From Octopus vulgaris (taxonomy: Eukaryota), in NCBI GenBank assembly GCA_951406725.2, contig OX597830.1:40424001-40488000 (forward strand): DNA of 64,000 nt, given 5' to 3'. The notes below the pieces were generated by a model that was not told the DNA's origin, did no database searches, and was given only the letters and a program-made list of their open reading frames with translations. The translations under genes and the position numbers were made by a program. Positions within the stretch are counted from its first letter, which is position 1. Every line of letters starts with the position of its first letter. Shown here piece after piece: positions 1 through 64,000 of the stretch.

Positions 1-65
1 TGGTGGTAGTGATGGTAGTAGTAGTAGTAGTAATCGTAGTCACCATTGCTGTAGTCATAACCCTT

Positions 66-420
66 ATCATCATCATCATCATCATGTAATCTTCCATGCT
101 GGCATGGGCTGGAGGATTCGACAGGAACTGGCAAGCCTGGGAATTACTCCATGCTCCACTATGGTTTTCCACAGCCAGATGCCCTCCCTAATGCCAACCA
201 CTTTACAGAATGCCTTTTACATGGCACCAACAGCAGTGAGGTCACCAAGAAACTTGCAGGACAAGAACCCCACCCTTCAACTGAGAAGGAGGAGTATGCA
301 GGGACAGAGAAGGTGTCATGCATTAGAAGACAGACATGGCTACCACAGGTGGAGGGAAAGAGAGAGGGAGAGTAGAGGGAGGAGATGGTGAAGATGTTAT
401 AAAGAGGGGAAAGGGGCCGT
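66..420 (-). mobile_element. (GAT)n-tailed retroposon family C (LINE 3' end-derived/SINE-like), degenerate copy
   Basis: catcatcat...ttccatgctggcatggg...gatgccctccctaatgccaaccact. The same motif recurs at ~10085-10390(+), 16300-16490(+), 19223-19345, 23138-23790, 49130-49510, 51160-51490, 54053-54186, 60850-60990. Confidence 0.7.
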
Positions 421-1460
421 GTACCCAAGATACAAGGAGGTGTATATAGTGAAGGGGTCCGAGGATTGGAGGGGGCAAATGGAAGGGTGGGCGAGTGGAT
501 GGCTGAATGGATGGGTGGGTGAGTGGATGGGGAGTGGATGGTTGGGCATGTGAATGGGTGAGGATGGGTGAGCAAGTGGATGGGTGGGTGAGTGGCAGGG
601 TGGGCGAGTGGATGGGTGGGTGAGAGGATGGGTGAGCAAGTGCACAAGATTGCAAAAGGAGAGTGAGAGATGGTGGGAGGGGGCAAGAATGTAATGACTG
701 GGCACAGGTACAGAGAGAAAGAGAGAGAGGGGGGTATCAAGAGGATACACTGAAGGGAAAAAATTCAACAGGGACGCATAGAGTACAAATTGGTAGGTAG
801 GTGGGCACATGATGGAGAACGGAGAGGATTACAGAGGTGGTGAGCATGGGCGTGGGGGGAGGAGGGTGTCAGGATGCTGGGTCAATGGGGAAGGGAGGGG
901 AGAGCACGGGCATAGCGGACACGCCTTCATAACGGCTTCTAGGCAAGTCTATAAATAAAGTAGTTAAATCACAAATTGAGAAAATAGTTGCATCACCATT
1001 ATAATTATCTCCACGCTTTTGTGAAAAGACATAAAACTTTGTCTGAGCAATAAAGCTTGACAAAGATCATCCATTGTTGGATATTTACATTATTCTAAAC
1101 AATGTTGCTTAAGGGTTGCATCACAAATACCAAACCCTCTAATTATTTTCTTGTGAAGCCATAGTAATTATACAAGTAGATTTAATAGGCAATTTCATGT
1201 TTACTGCAACAGAGGTGTGAGTAACATTTTCTGTACTTTCTGAATCAATTAAAGTGTAACATCTTTATTGTTCATTGTATTTGTAAACAACTGGCTTCAG
1301 GCTAACGATATGAAACAGCCGAGGGTTGTGAAACTTGCACTCAATGACATTGTTGTAATATTATTATTTAAGGCGGCTTACTCGGTAAACCTCTCCATTT
1401 GTGTCTGTTTGTACCTTTGTATTCGTGTCCCTGTATGTTCTGTGTAGGCCCATGTGGCCA

Positions 1461-1875
1461 GCTATATTATTAGCATTATCCTGCCTTTGAGAATTTAAAA
1501 TCACTTCTTTAACTTTCTAAGACATCTCAATGCTTCTAAAGCAAACTTCATTTGTTTGTTTACGTTCATCATAATTTGAATTCAATGTATGATAGCATCT
1601 CATAAAGCGAGATTTCTATATATCTTAAATTTATGGAAGAATTTGTGGTGTGGGCAGTTTAGCTTAATGGTTCAGAGCACCACGACACGTAATCACAGAG
1701 GTGTGAGTTCGAGTCTCATAGCCAGCCGCTATGGGGTAGCTTATCCTGTTCAGGCTATATTATTAGCATTATCCTGTATTTGAGAATTTAAAATCACTTC
1801 TTTAACTTTATAAGACATCTCAACACTTCTAAAGCAAACTTCGTTTGTTTGTTTATGTTCATCGCAATTTGAATT
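1461..1875. repeat. ~120 bp direct repeat pair (1461-1582, 1754-1875) flanking a tRNA-like segment
   Basis: Both copies read gctatattattagcattatcctg...aatttaaaatcacttctttaac...aatttgaatt. Confidence 0.85.
1652..1727 (+). pseudogene. tRNA-derived sequence (pseudo-tRNA/SINE head, CGT-like anticodon loop)
   Basis: A-box TAGCTTAATGG, B-box GAGTTCGAGTCTC, T-arm gtgag/ctcat. Acceptor and anticodon stems are degenerate. Confidence 0.55.
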
Positions 1876-1886
1876 TATTAATATTT

Positions 1887-2100
1887 AAGGTGGTGAGCTG
1901 GTAGAACTGTTAGCAAGCTGGGCAAAATGCTTAACAGTATGTTGTCTATCCTTACAGTCTGAGTTCAAATTTTGCCAAGGCTGCTTTTGCTTTCTATCTT
2001 TTTGGGATCAATGAAATACCAGTTACTCACTAGGGTTGATGTAATCAACTAGATCCCTCCCTTAAAGTTTCAGGCCTTCTGCCTATTGTAGAAAGGATTA
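1887..2100 (+). mobile_element. SINE family B (~210 bp, ATT-repeat tail)
   Basis: aaggtggtgagctgg...ctgagttcaaat...gtagaaaggattattatt. About 20 copies in the window. Confidence 0.8.
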
Positions 2101-2290
2101 TTATTATTATCATTGTTATTCCTTCGTAACACAGTGTAGGTAAAAATGCATCAGAGTCTTTAATTATTGTTATTATTCTTTCCTACTCTAGGTACAAGAC
2201 CCGAAATTTTGGGAGAGGGGGCCAGTCAAGCAGATCAACCCCAGTACTTCAAAAAAAAAAAATGAGTACCAGTTAAATATTAGGGTCAAT

Positions 2291-2546
2291 AATATAGTTC
2301 TATATTTAAGAGATGAGGAAGTATATACATTATTTACATTTGACAGATATTTGTCCTCATCTTGTTTGTTGTTAACACAACGTTTCGGCTGATATACCCT
2401 CCAGCCTTCATCATGTGTCTTGGGGAAATTTCAAACCTGGGTTCTCATTCCTAAGGTATTTTTCGATGTTATTATTATTATCATTATTATTATTATTATA
2501 ATTATATTATTATTATTATTAATATTATTATTATTATTATTATTAC

Positions 2547-2610
<64 letters not shown>

Positions 2611-2751
2611 GGTCACTGCTTGGAATCGAACTCGGAATCTTGGGGTTAGTAGCCTGTGCTCTTAACCACTACGCCAAATGGCCGAAACGTTGCGTTTACA
2701 ACAAACAAGATGAGGAAAAATATCCATCAAATGTAAATAATGTAAATAATG
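2291..2751 (-). mobile_element. Composite retroposon: tRNA-derived head + (AAT)n + Penelope-like hammerhead tail, with inverted tail fragment at its 5' end
   Basis: tRNA head 2611-2682(-), (TTA)n 2469-2610, tail 2295-2468, inverted tail copy 2681-2751. Imperfect 13-bp TSD tattagggtcaat (2278-2290)/tactaggctcaat (2752-2764) inside a family B SINE. Confidence 0.75.
2374..2419 (-). ncRNA. Minimal type I hammerhead ribozyme motif, C3 mutated (probably inactive core)
   Basis: gacac ATGATGA a ggctg-gagggtatat-cagcc GAAAC GTT gtgtt. Confidence 0.65.
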
Positions 2752-2835
2752 TACTAGGCTCAATGTAATCAACTAACACCTCCCTCAAAATTTCAGGCCT
2801 TATACCTATAGTAGAAAGAATTACTGTTATTATTA

Positions 2836-3090
2836 AAGCTATTACATGCTATAATAGTCATGTTGTGTTGCGATTTGGTCACAAGTTTACTCAAATCTCA
2901 AAAATTTTTCTTAGGATTCTTGTAGAATGTAGGGTTGTGTTTTCCTGCAGGTCAACAATGCAAGACTCAATTCTAATATCCTTCAGCCTTTCAGGTAGCA
3001 GCCTGGGTGTTGTGCCAAGTTACTCAACTACCACAGAAGTAATTATCATCATGGTTTTTCACAATCTCCTCATCTCTCTGACTAGGCATT
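2836..3090 (-). mobile_element. R4/Dong-clade non-LTR retrotransposon 3' fragment
   Basis: Minus strand translates LGTTPRLLPERLKDIRIESCIVDLQENTTLHSTRILRKIFEI*, a typical RLE C-terminus. Ends at an AAT-rich run. Confidence 0.6.
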
Positions 3091-3304
3091 GATATTTTTC
3101 AACTTTCCCAATTTATCTTTTTTTTTTTTTTCGGTATTCTGGTATCTGCTCTATTATCATACGCTATTGCAAAGTCTTTGGCCTTACACTTCTTTCTGTT
3201 CTCTACAATCATATCTGGTCTTTTTCCTTCCAACAGTACAGTATTTGAAACGTTACACACTTATACACACGACTAATTTCATATCTCACAGTAATGACAA
3301 CAAG

Positions 3305-3468
3305 CAGTGGTGTAGCTGGGGAGTACGTGGCCCAGGGCAGCCCTTGAGTTTTCAACCCTCATCCCTGTTCCCTATAAAGGCTTATATAGCAAGCACAAAA
3401 TTGCCATCTGTATAAAAACATTGCATGGAGCAGAGTGCTCCTTCACGCTTCCCCCTGCTAAGCCACTG
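3305..3468. mobile_element. Short MITE with hAT-like TIRs
   Basis: Termini CAGTGGTGTAGC ... GCTAAGCCACTG. No clear TSD. Confidence 0.5.
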
Positions 3469-4278
3469 ATATTCAAAGGGAGTTTTAAAAGAATAAAATT
3501 AAATCCAACAGGAATACTTTTACTCTCTGTACATCTGACAAAAACATTAATTCCTTACGAAACACAAAGAGAAACTTTTGTCAGTGAAAGTCACATTTGG
3601 ATTTTGGTCTTGTGAAAGTCATATGTTATCTGTGAAGAATTTTGGTCTGTGTTGGTCAAATGTAGATTTTTGTTTTGTATAACTCAAATGTTGACCCACA
3701 TCTGTATGTAGAATATTGTTTTGTTCATTTTCAGAAAGAAAATTTAGATTATTCTTTACATGTTACTTTCATGGATGAAAATCAAAGGTAGATTTTGATT
3801 GTGAAAGTTACATGTAGTACATGTAATATTCTTTTTTTTTTTTGGAAGAGAAAGTCACATGTGGTGTTTAGTCTGTAAAATGTTGAGCAGTTTAAGCCAG
3901 AAGACAAAATGGAAAGTAAATTCATAGCTTTAATGATGATAATTTTTGCTTACGTATAAGGTTTGGAGCCAAGCATTACAGCAATTGAAGAAGCTCATTA
4001 GTGAGGTTTATAATTAGGAAAAAGAAAAAGGATAATTATAGTGGGGTGGGGAGTAATTTAAAGAACCTAATGGAAACAATGCAATAGAATTCATTAAGAA
4101 TATACTTTGTCAACATAGTATTTCTGTTTTCACTTCAAACGGAAAATTTTTATATGTATGTATGTAAATGTGTGTAAATGTGTAAGAGTGTGTGCATATA
4201 TATGTGCGTGTGTGTGTGTGTGTGTGCATCTATATATGCATGTATATATATATATGTATGTGTAAGGTTATGTATGTA

Positions 4279-4323
<45 letters not shown>

Positions 4324-4486
4324 TAGACCTGGTAGAAATGCAGCCAAATCTCTGTCAAATCACATGCTACTGTCTTATGTATGTATATATGTATGAGCCA
4401 ATGAAGGAAACCTCTACACGGTAGCTAGAGCTGGCGGAAATAGCAGCCAAATCTCCCTCAAATCACACCCTACTGTCTTATGTATG

Positions 4487-4537
<51 letters not shown>

Positions 4538-4584
4538 ACTAGACAAGAGATTTTAATTTTATCTTTTCCATTCTGGTAGACAGA

Positions 4585-5019
4585 CAGAATCGTTAGCCCA
4601 ACGGGTAAAATACTTAATGGCATTTTTGTCACTCCTTATGGTCTGAGTTCAAATTCCACTAAGGTCGACTTTGCCTTTTATCCTTCTGGAGTCAATGAAA
4701 TAAGTACCTGTTGAGCACTGGGGTCGATGTAATCGACCTATCTTGTCCCCTTAAATTTTTGGTCCTGTATCAAAGCTTGAAACCAATATGATTTGGTTCA
4801 TTAAAGCAGCGAGCTGGCAGAAATGTTAGCATGCAGGGCGAAATGCTTAGCAGTATTTCGTCTGTCTTTACATTCTGAGTCCAAATTCCGCCAAGGTTAA
4901 CTTTGGTTTTCATCCTTTTGGGGTCGATAAATTAAGTACCAGTTGCTACTGGCTTTGATCAAATTGAATGGCCCCCTCCCCCAAAATATCGGGCCTTGTG
5001 CCTAGAGTAGAAAAGAATA
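4585..5019 (+). mobile_element. Two tandem SINE family B copies
   Basis: Second copy 4803-5019 is full length (aaagcagcgagctggcagaaatgttagc...cctagagtagaaaagaat). Confidence 0.8.
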
Positions 5020-5371
5020 TAATCTGGTTCGTTGTTCCCCACAAATGTATGCTAAAACAAAGAGGCAATTTTCTATGCAATAACCATAAAAATTGCTAAC
5101 CAGACAACATTCAGAAGAAATACATCAATGTCATATTCTTTACAATTACAGAGAGAAAATTCCAGAAGCTAGATGCAGCTGCTTAGCTTAGGAATACTGT
5201 TATTAGCAGATATTGTCAGAGCCGTAATAGAGCTGAGTAGAAAATAGTTTGCTGTTTTCGTTCTGATTTTACTGTGCTCTGTGAACAAATTTCACTGATA
5301 TCAACATTGCCTTTCATCCTTTTGGATCAACAAAATATAATACCATTGCAGATTGGTGGATTTGCAGAATT

Positions 5372-5781
5372 CTCTTTCTCTTTTACTTGTTTCAGTCATT
5401 TGACTGCGGCCATGCTGGAGCACCGCCTTTTTTTTTAGTCGAGCAAATCGACCCCGGGACTTATTCTTTGTAAGCCCAGTACTTATTCTATCGGTCTCTT
5501 TTGCCGAACCGCTAAGTGACGGGGACGTAAACACACCAGCATCGGTTGTCAAGCAATGGTAGGGGGACAAACACAGACACACAAACACACACACACATAC
5601 ATATATATATATACATATATACGACAGGCTTCTTTTCAGTTTCCGTCTACCAAATCCACTCACAAGGCATTGGTCGGCCCGGGGCTATAGCAGAAGACAC
5701 TTGCCCAAGATGCCACGCAGTGGGACTGAACCCGCAACCATGTGGTTGGTTAGCAAGCTACTTACCACACAGCCACTCCTG
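5372..5781 (-). mobile_element. tRNA-derived SINE family A (~400 bp, internal TA/TG microsatellite), full length
   Basis: Head caggagtggctgtgtggtaag...ggttcagtcccactgcgtggc, tail gactgaaacaagtaaaagag. About 20 copies in both orientations. Confidence 0.85.
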
Positions 5782-6581
5782 TAACATTATTACTAATATT
5801 TATTTCAAATTGTGGCACAATGTGAGTAATTTTGGTGGAAAGGGAGGGCTAAGTCAATTACATCAATCTCAGTGTTCAATTGGTTCTTATTTTATCGATC
5901 CTGGAGGACGAAAAGCAAAGCCATCCTCGTCGGGATTTGAATTCAGAATGCAAAGAAGGACGAAATGTGGCTAAGCATTTTCACTGGCGTGCTAAAGATT
6001 CTGCTAGCTTGCCACCATAAAGAAGACCATAATTGCTTCCCCTGTGGGGAACCGAGTCTCTGACTCCTGCGTCACGGGCAGAGATACTTATCAGTATACT
6101 ATCGAGGGCCAGCCAAATTTTTACTGATATTAATAAAGAGGGAAAGGTGGTGAGTTGGCGGAACGGTTTGCACACTAAGCGAAAAGCTTAACAGCATTTT
6201 CATCCATTGTTACGTGCTGAGTTCAAATTCCACCAAGGCTGACTTTGCTTTTGGTCCTTCTGGGGTTGATAAAATAAGTACCAGTTGAGCACCAGGGTCA
6301 ACACAACCAAGTTACCCGCTCCCAAAAGCCTTGTGAGTGGATTTAGTGGGCGGAAACATAGAGAAGCCCATTGTACACACACACACATGCACACACATAT
6401 ATATATATACAAGGCTTCAATGGCACCCATTTTCCATTTCACACACCGTTGCTTTTTACAACACTTGCACCATAACACCCACAAGAGTTTCAGAGCCTAC
6501 TTCTCTGATTTCTCTATTGAAGTTCTCCTTCAAACTGCTCATACCACAGTTATTTGGAATATATATTATATATATATATAG

Positions 6582-6775
6582 TTAATCCAAACAAGAAAGC
6601 ACAAAAAAACACAACGCGAGGACGTGGAACAAATATAGTATTATTGGACGCTCAGGAAAGAAGGAGGGTTTAATGTTTTGAGCGGAGCTCTTCGTCGGAA
6701 ACATAGGAGAAAGAAAGATCCAGAGAAGGGATGACAGAGGAAAAAAAATCGCCAACGGTACACACGAGGTCACAT
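6582..6775 (-). mobile_element. Penelope-like terminal-repeat element with decayed hammerhead (6668-6702)
   Basis: gttt CCGACGA a gagc-tcc-gctc AAAAC ATT aaac. Homologous to 38030-38215. Confidence 0.55.
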
Positions 6776-6837
6776 TTGGAAGACCGGAACCTATAGAAAC
6801 ATTTATATATCTATGTGTATATATACAAAGAGAACAC

Positions 6838-7010
6838 TCCCTCCATGGCGTACCGTTAATCCAGCACTTAGGCTAGACTTCGGTCCAACTTACCATGGCC
6901 TACATTTAGTCTGGCACTTAATCTAGACTTATCCCCACCACAGCCTATGTTTAATCCAGCACATAAGCTACACTGCCATCCTCCATGGCCTACATTTAAT
7001 CAGACATTTG
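6838..7010. repeat. Degenerate ~45-50 bp minisatellite, ~4 units
   Basis: Recurring ccatggcctacatttaatccagcacttaggctagactt-like unit. Confidence 0.6.
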
Positions 7011-7605
7011 AGAATAAAATCCTCCCTCCCAGCACTTCCTGCAAAATTTCAAGGAGGGGGAATTGAAGGGGAGGAAGGGACTTCCTGGAAAAGTAGGAGT
7101 GATACTTCCCAGAAGGGGATGGACTTCCTGGAAAGGTTTGTTTACATACCCATAACTTAGCAGTTTGGCAAAACAGACTAATAAAATATGTGCTAGACTT
7201 AGAAAATAAATACTGGGGTCAATTTGTTTGACCAAACTCTTCAAGGCAATGCACCAGCATGGCCATGGATGAATGACTGAAATGCATAAAAGGATGAAAG
7301 ATACACAGCTAAAAATCAAACCCATGTTTTCTTTCATTTCATTTCTGTTTGTAATTAAATTTAATCAGTTTAAATTCTGTGGTTACCTCCCTTGATGTTC
7401 TAGATAACAATTTGTCATTAAGATAATGCTCTCTTTGCTACAGGTGTGATTTTAATTAATTAATACTTCCTGGCTCACTAAATTACTACGTTAACACCCA
7501 CTTTATTATTCTTTCTTATTCCTGAATTGCAATCTACTTTCACTTTCCTTCCTCCTTGTTCTCTCTGTAAGTCTCTGTCTTTCTCTCTTGCTCTCTCTTT
7601 ATTTT

Positions 7606-7661
<56 letters not shown>

Positions 7662-8073
7662 TCCCTCTGCTTTTCACTCTTCTACTAAATATAGTTTTCT
7701 GCTTCTGCCAAGTTTCATTATTATAATTTTCAGTTACAGCAACAATTCTATGAGAATATTTAAAAGAAGAAAAAAAAAGAATATGAAAAATAAAACAAGG
7801 AAATATTACAAAAGAAAAATCATTACTGACATCTCTTTCTGTTTTTAAGCATTCCAATACTTATAGCTGGTGGCATCAGTCGTAATAGGAATAATATATT
7901 ATACAGAAGTATATGTGGCTTTGCATATGTAATTTTATGTATTTAGTTATTTCCCTCTCTTTCTCTGTGTGTGTGTGTGTATCAATGTATATATATACAC
8001 ACACACACACACACACCAAATGAAAGTAAGTACTGTGTTACATATGTACATGTGCATATATATATACATATAC

Positions 8074-8120
<47 letters not shown>

Positions 8121-8630
8121 CATACATACATACATATACATACATAGACACATACAGGCTTGTATGCATGTATGCATGTACATAAACATGCCAATACATC
8201 TTATAAATAAATGCATTGTGTGTGTAATATATAGCACTTAAATGAATGACAGCATATTTCCATGTGAAGTCTATCAGAGAGCTTGATAAAGTTATAATAA
8301 TTTCAAACTACTACACAAAATCCAAACACAGTTAATTAAAAGATTTATCTTTTTGATTTTAAGGTTAAATTAACAGGATTGATCACTTTTGCAATTAAAA
8401 CACTACAACCACTGAGACATTGTGTCAAAGTCAGGACATTCCAACACAGGGACAATTTGTGATTTCTTAACTCCAAAAGGATGAAAGGCAAAGTTGACCA
8501 CGGTGGAATTTGAACTCACAACATAAAGACAGACGAAATACCGCTAAGCATTTTTGCCCGGCATGCTAACAATTCTGCCAGCTTGCCAACTTAGAACTGA
8601 AAAATAATGAAAAGAAAGGAATGAACTTAC

Positions 8631-8688
8631 CATGAAGTTGTTTTGAACCCAAACATTTTGTCAGCAAGGGCTGTAATCAAGTGTTGCC
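8631..8688 (-). CDS. AARSD1: AARSD1 next coding exon
   Basis: 58 bp, acceptor ctctgcattcAG, donor TG|GTAAG. The phase-1 join with the previous exon gives G-QHLITALADKMFGFKTTS-W (vertebrate AARSD1: GQHLITAVADHLFKLKTTSW). Not in the ORF track. Confidence 0.92.
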
Positions 8689-8797
8689 CTGAATGCAGAG
8701 AGGGAGAAAAATTTTAAAGGATTGATTGAAGTGACCAACTTTAATTGAATAGACAGGATATCAATACACACACACACATCAATATATACACCACATA

Positions 8798-9318
8798 GTG
8801 GCTGCCCCCTCGTTATCGAGTATGGCCATTGCATGAAGCTTAATCAATGTTGTTATCGTGCAATGCCTGTGCAAGAAAATATTTTTTAAAGTGAGGAAAG
8901 GATGTGCACTGAGTCAATCCCACTCACTAAGCAACAGCAGCCATAATCCAAAAAGAAGAACAAGTCAACATCATCGGTAACCACTGAGCCACAGGTTTTA
9001 TGTCGGAGTTATCCCAGTTACCTGAGTTACCTTCTCCTAGAAGAATGCCCTCACGAAGGCTAGGAGTCCTTCACTCCCAATGGTTTAACCGGGAGATCGG
9101 GTATTCAGTTCGATTATTTCTATGTCCCCGCGCATGATACAGCCCGAAGACATTTATTGGATGGCCATTGACTCTCAAGAGTTCCTCCGCCTTTTGACGG
9201 GTTTTGTTTTTCATCCCACAGGGTATCCAATAAACACCCTCCTCACCAAGCAAGCTTGATGGGGTTGCCGATTTAGTCGCCGACAACCCAACCATGCAAC
9301 AGGTTGTACTAGTTTACA
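8798..9318 (-). mobile_element. ~520 bp non-autonomous retroelement (RTE-derived-like); inverted relative to 35920-36432
   Basis: Highly similar to the reverse complement of 35920-36432 (both give the spurious ORF ...LLGEEGVYW.PCGMKNKTRQ...). Confidence 0.75.
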
Positions 9319-9421
9319 TGTTACCAGTAGCACTCGAAAGTGACCTGACATAATACACCACATACATTCATACATACATACGTACATATATATATATATA
9401 TATATATGAATGCATGCATAC

Positions 9422-9476
<55 letters not shown>

Positions 9477-10300
9477 TGAATGTATATAAACATGCATGTC
9501 ACCAAGTGGCAAGATATTGTTATGTGAGATGCACAAGAGAAAAATATATGTTCTGTTGTAGAAATCAGCTGCCCTGTGGAAACCAATATGGTCAGAAAAT
9601 TATAGGATAAAGAAGATATTTGTGAATATTGATGAATAGTTTGCAAATCTAATACCCAAGGTATGTTTTCAGTTTCAAACCTATTATCATTGAAGAAACA
9701 CAATGCATAGTAACCTGCCTGTAGAAAGTGTAGCTGAAATTGGGTCCTTGTGTATATGTATGCATTTTGTATGTATGCATGTTTATATATTCATTCCAAT
9801 TGCCATGTTCTGTACATAAGGTGTGTCTTTTATATATATAAATAAGGGAGGTTGTGAAAGTGTGCATAAGGAAGTGCCGATCACTCAAAGTTGAGGGATG
9901 CTGTGGAAGAAAAGGACCCAGGAAGACAGGGGACAAAGTATTGAAAGCTGATCTCAAAATGCTGAGCCTTTATGAAGGGCATGACAAAGGACTGAGATAT
10001 GTGGTGCATTGCTGTCTTCAAGAAGACCTTCCCACCACAATAGAATATGGTAAAACCAAGATGACATGTAAAAAGAAAACCACAGGTCCTGGTGCCATGT
10101 AAAAAGCACTGGTGATGGTGCCACGTAAAAAGCACCCAGTACACTCTGTAAAGTGGTTGGCATTTGGGAAAGGCATCCAGTCATAGCAACCAAAGTTAAA
10201 AACAGATTGTGGAACCTGGTGTGGCCCCTGACCTAGCCAGCTCTTTGGAAAACAGATGTTAAGTGATGATGATGATGATGATGATGATGATAATGATGAC

Positions 10301-10366
<66 letters not shown>

Positions 10367-10694
10367 AATGATGACGATGATGATGATGATGGTGTATGTG
10401 TGTGCATTATATATCAATATATCGTTTTAGGAGGCAAATTGACATTAGACCAATAGATAGAGTGCCTTGCAGTTTTTATTGCATTCATCTATGCTCAGAG
10501 TTCAAATCTCAAAGGTCGAGTTTTCCTTTCATCTGATCAGGGCCAGTAAATAAAGTGCAAGCCAAGTGCTGGTGTAGCCCTTCCTCTCTCCAGCATTCCA
10601 TAGCCTTTATGATCCAACACATTGGCTGTGGGTCAAGCAAAAGAGTCTGTGTGTCAGCTTATGACAATTCGGGCAACTAAAACTATTTATCTGA

Positions 10695-11010
10695 CTGGCA
10701 CTCTGTTGATTACGACAATGAGAGTTCCAGCTGATCCAATCCACAGAACAGCCTGCTCATGCAAGTGGCTGAGCATTCCACAGATACGTGTACCTTTAAC
10801 ATAGCTCTGAAAGAGATTCAGTGTGACACAGAATGTGTCACACAAGGCTGGCCATTTTGAATTACTTGTACAACGGATTTTTGCCAGTTGAGATAAACTG
10901 GAGCAGCATGAAATAAGGTGATTTGTTCAAGAACAAAATGTGCCACTGAAAATTGAACTCATGGCCTTATGATTGTGAGCTGAATACCCCAACCACTGAG
11001 CCACATGGCT
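10695..11010 (-). mobile_element. tRNA-derived SINE family D (CORE-like tgtgtccttgagcaagacacttta segment)
   Basis: Homologous to 44833-45150(+). Related heads at 15850-15985(-), 30155-30270(+), 51965-52295(+). Confidence 0.7.
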
Positions 11011-11038
11011 ATGCTAGTAACTAAAACTATAAACTATA

Positions 11039-11209
11039 GGCATAGGAGTGGCTGTGTGGTAAGTAGCTTGCTTACCAACCACATGGTTCTGGATTCAGTC
11101 CCACTGCGTGACACCTTGGGCAAGTGTCATCTAGTATAGCCTCGGGCTGACCAAAGCCTTGTGAGTGGATTTGATAGATGGAAACTGAAAGAAGCCCATC
11201 ATATATATG

Positions 11210-11240
<31 letters not shown>

Positions 11241-11443
11241 GTATGTGTGTGTGTTTGTCCCCCCAACACCACTTGACAACCGATGCTGGTATGTTTACGT
11301 CCCCGTAACTTAGCAGTTCGGCAAAAAGAGTTCAATAGAATAAGTACTAGGCTTAAAAAGAATAAGTCCCGGGCTCGACTAAAGGCGGTGCTCTAGCATG
11401 GCCACAGTCAAATGACTGAAACAAGTAAAAGAGTAAAAGAGAG
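11039..11443 (+). mobile_element. SINE family A, full length
   Basis: Same consensus as 5372-5781. Confidence 0.85.
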
Positions 11444-11462
11444 TATTAGCAAAAGGATGGTA

Positions 11463-12349
11463 TATGTAGTGTGATCAATAAGTATCCGGACTGTTGCCAT
11501 AGTAACGAAGCTAAAGTACACAGAGTGAAGCTGCTTGGCAAAGGTTGACTTAGACCTCTGCTGTGCATATGTTTTAATGTTCTAGCTCGTGTCTGCTGTT
11601 TACAGCAGTGCTTGGAAGGAAGATGTGTAGCATGTGATCGTTGCTTTGACCATGAGAGAGAAAGTTGTCATGGTGATACATGCTCAGAGGCCTACGCAAG
11701 GTTGCAGAAAGTATATGGAGAGAAGTGTATGAGCTGCACACAAGTGTACAAGTGGTCAGATGTTTCCAAGATGGCTGAAAGAATGTCAATATTGATGAAC
11801 ATTATGGGAGACCCACAACCAACAGAACTGAGAAAAACATCGCAGATGTGCATGCAGCTGCAAGGAGAAATCATCAAATCACCATCCTTGAGTTATCAGA
11901 GAATGTGCAGATTAGTTACAGTTCAGTTCAGTTCAGTCCATTATCACTAAAGATTTGGTTATGAGACACATATCTGTCAAGTTTGTGCTAAATCTGCTTT
12001 CAGCTGACCAGAAAGACACTCGGGTTTCAGTTGCACAAGATCTCCTTGATTGTGTCAAGAATGAAGAAAACTTTTTGAAAACTTTGCGTAGGCCTCTGAG
12101 CTGGTATCACCAAGCTTTTGGAAAAATTTAATGCAGATTCTCTGCTCAACTTTCTGTCATGGTCAATATGTTAATCACACGCTACACACCTTCCGTCCAA
12201 GTACCGCTGTAAACAGCGGAAGTGACCTAGAATGTTAAAACTTAGAGCATATGCACAGCATGGTCAATCTGTGCCAAGTGGCTTCACTCTGTGTGCTTTA
12301 GCTTCGTTACTATAGCAACAGTCCGGATACTTTTTGATCAGACCATGTA
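11463..12349 (+). mobile_element. Non-autonomous mariner with ~250 bp long inverted ends
   Basis: TIR tgatcaataagtatccggactgttgccatagtaacgaagctaaag / ctttagcttcgttactatagcaacagtccggatactttttgatca, TA ends. Internal transposase N-terminal remnants SEAYARLQKVYGEKCMSCTQVYKW and SADQKDTRVSVAQDLLDCVKNEENFLK. A solo end is at ~37820-38005. Confidence 0.85.
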
Positions 12350-12494
12350 TGCTGATACCAAGTCATTTTCAATGGAGAATAATGGCTGATGCAAGGAGTA
12401 TTGGAGTTTACTTAATTATCAGCATATTACTTTCTTGAAACCAATTGAATGAGTTTTGCTTTATTTCTTTCAGATTCCCCATTTGCATCAAATG

Positions 12495-13750
12495 TCATGG
12501 TGCATGAAGACATTTGATGCAAATCATATTTGCTGAGGAGAAGCCAATTCATGTGTGCAAAGACACAGAAAAACCATTTGGTCCTTGCCAGTAAGTAACT
12601 TAACAAGGTTAAAAGCCCTCGTGAACATGGCATGCTTTGATTCTTCTCTGATGATAAACACTTTGATCAAGACCAAAATTCAAGACAAGAGAAACGAAAG
12701 CTGATTATGTGCAGACCCTCCTGATGTCACTAGAGTGATTCACACAAAGTTTCTAGCAACTATGATGGTCTTAGAGAATAATGAAGGTCATGTCATGGTC
12801 ATGCTAACTCACATCTTTTCCACTAAATCTTAGTATTAATGCTGATGAATATGTTGATGTGTTCAATGGATGAATTATGCAGTGGAAGGGGATAGGAAGT
12901 TTAACAGAATTTAGCACATATTCACAAAACCCAGGTAAGCTAAGAATGGATGTCAGACAACCTTTACATATGATCATGTAACACCATACTTGTGGTCCTC
13001 AAACTCACAAGATTTAAATCCCATGGACTACTACATTTGGAGTATTGTTTAACCCTTTTGTTACCAGATTTCTGTTGAGATATTCTGTGTATCGTTCAAT
13101 TAATTTTAAATATAACAAAGAATTTAGTAAAGTAACTTAGTTGTCATTAAGCTGGTGTTAGGAACATAAATTGTGACTAAGGTTTGGTGGGAGATTTTAA
13201 TTCAAAACTTTTGAAAACAAAACATTTGTACTACAGAGCGAAGGGGTTAAGAATTGTTTCTCTACTATATATTTAAACCCTTTTGTTACCATATTTCTGT
13301 TGAGATGCTCTCTGTTTCTTTCAATTCATTTTAAATATAACAAAGAATTTAGTAAAATAACTTAGTTATCATTAAGCTAGTGTTAGAAACATAAATTGCA
13401 ACTAAGGTTTGGTGGAAGATTTTAATTCAAAACTTATGAATGCAAGATGTTTGTACGAAAGAGCCAGAAGCAGTTTCAGCTGGGTTGGTAACAAAAGGTT
13501 TAAATATAACAAAGAATTTAGTAAAATAACTTAGTTATCATTAAGCTAGTGTTAGGAACATAAATTGTGACTAAGGTTTGGTGGAAGATTTTAATTTAAA
13601 ACTTATGAAAACAAGACATTTGTACTACAGAGCCAGAGGCAGTTTCAGACAGATTGGTATCAAAAGGATTAAATGGAAACTAATTCATATCATCACATCT
13701 GGTACCACATTGAAGTAGTTATCAAAGCACAAAACAGATTTATGGAATAA
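12495..13750 (+). pseudogene. Tc1/mariner (maT/DD37D-like) transposase fossil, interrupted by TTAA MITEs
   Basis: Fragments VHEDI*CKSY, FFSDDKHFDQD, HTKFLATMMVL, LWSSNSQDLNPMDYYIWSIV (WPPxSPDLNPxD). Appears to resume after 13672. Confidence 0.7.
13049..13672 (+). mobile_element. Three tandem piggyBac-type (TTAA/CCC...GGG) MITE units
   Basis: TTAACCCTTTTGTTACC...GGGGTTAA (13049-13250), second unit 13273-13503 with TIR ggtaacaaaagg, third 5'-truncated 13500-13672. An inverted copy is at ~34370-34549. Confidence 0.75.
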
Positions 13751-13836
13751 TCTCATAAGAAAGCTTAACAAGAACATGCTCAAAGATGTTTATTAAAATG
13801 CATTTGGTTCTTGTTAGATTATGTATTTATGTATGA

Positions 13837-13999
13837 GGTGTAGGCATGGCTTCGTGGTGAGAAGCTTGCTTCCCAACCACATGGTCTTGGGTTCAGTCGC
13901 ATTGCATGGCATCTTGGGCAAGTGTCTTCTACTATAGCATCAGGTTGACCAAAACCTTGTGAGTGGGTTTGGTAAATAGAAACTGAAAGAAGCCCGTCA

Positions 14000-14035
<36 letters not shown>

Positions 14036-14308
14036 TGTATATATATATATATATATATGTATATACAAACACACATATATGTATGTATATATGTATCTAG
14101 TTGTGTGTCTGTGTTTGTCATCCCACCATCGCTTGACAACTGATGTTGGTGTGTGCAGATGCCCGTCACTTAGCGGTTTGGCAAAAGAGACCGATAGAAT
14201 AAGTACTAGGCTTACAAAGAGTAAGTCCTAGGGTTGATTTATTCGACTAAAAAGCGGTGCTCCAGCATGGCCGCAGTCAAATGACTGAAACAAGTAGAAG
14301 TAAAAGAG
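13837..14308 (+). mobile_element. SINE family A, full length
   Basis: Consensus match with expanded internal ATGT/TA repeat. Confidence 0.85.
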
Positions 14309-15277
14309 CAATATGTATATACAAAATATATAAAGAAATATTATTACAGCTAAGAGAGAGACGACATATATTTTAATTAATGGTAGGAAGTTAAAAGTAA
14401 AATGAAAGAAGTTAGAGTTATTTTAAATGAGGTGGGGTGGAGCGTAGTAATAAAGGCTTGTAGTTGAAATTAGTTATATGTAAGCTACAGGCTAAAAAAA
14501 ATGTTCCAGAATAAATTAACAGATGGTTTTCGAAAATCTATAAACGATGGAGAGGTAGCTAATGTTGTGTGATGGTGTAGAGTTAGAGAGGCTGCTCTTA
14601 TACATTTATGCATTTAGAAATTAGTTTATGAAGAGACAGAGAGAAGAGTTAAAAATGAGGATGGAGAAAAGAAAGAAGATGAGAGAATATGTGTCGTGAA
14701 CTTAACAGTGTTTGTGTAAGCGAATTAAAAATATTATTGCAAATCTGTTTATGAGGTATTATCATATAGTAATATACGTATATGAGATTATATATTTCAT
14801 AAAAAAATTTTTTTTTAATAAAAATAACACTTGTGATAGTTTACTGAGAATTTCATGAGATTTACAGATTTACTTAGTTCGAAAACCAGATCGAGATAGA
14901 AATAAATATACGAATAAATAAGACTTAAAAGTAATTTAAAATAGGAAATTAAATCTATGGCGAGATGGATATGTAATATTTGAGAGTCTACTTTTATTCT
15001 GCATTATAATTGCATGCACATGCATGCATTTGTATATGTAGATGTATATATATAAGTGTGCATGTGTGTGTGTGTGTAGCTATCAGCGTAGGTGTGTATA
15101 TATGTAAACGGACACACACAAACACACGCATACACATATACATAGTCTGTTTTGGGGTGTACGTATTTATGAATGTAGGCATCCAGGTTTGTTTGCACAT
15201 TCATTGTGCTTTTATGTATATAGATCCACACATATATTTCTTTTGTGCATGTGGTTGTGTATATATGTGTGTGTGTG

Positions 15278-15331
<54 letters not shown>

Positions 15332-15454
15332 TCTATGTATGTATATACACATACATTTACAAATAGGCACAGGTGTAACTATACAGTGAGGAAGTTTACT
15401 TCCCAATAACCCTGTTTCAGGTTCAATCCCACAGTGTTTGTAAGTATGTTCTTT

Positions 15455-15822
15455 CATTCTTTAACTTGTTTCAGTCATTTGACTGTGGCCATGCTGGAGC
15501 ACTGCCTTTAGTCGAACAAATCGACCCCAGGATTTATTCTTTGTAAGCCTAGCACTTATTCCAAATTGCTAAGTTACAGGGACGTAAACACACCAACATC
15601 GGTTGTCAAGCAATGTTAAGAGCACAAACACACACACACACACACACACACGTGTACATGACAGGCTTCTTTCAGTCTCCATCTACCAAATTCACTCACA
15701 AGGCTATGGTCAGTCAGAGGCTATAGTGGAAAACATTTGCCCAAAGTGCCACACAGTGGGACTGAACCCAGAGCCATGTGGTTGGAAAGCAAGTTTCTTA
15801 CCACACAGCTACTCCTGTGCCA
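15455..15822 (-). mobile_element. SINE family A
   Basis: Consensus match. Confidence 0.8.
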
Positions 15823-16835
15823 CTTGCACACCAATCCATTGCAAAGTTACTCGTTTACAGCTGAGTGGACTGGGGCAATGTGAAATGAAGTGTTTTGCTT
15901 AAGAACACAAAGTATGGCTGGTCTGGGAATTGAAACCATGAACTCATAGTCGTGAATGCAACACTCTAACCACTGGGTATACCATGTCATGTCATAAGCA
16001 ACAGCTAAAAAGATTGGCAGCAGAAAGGTTATCCAGCCATAAAGCATGTCTATCTATTAATGCCAACTTATACACAAATATCTCAGGTTATATATTTTTA
16101 TATACATCTCCCTGTAACTTTGGTGTATGCCCTCATCGCATCTTCATCTTCTCATCTCTTTCCTCCCTCTCTTTCCTTCCTCTTTCACTCTCCTCTCTCT
16201 CCCTCTTCCTCCTCACATGCGGAAGCCATGTTTCTTCTCTACTGCAAGACATCTATTTCTGACCCTCAGTACAACTCACTCATGCCTCAGTTGAGGAGTC
16301 TGGTCTTGCAAGATATTTGGTGACCTCAAAGGTGCTGGTGCCATGTAAAAAGCACCTGGTACCCTCTGTAAAACAGTTGTCATTAGAAAGAGTATCTGGC
16401 AGTAGAATCCATTCCAAAGTAGACAGCAGAGCTTGATGCTGTCTTCTGACTCACCACATCCTGTGGAACAATCCAACCCATTCCAACTTCTGCTTATTCT
16501 TCCTATCTGTCTAACCATTATTTGAATCATGAGTCAATTCAAATATTAATTTCTGTAAACATAACAACTATATGTATTCATTTTCCTTTCTACTGATTTG
16601 CTATAGGTACAAGACCTGAAACTTTGGTGGAGAGGACCAGACAATTATATATCTACCCTAGGGCTCAAGAGATACTAATTTAATTGATCCTGAAAAGCTG
16701 AAAGGTGAAGTCAACTTCAATGGAATCTCAACTCAGAAGAAGCATTTTTCCTGACACACTAATAATTCTCCAAGCTTCATAGATGGAAACTGTGTGGAAG
16801 ACAATTGTGTGTGAGTGTGTGTGTGAGTATGTGTT

Positions 16836-16921
<86 letters not shown>

Positions 16922-16957
16922 TACATATATTTTAAGAGGTCTTGAGCGAGCAGGTTT

Positions 16958-17020
16958 TGGGATCTGACGATACACCATAAAGCTAAACCCTTTATGGACG
17001 GGAAACCTAAGGTAATCACA
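16958..17020 (+). ncRNA. Type I hammerhead ribozyme motif within short repeat 16928-17045
   Basis: tgggat CTGACGA t-aca-ccataaag-ctaaacc-ctttatgg-acgg GAAAC CTAAG GTA atcaca. Intact core, stem III ACC-taa-GGT, GUA triplet. Confidence 0.7.
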
Positions 17021-17043
17021 TAAACCAGCCTTCCCCATTTTCA

Positions 17044-17077
<34 letters not shown>

Positions 17078-17085
17078 ATATATAT

Positions 17086-18954
17086 CATGACCAGTAAATT
17101 CCACTCAGAAAATTGCACTATAAGTAAAATTCACTGCAGCATATTTAACTAAGGTAAATTCAACTACAGTAAACGGTCTATAGAAAACTAATTACACATT
17201 TCTCAACTAATTAGTCATTAGCTAAAGTATAAGTTTATGCCATTGTTACTCAATTTTTAATTGAATTTCACTGTACTGCTAATTTTTTTCTGTTCAGTTT
17301 AACTTTGAACTTTGAAACCCTCAACCATGGCAACATTTATAATATCAGAGAAGAACAAAGGTAAGTTTTGTGACAAAGAGAATCATATATATGTAAAGTA
17401 TATTGGCATCGTAAACATTTTTACAAAGGTTGCCAGGCTAGACTACGTACAACTTTCAACTCCAGTATACCAGAAGTTATTTTTTCAACAGGCTTCCATA
17501 ATCACTCAGCAAGCAGTGCATACATTAATGCCCGAAAGGCAGTTAATTCAATGAAAAGTGAAGTAGTGAGAACAGGCACAGTATCTTCATGGGAAGTAAT
17601 AGCTGCTGCCGTACAAAATCTCGATGAGGAAGCACAATTATTGTTGCAAAGTATTCCTGGATTTTCTCATAACAGACGTAACTGGAGGCAGCATGCTTTA
17701 GGAATCCCAGCATTTCTAACTTGATGTTCAGGGTTTGAAATTCCTGATGCAGTTAAGTACTTAGAAAATGGGTCCTTGTTTTTGGTCTTTGACAGTGGCA
17801 TTGGTGCCTCGGACAGAATTTTTGTTTTTTCCTCAGAAAAAGGACTGGATGATCTAGAAAGCTCTGAAAATTGGGCCTGTGATGGGACTTTTAAGGTGTC
17901 TTCTAGTTTGTGGTGTCAGCTTTTCAGGCTACGTATCATCATTGGAGGGTCAAGTGTGCCCAGGTTAATTGCCTTACTTCTTGACAAATAAGAATCCTCA
18001 TATCATCGTGTTCTGTCTGCTGTGTGGGATTTAAGGGCAAATTGTTGACCTGTGACCTATTTCATGGACTTTGAAAAAGCTCTCCATTATTCATTTGTTT
18101 CTGTATTTCCGCATATAGAAGTAGTTGGGTGTGTTTTTCATCTCAGACAGTATATTTGGTGGAAAATATGTGCACTTGGTGAGAGTAGGAGATACAACAT
18201 GGATGAAAGTTTTCAGCTTAAAATTAAGTGTTTTTGCACTCTAGCATTTTTACCAATTGAAGGCGTTGTCAATGGAGTTAAAGATTTGTCTGACGATGAA
18301 AGCATCCCTTCTGAGTTTATCACTTATTTTGAGAATTCATACATTGAGACTGTAAAGGGACGTGGTCTTCGTTTATGAAGAGAAACCCCACAATTTCTTA
18401 TCCAACTCTGGAATATGAATGACTGCATTTTAAATGACTTGCCAAGAGCAAATAATTTGGTAGAAGGGTTCCACAACACTTTGCAGTCATCAATAACATC
18501 CACACATCCAAATTTTTGGAAACTTTGCAATACTCTTCAGACTAAAGTAGGCTTAAGCCAGATGAAAATTGCACACATTCAACATGGGGGTTGAAAACAA
18601 AAAAAAAAAAAAAAAAAAAAATGAAATGATTGATGCATGATTAAGAAGCTAGTTGGAAATTATCAGACTGAAAAATTTCTAAGAAATATTGCACACAATT
18701 TGTCAGAAAAGAATCTTCTTCAAATATAATAACTTTTTTTCATAACTTTATTTTTATGTACTCACCATCATTTTTATGCAAATATGTGAATAAAATGTGA
18801 GCTAAAATGTATTCATATTCTTTATCCATTTTTATGTACTTGCCATCATTTTTATCTTAATGTGTGAATAAAATGTGATCTAAAATGTATTTATATTACC
18901 TATAATGAAATTTATTGTCAGGGTATTTACTGTAGTGGAATTTACCTAGAACCC
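17086..18954 (+). mobile_element. Mutator-like (MULE) DNA transposon inserted in a (TA)n tract
   Basis: Inverted termini built of gtaaattccactacag-like subrepeats. (TA)n on both flanks. Encloses a MULE transposase pseudogene. Confidence 0.8.
17327..18730 (+). pseudogene. MULE transposase pseudogene
   Basis: WACDGTFK, YFMDFEKAL, GCVFHLRQ (CxxH), LPRANNLVEGFHN, HPNFWK. Several in-frame stops and frameshifts. Confidence 0.88.
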
Positions 18955-19030
<76 letters not shown>

Positions 19031-19112
19031 ATGTATATGTATATACATATATATATATATATATATATGTATATGTGTCATCATCATCATTTAACGTCCG
19101 CTTTCCATGCTA

Positions 19113-19226
<114 letters not shown>

Positions 19227-19494
19227 TCATCACCATCATTGTTTAACGTCCGCTTTCCATGCTAGCATGGGTTGGACGATTTGACTGAGGACTGGTGAAC
19301 CAGATGGCTGCACCAGGCTCCAATCTGGTAGAGTTTCTACAGCTGTAAGTCAACTTCGGTGGAATTTGAACCCAGAATGCAAAACTGGAAGAAATACCAC
19401 TAAGCATTTTTACCAAAGCAATAACATTAGTCCCAGCTTGTTGCTTTATATATATATATTTATATATATATATATATATATATATTCTTTTATT

Positions 19495-19695
19495 GTTTAG
19501 CTTGTTTCAGTCACTTTGACTGTGGCCATGCTGGAGCACTGCCTTTAATCGAACAAATTGACCCCAGGACTTTTTTTTTTAAGCCTAGAACTTATTCTAT
19601 CGCTCTCTAACCGCTAAGTTATGGGGACGTAAACACACCAACATCAGTTGTCAAGTGATGGTGGGGAGGTTACAAACAAAGACACACAAATACGT

Positions 19696-19744
<49 letters not shown>

Positions 19745-19895
19745 TACATCGATATATATATACATATGACAGGCTTCTTTCAGTTTCCATCTACCAAATC
19801 CACTCACAAGGCTATAGTAGAAATCACTTGCCCTAGGTGCCACACAGTGGGACTGAACCCAGAACCATGTGGTTGGGAAGCATGTTTCTTACTAC
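19495..19895 (-). mobile_element. SINE family A
   Basis: Consensus match. Confidence 0.8.
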
Positions 19896-20240
19896 ACAAT
19901 TTCTTACTGCAACAATGCAGCTCTACACATTCGCATATAACTCCACTTCTTTCCCATTTTTTTTCTACCAAGCCTTTTCTTATTTCACCCTGCTTGCAGC
20001 TAATTCAATGCCGACTAATTTCAGATTATTTAATTTTGCACATAAAATATTACAGTTTATCTCCCCTTAATTTCATTAATTTCCCACAGATGGCATTTCC
20101 CACTAATATCCGTTTTAGTTCAGTTGCTATTCTGTTCCAAGATATGATTTTTTTTTCCCTACCTTCTGTACTTTTATATACATACATATATATATATGTG
20201 TATATGCGTGTGTATATATATATGTATGTATATCTATAAC

Positions 20241-20288
<48 letters not shown>

Positions 20289-20784
20289 TATACGTATGTA
20301 TGTAATTATATATAATTTTGGCTATAAACTTTCAATATTTATACATATCTCCACAAATTAATTTCCTATCTTAAATTACTTTAAAATCTTTATTTACATT
20401 TTCATCAGTTAATTTATATCTACAAAAATCTCATTGAAATCTCTGAAGACTACAATAAGATCTGTTTAATATTAATCTCATATACATACATATATTACTA
20501 TATCACAATATTAGATAAAAACGCTTAGATTAATATTTAATTTGCTTTCACAAACCCCATTTAGTGCATGACATATTCCCCCCACCCTTTCTTTTTCTCG
20601 TCCCTATACTTATCTTTTCTCTCCTTCTTTAGAAGAGTCTGATGCTTAAATGTTTAGGTTTATAAGAGTTACGTCCCTTATTTTACCCTCTCGTTCAACA
20701 TTTGCTCACCTTCACAATTCTGTGATTTTGAAAAGCATTGATTAATTGATTCTGTTTTCTTTTTCTTTTTAGCTATAAAGCACT

Positions 20785-21144
20785 GTCATGGCTGTGTGGT
20801 TAAGAGGCTCACTTTGCAACCACATGGTTTCAGGTTCAGTCCCATGGCATGGCACCTTGGACAAAGTGTCTTCTACTATAACCGAGTGAACTAATGCCAT
20901 GTAAGTGATTGTGGGAGACGTAAACTTTATGGAAGTATGTCATATGTGTTTGTGTGCATTAGTGTCTGTGTTTGTCCCCCCTCTACCATTTAACCGGTGT
21001 TGGTGTGTTTACATCCCCAATAGAATCAGTACTAGGCTTAAAAAGAAAAATAGTACTGAGGTTAATACATTCAAATAAAAATTCTTCAAGGAGGTGCCCC
21101 AGCCAGGTTGCAGTCTAAAGACTGAAATAAGTAAAAGATAAAAA
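20785..21144 (+). mobile_element. SINE family A, diverged
   Basis: Consensus match. Confidence 0.7.
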
Positions 21145-21179
21145 GTGTGTGTGTGTGTGTATGAGAATCGTCTAAAAAA

Positions 21180-21390
21180 CATAAATCCAAAAGAAGAAGC
21201 ACACTCTAAGACATAGAGTAGTATATATTAAAAAAGAGGGAAGGCCAGTTTATGGGATTACCTTAGGTTTCCTGTCCATAAAGGGTTTAGCTTTATGGCG
21301 TATTGTCAGATCCCAAAACCTGTTGGCCCAAGACCTCTTAAAAATATTTTATGGTAATCCCATAAACTGGCCTTCTTCAGTTTTAATATG
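21180..21390 (-). mobile_element. Hammerhead-bearing short element (HHR 21253-21315, G8A) with inverted tail duplication
   Basis: Reverse complement of 16928-17045: tgggat CTGACAA ... GAAAC CTAAG GTA atccca. An inverted copy ggtaatcccataaactggccttc starts at 21353. Confidence 0.7.
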
Positions 21391-21670
21391 TATACATATG
21401 TATGTGTGTGTGTGTGTGTGTGTGTGTGAATGTCTCTTCAATTTTTTCATCTTTATAAATCTTCCATTGAGAAGGGAGCCGGTTTCCAACAAAGATATAA
21501 AGCTCCATCTTTGGGATGTAGTTAACACAGACAAATTCACATTTGGAACTTGAGAAATGTCTTGCATATTTTTACTGTTCCATTCACAGATTGCACTTGC
21601 AATGTACAAATTAGTCGGTTGGTTTTCTATCCCAGTTCATCCAGATTCTAATGCATGTATGTATGTATGT

Positions 21671-22113
21671 ATTATGAAGGATAGCAGGATCCCTAAGCAG
21701 ATGTTGTATGGGAAACTTGTGAATAGAAAGAGACACCGGCAGAAACCAAGGCTGCAATTTAAGGACTGTGTCAAGTCCTCATTAAAGGCCTGTGATATTC
21801 AGGAAACTGACTGGGAGAGCAATGCTTGTCATCACCACAGATGGAGGTAGCAGGTTAAGGAGGGGGTCGACACCTTTGAGAGAGCACGTATTCTGCTTGA
21901 AAAACTTAAATGTGCTGCTCGAAAGTGTACTGCTGGTATAGTGAATGGGGAAAAGCTTGGTTTGCAATGTTTGCAGTCATTAATGCTTGTCCAGAGCAGG
22001 GCACATTAGCCACCAATGGAGCCACAAATGCAAAATATAAGTTAGTCCTAGAGCGCACAATGTTTCTGAAGGTCAGCAATGATCTCACGCAGTCACAAGT
22101 GGACAGCCATCAT
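21671..22113 (+). mobile_element. RTE-clade LINE 3' fragment
   Basis: MKDSRIPKQMLYGKL...KPRLQFKDCVKSSLK...W...RWR, then C-terminal CxxC...H; typical RTE/BovB ORF end. Flanked by ATGT repeats. Confidence 0.85.
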
Positions 22114-23789
22114 ATATTGTGTATGTACGTAAATAAAATAGGCTTTTTTCAGTTTCTGTCAACCAAATCTGCTCACAAAGCTGATGTTGGCCCAGGTCTA
22201 TAGTAAAAGACATTTGGCCAAGGTGCCATGCAGTCTGATTGACCCCAGGCCCACATGGGAAACATTATAAACACATCCCCATAGCCATACCTGCGCCCAG
22301 TTGTGTCTACAAATAGACTAACAAAGGAGATCTTCCAGTTAAGATGTCAGAGTATGGTATGAGATTTGGCTGCTGTTTCTAGCAAGTCAGGCAACCATGA
22401 AGAGACTCGTTCATCGACTCTACAGCAACTGGGGTTTTTGTGAATGGAAGGAAGGAAGGAAGGAATGAAAGAAGAAAGAGAAAAACAAAGAATGAAACAA
22501 AGACAGAAAGAAAGAATGAACGGGAAGAAGGAAAGAAAGAAACACAGTAAGAAAGAAGGGAGAAAAAGAAAGATAGAAAGGAACAAAAAAAGCATGAGAA
22601 AGAGAAAGAGAGAGAGAGAATAAAGACACAGAAGCTAATCCCTTTACTTTCTGTTGGAATGTTAAATTATTTAACCACCCCAATAGACACATACATATCT
22701 ATCATAAACACACATACTCACACACACACACATATACAAAATACAGACACACACGCATATATACGCTGACCCTCTAAAAATACTAAAATTCTATAATAGT
22801 CACGAAATGATATTGAGAGCAGCCTGTGGCCATTTTCGCATCATTACTTGAATATCATATTACTGACAGAGACAGAATTAATAACAGGTAAAATTTAATT
22901 TCAGAGTTCAAGTGAAGACTTATTGCACCAGAATTTTACTCTTTTACTCTTTTGGCACAAAAATAGTTGTTGGCATCATCTAAGAAACATATGGATTCCC
23001 AAAGGGGAAAAGGTAAAAGAAAAAAGAAAAAAAATTTCCTTATTGATAAAAAGATATAGATCTACATTGATATAAGTTCCAAAAAGCAGGAAGTCTAAGA
23101 AAATTTCTCAATAATAATAATAATAGTAATAATAATAATCATCATCATCATCATCATCATCGTTTAACGTCCGCTTTCCATGCTAGCATGGGTTGGACAT
23201 TTTGACGGAAACTGGCAAACCAGATGGCTGCACCAGGCTCCAATCCGATCTGGCAGAGTTTCTACAGCTGGATGCCCTTCCTAACACCAACCACTCCGAG
23301 AGTGTAGTGGGTGCTTTTATGTGCCACCAGTATGGGGGCCAGTCAGGTGGTACTGGCAACAGCCATGCTCAAGTGGTGTTTTTTCATGCCACGAGCACAG
23401 CAGCCAGTCCAGCGGCACTGGCAATGACCTTGCTTGAATATTTTTCATGTGCCAATAAGGCAACGCTAGTAACGATCAGGTTTGAATAGTGCTTTTTACG
23501 TGCCACCAGCACTGAAGCCAGTCAACTGCTCTGGTAGTGATCACACTCGGATGGTGCTCTTATCGCTCAACTAGCACAGGTGCCAGTTATCAAATTTGCG
23601 AATTTGATTTGATTTCGATTTCACTTGCCTCAACAGGTCTTCGCAAGCAGAGTTTAGTGTCCAATGTAGGAAAGGTATGCATAAGTGGGCTGGTTACACC
23701 CCTGGCATAGGCCAAAGATTATAGTCTCACATGGCTTGCCGGGTCTTCTCACGCACTGCATATTTCCAAAGATCTCAGTCACTAGTCAT

Positions 23790-23990
23790 GGCACAAGGCC
23801 CAGAATTTTAAGGGAGCGGGATAGTCAATCACATCAATTGCAGTATTTGACTGGTACTTAATTTATTTATCCCGAAAAGATGAAAAGCAAAGTTGACCTT
23901 GGCAGAATTTGAACTCAGAATGTAGTGATGGGTGAATACTGCTAAGAATTTCACCCAGCATGCTAATGATTCTGCCAGCTTGCTACCTTA

Positions 23991-24085
<95 letters not shown>

Positions 24086-24331
24086 TAATAATAATAATAA
24101 TAATAATGATAACAATAATAATGACAATCCTTTCTATTATAGGCAAGAGGCCTGAAATTTTGTGGGGAGGAGGGCCAGTCGATTAGAACGACTCCAGTGT
24201 TCCACTGGTACTTAATTTATTGGCCCCGAAAGGATGAAATAGAAAGGTCAAGTCAACCTCAGCCACTAAGAATTTCACCAGGCATGCTAGCAATTCTGCC
24301 AGCTCACCACCTTAAATAATAATAACAACAA

Positions 24332-24370
<39 letters not shown>

Positions 24371-24814
24371 CAATAATAATAATAATAATAATCCTTTCTG
24401 CTTTAAGCACAAGACCAGAAAATTTGTGGGAGGAGGTAAGTCAATCACATCAACCCCAGTGCATGACTGGTACTTAATTATCGACCTCAAAAGGATGAAA
24501 GGCAAAGTCGATCTCAAAGGAATCTGAACTCAAAACATAAAGACAAATGAAATACCGCTAAGCATTTTGCCCAGTGTACTAACAATAATAATAATAATCC
24601 TTTCTAATATAGGCACAAGGCCTGAAATTTGTGGGGAGCGGGTAAGTCAACGACATCAATCCCAATGCTCAAATGGTACTTAATTTATCAACTGCAAAAG
24701 GGATGACAGGCAGAGTCAACCTCATCAGAATTTGAGCTCAGAACATAAAGAAAGACGAAATACTGGTATGCATTTCGTCCCATGTGCTAACAATTCTGCC
24801 AGCTTACCACCTTA
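23790..24814 (-). mobile_element. Array of four SINE family B copies separated by (AAT)n
   Basis: Copies ~23790-23990, 24127-24314, 24390-24585, 24597-24814. Confidence 0.8.
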
Positions 24815-24844
24815 ATAATAATATTTAAAATAATGATAATAGTA

Positions 24845-25993
24845 AACCCTACTCTGTATGGAATTACATGGTCAGTTCCATCATGAAACCAACAAATTAA
24901 AAGACTAGGAAGCATCATGAAGCTGGCTCAACAAGGGTGACCTAAAAAAGAATACTGAAAGCCTAATCATCGCTGCCCAGGACCAGGCATTGAATACCAA
25001 CTCAGTGAAAAATAATATATATAACACAAGTGCATCGGACCTCTGCAGAATGTGTGGGAAGAAGGTTGAAAGTGTGACTCACATTGCTAGTGCTTGTGAA
25101 AGTCTTGCGCAGAAAGAATACAAGCGTAGACACAACAAGGTAGCCCAAAACCTCCACTGGCTACTATGCCATAAGTATGGATATGAGGTTACAGGTGCTT
25201 GGTACCAACATACACCGGAAAAGGTAATGTACAAAATAAGGAAGGCAAAAATCCTCTGGGATTTTGATTTCCATGCAGACAAGGTGTCAGAGCATTGAAG
25301 GCTGGATATAGTAACCTTTAGGAGAGACAAACAAGAGTGCCTAATAATTGACATGGCAGTGCCAGGAGATCAACATATCATCATGAAAGAAAGAGAAAAG
25401 GTTGATAAATATGGAGACCTGAGAATTGAGATCGCTAAGATGTGGCAACTATGAGAGTCAAACATAAAGGCTATCCCTATTGTCATTGGAGCATTGAGTT
25501 CAATACCACCCAATCTGAAAAAACATCTGAAAACCTTAGAAATACCCTACAATCTAGGCAAGAGGCCTGAAAATATTTTGGGGGAAGGGGCCAGTCGATT
25601 AGATTGACCACAGTACGCAACTGGTACTTAATTTATCGACCCCGAAAGGATGAAAGGCAAAGTCAACCTCGACAGAATTTGAATTCAAAATGTAAAGACA
25701 GACGAAATACCGCTCAGCATTTCTCCCAGTGTGCTAGTGTTTCTGCCAGCTCAACACTTTAATAAGAAGAAATATTCTTTTCTACTCTAGGCACAGGGCC
25801 CAAAATTTTGGAGGAGAGGGCCAGTCGATTAGAATGACACCAGTACACAACAGGTACTTAAGTCGGCATTACTTGGAACTGCACACATATTTCGTAAAGT
25901 ACTGTCTGTCTGAGGTCCTTGTTGTGGCTTGACAGACAGTACAAACAATATTTTCAATCAACAACCTCACAACATTGTATACTGTGTGATGTC

Positions 25994-25995
<2 letters not shown>
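24845..25995 (+). mobile_element. 5'-truncated R4/Dong-clade non-LTR retrotransposon (CCHC + restriction-like endonuclease), interrupted at 25556-25861
   Basis: LIIAAQDQALNT, CRMCGKKVESVTHIASAC, ILWDF...LDIV...IIDMAVP...KVDKY, PIVIGALS, then after the insert KSALLGTAHIFRKVLSV*. Ends directly in (AAT)n. Confidence 0.88.
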
Positions 25996-26058
<63 letters not shown>

Positions 26059-26077
26059 TGATGATGATGATAATAAT

Positions 26078-26260
26078 AATAATATTCTGTTGTATCTGGG
26101 GAGAGTCATTTTCTTTTTGTGCCTTATAATTTAACACACTCACTGGTAAAATTTCCACTTATTTCTTATTTTTATTTTCCTAAAATTTTTGTTGCGCCTT
26201 GCAACCTTTTCAATAGTCTTGAGAGTCAAGACTATTGAAAAGGTTGCAAGACACAATGAA
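26078..26260 (-). mobile_element. Short element with foldback hairpin and variant hammerhead motif (~26179-26218)
   Basis: Perfect 24-bp inverted repeat ttgcaaccttttcaatagtcttga-gag-tcaagactattgaaaaggttgcaa. Minus strand: cta TTGAAAA g gttgc-aaggc-gcaac aAAAA TTT tag. Confidence 0.5.
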
Positions 26261-26492
26261 TATGCTACAATAATTTTATCATGAAGAACATTTTAGTACC
26301 GCTTACAGTCTTTGCAACTTTTTAACTAAGTGTAAAGTATGAAAAACAATTTAATTGTGGAAAAATTAAATGAAATTTATAAAAAAATATTTCCATAGTT
26401 TTCAAATGCAAGGGACATTTTCCTTTTTTCTGTCTGTTTCTGTCTCTCCTTTTTACTCTTGTGAAGGCTTTGTAGCAGGTTGTAGGTAGTAG

Positions 26493-26555
<63 letters not shown>

Positions 26556-26560
26556 AGTTA

Positions 26561-26591
<31 letters not shown>

Positions 26592-26814
26592 TTGTTTGTT
26601 TACACATATATAGAAGTATATAAATATGTATGAATATATATGTATTGTATGTGTGTGTGTGTGTGTGTTTATCAGAATCATGAATATCATGAGTAATAAG
26701 GGTGTATGTGTTCTGAAGGAAGGACGTGCACAAATACGAAAATCCAAAATCCAATAAAACCATATTTGTGGAGGTAGATGAAGCATGTGTACATTAGGTC
26801 TCCCGATACAGACA

Positions 26815-26875
<61 letters not shown>

Positions 26876-27430
26876 CAGAAGACAATAATGGGTAAAGTCC
26901 TCACTTATATAAATATACATAGAGTGAGAAATATAATAAAAACTTCTGTTATATATTGATTTTCACAAATGGAAGAAGAAGAAGAAGAAGAAGAAGAAGA
27001 AGAAGAAGAAGAAGAAGAAGAAGAAGAAGAAGAAGAAGAAGAAGAAATGGGAGTTAAAGAGGGGATTTTTCTTCTGCTTTTCATATTTATTTGTTTATTT
27101 TTAGCTTATTTGGTCAAACTATGGAACTAGTAATTGGAACCAGTGGAGCAGAGGGTAAATGATAAAGAGGAGTGGATGGGAGTTAGGGTTCTACTACCAG
27201 TGTGCAAGAGGACAAGATAAGCCGCTCCTTGCTTGCTGGCTGATTCTATATAATGTAACAACTTCAATTTCCACCATTATTTCTGTTTGTCTTTTAGTCT
27301 GAGACCAATATCTATTTGTATGCCTATGTGAGTGTGCATGTGCACAAATATGTGCGTGTGTGTACACATACACACACATGTACAGATAGATAAATAGATA
27401 CATACACAGAGAGAAATAAGATAGATATAA

Positions 27431-27466
<36 letters not shown>

Positions 27467-27476
27467 GGTCATACAG

Positions 27477-27477
27477 G

Positions 27478-27566
<89 letters not shown>

Positions 27567-27609
27567 CCAAACAAACACATAGACACACACACACACTGAC
27601 AGATAGATC

Positions 27610-27676
<67 letters not shown>

Positions 27677-27784
27677 GGACAGACAGATGGATGGACAGAC
27701 AGACAGATAGATAGATACACAGACAGATCAATAGATAGACAGATAGACACATAAATGGATAAATAGATAGATAAATAAATAGAC

Positions 27785-27843
<59 letters not shown>

Positions 27844-27930
27844 TAGATAGATAAATAGATGGATAGACATGATAGATAGATAGACAGATTGATAGATAGA
27901 TAGAGACTGACAGACAGATAAGCAGGTATG

Positions 27931-27966
<36 letters not shown>

Positions 27967-28005
27967 TAGACAGATAAATAGATAGATAGATAGATAGATA
28001 GATAG
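27477..28005. repeat. Compound (GATA)n/(GACA)n microsatellite
   Basis: Direct reading. Similar tracts at 32371-32500 and 38255-38588. Confidence 0.95.
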
Positions 28006-28467
28006 CTATTACACACACACACATGCACAAATTATTGTAACTGTTTATACATAGACACCTGTTAATGCACATGTGCCCATGCATGGCTGTATGCACGTGT
28101 GTGTATGTGTTTCTCTGTGTTCGTTTACAAGTATTATTTTTTTGTGTGTATTCTTTTGCTGTGAGAGTTTTTGCATGTATGCATAGATGAATAAGATTCA
28201 GGGGTATTCAAGTGAGTGCCATCCAGGCATCTCTACCTCAAGCCCCCCTCTCTCACCTCCACCACCATGCTCCCCAATCAGTGAATCTATAACCAAACCA
28301 ATCTGTTTATCCTTGCAGATTTTTTTATCTAGTTATACACACACACACACATACACACACACATACACACACACACACACACACACATACACACACTCAC
28401 TCACACATGCACACACATACTAGGCATATTTACAGCTGTAGGATGAATAACAGCAATGAGAAGAAAT

Positions 28468-28903
28468 ATTTTTTCCTACTTTAAGCACAAGGCCTGAAAT
28501 TTTGGGGGAAGGGGCCAGTCGATTAGATTGACAACAGTACGCAACTGGTACTTAATTTATCGACCCCGAAAGGATGAAAGGCAAAGTCAACCTCGACAGA
28601 ATTTGAATTCAAAATGTAAAGACAGACGAAATATCGCTAAGCATTTCTCCCGGTGTGCTAGTGTTTCTGCCTTAATAAGAAGAAATATTCTTTTCTACTC
28701 TAGGCACAAGGCCCAAAATTTTGGAGAAGAGGGCCAGTCAATTAGAATGACACCAGTACACAACAGGTACTTAATTTATCGACCCTGAAAGGATGGTAGG
28801 TGAAGCCGACCTTGACGGAATTTGAACTCAGAGCATAAAGACAGACAAAATACCACTAAGCATTTCAGCCGGTCTGCTAATGTTTCTGCCAGCTTGCCGC
28901 CTT
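28468..28903 (-). mobile_element. Tandem SINE family B dimer with repeated agaagaaatatt junctions
   Basis: Two copies. Spacer (ttaata)agaagaaatatt at ~28459, 28672 and 28902. Confidence 0.8.
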
Positions 28904-28989
28904 AATAAGAAGAAATATTGGGATAGAAATGTATGAGGCAATGGTAGGCAGTTGATAGATAGCAATTTAGTTAAGTGAAAAAAAATATA

Positions 28990-29122
28990 CGCGGCTGTGT
29001 GATAAGAAGCTCGCTTCCCAACCAAATGGTACTGGGTTCAGTGCCACTGTATGGCACTTTGGGCAAGTGTCTTCTACTATAGCTTTGTGGATTTGGTAGA
29101 TGGAAAATGAAAGTAGCCTGTG

Positions 29123-29159
<37 letters not shown>

Positions 29160-29390
29160 CCGTCTGTCTTTGGGTCTGTGTTTGTCCGCCATCACCTGCT
29201 TAACAACCAGTGCTGGTATGTCTATGTTCCTGTAACTTAGCAGTTCAGCAAAAGAGCAATGAAATAAGTACCAGGCCTATAAAGAAAACTAAGTACTGGG
29301 GTCAATTTATTCAATTAAGCTTCTTCAAGGTGGTGCCCCAGCATGGTCGCAGTCTAATGACTGAAGGAAATTAACGATAAAAGCTAAAGA
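28990..29390 (+). mobile_element. SINE family A, diverged
   Basis: Consensus match. Confidence 0.75.
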
Positions 29391-29413
29391 CACATGCACA
29401 TACATGCACACAC

Positions 29414-29446
<33 letters not shown>

Positions 29447-29722
29447 CATACATACATAATTGAAAAATTTGGAGTCAACAAGAAGGGGTACGGTTGGACA
29501 TTTATTTTTTAATCCCTACAATTGTTTCCATGCTACATAGTTCTCCAGGTGTGCAGGTACTTGATTATGCAACTGTTTCCTTGTATTGCCAAACTGTATT
29601 GCCAAAGGCGGTCCTACCCCATATTAAAATAAATTTCAGTTCTATATTAAAGAGATGAGGAATTATGTACTTATTTACATTATTTACATCTGACGGATAT
29701 TTATCTCATCTTGTTTGTTGTT

Positions 29723-29767
29723 AACACAACGTTTCGGCTGATATACCCACCAGCCTTCATCAGGTGC
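29723..29767 (-). ncRNA. Minimal type I hammerhead ribozyme motif (intact core)
   Basis: gcac CTGATGA a ggctg-gtgggtatat-cagcc GAAAC GTT gtgt(t). Palindromic ACGU stem III. Confidence 0.75.
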
Positions 29768-29897
29768 AATGGGGAAATTTCGAATCTGGGTTCTCATTCC
29801 TAATAATAATAATGATAATGATAATAATAATAACAACAACAACAACAGCATAAAAAAATACCTTAGGAATGAGAACCCAGGTTCAAAATTTCCCCAA

Positions 29898-29943
29898 GAC
29901 ACCTGATGAAGGCTGGAGGGTATATCAGCTGAAACGTTGTGTT
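29898..29943 (+). ncRNA. Minimal type I hammerhead ribozyme motif (intact core)
   Basis: gacac CTGATGA a ggctg-gagggtatat-cagct GAAAC GTT gtgtt. Confidence 0.75.
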
Positions 29944-30617
29944 AACAACGAAACAAGATGAGGACAAATATCCATCGAATGTAAATAATGTAAAATAAAT
30001 TTGTTTGAAATTTTAAGGCGTTTCCATTATTTTGTCCAACCCCTGTATATATATGATAGTCATAACTGAAATGTGCTGCATCATGTCATTATTTAATCAG
30101 GGCTGACTAGAAGGTAAACAGCATCAACAACAACAACAGTAACAACAGCAATGGAGGCACAATGGCCCAGTAGTTAGGACAGCGGACTCACAGTCATAAG
30201 AACGCGGTTTCGATTCCCAGACTAGGCATTGTGAGTGTTTATGAGCAAAAACACTTAAGCTCCACGAGGCTCCAGAGGGGCCCTATTGTACTCTTTTACC
30301 ACAATTTTCTCTCACTCTTTCTTCCTACTTCTGCCATAAAGCAGAGGAACCATGGTGTAACCCACTATGGTATGGTAAAACTTTCAGACCCTAGTCTAGA
30401 TTGCGAATCCTCTGTACTCCAGGATGGTTCAGCTCTCCACCCATTAAAAGCCACCGTTTACAGAATGAGGATGACAACGTAGCTTTCGCACCCATGCAAC
30501 CACCAGTCTATCACGTGTGGTGGGTGGATCTTCAAGTTTCCACACACATTCTTAGTAGCTTAGGATAGGCTTGAATGAGAGATTATTCTTTGTGGCTAAT
30601 GGCGTGAGTCCTGATTG

Positions 30618-30791
30618 GAAGAAGAAGAAGAAGAAGAAGAAGAAGAAGAAGAAGAAGAAGAAGAAGAAGAAGAAGAAGAAGAGGAGGAGGAGGAAGAAGA
30701 AGAAGAAGAAGAAGAAGAAGAAGAAGAAGAAGAAGAAGAAGAAGAGAAGAAGAAGAAGAAGAAGGAAGAAGAAGAGGAAGAGGAAGAAGAA

Positions 30792-30823
<32 letters not shown>

Positions 30824-31011
30824 AGAAGAAGAGGAGGAGGAGGAGGAGGAAGAAGAAGAAGAAGAAGAAGAAGAAGAAGAGGAAGAGGAAGAAGAAGAAG
30901 AAGAAGAAGAAGAGGAAGAGGAAGAAGAAGAAGAAGAAGAAGAAGAGGAAGAGGAAGAGGAAGAAGAAGAAGAAGAAGAAGAAGAAGAAGAAGAAGAAGA
31001 AGAAGAAGAAG
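30618..31011. repeat. ~390 bp pure-purine (GAA)n/(GAG)n tract
   Basis: Direct reading. Shorter GAA tracts at 26972-27046 and 33430-33530. Confidence 0.95.
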
Positions 31012-31127
31012 ACGACAACAGCAGCACCATAGTCCATATGTTTAATACAGAAGAGTACATTTTGTAAGGAATTTTTCTCAGAACAGCGGATCTGGATTCT
31101 TACATGTTCTCAATAAGAAGATGTAAA

Positions 31128-31917
31128 CATGGCTGTGTAGTTAAGAAGCCCACTTTGCAGCTATGTGGTTTCAGGTTCAATCTTACTGTGCAGCACCCTT
31201 GGGCAAGTGTTTTCTATTATAACTCCAGACAAACCCATGCCTTGGGAGCGAATTTGGTAAACAAGAAACTTTGTAGGTCTATCTATCTGTATGTATGTAT
31301 GTATGTATGTATGTATGTATGTGTGTGTGTATGTGTGTATGTGTGTATGTATGTATATATGTTGAATGTATGTATGTATGTATTGTATGTATTTATGTAT
31401 GTATGTATGCGTGTGTATGTGTGTATGTAAATATGTTGTATGTATGTATGTATGTGTGTATGTATGTGTGTGTATGTGTGTATATATGTATGATGTATGT
31501 ATGTATGTATGTATATGTGTATGTGTGTATGTATGTATATATGTTGTATGTATGTATGTATTGTATGTATTTATGTATGTATGTATGCGTGTGTATGTGT
31601 GTATGTATGTGTGTATGTGTGTATGTATCTGTGTGTATGCGTGTATGATGTATGTATATATATATATATGTGTGTGTATGTGTGTATGTATGAGTGTGTC
31701 TTTGTATGTGTTTGTTTCCCCACCACCACTAGCTGACAACTAGTGTTGGTTTGTTTACATCCCTGTAACTTAGCAGTTCAGCAAAAGAGACCAATAAAAT
31801 AGAGACATACAAGGAAAAAAGTAAGTACCAGGGGCAATTTGTTTAACTAAAACCCTGAAAGATGGTGCCCCAGCATGGCCACAGTCCAATGACTGAAACA
31901 AGTAAAAGCTATAAAGA
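31128..31917 (+). mobile_element. SINE family A with ~400 bp expanded internal (ATGT/GT)n
   Basis: Head at 31128 and tail at ~31900 bracket the microsatellite. Confidence 0.75.
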
Positions 31918-32370
31918 GTTGATTAGAAATATATTTGATGAGGTCAGTGGCCTCGCTATGTTCTAACATCTGTCATAGCTTTTGGCAATCACAATTTCAG
32001 AGAATTAATTTGCTGACTCTTCTGGTTCTCTGTTTATCACTGTGAATTGTATATATTTAATCTGAAATTTGTCAGAGATTATAATGATATTTTTAGTTGA
32101 TGCCACAAAATCATAGGAGACAAATATCATTTTCATCATCATTGTCGTTGTCATCGTTTAATGTCCATTTTTTCTATACTACAGCTGGAGCCCTTCCTGT
32201 CACCAACCCTCATTCGTTTCTGAGGAAATTAATGCTTCCCCATGGCCAGACATGTCTTGCACAGAAAACTGGAAACAAACAACTTCATATATATATGATC
32301 ATCATCATCAGTTATAACTATCATGTGATGTCTAGACAAGGACACACTCAAACACATACATACACATAAT

Positions 32371-32469
<99 letters not shown>

Positions 32470-32774
32470 CAAACAGAAAGACAGATAGATAGATATAGAT
32501 ATATAAACATACATATGCATACACAGATTTTATCTACTAAATCTACTAACAAGACTTTGGTCAGCCCAGGGCTATAGTAGAATTCCCTTGCCCAAGGTGT
32601 TGTGCAGTGGGACTGGACCCATGGCTATATGGTTGGAAAACAAGATTCTTAACCACACAGCCATGTCTACTAAATATGAAAGTAGAAGTAAGATACACCA
32701 TATAACCATTATTATTTTTTTTTTTTTGAATTTACTATAAATGCATTTTAAGGGATTGTTCTAGCAATTAATTC

Positions 32775-33156
32775 TCTTTTACTCTTTTACTTGTTTCAGT
32801 TATTTGACTGTGGCCATGCTGGAGCACCACCTTTATAGTCGAGCAAATCGACCCCAGAGCTTATTCTTTGTAAGCCTGGTACTTATTCTATCAGACTCTT
32901 TTGCCGAACAGCTAAGTTACGGGGACGTAAACACACCACCATCGGTTGTCAAGCATTGCTGGGGGAACAACCAGACACACAAACATACACACACATATAT
33001 ACACATATATACAGTTTCTGTTTACCAAATACACTCACAAGGCTTTGGTTAGCCCGAGGCTATAGTAGAAGACACTTGCCCAAGTTGCCATGCAGTGGGA
33101 CTGAACTCAAAACCACGTGGTTGGTAAGCAAGCTACTTACCACACAGCCACTCCTG
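32775..33156 (-). mobile_element. SINE family A, full length
   Basis: Consensus match, ~450 bp downstream of the AARSD1 exon. Confidence 0.85.
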
Positions 33157-33610
33157 TGTCTATATTAACAAAAGGAAAAAAATGGAAAAATGAAAATATC
33201 CTGAGCATCAGAAATGTTGATTTTAAACTACTTTATAAGTTTTGCCAAAGACATGGCAACTTCTCTAATGCTGGTGCCATGATAAAAGGCATCCAATATA
33301 TTTTGTAAAGTGGTTGGTTATTAGGAAAAATATCAGACTATAGAAACCATGCCAAAAATGGTTCCCAGGAGCTAAATGTAAACCTCTACTGCATCCAGGT
33401 ATGTAGAAACTCTGTATAAGACTGAATAAGAAGAGGAAGAGGGAGGAGGAGGAGGAGGAGGAGAAGGAAGAAGAAGAAGAAGAAGAAGAAGAAGAAGAAG
33501 AAGAAGAAGAAGAAGAAGAAGAAGAAGAATGATGATGAGGAGGAGGAGGAGTTGTTGTTGGTGGTGAAGGTGTGCATGTGTAGAAGATAAAGTATTTTAA
33601 CTTTTGTTAC

Positions 33611-33752
33611 CTGAGTGTTGTTGCATGTTGTCAAATCGTCGGTCCCAGTCAACAATGAGGTGCACATCTTTACCGACAGGTAACTCATTCTCGACGAAAT
33701 TCACGGCTTCCGCAGCTCGACGAGTGATGCGATGGACTGGAACAGCATCGAT
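33611..33752 (-). CDS. AARSD1: AARSD1 (AlaX alanyl-tRNA editing protein), internal coding exon
   Basis: 142 bp, acceptor atttccAG, donor G|GTAAC. Translates IDAVPVHRITRRAAEAVNFVENELPVGKDVHLIVDWDRRFDNMQQHS-G, matching the AARSD1 signature VDWERRFDHMQQHSG. Confidence 0.93.
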
Positions 33753-34015
33753 CTGGAAATAAACATCAACAACAGGTGAGAAGGGCAATGAAAGGTTTAG
33801 AAGGAACAAAAGAAGAAAACATATCTGTGTTGTGGTTTAGCCCCAGAGCAGCCAAGATCAAGCAAACGCTATGTTTGTACCTGGCCTATTTACTGGTGTT
33901 TATATTTCTAGCTAAATCACTACATGGCACCTTGGGCGAGTATTTTCTATTACAGCCCCCAGGCCAAAAAGTGTTTTGTGAATGGATTTGGTAGATGGAA
34001 ACTGAAAGAAGCTTG

Positions 34016-34052
<37 letters not shown>

Positions 34053-34100
34053 TATATGTGTATATATATTTACACATACATATATATGTATGTTTGCATG

Positions 34101-34131
<31 letters not shown>

Positions 34132-35102
34132 TCACATACATTTTTCTATTCTTTTATTTGTTTCAGTCATTTGTCTGTGGCCATGCTGGAGCACTGCCTT
34201 TAGTCGAGCAAATTGACCCTAGGACTTATTCTTTGTAAGCCTAGTACTTATTCTATCTGTCTCTTTTGCCAAACCAATTTCAAAATGCACTTCTTAACCA
34301 TTTGGCCATGCGTGCACCAACACTTCTGAAAATAACACTACTCCACCAGCACTACTGATTCTATGACATAAACTTTCTCATCAAAGTGATTTAAATTAAA
34401 ACCTCCCATCAAGCTTTCATGTTAATTTATGTTCTAAACACCAGCTTAATAATGGCAAAGTTATTTTAAAAGTTCTTCGTTATTTTCAAAATTAATTGAA
34501 ACAAACACTGTATTTCAACAGAAATATGGGGACAAAAAAAAAAGGTTAAATTATACACAAGCATATGTTCCTTCGTTATTTTCCATACATCTGCTACTCT
34601 TACTGCCACTACTAATGCTACCATTACCATCACTACTACAATTACATGTCATCATAACCTCACCACTACTGCTACTACTACAACTATATACATCGTCACC
34701 ACCACCACCACCATCACCACAACTAAGACTATTACGTATCTCACCACAACCACCACCGCCAATAACAAAATATGTAATGAGCTAAAATAGACAAGTTAGA
34801 ACTTTAAAGAACTGGAAGTTAACATGCCGACGGGACTATCAGTAGAAGTTCACTCAACAATCCGGGATAAATATATAAATTGATTTATGTTCATAAAGAG
34901 GGAGATATAAGAGAGATTAAAAAAAAAAAAACCAAACTTAATGAAATCTAGAAATAATTACAAATTTAATTATGCTACACAATGAAACAATGTTGTTCAA
35001 ATGATGAACAGTTCTTTTTAAAATACACTATATTAAATCACACACACACACATATATATATAAACATACATATATATATATATACATTTATATATATATA
35101 TA

Positions 35103-35136
<34 letters not shown>

Positions 35137-35612
35137 CATACACATTTATATATATATGTATAATGTATATACATATATATACATATATACACACACACAT
35201 ATATACATACATATATATTTATATACATATATACATACATATACATATATATATATACTTATATATATATATATATATAGTGTGCGTGTGTGTATGTATG
35301 TATGTATGTATGTATGTATACACACACACACATATATATATGTGAATGCATGCATATATATTCCAGGGGCTGACAAGCTCAACCACTTAGAATAAAGAAC
35401 TCAAAGATAATTCTGAGAGTGAATAAAAGTATTCCTGATCTATAATTATTTGTCCGACAACAGTTCCAGAAGAGACATGGGCAAAACAAAATAAATTTCT
35501 TTGGATTAACAATTATGGATTAAACCTTTATAAATTATGCTTGCTGTATTAAATAATTATTAAAAATTTAATTCTAGATTTCTGAAATGAGTTATTATTT
35601 GTATTATGTATA

Positions 35613-35825
35613 CTTTTCTATTTTAGGCACAAGGGCCGAAATTTTTGGGGAGAGGGGCCAGTTGATTAGATCGACCCCAGTATGCAACAGGTACTTAATT
35701 TATCAACCCCGAAAGGACGAAAGGCAAAGTTAACCTCAGTGGAATTTGAAATCAGAACATAATGACAGACGAAATACCGCCAAGCATTTCTCACAGCATG
35801 CTAACCTTTCTGCCAGCTCACTGTC
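35613..35825 (-). mobile_element. SINE family B
   Basis: Consensus match, flanked by the repeat ttgtattatgtatact (TSD-like). Confidence 0.8.
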
Positions 35826-35919
35826 TTTTGTATTATGTATACTGTTTGAATTCGTCAGACTGATGCCCTCATCTGACTTATATAAACTGTATACATAATA
35901 TTATTAAAAATGTATGTAT

Positions 35920-36432
35920 GTAACCCAGTACAATCTGTTGCATGGTCAGGTCGTCGGCAACTAAACCGGCAACCCCACCAAGCTTGCTTGGTGAGGAGGG
36001 TGTTTATTGGACACCCTGCGGGATGAAAAACAAAACCCGTCAAAGGGCGGAGGAACTCTTGAGAGTCAACGGCCATCCAATAAATGTCTTAAGGCTGTAT
36101 CATGCGGAGGGACGTAGAAATAATCGGACTGAATACCCGATCATGTGGTTAAACCATTGGGAGTGAAGGACTCCTATCCTTTGTTAGGGCATCCTTCTAG
36201 GAGAAGGTAACTCAGGTAACTGGGATAACTCCGACATAAAACCTGCGGCTCAGTGGTTACCGATGATGTTGACTTGTTGTTCTTTTCGGAATATGGCTGA
36301 CTCAATAGGGATTGACTCAGTGCACAGCTTTTCCTCACTTAAAAAAAAAAATCTTCCACAGGCATTGCACAATATCAACATTGATTAAGCTTCGTGCAAT
36401 GGCCATATTCAATAATGAGGGGGCAACCACCA
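35920..36432 (+). mobile_element. ~510 bp non-autonomous retroelement, copy of 8798-9318
   Basis: gtaacccagtacaatctgttgcatgg...gagggggcaaccac followed by (AT)n. Confidence 0.75.
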
Positions 36433-37067
36433 TATATATATATACACACACACTCAGGTGAGCACATGAGTGCAAAACACAGTGGAAAAAATTGAACTCA
36501 AATACCAAAGGTAGAGTAATATGCTTTTATTAAAGCCGCAAAAGAGTTTTCGTCACACCTGTCAGACAAACAGGTATGTGAAACTCTGAGTAACGTTTGT
36601 TATTTTTTTTGCAGAATTAATAAATGTATGTATACACACACACACACACACACACGTCTACAGTTGTGTGTATACATATATATTTGTTCTACATGGAAAC
36701 TCGGTTTTCTTTCCTATTTACCATTATTACCATTACCATTATTAATCTTCCTTCAATACTTTATTTAAAATTCAGACAAGCATTGTCTCTCTCTCTCTCT
36801 TTCCCTTTATGTGTGTGTGTGTGTGTGTGTGAGCATTTCTCTCTCTTTTTTTCTCACATATTCATTAAAACCTACTCTTTACCTCTCTATATCATTCTCT
36901 ATCCATCCACCTTACACACCTGTCGATTAGTGTGTCTGTTTGTCCCCTTATTTTCTTATTTCTCGTATTGGAAGCAGATTTACTTTCAAGTGTACCATAT
37001 TGAAAACATGTCAATAACTCATTTTTCAAAAATATTCTAAGCAAAAACATAGTTTATTTTTGTGTTA

Positions 37068-37116
<49 letters not shown>

Positions 37117-38136
37117 ATGTATGTGTGTATGTGCATGCATGTACATGTGAGTATGTGTGTATGTGTGTGCGTGTATGTACATGTGTGTATGTGTGCGTGT
37201 GCATGTGTGTATATAAAAATAAAATATATGTGTGTAGTAGTGGCACGCGCACACATTATTAGCCATTTGAAAAGACTATGAAAGTCTCGACCACGGTCGA
37301 ACAATGATGATGATGATTATTGAGATCTGTACAGAAATTTCCCAGTATATCCACAAGTCTTCTGTTGCATAGATTCCTCCCTTGTTTTTGAAAAAATATT
37401 AAATGCAGCTGATGTCAGAATTAGTAAAGTGACAAAGTGCCTTGTGGTGTTTAAATATATCTCCTTCCTTCATTTTCTGAGGTTAACTGAGATCAACCTT
37501 GTTGTGGATCCTCCAGGAGTTGATGAAATCTTTTCTCTTTTATTTGTTTCTGTCACTGGATTGTGGCCATGCTGGGGCACCACATTGAAGGATTAACAAA
37601 TCGATCCCAGGGCTATTTTAAAACCTGGTAATTATTCTATCAGTCTCTTTTGGTGAATTACTAGGTTTCAAGGATATAAACAAACCAACACCAGAGGCCA
37701 AGCAGTAAAGAGGACAATCACAAACACAACAACACACACACACATACAATGGGCTTCTTTCAGTTTCCATATACTAAATCCACTCATAAGACCTTGATCA
37801 ATCCAGTCATGATCAATGCAACAATCACACACTACATATGTTACTTCCAAGCACTGCTGTAAACAGTGAAAACGAGCTGGAACATTAAAACTTAGTGCAC
37901 ATAAACAGCAAAGTTCAAGGTCAATCTCTGCAGAGCGGCTTCACTCTGCGTACTTTAGCTTCATTACTATGGCAACAGTCAGGATACTTATTGATCAGAC
38001 CTTGTATATATATATATATATATATATATAAATTAATCCTCCCAAAACGGAGAAAAAAACACAAGAAAAAAACAACAATAGAAGGACATGGTATATGCAA
38101 AGTATTAATATGGCGTTCAGGGTAGGAATGAAAGGG

Positions 38137-38173
38137 TGCTTTACGTTTCAAGCAAAGCTCTTCTTCAGAAACA
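38137..38173 (-). ncRNA. Minimal type I hammerhead ribozyme motif (intact core) in element 38030-38215
   Basis: tgttt CTGAAGA a gagc-ttt-gctt GAAAC GTA aagca. 5-bp stem I, ACGU palindrome, GUA triplet. Confidence 0.72.
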
Positions 38174-38258
38174 GGAGACAGAGGAAAGTCCAAGAGAAAA
38201 AGAAGACGGAGGACACACACACACACAGAGGAGGGGAAACAGGTAGGCAGGCAGATAG

Positions 38259-38309
<51 letters not shown>

Positions 38310-38482
38310 GACAGAGAGAGACAGACAGACAGATAGATAGATAGATAGATAGACAGAGACAGACAGACAGACAGACAGATAGACAGACAGATAGATAGAT
38401 AGATAGACAGACAGATAGATAGATAGGTAGAGAGAGAGAGAGAGAGAGATAGATAGACAGATATATAAATAGATAGACAGAC

Positions 38483-38553
<71 letters not shown>

Positions 38554-39099
38554 AAGATAGATGGATAGATGGATAGACAGATAGATAGTACTGTATCTTA
38601 TAAGAGGTAAAAACCTATTGTGAGATAGAGTATGATGGAGTGTATGGACTATGAAACCATCCCATTTCATTTTTTTTTAAACGCAATAAATGAAAATAAT
38701 TGGCTGGCTCCAACAATATCTTAAAGTGAGGAATAATAATTGACTTGATCAACATATACATGTGTGGGTGTGTGTGTGTGTGTAAATAAGAAAAATAAGA
38801 TAAAATAAAAGAAAGTTTTAAAATTATTCCTTGCCTAGAACAACACAGAAGGGGGAAAAAAACATTCAGTCAAATCAGGAAGAAAGCACGAAAAACACGC
38901 GTACACATACACACACTTGCACGCACACATTCATGTTTCTTCTCATTTCAGTGAACTTATGTTTATATATACGCTAATGTGTGCGTGCATGCGCATGTGT
39001 GTATGTGTACACACACACTCACACACATATACATGCATATATATATCTGGAGGTCACTATGTGTGTATGCATATATATATGTATGTACATGGGTGCATA

Positions 39100-39126
39100 T
39101 GTGCATATATATTTATATATATGCAC

Positions 39127-39159
<33 letters not shown>

Positions 39160-39282
39160 TATGCATACATATATACATATATATACATATATATAAATAC
39201 ATATGTACATACATATATATACATATATATAAATACATATGTACATATATATATATATACATATATATACGTAGATATATAC

Positions 39283-39322
<40 letters not shown>

Positions 39323-39457
39323 CATATATACATATATATACATATATATACATATATATACATATATATACATATATATACATACATATATATACATATA
39401 TACATATATATAAATACATATATACATATATATATATACATATATATACATAGATAT

Positions 39458-39550
<93 letters not shown>
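39100..39550. repeat. Compound (TA)n/(TATACA)n then (GAT)n microsatellite
   Basis: Direct reading; source of the poly-YI/poly-H ORFs. Confidence 0.95.
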
Positions 39551-39551
<1 letters not shown>

Positions 39552-40084
39552 GCTGCATATGTACATCTATGCATACACACACATACACATAAACATATAT
39601 TATATACATATATGGGTGTATATGTACATATATACATATATATACACTCATATCTACTTTATACAATCCTAATACAAAAACACCCCCCACCCCCACAGGT
39701 AATGTAAACAAGTTAAACTAAGTCCATTATTCCAATTAAGATTATTCCCTGGTTTTGTTCTGGTGACTGTGGCTGTTTTTGAAGCAGTTCTAGATATAGC
39801 TTCATATATTTGCTATAAAGGACAAAGATAATAACTTCCGTAAGGTTTCTTTTGCAATTTAGCTAAGGATTAAAAAAAAAAAATTAAAAAAAGGAAAAAA
39901 GGTAAAGAGAAAATACAAAAAAAAAGAAAGGTCGATTGAATTCTACTGATCAAAAAACTATTTATATTGCTTACATATATTCCTACTGTATTTGTGTGTA
40001 TTATGTACATGTGTGTGTGTGTGTGTTTGTGTGTGTGTATGTATGTATGTATGTGTATCTCTCTCTCTCTTTCTGCTTTCTCTG

Positions 40085-40120
<36 letters not shown>

Positions 40121-41070
40121 CAAACAAATGCATCCACAAATATATACTAAAATAAAGACTGGAACTGATGGCAGTTGCAAATGTTTCATACATACATTTG
40201 ATAGCCGGATTATGCAGATGTGCTTCATGAGGGCACAGCTTGGATTATAATCCTTTCTGCATTTTATGTGTATATATTTCCAATAACCGTTTGACTTAGC
40301 TGTGTCAAACTGTTATTTAAAAAAAATATATGTAACTCTTGTCAAGAGTGCCAATTTCTTTTGTTTGTTTACTCACTTATGTATATTTGTATCTATAATC
40401 ATTATCATTATCATCATCATCATCATCATCATCATTTCACGTGCATTGTCCATGCTGGCATGGGTTGGATGGTTTGACCAGGGTTGGCATGGGAAACGGA
40501 TGTTAAAGGTTGATGATGATGATGATGATGATGATAGACATATTAGAAGAAGACCGATAAAGCCAAGCAAAATCACAGTCATGGCAAAATCACAGTGCCA
40601 CGCCAATGGCACCTGTGCCTGTGTCATGTAAAAGAACCTATTACACTCTCAGAGTGGTTGGCATTAAGAAGGGCATCCAGCCACAGAAACCATGCCAAAT
40701 CAGACTGGACCTTCCAGCTTGCCATATGTGTTAGAGCTCATAAAGGCAGATCTTTTGTAGCCAGATATCCTTGCTCTCACCAACCCATACCTGCTTTCCA
40801 AGCAAGGTAATATATTCCCATGGCCAGAAATGTTCTCAGAGAATATTGGAAATGAGTGACACTACTCATATGACAGTGACAATTGTTTACAACTATCATG
40901 CTACATCAAAATAAAAAGCAACAAACACACACACACATCTGTCCGTCCGTCCATCAATCCATCCATCCATCTATCTGTAGGTATATATGTATATATATGT
41001 ATACAGTGTAGTGTTCTCTGATGGTAAGATCAACAAAACTGTTCTCCATCTGGTAAGAAATAAATATTAT

Positions 41071-41260
41071 TTAATAAACACAGTTTATGTTTTTATGTGC
41101 TACTATTAGTTTCATGTGCCGAGAGCATGCCAAACAGTGTTTTTTTAACGTGTCTGGTGTCCTAGCAATCAAGACACCAGACATGTTAAAAAACACTGTC
41201 TGACATGCTTTCAGCACATGAAACTTATAGTAGCTCATAAATACATGTATTGTCTTTATC
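41071..41260. repeat. ~190 bp foldback (inverted repeat)
   Basis: ...gctactattagtttcatgtgc...aacgtgtctggtgt [13 nt] acaccagacatgtt...gcacatgaaacttatagtagc... Confidence 0.75.
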
Positions 41261-41821
41261 ACATAATATAAGAAGTCTGATCTTTAATCCTTCAAGCTTT
41301 CAGATTATTATTCTGTCAAATGTAATTCTTATTCATTCATATTGTTTGAAATGATTCTGCACCATCTCATAGCTTTGAGATCTTGATAATGTAATGGCTT
41401 ATTTTGAGAATGACATTGCAGGATAGGTGTGAGAGGCTGGATATGGCCAGTTTGACCATAAAACTTTTATAAGTAAGTCCCTAGGTGCAGCTTATATAGA
41501 GGAAACTTTCCAGAACTGGAAGGTTGCACAGTGGGGGCAAGTGACTTGAAGCAATTTCTACGAAGGGCTGAAAGCTTACAAAAGTGGCAGAAGGCTTGAA
41601 ATAACTTCCATAAAAGTGTAGCACTTTAGGTGTGGTTTCCATCAGTAGGTAGGCTGCAAGGGAAAATTTCCATAGCATAGCAGATTGCTGGGTGCAACTT
41701 CCACAAGAGGTAGGTTGCTAGGTGCAGTTTACATGAGTAAGCAAATTGCAAGCTGTAACTTCCAGAAGAGGCTGTTTGTTACCTATTCTTAGCACTATAT
41801 ACATACATATAAAAATATGCA

Positions 41822-41871
<50 letters not shown>

Positions 41872-41887
41872 TAGTGTGTGTGTGTGT

Positions 41888-41918
<31 letters not shown>

Positions 41919-43917
41919 TTGAAAAGACTGTACTAATTTGAATATTTGTAAGGGACAAGCTGACTGTGATTTGTGAAAAGATGCAGATTCACAAGTGAAT
42001 GTATGTGATGTGTTTAGCATCAGAGTGTTTACAAGAAATGAGAAACAGAGAAAGACAGGGGGATAGACATGCATATATATATATAGAGAGAGAGGGGGAG
42101 GGAGAAGGAGAGAGAGGGGGAGAGAGGGAGAAGGAGAGAGAGAGAGAAAGTGACTAAGTTAGACAGAATAATGATCATTAAAGAACAGAGTGTAAAAGTT
42201 TAAGTGAATGTGGCCCACAGCATAATGTTCTAAATACATATTTTGATCAAATAAAATCTCCCCCTACTCCCACCCCCACACTTCTCTGCTGTTTTACTAC
42301 AATTATTAGGTAAAAGTTCTAGAATAAAATATTTTTTTTTTAGACATCAAAAACAAAAAGTGCACTGGAAAACAAGAACTAATTATATACATACATACTT
42401 ACATTCATACATATGTACATACATGCACATACCCACACAAAACATATATATACATACAGACACACACACATATATATATACATACACACACATACATGCA
42501 TGTTCACACATATATATTTATACATACACACATATATTTGTGTGTATATCATGTATCTATATGAATATATATTTGCACATATATATATATATACACCCTT
42601 AACCCACCTTACACACACACACATATTACAGTTATGTGCATGTTTGTGTGCATGTGTATATGTGTGTGCATGTGTACACATATATACATATATATATATA
42701 CACATACAGTTATGTGCATATTTTTGCGCATGTGTGTATATGTGTGTGTACACATATATATATATACATGCATATATATATATGTGTACACACACACACA
42801 CATACACACACACACTCACACACACACATAGATATACATAATATACATATACACACACTGGTGCACACGGTCATATGCATCAGAGTGTGAAAAGATGATG
42901 CCACTGAACAGCGAAGAAGAAAAAACAAATTTTATGGAAAAAAAAAAAGTCAGGACACTTAAAGAAAGTAAATAAAAAAAAAAAAAACTAAAAAGACAAT
43001 TTTAATAGAATTTGAGTAAACGATGGGAAAGAAGAATCAAATTGATACAGAGAAATACGGTAAGTGAAAAACAATGATATAAAGAAAGAAGGGAAGAGAT
43101 GGGGGGGGATGGGGTGTCGACAGATGTAGATGGAGGTAGTGGTGGTGGTGGTGGTGGTAGTTCTGGTGGGAGAGAGTCTTGGAGATTTACTAAAATGGAT
43201 TGCATACATTTCCAAAAATTAATTTAATCAGGAGCAAATTAATTTTAATTTTAAAGATTCTTGATTCTAAAAAATTTAGTCTTTTAGAATATTTTACTGA
43301 ATTTTAATCTGTTAGCACAATTTCAATTTTACTCAACCCAAAACACAGGCATACATGTGTACATTCACACACAAACACACACATACACACATACATACAT
43401 ACATACATACATACATACATACATACATTACATACATTCATACATACATACATACATACATACATACATACATACATACATACATACATACATACATTCA
43501 TACATACATACATACATACATACTTACATACATACATACATACTTACACATAAATATATATTGTGTGTGTGTACTTATAAACACTAACATAGATAAACCT
43601 TGACCTCATGAAGAATAAGTCAGGGAGGGTGCATATTCATATACACAAGTATTTTATATATATATATATAATAAATCGTTTTTAATTATATAACCTAAAG
43701 CAGATTAAACTATAAATAACAAAATGTAACTATTATATTAAAAATGCTTTAGATGGGAGAAGTTAAAGGCTTCCCTTCAATTTTCCCATCCAAGGGATTT
43801 TTTTGACCTCAATCTTTACCTACTGTCTTTTATAGTTATATCTACTTTGAGTTCCACCATTAAAACGATTTATTCCATATCTCTTGAAGTTTCTGAACTC
43901 ATATGACATAAGCAATA

Positions 43918-44772
43918 TCTATATATATACTACTAATATAGGATGAAGTTTTTTTAGAGAAAAAAATTTCATCAAAAAAGTGGCAGCATACTAAAATACC
44001 TTTAAAGGTTAAAATTATAAACAAGGGCAAAGGAAAATTATTTCCATGCCAATATACTGATAACTGACTTTTAAATCATCAATTACCACATATCATTATA
44101 TACCCACTAAAGAAATACGTTGTGCTGAAATCAAGGAAAGCTAGCCAACAGAATTTTTTTTAAAGTTCGATATTTCCATATTGAATCAATTTAAAAGGAT
44201 TTAAAAGTCTGTTATCAGCATATTGGCATGGAAATAATTTTTCTTTTGCTCTTGTTTATAAGTTGTTTATAATTTTAACCCTTAAAGCTATTTTAATATG
44301 CTGCCACTTTTTGATGAAATTTTTTTCTCTAAAAAAACTTCATCCTATATTACTAGTAGATTTATTACTATTCGCTATAGGGAATGGTAACCACTATAAG
44401 CTGTGTTGGAGAACAGTTCACACGTGTGCTGAGGCTAACCAAAGGATTTTATATTTAGATATATCTGGGGTACTTATGTGTACTCATGACTTTTGCTTCA
44501 GCTTTTTTTTCCATGGGCACATATAAGTATTTCATTTATTTCTATTCGTATTTTCTACTGAAGAGGAAAAAATCTATGAGATTAATTCCAAAATTGATTC
44601 AATATAGGAATAACGAACTTTAAAAAAAAATTCTGTTGGCTAGCTTTCCTCGATTTCAGCACAACGTATTTCTGTAGTGGGTATGTAATAATATGTGGAA
44701 ATTGACGATTTAAAAGTCTGTTATCAGCATATTGGCATGGAAATAATTTTCTTTTGCCCTTGTTTATAAGTT
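43918..44772. repeat. Complex foldback element: A-B, then A', then B'-partial A'
   Basis: 43921-44078 inverted at 44198-44362; 44015-44192 inverted at 44591-44772. Confidence 0.8.
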
Positions 44773-44787
44773 GTATATATATATATA

Positions 44788-44831
<44 letters not shown>

Positions 44832-44832
44832 A

Positions 44833-45150
44833 AGGTGTGTAGCTTAGTGGTTAGGGCATTCAGCTCACAATTGTAAGGTTGTGAGTTCAATCCCTGGTGA
44901 TGCATTGTGTCCTTGAGCAAGATGCTTTATTTCATGCTGCTCCAGTCCACTCAGCTGGCAAAAATGAGTAGTACTTGTATTTCAAAGGGCCAGCCTTGTC
45001 ACACTCTGTGTCACGTATCTCTCTGAGAACTACGTTAAGGGTACACGTGTCTGTGGAATGCTCAGCCACTTGCATGTTAATTCCATGAAAAAGCTGTTCT
45101 GTTGAGTGTATCAGTTGGGACCCTCGCTGTCGTAACCAATAGAGTGCTCC
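44833..45150 (+). mobile_element. SINE family D, full length
   Basis: A-box tagcttagtgg, B-box gagttcaatcc, CORE-like segment. Confidence 0.75.
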
Positions 45151-45344
45151 TTTATGTATGTATATGCATATGCATGTGTGTGTGTGTTTGTGTGTGTGCA
45201 TGTGTGAAGAAATGACTTGTGGACAAGGTGGTTAGCTGGGAGCTCAATAAAAGTGAAAACAATCAGGTTTAGTATAACTCTAAGATAATAATAATAACAA
45301 TAACAACAATAATAATAATAATAATAATAATAGTAATGAAATAA

Positions 45345-45770
45345 TCCTTTCTGCTATAGGCACAAGGCCCGAAATTTAGGAGACAGAACAAGTTGATTAC
45401 ATCAGCCTCAGTGCTTGACTGGTGCTTGTTTTAGCAACCCCGAAAGGACAAAAGGCAAAGCTGACCTCGGCAAAATTTGAACTCAGAATGTAGAGACAGA
45501 TGAAATGTTGCTAAGTACTGTGTCCAGTATGCTAATGATTCTGCCAGCTTACTACTTTAGCAAGCTGGCAGAATTGTAAACACACCAGGCGAAATGTTTA
45601 GTAGTATTTCGTCTGTTGCTACATTCCGAGTTCAAATTCTGCTGGGATCAACTTTGTCTTTCATCCTTTTGGGGTCGATTAAATAAGTACCAGTTATGCA
45701 CCGGGGTCGATGTAATTGACTTAATCCCTTACCCCAAATTGGAGGCCGTGTACATCCAGTAGAAAGGATT
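45345..45770. mobile_element. Head-to-head SINE family B pair
   Basis: Minus copy ~45345-45555, plus copy ~45560-45770. Confidence 0.75.
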
Positions 45771-46231
45771 CTGCTAGCTTGCTGACTTGATAATGATAAT
45801 ACATGGTGATTGATCCAGTTTCACAGATGCTTGCCATTTCTGACTTTCCATCTCTGATCTCTCAAACAACTATTCAGTCTTGAAACAGATCTGCATTGTT
45901 TGAAGCACGGTGACAGATGAAATTTTCTGTCTACTGGATTCATCAAATCCCTTTGATGTCTTTTCAGGCATGAAATTGGCTTGGAAACTTTTCAGATATT
46001 ACACACATTGAATCACCTGGTCTAGAGGGGAGGACATTGAATACAGTTGGTATTTCATGGGACTTCAAATAGTTGGCATATTATATTCTTATTGATAATA
46101 ATATAATTCTTATTGTGATTGAAGATCACTGACCTATATTAGGGAGGCAACTATAGCTAACTCTAACTGTTTCTATTAAAGATCTTGCAATATTAATAAT
46201 AACATTAATACTAGTATTAAAACACTTTCAT

Positions 46232-46460
46232 AGATCTTGTAATTGTAGATGCCCAAATAACTGTCTTCTGAACAATATAAGCCTTGAAAAAGAATTGGTT
46301 TACAAGACTAATATCACTGATACAGATGGGACTACAAGAATTTACATTGAAATAACTGGAAATACTTTGAAGGAAAGATAAATGCAGCACATAGTTTTAT
46401 TTGGAGATAAGAATAAGACATACGTCTTTGTCTAATATGGTATGGAACCTTAAAAACTGA
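46232..46460 (+). pseudogene. Penelope-like element GIY-YIG endonuclease remnant
   Basis: RSCNCRCPNNCLLNNISLEKELVYKTNITDTDGTTRIYIEITGNTLKER*MQH.../TSLSNMVWNLK matches the PLE CNCR..CPL..VVY..YIG.T..FK.R..H..LS..W.LK pattern. Confidence 0.72.
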
Positions 46461-47035
46461 ATGCATTTATTGTGGCACCAGCACTTGTAAAGTCACCAAA
46501 TAACTTGCAAGTCAAGACCCCTTGACTCAGTGGGGGTATAGTATTGAGGGAAGTGGCTTTGAGCCAGATATTGTGAGACTAATGTATTGCAGAGGGACAA
46601 TAATAGGTATCTTGCTGTAGAGGATATACAGGACTACCCCAGCTGGAAAAGGATGAAGGATGATGGAAGCAAAGAGTCAGGACAAGGTACAAGAAAGTGG
46701 ATATAAGTGAGAGTAGGGACAGAGGATCAAAGCTGTGTGGAGAGATAGATTCACAAGGGTGTGAAAAAAGAATGACAGATGGAGACAGAAGTGAATGCAG
46801 TGAATGGTGAGCACAAGTGGTGGCATGGTCAATGGTGAATTTCAGTTTTGGTGGGGAAGGTAAAGAAAAATAGGAATGGATTTTATGAAGAAGAGGTGAT
46901 GTGTGGAATTAGATAAAGAGGGAGGAGGAAGGCAACAGTATATTAAAACTAACTGTATATACACATATGAGAGGGATGACCACTATGTGGACAACTTCTA
47001 GCATAAGGGTTGTCCCCATAGTGGTCATCCCTCTC

Positions 47036-47085
<50 letters not shown>

Positions 47086-47648
47086 AACAAGCAAACTAAA
47101 GCCAATACATTTCTGGATAAGATAAAGTGACATTTTAAAAAGCCAAAAAAAAAAACAAGAATCTGACATACAAAGACACACCAAAGATATAGAAACAAGA
47201 ATAATAACAATAACAACAACAATAATAAATAAATAAAAGTCAGTAAAAGAGTAAAAAAAGAAACTAACAAACAAAAGTCAATAAAAAAAAACTAAAAAAA
47301 ACAAGAAAACCAAACTGGAAATCAATTTAATTTCCTCTTCAAGTGTTAATTGATTGCAAAACTCTTGAATCAACAAAAGACAAAATAACTGTGTTTATGG
47401 TGAGATTTAGTCTGTGTCATTCCAGTGATTTGGAACACGCTAGGCTGACCACTATTTCAAAAATACATCTCATTTATTGTGGAAAAAGCTCTCAAAACTT
47501 TGAAAGATAAATCAATATAATTAAAACTCAATTCATAACTTTTTCTCTAAAATTCCTGCTGTATTTGCTTTTCCACCTCTCATTCTTTCTTTCTCTGGAT
47601 CATTCTCTCTGTTCCACTTTTTTTCTTTTTGCTATGTTCATCACTATT

Positions 47649-47688
<40 letters not shown>

Positions 47689-50600
47689 GTTATTTCTTCA
47701 ATGTTCTTTCTTCATCTCTCATCCTTTAATTCAGTCTAGAGGTCAGAGCTATTCTTTTATTTTTTAGTGTGAGTGTGTGTGTGTGTTCGTGTGCGTGTGT
47801 GTGTGAGCGTGCGTGTGTGTGTGTGCATGGTGGAGTTAATTTCTTTTACTTTCTGTTTCAGTCACTGAATTGTGACCATGCTAGAGCACCACCTTGTAGG
47901 ATTCAGTCCAAACAAATCAACCCCAGTACTTATTTCTTCTTAAGTCTTTTACTTATTCTGTCGATATCATTCATTGAACCACTAAGTTAGGGGCGATAAA
48001 CAAACCAACACCTGCTGTCAGGCAGCAGAGGGAGCAAACACAAAGACATACAATATATATATAATTTATATATATTCCCAATAGCTTGAGATCCAAGGGG
48101 TCACAACTATTTAATACAATGCCAAAACATCTGAGAGATCTACATGGAGTAGAGGTAGATGTTTCCAAGAATCAATTTGACCTCCTGCTTTCCAAGGTCC
48201 CAGATAAACCTACATCACAGCAAAAATCCAAAGGAGGCAGCAATATCGAATGCTAAACACATAAGAAAGGCCATGGGAAAGTGGATAACACTGACAGTGC
48301 CTTAGCATGGTCACAGTTTTGGGGTAGAAATGCATTAAAAAATAAAAGATGATGGGATTCCTCACAGTTTCCATGAAATTCACACACAAGGCATTGGTGA
48401 GACTGGGGCTGAAGTAAAAGAAATTTGCCCACAGTGACACACAGTGAGATTGAACCAAAAACTCTGTGGTTATAAAACAAGCTCCTTAACCCCACAGCCA
48501 TGCTGGCATTTGAGGATTTTTCTTTTTGTGTGTGTGTGTGTTTCCATATTATATTTTTAAATATGATTTTCTTTTCTTGATCACATCCTACTGCTATCTC
48601 CAGCCACCCAACTCACACCCCCAAACACAAAATTAAACAGATAAATAAATCAATATACAAATAAATATATGGTAAAATTTAGCTTTAAACAATAATATTA
48701 TTGAAAATGTCTTGTTTATTTTCGAAATGTTTACAGACTGCAGTTTTGCTACACTGACCGTCATCATTATAATCAACTGGTGACCCAGAAAGATGCAATT
48801 CTACATGTGAGTTATTCAAAAAGAAAACAAATAAAAACATGAACCATCTGAACTTGCTGAAAATAGTAATTATAATGGGAATGGAATTTTCTCAGGCATT
48901 TATAGCATAATGGTAAATGTGCAGTGACATCAATATAAGTAGTAAGGATTCAATGACCAGTTGAACCATTTCACTTAAATTTTTCTCCATGCCTGTAATA
49001 ATCTACTACAGCCAGAAAAACCACTGAAAGAGTTTCTATATGTTCCTTCAACCTGTAAGAAATAGCAGCCAAATCTCATTCAAATCACACCCACAGATTA
49101 GACACATATTCTTTGAGGTATCTCTAAATCATCATCATCGTCATCATTTAGTGTCCATCTTCCATGCTGGCATGGGTTGGATGGTTGGATGGTTTGACAG
49201 GATTCAATGGATCTGGGGACTGCAGTGAGCTCCTGTGTTTGCTTTGGTATGGTTTCTGCAGCTGGATGTCCTTCCTAATGCCGACCACTTTACAGAGTGT
49301 ACAGGGTGCTTTTTACATGGTACCAACCCAAATGAGATCATCAAGTAGCTTGATTGATGAAGGGTGCAGTATTGAGGGAAGTGGCTTTGTGTCAGGTGTT
49401 GAGAGGCAAGAAAGAGGCAAGAGAGGAGATACATGGCTACCCCAGCTGGAAAATGGGAGAAGATGGTGGTATTGAAGTTTCAGGACAGACCCTCTAGGTA
49501 CAAGAAGGTGAATGTGAGAGGGATGCATACAGGGGAACAGGTGAGATGGATAGGTGTTGAGAATCAGGTAAGTTTGCAAGAGTATGAATTGAACAAAAGA
49601 TGCGTAGGGGTAAGGAATATAACTGGAGGGCCTCTGATCATAGCTCTACTTAATCAGAGCTAGTTTAGGTCTTAGCAACAACAAACTAACCTAAATCAGA
49701 TTCTATTCAGAGCTTCCACTACCTTTGTTGACCCTTAAACAGCAGACATCATCAATTGATGTTCCATTAGAGAATAGTGGACTTCATCAATTAAGGTTTC
49801 AAAAATTTTACATGGATATGGTTGTAATTAAAGTAAATGGAATATTTTACAGCACTTTTAGATAATGTTTGGAAATTTTATTGTGCAAGTGATCAAGAAT
49901 TATTATAATTTTGGGCCTATTTACAGTGAAAATAAGCATAAAAATTACCTTCAAGAAAAAGAGGTATTTTTTGTCCATATGGCACATACATTCATGCAAC
50001 CCTTTCTTGTTGTTCAGATTTTGGTGTTAGGAAGAGCATCCAGCTGTAAAAACAATATCTATCTTCCAAGTCCTAGAAAAACCTTACAGTGGACACAGTA
50101 TGGCCATGCAAATGGCAAAACAAAAACATGTGGATCCTGAGCCAAGCGATAAACACTTTCACTCATCCACTTAGCCATTAAAACATCGCACCTGATCTTT
50201 ATAGATGGCAAAACGAAAAACTTTCTCATGTAGAAAGTGAAAGTACAGCAGGTAAATTATGAGACGAGGGAAGAGAGCAAAACTTCATTGGAATATATTA
50301 AAAGAGATATATGATATATATACAGCAATGAAGTCGAAAATATGTGGCTCCATCTCTACTATAACATTGATTGATGACTTAAGGGGCACATATGAGAATG
50401 TGTTTATGTGTATGTGGAGAAAGAAAGAAAGGAGGGAGGGAGGGAGAAGAAATATTAGATAAATCTCTGCTTACAATCAACACTTGCAATATTTCTTTCT
50501 TTCTTTCTTTCTTAATTTTATATTTTATTTTTATAATTCAATGCTTGTACATGTGTCTCACATCAAAGGTAGATGAAAAATAATGGGAAAATATGTGTTT

Positions 50601-52509
50601 TATAAGTGTGTATGTGTAGTTCTGTGTGTTCGTGTGTGTGTGTTTTGCATTTATGGTTGTACGTGCATATGTGTAGCAGCGTGTGCGTGTGTGTGTACGT
50701 GTGTGTGTAAATGGAATTCAGGGTAAGAACAAGCTTCAAATTGATAATAGAGTTAACAAGATAAACAAACGATCCACTTAGATGTTTGCAGCGAGGAAGA
50801 GAATCTTTCTTTTCTGTCTTTTTCTTTACCAATTTAAAAAAAAAATATATATATTATTTTTATTATTACACATTTTTTTTAATATTTAGCAGGAAAGACT
50901 GATAGCCACATTGACCAAAAACATGAAATAATCGTAAAAAAAAAAAAAAATGCGGAAAATCAAAGAATCGAAAGTGCTTTAACTGAAGTAAATTGGGTAT
51001 TTCATATCCTTGCAGGAAATACATTTTACAAAAACAGTCAACATACACATAGACGGTGCTTCTATGTAGTAACTAGACCATGCAGAAATAGTAGCCAAAT
51101 TTTCCTCAAATCACATCATGGAAGGGTATGATTTGGATAATGTAGCCTCAGCTATACATCATCGTCATCATCATCATCATCATTTAATGTCCAGTCTTCC
51201 ATGCATGCATGGGTAGGATAGTTGACAGGAGCTGGCCAGGTAGAAAAACTACCCATGGCTACTGTGTCAATTTTGGCAGGGTTTTTACAGTTGGATGCCC
51301 TTCTTAACACCAACCACTCTGCAGAGTGGACTCAGTGCTTTTTAGGTGGCACTAGCACAGGTGAGGTTAGCATTGGCATGGTTTTTACAGCTGGATGCCC
51401 TTCCAAATGCCAACCACTTTACAGTGTGGACTGGATGCTTTTCATGTGGCACCAGCACTGGCAGGGTCACCAGGTAACTCGCAAGACAAGGAATTTTAAG
51501 AGGGGCAGGTGGGAAGGTCATGGTACTATTCATGTCATTTTGGTTACTTTTTCTGATGAGGTGTAGTGCACCTGAGCACTATATACAATAAGATCATTTA
51601 TTTTATTATAGCTAACACCTTGTTGGTCTTCATTAACACCCGACCATACCTGTTATCAAAGGTATTCCAAACATACACCTTCTCATCCTTTTAGTAGTCA
51701 GTGTGTGTTTGGGACCACATTATCTGCTGTGTCCTTCAATTTGCAAAATGGCACTGTGCGATTTGAAGGAGATATGGCTGCTATTTCTTTCTGGCAAAGC
51801 TAGTACAGAGAGATTCATTTGTTATTTCATGAATGAATTTGTTGACTGATACCTTAGATCAGGTCTGCTCAATGAAGGCTTACCTGTGACAAAATGACAA
51901 CAACAGCATGTATGTTAGTGTGTGTGTGTATGTGTGTGTGTGTGTGTGTGTGCACGTATGTGTGTGTGTGGCTCAGTGGTTAGAGCATTGGGCTTACAAT
52001 TGTGAGGTAGTGAGTTTGATTCCCCGACCAGGCTCTGTGTTGTGTCCTTGAGCAAGACACTTTATTTCACGTTGCTCCAGTTCTCTCAGCTGTAGAAATG
52101 AGAGGTGACATCAATGGTGCTAACCTGTATCAGCCTTTGCCTTTCCCATGGACAACATCAGTGGTATGGAGAGGGGTAGGCTGATATGCACAGGCAACTG
52201 CTGGTCTTCCATAAACATCCTTGCTCGGACTTGTGCCTCAGAGGGGAACTTTCTAGGTGCAATCTCATGGTCAATCATGACTGAAGGGGGTCTTTACCTT
52301 TTTGTTCATTATATATATAATACAGTTATAGCTAGCTTGATAGTGGTCGCAGAAATGTTGAATGGCCAAGACTCAAATACAAAGATGAACTGAAGAACCA
52401 CCTTTTAGTAGTCATGAAACCTTTGAGCAAGTGGCCCCGGAACAAGACCACACCATTTGGAGTAAAGAATAGTCGATTTAAAAAAGTACCCTGTCTGATT
52501 GATATTTTA

Positions 52510-52660
52510 TTGGTTGGGTGATTAAGAAGCTTGCTTTGCAAACCATGTGGTTTTGGGTTCAGTCCCACTAAGCAGTACTTTGGGCAATTGTCTTGGGGTC
52601 ACAATGCTTTGAGAGTGAATTTGGTAGGGGAAAACTGCATGGAAGCCTGTATGAGTGTGA

Positions 52661-52693
<33 letters not shown>

Positions 52694-53000
52694 AGTGCAT
52701 GTGTGTGTGTGTATGAGTGCGTGTGTGTGTGTGAATGTGTGTGTGTGTGTGTACATGAGTGCTTAAGTGTCTTTGTGTTGGTATTTGTTCTGCATCACTA
52801 CTTGACAACTGGTGTTGGTTTGTTTACATCCTGGGACTTAGCAGCTTGGCAGAAGAGACCAATAGAATAAGTATCTAACTTAAGAAAAAAAGTAATGAAT
52901 TTGACTTGTTCAACTAAATATTTTTCAAAATAATGCCCCAGTATTGCCACAGTCCAATGACTGAAATGAGTGTAAGGAAGAAAAAAAGGTGAAAGATAAA
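52510..53000 (+). mobile_element. SINE family A, diverged
   Basis: Consensus match. Confidence 0.7.
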
Positions 53001-53688
53001 AGATGCAAAAATGAATGAAAGATAAACCTCACCCTGGCAATATTTGAACTCGAAATGTAATGGATCATAACTGATCGTACCTAATAATCAAAAGGTAATT
53101 TAAGTCCAGAATTTCACCAAAGAGGTGAGACAAAGGAGGAAACAAAATGAAAACAAGCCCATTTATTTTCAAACAAATCATTTGTTTATATTCAATGGTA
53201 CTAAGAAAAAAAAATAAAAATAATAACACAAATGAACAAAAAAAAGTATGATTAAAGTAAAAAAAACTAATAATTGAAAAGAGAAAAAGTATTTATATTT
53301 TTATTTTTATTTAAAAAAAAAGAGAGAGAGATTTAAAGAGGAAAATTACAAACAAAATAATCACAGCAGAGTTGAAACAAATTCTTTGAAAGTAGAATTT
53401 TTTGGTAAAATAGGGAAGAATAAAAGAAAGAATGGCAACGGAAAAAAATAAACAAAGTTAAATAAAAGACCAAACAATTTTCTTTCTTTTTTTGTTTTTG
53501 TTTCCCTATGTTGTGATAACTTCTGAATTTCAACAATGTAAAACTTTTACTGTAATCCACACAACAAGGGGTATATATTTTTTAAATCTAAAGGTTTATT
53601 CATTTAATTAATATACACAAGGTTATATAATTTTATATACATACATACACACACACATACATATATACATATATATATATACATATAT

Positions 53689-53722
<34 letters not shown>

Positions 53723-54186
53723 GTATATATGTATATATGCATAGATACACATAGAAGTTTGGTAGTACAAACAGGATAAATAGACTTGAAAAAACATGAA
53801 TGTCTGTTTCTTTTATTTTTTTAAAAATTCATATTTTTGTGATATTCTTATTTTAATCAGCAGAGGTTACAAAGTGACTCAAGTGCAGAGTGCTTTGTGG
53901 TAAGAAGCTTGCTTCCCAACCACATGATTCTGGGTTCAGTCCCACTGCGTGTCACCTTGAGCAAGTGTCTTCCACTATAGCCTTGGACCAGCCAAAGCCT
54001 TGTGAGTGGATTTGGTAGATAGAAACTGAAAAAAGCCCGTCGTATATATATATCATCATCATCATCATTGTTTAACGTCCATTTTCCATGCTAGCATGGG
54101 TTGGATGGTTTGACCGGGGTCTGGGAAGCCAGGAGGCTGCACCAGGCTCCAGTCTGATCTGGCAGTGTTTCTACAGCTGGATGCCA

Positions 54187-56437
54187 CTGAATCAACCATC
54201 CATGAGGTAATTGTCATCGGAGTATCAGAAGATGTGGTAGATCTACAGGCATTTACTGGCAACACATCTAAGGACCTAAGCTGTGTTCCTCTAAAAAGTG
54301 CTTTCTGCCTTGGCCGACCAGGATCCAACCCTGACTGATTAGGCTATTGTTTTCAAACTCTACTGAGGTGTGGGCATACCATCTAGCCGCTGATAGGGCT
54401 CGGTACGAAAACAGAATTACCTTTCGGACACGTCCTGGCCTACCGCCTGATGTACACCAAAAGCTAAGATCTGTAGCTTCCCTAAATCGCAATGCTGTGG
54501 CACAGGAAAGCTTTAGGCTACGCTATGATGGGCAAATATGGAAATTTGTCAAGTCTGGTGAGTCATGGATAAGGGATATCAGTTGGTCTGAGCATACTGC
54601 ACCCACAATAACTGGCAATACGAAAATCATGGGAAACTAAACAAGAACAATCAGTCATCTCCTGTATATCATCGTCATCTGAAATCCAGATAAACTGTTG
54701 TCCTTAAATGCCCATAGTTTATGCAATAAGGTACATATTTTTGACTCTTATGTCAAAAGTATCGACCCGGATTTCACAACAGTCATGGAAACATGGGCAC
54801 ATTCTGCACTCTGTGATGGGGTTTTCAGCATAGCCGGCTACAACCTGTTCTACAAAGACTGCATTAATCACCATGGTGAGGGTGTGATGGTCTATGTTCG
54901 TTCAAATCTATCAGCAATTTCTTGTAATGATTTGAACCAATCTCAACAGGAAGTATTTTTCTGCAATATACACATGACCATGTCAATTCTTTTACTTGGA
55001 GTTGTTTACTGCCTCACCAAATTATCATCAAGACACACACTTTTTGATATCCTCAGAGTTGCTGCCATGAAAACCGCCACTTATGTTTATATTGCAGGGA
55101 ACTTCAATTTCCCTGAGATTGACTGGGAGGCCTTCCGTTGGCCGCAAAGTGCTGAATTCAAATTGGTCCCAAGTTGTTACCTTCTCCACAAGGGGTAACA
55201 ATACTTTGGATCTGCTATTTACTGCTTCTCCTGAAACAATCATTAGTGTCACTACCGAAGAACCTTTAGGTGACTCTGATCATTCCATGGTCATGGCCGA
55301 CTTGCCGATGATTGGTTGTAACAAAAACCACAACCATCTTCAAACTGCCCGCTTCAACTGGAATAAAGCAGACTGGAACTCTTATTGTACCAAGCTGCGA
55401 CACCCAAACTGGCTCGAATTTTATGCCTCTGGAGATGTGAACACTATACTTCAAGACATTCTGAATTCAATATGGATGGCATGTGCAGCATCGGTGCCAC
55501 ACAAGCACAAAAACCACCCAATAGTGTAATTTGGGAGACTGCAGCAGTCCAACTTGCTAGGAAAGGACGCCATAATGCTGAACAGGAATGCAAAATGCAC
55601 AAATCAGAGATCAACAGGAAAAAGTGCAATAGATCATCCAACTGTCTCAAGCAGGTGACAAAAAAGGCAGTGCTTGAATTCGAACAGTGCATAGCAACCA
55701 ACCCTGACAGCAAAGTGTTCTGGAAGTATGTACATTCAAAGCAGAGACCTCACTTTCCAGTTGGCCCCCTTTGCAATCCCCACACAGGCCAGATTACTGA
55801 CAATCCCAAAGAATGTGCAGAAATCATTGCTGGATGCTATGCAGGCATCTTTACTGTCGAAGATCAAAATGTTCCGTCTCCATCACCTCTGACACTGGAT
55901 GCTATAACTACTATGAAATTTACACCAGCAATGCTACAATGCCACCTTAAAAATAAATGTAGCTATGCCTCTCCTGGTCTCGATGGTGTTACATACCTAC
56001 TTCTCAAACGCAGTGGGTACTTTCTTCTAAACTAACTCTCACTATAAAATTATTAACCATCTTACTAACAATAACTTTGAGCACCTTTTCAAACTCCACC
56101 TGTCTAACACCCATGGACATGTTTACAAAGTCAGAAAACAGCACAGCTCCCATGACTTTCAGAAACATTTTTTCACGCTAAGAGTTGCTGAAGCATGGAA
56201 CAAACTGCCAGCATCAGTTGTTGGTTGTCGGAGCACTGCATCCTTCAAAACTTCCATGCTTCCTGAGATTCGCCAACACTACACCTGATTTTCTCCCCTC
56301 CATACACACACAAGCATTTTTCTGACTCATACACTGTTCACTTCCCAGACATTTGTACATTACTGCATTGGCTTTATACGCACATTTGACAAGTTGTGGT
56401 GCACCTGAGCACTGTATACAATAATTTCATTATTATT
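54187..56437 (+). mobile_element. CR1-like LINE: ORF1 end, APE endonuclease, RT deleted, intact 3' end with (ATT)n
   Basis: LNAHSL..K, VMETW, GVMVYVR, IAGNFNFP, NTLDLLFT, LGDSDH, KVFWKYV, SPGLDG. Jumps at ~56042 to YKII...THGH.YK...FFTLRVAEAWNKLP...FK. Confidence 0.88.
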
Positions 56438-56445
56438 TATTTTAT

Positions 56446-56670
56446 AAAAAATATATTCAAATAAATACATTACAAAAACACCAGGACTTACAAGTATATA
56501 AAACATACAGAAAATTGCACTACTGGACACCGCACACAGCCTATGTAAAACACTTTCAATACAATGAAAATAAGAGCACAACAAACCACAGCACATACCC
56601 AAGGCACACAGAGCTGCACTTGGTAATGCAGTGAAAGTACATGAGAAAAATAAAACTTCTGAATAATAAT
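56446..56670 (+). mobile_element. R4/Dong-clade 3' fragment
   Basis: KYITKTPGLTSI*NIQKIALLDTAHSLCKTLSIQ*, short UTR, ends in aataataat. Confidence 0.65.
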
Positions 56671-56969
56671 GATGATGATGATGATGATGATTTCTTAGTC
56701 AATTCTACTAGAGGTACAAGGGCCTGAAATTTTGGGGGAGGGGGATAGTAAATTACATCAACCCCGGTATTTCACTGGTACTTATTTCATCGACCCTAAA
56801 AGTATAAAAGGCAAAGTCAACCTCAGTGGAATTTGAACTCAGAACATGAAGATGGACGAAATGCTGCCAAGCATTTTGTCCAATGCGGTAACAATTCTAT
56901 CAACTCACCATCTTTAATGATGATGATGATGATGATAGTAGTAGTAGTAATAATAATAATTCCTTGTTG

Positions 56970-57500
56970 CAGTGCCAGGCAGTGGATCTCGCGGCTTCTG
57001 ATCTTAACTGATTGGAAGTGTTATTATGTACATTGTTTTGTCGTGGTATAAACAAATAGTCTCCTCAGTACTTCAGACTTGCTTGTCAGTTGCTTGACTT
57101 TAACCAGTTGAGCATATCCCTTGGTGTCTGATGATATGTGCATCTCTGATCACAAGCAGAAATAGTGGGGGAGTATCATGGCCATGCGTTGAGAGGAATT
57201 CTGTAGGGTTTGAATAATTCACCTCTGGAAATATGTGTCTTTTGTTCATCATTCTCAAACAACCCTTATTCAGGGACCTTTTGAGCAGGACGGGCGACTC
57301 AACCTGAAAAAAACTCCAACTGGGCTCCACATGCAAGGTCATGCACTGTTTATTTTGATATGAGATCACCATGTCATGCACATATGGTTGTGATGCATGT
57401 GGCTGGTGTACCCTTATCAAATGGGCAGTCATGATGGGTATACTGGGCTTCATATATTTTACCCCAGTGTCACTTTGATGGCATGAGCTGCCCTCTCACT
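56970..57500 (+). mobile_element. Unclassified ~530 bp interspersed element ending in (AAT)n
   Basis: GC-richer block with sharp boundaries, flanked by AAT repeats. Single copy here, so family not verifiable. Confidence 0.4.
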
Positions 57501-57517
57501 CAATAATAACAATAATA

Positions 57518-57885
57518 AGAAGAAAGGAATGCAAAAAGCTTTCCCACTATAAAGATCCGCAAATTGAAATCACAAAAATGTGGAACCTTAGTACTACAAT
57601 AATACCAGTAGTAATTGGTGTGTTGGGAATGATAAAGAAGGGAGCTGAGAAGTATATTAAGCAACTCCCTGGTAACTCCTATCTCCATGAACTACAAAAG
57701 ATAACCTTGATGGATACAGCCCATATACTACAGAAAGCACTCACTATCTAAAATAGAATAAATGTGGTGATAGTTTTAGCCTGCATAGCAAAACAAAAGT
57801 TCCCTTGCTACTCTTGGCCTCTGGAGGATGCCCAGTACTAAGGCAGCAGTTATCATGAAAGGAAACCATGAATAATAATAATAAT
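57518..57885 (+). mobile_element. R4/Dong-clade 3' fragment
   Basis: KLSHYKDPQIEITKMWNLSTTIIPVVIGVLGMIKKGAEKYIKQLPG...LQKITLMDTAHILQKALTI*. (AAT)n on both sides. Confidence 0.78.
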
Positions 57886-59011
57886 GATGATGAGGATGAG
57901 GATGAGGAGGGGGAGGAGGAGGAGGATCCTTTCTGCTATAGGGACAAGACCTAAACCTTTCTACTTCCGTAGATGTTGTGGGAAAGGTCGTTGGAGTAGA
58001 GGTCAGTCTAATAGAGGAAAGTGTAGTAGAAGACAAAAAAAAGAAAAAAAAACATAGAGAAACAGAGCATCAGTAAATCAATGGGGGGGGGGGTGCTTTC
58101 AGTAGGGGTAGCAGGGGGAGAATTGAACCTATGACTGCAAGCTAGCAAATCATTAATTTGACAATATGCTTGACCATAGTAGTTGGAGCCAGGGGAGGGG
58201 GTCGTTTTTTTTGTTTGCTTTGCTTTATTTTTATTTTTGTCTATTTTTTTTTTTTTATATATATCCTTAATTGGATGGCTATCATTACCACCACCACCAC
58301 CACCACCACCACCAAAACTGATTACTGACCATTATTCTTGACCATGTTGCTCCACCACCTTTCCACAGATTACTTTTATGGTAAAAGAGATCCTATTGGG
58401 TAAATCAATGACAGTTATTTGGTTGGTTAGTTGGTTTGGTGATGGTGGTAATGGTGGTGTTGGCAATGTTGTTGTTGTTGTTGTTGTTGTTCCTGCTGCT
58501 GCTGCTGCTGCCACTACTGTTGCACTTATTGTTGTCAATTCAATTAACATTAATTGCCTTAAAAGGTTGATGCATATATAATGATGGTGGTGATGGTGAT
58601 GTTGACATGGATTGTAGTGGTGGTGGCAGTAGGTGTACCCCATCACCACCACCACCACTAACACCATAGTCATCATCATCATCATCATCATAGATATAGT
58701 GATGCTGCAACAGCAGGGATGGTAATGGTGACAACAGCAGCAGTGATTCCAGAGGTGACCTTTCTGCTACTGATCATAGCTCTTGGTAACAGTGTTAGTA
58801 GCAACGGTGGTGGTGGTAGTGGTGTTGGTGGTGGTGGCAGCGGTGGTGATCATGGTGGTGATGGTAGTGGTGGTGGTGGTGGTGGTGCCAAAGTCAGTGA
58901 TGCTAATACATGATTGTTTGTTGTTGTTGTTGCTGTTGTTGCTGTTTAGCCCCAAGTCAGTCTTAATCAAGCAAACTCATGATGAAAGGCATTCCAGCTT
59001 TGATCATCCTG

Positions 59012-59044
<33 letters not shown>

Positions 59045-60068
59045 ATTTTTTTTTTGTTTTGTTGTTTTTAGTTATCAAGCTCAACATTATCTAATGTATC
59101 CTTTAATTCTTTTTTCCAAGACTTGGGAGGAAATTTGGCTGCTATTTTTAAGATTAGGCATTGATGTGTTGATTAGCACCTGGTCAGCAATGACCCAGCA
59201 GATCTATGATCAAATGGATTTCGGCCATGGCCATCCTGTCTTTATTTAGATGGTGTATCTAAGATGAAGTTATCTAATCTGTCCTACCTTTTTAAAAAGA
59301 CAGCAGGGTTGTGATTTGAGGGAGATTCGGCTGAGAGTTCTAGCAGGTCAAATAGGCCATAGAAAGGCTCCTTTAGTGGTAGCATCTTTTGAAGACACTC
59401 AATCATGTAAAATATTCCATGCTAATCAACTCTACACTCCTCAGAGCATACAAATAGTTTCATCTAGTAGCACACATTTTTTAACTATGTTTTTGTGTGT
59501 GAGTGTGTGTGTGTGTCTTTCTCTCTGTTTCTCTCTGTTTCTCTCTGTCTCTGTCTGTCTGTCTGTCTCTGTCTCTCTGTCTCTCTCTCACACACACACA
59601 ATACAGAAGAGAAGTGAAATACGGTTAGTTTCATAAAACACAGATAAATGCCAATTTGAGAGTTCAAGTTGTTCAGAGACCCCTTGGTGTTAATAATCCT
59701 TTCTATTATAAGCATAAGGTCTGGAATTTTGGTGAAGGGAACCAGTTAATTACACCAGCCCGAGTTTTTCACTGGTACTTATTTCATTGACCCCCAAATG
59801 GATGACAGGCAAAGTCAACCTCAGCAGAATTTGAACTCAGACCATAAAGACAGGAGAAATTCCGCTAAGTATTTTGCCCTGCATGCTTAAAAACTCTTCC
59901 AGCTAGCCACCTTCCTTGGTGTTAATAATAATAAGGTCATCTGCTACATGACAAAGACGTGGGTCAACTTCCATAGGTTGTTCTTGTCATTATTTTTTCT
60001 GTCTGATGATGTAATTCTAAAGGTGTAATTCAACTTTATATTGTATTATAAAAATCTTAACCATGACA

Positions 60069-60428
60069 CACAGGAGTGGCTGTGTGGTAAGTAGCTTGCT
60101 TACCAACCACATGGTTCTGGGTTCAGTCCCACTGTGTGACACCTTAGGAAAGTGTCTTCTACTATAGCCTAGGGCCAACCAAAGCCTTGTGAGTGGATTT
60201 AGTAGACGGAAACTGAAAGAAGCCCGTCGTATATGTGTATATGTGTGTCTGTGTTTGTCCCCCCAACATCGCTTGACAACCGATGCTGGTTTGTTTACAT
60301 CCCCATAACTTAGCAAAAGTGACCCATAGGCTTACAAAGAATAAGTCCTGGGGTCGATTTGCTTAACTAAAAGTGGTGCTCCAGCATGGCCGCAGTCAAA
60401 TGACTGAAACAAGTAAAAGAGTAAAGAG
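60069..60428 (+). mobile_element. SINE family A
   Basis: Consensus match. Confidence 0.85.
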
Positions 60429-60756
60429 TATAAATAATGAAACACAGAGGAGGTGAGAGTAAACCTAGACATAAGAAGAATCAATTGTAGTATGCTAGTG
60501 TGACAGCTATGCTTGAATGGACATGTAATGCATACTAATTGTGAGTCATGGAAGAGGAGGACCAACAAAGAGATGGGCAAAAGTGGTGAAGGCTGACCTG
60601 AGGAAGCTGAACCTTAACAGATGATAAAGGAACATAAAAGGTAGGATATTATGCTGAAGAGGACTCCTCTATCCCATGCAAGCAAGTATAGAAAAACATG
60701 TAAAAAGAATGCTGCTGCTACTACTCCTACTACTGTTACTACTCCTACTACTACTG

Positions 60757-60819
<63 letters not shown>

Positions 60820-61069
60820 AAATACTACTACTACTACTGCTGCTGCTAAATCATCATCATCATTTAACTTCCACCTTTTCATGCTTGCATGGGTCAGATG
60901 GAATGTGTTGAAGCAGATTTTTCTATGGTCAGGTGCCCTGCCTATTGCCAACCCAGGCAAGGTAATATTTCCTCATGGCCAGACATGTTTTTTTTTTTTA
61001 TGGAGGCCATCAAAAACATTAAAAAAATTATAGGAAGAGAAATGGTATATGATATAACCTACCATGCAA

Positions 61070-61420
61070 CATAAATATATAATAAAAACCAGTGTTGCAA
61101 AACTACCTAAACAGCAAATATAACCTGAACAACAAAATAATTTTACCAGAGCACTCTTTCAAAAGTTGCCCATACCAGTACAAATGTTCATTCTATTATT
61201 ACCATTGAGAAAATACCACAACATTTTCAAAGTATCTTAGGGAATCTGAAGGCAAAGGGGAGATAACCTATATCTCATGAGTAATGATGGATCAAGCACA
61301 GATTTTTACGAATCAGTAAAACTGCTGCAACCAATGTCTTACAGAGAAACTTTACATCCTAACATTTAAAAAAGTAAAGCAACTTAATTTGAACTAGCAG
61401 ACCTACACCCAAATTCTTAA
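61070..61420 (+). pseudogene. Highly decayed Penelope GIY-YIG C-terminal remnant
   Basis: Fragments EHSFK, ENTTTFSKYL, CNQCLTEKLYILTF, resembling PLE endonuclease C-termini. Many frameshifts. Confidence 0.45.
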
Positions 61421-61854
61421 TTGGGAAGAATACTTTCGTAGTGCCTGACAAATAATAACTGAAGATTGACACCACTTACAATTCTTTCAAGTATTCCATT
61501 TCTTCCCTTTCCAACCTGTTCAGATAAAGAGTTGTGTTGACAAAATCATGATTTGTGTAAGTAATCCCACTTTATCGCACATAAATAAACACACACACAC
61601 ACATACACATAAAGCATCCACATCATTTTATATACATGTGATACTGCTGCACAAGGTCTCATCTGACCTATGTCTGGATGGAAAGAAGACACTCAGCAGT
61701 GGTTTGACATGTGAAGACGGAGAAAGAGAAAGACAGTTGCTTATCTTAAAAATAGGAAATGGTTAGCGTTTAGAAGAGCAGCCTGCCGTAGGATACTGCC
61801 TCAAGGGCCTTTGTCCAATCCATGCCAGGATGAAAAGAAGCAGACGTAAAAGCC

Positions 61855-62100
61855 ATGATGATGACGATGACAGCAGCAATAACAATGACAACAATAATCA
61901 TGATGAAGATGATGAAGACGACAACGACAATGATGATGATCAGGATGATGACAATGACAATGATGATGATGGTGATGACGATGACGACAATGATGATGAC
62001 CATGATGATGATGATGACAATGATCATGACGACGATGATGATGATGACAATGATGAAAATGATGATGATGATGATGATGACAACGATGATGATGATGATA
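61855..62100. repeat. (GAT/GAC/AAT)n compound trinucleotide repeat
   Basis: Direct reading; tail of a family C copy. Confidence 0.9.
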
Positions 62101-63053
62101 TACTTTTCAAGCTTCAATTCATTTGGGAAGCTATTTGATCCGTTATCGCATATTGAAATTTGAAATAAGTGCATCATGATTGAATCACGGAAGCCATTCA
62201 AAACACCTTTATATTGTAATAGTATATTACATACTATTATACAGTACTATTGTCATATATCATATAGTATTATATAGTATTGCAATAGTATATTATACAC
62301 TATTAAGTATGAAAGTCTTTTGTCACACATCTACAACCTGATCGCTCATACTCTCCTCCTCTCTACATCTCAGCAATGATTCCACAGTGAAATATAGAGT
62401 CATTGACCAGGTCATTCACATACGATGAAAGACTTCGATACTCAATAAAACAGAATACAAAAGTGAATATAATGGAATATATTGTGTGTTTTAAATAGCT
62501 GCCACGACTCTACGACGATGTAATTGATAATTTGTCATTATCAGCTACAAGTCAGGCATTTAGGTTGAAGAAATGGAATTGTCATTAACTGAAGCCATTA
62601 AAAAAAGAATTACCTTTGTAAAAAGAACTTGGTTGTAATATAAAAATGGCTAATGGTATTTCCAAATCTAACAACAACAACAACAAAAACAGCAGTAGCA
62701 GCAGTAGCAGCAGCAACAAACAAACAAGCAAGCAATAACAGCAAAAAGAAAATGAAACCAAAAGAAAGGTGGAGAGGATGAAAGGAAGGAAGGAAGGAAG
62801 GAAGAGAGATTCAACCGAATTAGTAGTTGTAATACTTCCTAATTCCTCTGTCAACACCAAACTCAATTGGCTGGTGATTATAGCAAGGCAATTAACACTG
62901 AAGAATGGAGAATGTGCTAGTGGAACAGAATCACGATGATGATGATGATGATGGTGGTGGTGATGGTGGTGGTGGTGGTGGTGGTGGTGATGACAATGAT
63001 GATTATGATGATGGTGATGAAAATGAATATAACAATAACAATTATGATTTATT

Positions 63054-63104
<51 letters not shown>

Positions 63105-63109
63105 TAATA

Positions 63110-64000
63110 ATAAGAGCACTCAGGGAGCACAAACCTCTGCCAAGGCAACACCAACGTCCTCTCAATGATTAGCTAGAGATCATTTTTAAAATGAGGATAT
63201 CTGAAATAAATTCGACTGCTCTCACAAACAAAAATGAACCTGACTGCTCTCAAAAATTAAGTAAAAAAACCGGAAAAATAATCCAGAATCCCTGTCCAGC
63301 ACCTGATCGATCCCAATGGTAGTCATGGAATGTGAAGGTGGGTGTTCAGGCTTTGTTTGTAATGCTGTGTGTTTGTCATCTGCAGTGAGAACAGGGACAG
63401 TTTTCTCCATGAAAGCCTTTTTTAGTCCACTGATATAGTGTCTTTATGACTATTAGGGTCTGTAGTGAAAAATTTATCCGTGCATGAAAGAAAACGGAAA
63501 GACCTGCATATGGTGCTGTTAACAGAGGTTTAACAACATCGTTGCACATAAAAATATGAGTCCAAGAAGTAAAGCTCCCTTCAAAGTAGAGCTAGAAATG
63601 CAATTGTCAAGTAGGTCAGAGGTTTTGAACAGGAATGATATATTCAAAATAGGTAAAACCAAAAATTGTCAAGGATAAATCAAATTTATTTTTGTTACTG
63701 AATATGTTAGTGGTATTTAATTTCTGTAGTTTTGCTGCCGTTTGTTTATATTTCTATGAAGATAGAGATGTGAGTAAAATTAATAATAGAGAAACGAAAA
63801 CAAAACTTTGGAAACAGCAATGCCACCATAGCTTATGGGGAAACCATGAGCATGCTTTCAAGGGAGATAATCATAAAGAAAGACTTGAAAGTCAACGTAA
63901 GATTGTAATACTTCATGTAAAGTAAAGTAAATATAACAAAAAATAATTCAGAACCCTTGCCCAGTACTGGATCGATCCCAAAATCTAATCAGTTCATGCC
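63110..64000 (+). mobile_element. Helentron/HINE-like non-autonomous element, interrupted and running off the window
   Basis: Starts agagcactcagggagcacaaacctctgccaaggc (acctccgccaagg-like motif). 43-bp segment duplicated at 63274-63316 and 63939-63981. Confidence 0.4.

What the first reader, a model, noticed from the sequence alone, without database searches (positions are those of the whole stretch)
29637..29990. Palindromic double-hammerhead insertion with a perfect 12-bp TSD
Seen: two intact hammerhead cores on opposite strands (29723-29767 minus, 29898-29943 plus) in an inverted repeat around (AAT/AAC)n. It is flanked by TAAAATAAATTT on both sides, within a Tc1-like terminus. The TSD indicates the inverted structure integrated as one unit, and transcription from either strand would include one ribozyme. 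Inference: in AARSD1 pre-mRNA the ~130 bp hairpin would probably mask the ribozyme and be an ADAR substrate.
Basis: partly seen in the sequence, partly recalled or inferred. Interest (0 to 1): 0.7.

Follow-up and report, generated by a model that had tools for sequence, protein, structure and literature searches.

The report
Head-to-head Penelope retrotransposon stub in octopus
This 354-base palindrome is two cut-short ends of an abundant octopus Penelope-type jumping gene, inserted head-to-head as one unit into an intron; each end carries a minimal hammerhead ribozyme motif that is predicted to be shut off by the hairpin, so it is an ordinary example of a known insertion type, not a new RNA device.

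Summary
Observation confirmed. Arms, two hammerhead motifs and a perfect 12-bp duplication are present; 29 of 29 paralogous Tc1 termini carry no insert and no second copy of the 12-mer. The arms are the terminal repeat (pLTR) of a Penelope/Poseidon-type retrotransposon (2059 exact core matches genome-wide; a near-full-length RT plus GIY-YIG copy has the same ends and a 12-bp duplication). The layout is the family norm: 56 of 92 position-ordered loci are head-to-head pairs, all 56 with a ~30-nt tail on one arm only, 40 of 56 with a duplication (control 11 of 1400). Inverted pLTR, one-sided tail and duplication are published Penelope features. The ribozymes are minimal type I motifs that need a same-strand partner, which an inverted pair cannot supply; folding gives hammerhead-helix probability 0.0 on both strands. 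The site is in an AARSD1 intron; editing at this locus is untested. Less ordinary, at family level: a tRNA-Arg-like head lost from this copy, where most arms begin (possible Pol III, SINE-like RNA). The scan noted this family before on other DNA.

The parts
29600..29624 (+). Tc1-like transposon remnant, last transposase codons (left of insert)
   Evidence: Continuous with the right flank in paralogues L052-L080; DDE_3 in L060, L062
29625..29636 (+). Target-site duplication, left copy (12 bp; starts at the Tc1 stop codon)
   Evidence: single in paralogues
29637..29803 (-). Tailed arm: inverted, 5'-truncated Penelope pLTR; tail about 29637-29666
   Evidence: Matches family unit positions 18-177; in L111 the same tail runs on into the ORF
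29714..29767 (-). Minimal type I hammerhead, sense in AARSD1 pre-mRNA; predicted cut between 29718 and 29717
   Evidence: Core by inspection; helix I 4 bp, helix II 8 bp; cleavage untested
29804..29859 (+). (AAT)n/(AAC)n linker of the right arm; 5' truncation and inversion point (tRNA-like head lost)
   Evidence: Same linker lies between head and pLTR body in other copies
29860..29990 (+). Tail-less arm: Penelope pLTR ending in the short A/T repeat before the tail
   Evidence: Matches family unit positions 9-146; 44 matches at 94-100% among 40 scored of 1152 candidates
29898..29943 (+). Minimal type I hammerhead (G10.1-U11.1 wobble); predicted cut after 29938
   Evidence: cleavage untested
29991..30002 (+). 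Target-site duplication, right copy (first 2-4 nt also match the element's continuation)
30003..30045 (+). Tc1-like right terminus, followed by TA
   Evidence: 40 matches among 40 scored of 208 candidates
33588..33755 (-). AARSD1 exon upstream of the host intron (next exon 8618-8701)

Best explanation
This is a dead, doubly 5'-truncated insertion of an octopus Penelope-type retrotransposon: two copies of its terminal repeat joined head-to-head, one with the ~30-nt tail and one without, inside a 12-bp target duplication, likely made by two target-primed reverse transcription events at a staggered double-strand cut. Shown: family identity, single-unit insertion, one-tail layout, duplication length. 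Inferred: the element's GIY-YIG/RT protein, probably as a dimer, nicks both strands about 12 bp apart; each 3' end primes cDNA on an element RNA, one at the tail start site and one at the internal site; both cDNAs stop early and are joined at their ends. The hammerheads are passengers of the pLTR. In any transcript through the site the antisense arm is made first, so the ribozyme would be born into a 135-bp duplex and stay inactive. Its likely only effect on AARSD1 is an intronic hairpin that ADAR could edit.
For: L111 carries pLTR-RT-GIY-YIG-head-linker-pLTR plus an inverted tail-less pLTR and a perfect 12-bp duplication; RT is RVT_1 E 6e-8, the C-terminus hits GIY-YIG clusters at 0.97. 2059 exact core matches, 0 in the reversed control. 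In 92 position-ordered loci: 56 complete inverted pairs, 56 of 56 one tailed plus one tail-less arm (p 1e-17 against independent ends), 40 of 56 with a duplication, mode 12 bp, control 11 of 1400. Among 45 simple pairs the tail-less arm reaches further 5' in 20, the tailed arm in 18, tie in 7, so neither arm is simply a nested copy of the other; here too the tail-less arm is the longer one. The Anolis Penelope protein cuts and extends both strands, starts at two sites that bound the tail and is predicted to be a dimer (PMC11167929). Hammerhead helices have probability 0.0 in the full hairpin on both strands.
Against: Arms of one insertion share a subfamily allele more than chance (27 of 33 against 53% expected, p 0.0005), which fits one arm being copied from the other as well as two RNAs from one source. 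PMC11167929 saw no difference in start site between strands in vitro, so the strict one-tail rule is not explained by that work. 16 of 56 pairs had no duplication above threshold. No phylogeny was run, so the clade rests on domain order. No orthologous empty site was seen.
Confidence: 0.82

Rival explanations
1. Same Penelope insertion, but the inversion arises by self-priming or fold-back (one arm copied from the other) and the endonuclease then trims one tail during integration.
For: Proposed in PMC3846280 (self-priming, palindromic junctions) and PMC8557442 (tail from EN-mediated resolution). Allele sharing between arms. Some head-head junctions are near-palindromic (L170, L174, L195).
Against: The tail-less arm is longer at its 5' end in 20 of 45 pairs, so fold-back needs an extra trimming step. 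PMC11167929 maps the tail to two reverse-transcription start sites. The two arms here differ at two neighbouring variant sites (unit positions 128, 131), though both are CpG-type and inconclusive.
Confidence: 0.27
2. A functional ribozyme or editing switch selected to regulate AARSD1.
For: It lies in an AARSD1 intron with one core in sense. Octopus has the strongest hyper-editing signal of the species compared and lizard Penelope is heavily edited (PMC5625713). Family-wide RNA reads show RNA-biased T>C and A>G sites.
Against: One of probably over a thousand such loci. Both arms carry ordinary decay (8 and 4 differences from the family majority), including helix I and the 10.1-11.1 pair. Minimal hammerheads did not cleave as monomers and only weakly as dimers (PMC4209133). 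Even isolated arms form helix I with probability under 0.1.
Confidence: 0.03
3. A non-autonomous DNA transposon (MITE-like) or a post-insertion fold-back duplication.
For: Terminal inverted repeat plus duplication.
Against: Ends are asymmetric in 56 of 56 pairs, the centre is variably truncated (218-1594 bp), duplication length varies 9-18 bp, and the arms are the ORF start of an RT-encoding element.
Confidence: 0.02

Closest known systems
EN+ Penelope insertions with inverted pLTR, tail and TSD (Adineta vaga Pen2a, PMC3846280; overview in PMC8557442; passages read)
   Same: Head-to-head pLTRs, ~30-nt tail on one end, pLTR includes the ORF start, short duplication (8-10 bp there), empty site with one copy.
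   Different: Here nearly the whole element is lost; duplication mode 12 bp; the one-tail layout is strict (56 of 56) rather than 'optional' or 'often'.
PAc Poseidon of Anolis (PMC11167929; abstract, main text and part of methods read)
   Same: Hammerhead at the ORF start in the pLTR, tail bounded by two end positions, AT-rich targets, RT then GIY-YIG.
   Different: This family has a tRNA-like head and (AAT)n linker before the pLTR body; no activity was tested here.
Minimal type I hammerheads of metazoan PLEs (PMC4209133; abstract, results, discussion read)
   Same: Extra nucleotide between 9 and 10.1, 4-5 bp helix I, palindromic loop-less helix III; that paper notes pairs 100-700 bp apart on opposite strands in Schistosoma.
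   Different: Plus copy has G-U at 10.1-11.1; U at position 17.
tRNA-derived SINEs and TRIMp3 elements (PMC10886601; passages read)
   Same: Family head resembles tRNA-Arg, and most arms start at it.
   Different: The head sits inside the autonomous Penelope unit and is absent from this copy; the partner is a PLE, not a LINE or LTR element.

Membership tests
EN+ Penelope-like element (Penelope/Poseidon type) | One ORF with RT followed by C-terminal GIY-YIG | tested here: met
   In family copy L111 (ORF broken by stops and frameshifts). Not in the 354-bp copy itself.
EN+ Penelope-like element (Penelope/Poseidon type) | pLTR that overlaps the ORF start and holds a hammerhead | tested here: met
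   In L111 the tail sequence reads on into the N-terminal frame; arms align with its pLTR.
EN+ Penelope-like element (Penelope/Poseidon type) | Inverted 5'-truncated pLTR, one-sided tail, short TSD | tested here: met
EN+ Penelope-like element (Penelope/Poseidon type) | No CX2-5CxxC linker between RT and EN; two cysteines inside GIY-YIG | tested here: met
   By eye in translations of L111 and L112 against the criteria in PMC8557442.
EN+ Penelope-like element (Penelope/Poseidon type) | RT phylogeny within the clade | not tested
   No named reference PLE proteins were fetched.
Minimal type I hammerhead | Conserved core, extra nt after A9, palindromic helix III, helices I and II | tested here: met
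   no Rfam hammerhead hit.
Minimal type I hammerhead | G10.1-C11.1 pair | tested here: inconclusive
   Met in the minus copy, G-U in the plus copy.
Minimal type I hammerhead | Self-cleavage (as dimer) | not testable with these tools
   Needs an in vitro assay.
Non-LTR retrozyme | Tandem same-strand hammerhead repeats yielding circular RNA | tested here: not met
   Arms are on opposite strands here; tandem arrays occur elsewhere (L006). Definition from search listing and abstract of PMC7229834 plus recall.
tRNA-derived SINE | tRNA-derived head with A and B boxes | tested here: inconclusive
   Absent from this copy. Family head scores z 7.8 and 7.2 against two genomic tRNA-Arg genes, at most 4.9 against 23 other distinct tRNA sequences; ARAGORN 0 genes in 19 loci; no Rfam tRNA hit.
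tRNA-derived SINE | Pol III transcript starting at the head | not testable with these tools
   Indirect only: 55 of 65 arms that reach head +8 stop between -20 and +8.
MITE / DNA transposon | Symmetric fixed termini and fixed TSD length | tested here: not met

The most novel reading that the evidence does not exclude
This Penelope family has captured a tRNA-Arg-derived Pol III promoter just before its pLTR, so one autonomous element pours out a short SINE-like RNA of its own tip. Its protein dimer always loads two such RNAs, possibly paired through the hammerheads' palindromic helix III, and starts one at the tail site and the other at the internal site, giving the strict one-tail, 12-bp, head-to-head scar. 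The stub studied here is a product of that machine, and the thousand-plus hairpins feed the octopus editome.
Probability: 0.3. Interest if true: 0.65.

Novelty: new member of a known kind. Interest (0 to 1): 0.3.

Why it matters
The locus itself is ordinary. The family is useful: PMC8557442 calls the origin of Penelope's tandem and inverted insertions undefined, and here a very large set of young copies gives sharp rules (one tail per insertion in 56 of 56, duplication mode 12 bp, either arm may be longer) that an in vitro system like PAc can test. If the tRNA-like head is a working Pol III promoter, a Penelope element would be making its own SINE-like RNA, which I did not find in the held library. 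Each such insertion is also a ready-made dsRNA in an animal known for heavy A-to-I editing.

Tried and rejected
Rfam: no family at gathering score in the window, no hammerhead at E up to 10 around the insert, no tRNA hit on the head. Orthologous empty site: DNA contigs of four runs and one more did not cover the unique flank beyond 30066 and no piece bridged the locus; no conclusion. Expression and editing of this locus: no indexed RNA holder was listed. Raw reads X21-X23 (about 6% of each run) were unstranded, almost all from paralogues (60 of 5048 at 99% or more in X21) and had no depth at 30064-30110, so they say nothing about this copy. No pile-up of read ends at the predicted cut was listed, which such libraries would not be expected to show. 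Intermolecular dimer folding gave helix II swaps or other pairings, not the active form; energy models do not capture hammerhead cores. Mean arm identity within pairs (92.3%) is not clearly above that across pairs (91.9%, p 0.12). T4 depletion as a Pol III signature is weak: L111 0 against 3.8 expected (p 0.026; codon shuffle p 0.018), but L112 and L113 not significant; the first T4 search had a scripting bug and was redone. Pfam and PDB did not recognise the EN fragment. The repeat at 29447-29587 did not link to the Tc1 terminus in its paralogues. Sequence look-up in earlier findings returned nothing.

Full report
Observation. The insert 29637-29990 folds as one long hairpin (z -26, 0 of 100 shuffles as stable). 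The 12-mer at 29625-29636 recurs exactly at 29991-30002. A search with the right flank returned 40 matches, most starting exactly at 29991. All 29 non-self loci fetched lack the insert and have no second copy of the 12-mer within 388 nt upstream; 27 have it with at most one mismatch. Two of them encode DDE_3 transposase ending at the first three bases of the 12-mer. So the duplication and the Tc1 host are real, shown by paralogous rather than orthologous empty sites. The AARSD1 gene (P0001, named for Octopus sinensis, 96% over 47 aa) is on the minus strand with exons at window 33588-33755 and 8618-8701, so the insert is intronic.

Hammerheads. Each arm reads helix I - CUGAUGA - one extra A - helix II - GAAA - C G U - U17 - helix I, with a loop-less palindromic helix III. 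This matches the minimal type I motif of metazoan Penelope-like elements in PMC4209133 (abstract, results and discussion read). That paper found no cleavage by monomers, low cleavage by dimers, and mentions pairs 100-700 bp apart on opposite strands. The plus copy (29898-29943) has G-U at 10.1-11.1. The minus copy spans 29714-29767 and has a 4-bp helix I. Rfam has no hit.

Family. The arm is a high-copy repeat: 2059 exact matches to a 38-nt core pattern, 0 for the reversed control; a second inverted copy lies in this window at 2290-2750. Walking upstream gave the order GIY-YIG end - 80-nt tRNA-like head - (AAT)n - pLTR body. L111 is nearly full length. It has an inverted tail-less pLTR, then the tail running into an N-terminal frame, RT (RVT_1, E 6e-8), an endonuclease region whose nearest clusters carry GIY-YIG (score 0.97, family on 15-27% of members), head, linker and tailed pLTR, all inside a perfect 12-bp duplication. 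No CX2-5CxxC linker is visible, which fits Penelope/Poseidon by the criteria of PMC8557442 (passages read). No tree was built.

The layout is the family norm. I took the first 94 of 100 listed core matches on contig C1, which make 92 loci; the sample favours well-preserved copies. Of these, 56 are complete head-to-head pairs, 7 partial, 29 single. All 56 pairs have one tailed and one tail-less arm. 40 of 56 have a duplication scoring 9 or more (lengths 9-18, mode 12), against 11 of 1400 mismatched flank pairs. An earlier, partly overlapping set gave 39 of 41 and 29 of 41. PMC3846280 (passages read) describes the same design in Adineta: inverted pLTR, 31-bp tail on one end, 8-10 bp duplication, empty site. 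PMC8557442 says the tail is often at one end only. The finding is therefore a known kind of insertion.

Mechanism. PMC11167929 (abstract, main text, part of methods read) shows that the Anolis protein cuts and extends both strands of AT-rich DNA, starts at two internal RNA sites that bound the tail, is predicted to be a dimer, and does not need hammerhead cleavage. I infer two priming events at a cut staggered by about 12 bp, one from each start site, with the truncated cDNAs joined in the middle. Supporting this, among 45 simple pairs (11 complex ones set aside) the tail-less arm reaches further 5' in 20, the tailed arm in 18, and 7 tie; neither is a nested copy. Against it, arms share a subfamily allele more than chance (27 of 33, p 0.0005), which also fits fold-back copying with later trimming, and the in vitro work saw no strand bias in start site. 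The rival stays open.

Effect on the host. In a head-to-head pair the antisense arm is transcribed first on either strand, and no same-strand partner for the dimeric ribozyme exists. With 100-nt flanks the hammerhead helices have probability 0.0 on both strands; the pre-mRNA-sense hairpin has 135 pairs, longest unbroken helix 19. Editing is plausible: PMC5625713 (passages read) reports the strongest hyper-editing signal in octopus and frog and heavy editing of lizard Penelope. In RNA reads X21-X23, T>C at 29889 is about 20% (391 of 1868 in X21) against 0.08% in DNA contigs X16, and A>G at 29945 and 29699 are also RNA-biased. These reads come from paralogues and other individuals, so they hint at family-wide editing only; a few highly expressed variant copies could give the same picture.

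The head (not in this copy). It aligns best with two genomic tRNA-Arg genes (z 7.8, 7.2) but is not called as a tRNA. Of 95 head-bearing arms, 47 begin within 8 nt of its first base; of 65 that reach +8, 55 stop by -20 and 10 run on into the ORF. That suggests a discrete short RNA, perhaps from Pol III, or a strong RT stop. T4 depletion is weak support. Searches for Penelope with tRNA-derived or Pol III terms found nothing relevant (twin priming), but Repbase, most subscription papers and supplements were not seen. PMC10886601 (passages) and PMC11703226 (passages, irrelevant) were also checked.

Earlier scan notes, read after these analyses, reach the same reading at other octopus loci; one supplied the lead to PMC3846280. 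They are not independent support.

Verdict. Real, correctly seen, but an ordinary truncated Penelope insertion with likely silent ribozymes. Interest 0.3, carried by the family-level rules and the possible Pol III head.

Noticed in passing
window 2290-2750: Second inverted insertion of the same family: tailed arm with long (AAT)n and tRNA-like head on minus, short tail-less arm on plus, with a degenerate ~13-bp duplication seen by eye.
   Followed up: partly
L111 (G000:C1:7950000-7959900, element about 1112-3946): Near-full-length Penelope copy with inverted ends and perfect 12-bp duplication; ORF broken; no run of four T on the sense strand over 2634 nt (3.8 expected).
   Followed up: yes
L006 535-1839: Six tandem head-less pLTR units of about 190 bp followed by a head and a short inverted arm; a same-strand array where dimeric hammerheads could form.
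   Followed up: no
window 29447-29587: A different abundant repeat (2355 candidates) abuts the Tc1 terminus at about 29600; its paralogues continue into other sequence.
   Followed up: partly
G000:C17:40325945-40745639: AARSD1 exons are spread over about 420 kb; the intron after the first matched exon is about 288 kb.
   Followed up: no
window 24921-25369, 54683-56288, 17667-18594: Stop-free frames that look by eye like decayed retroelement (RT/endonuclease) and DNA-transposase fragments; labels recalled, not tested.
   Followed up: no
L136 1444-1940: Two tailed arms in the opposite (tail-to-tail) arrangement, probably two separate insertions.
   Followed up: no
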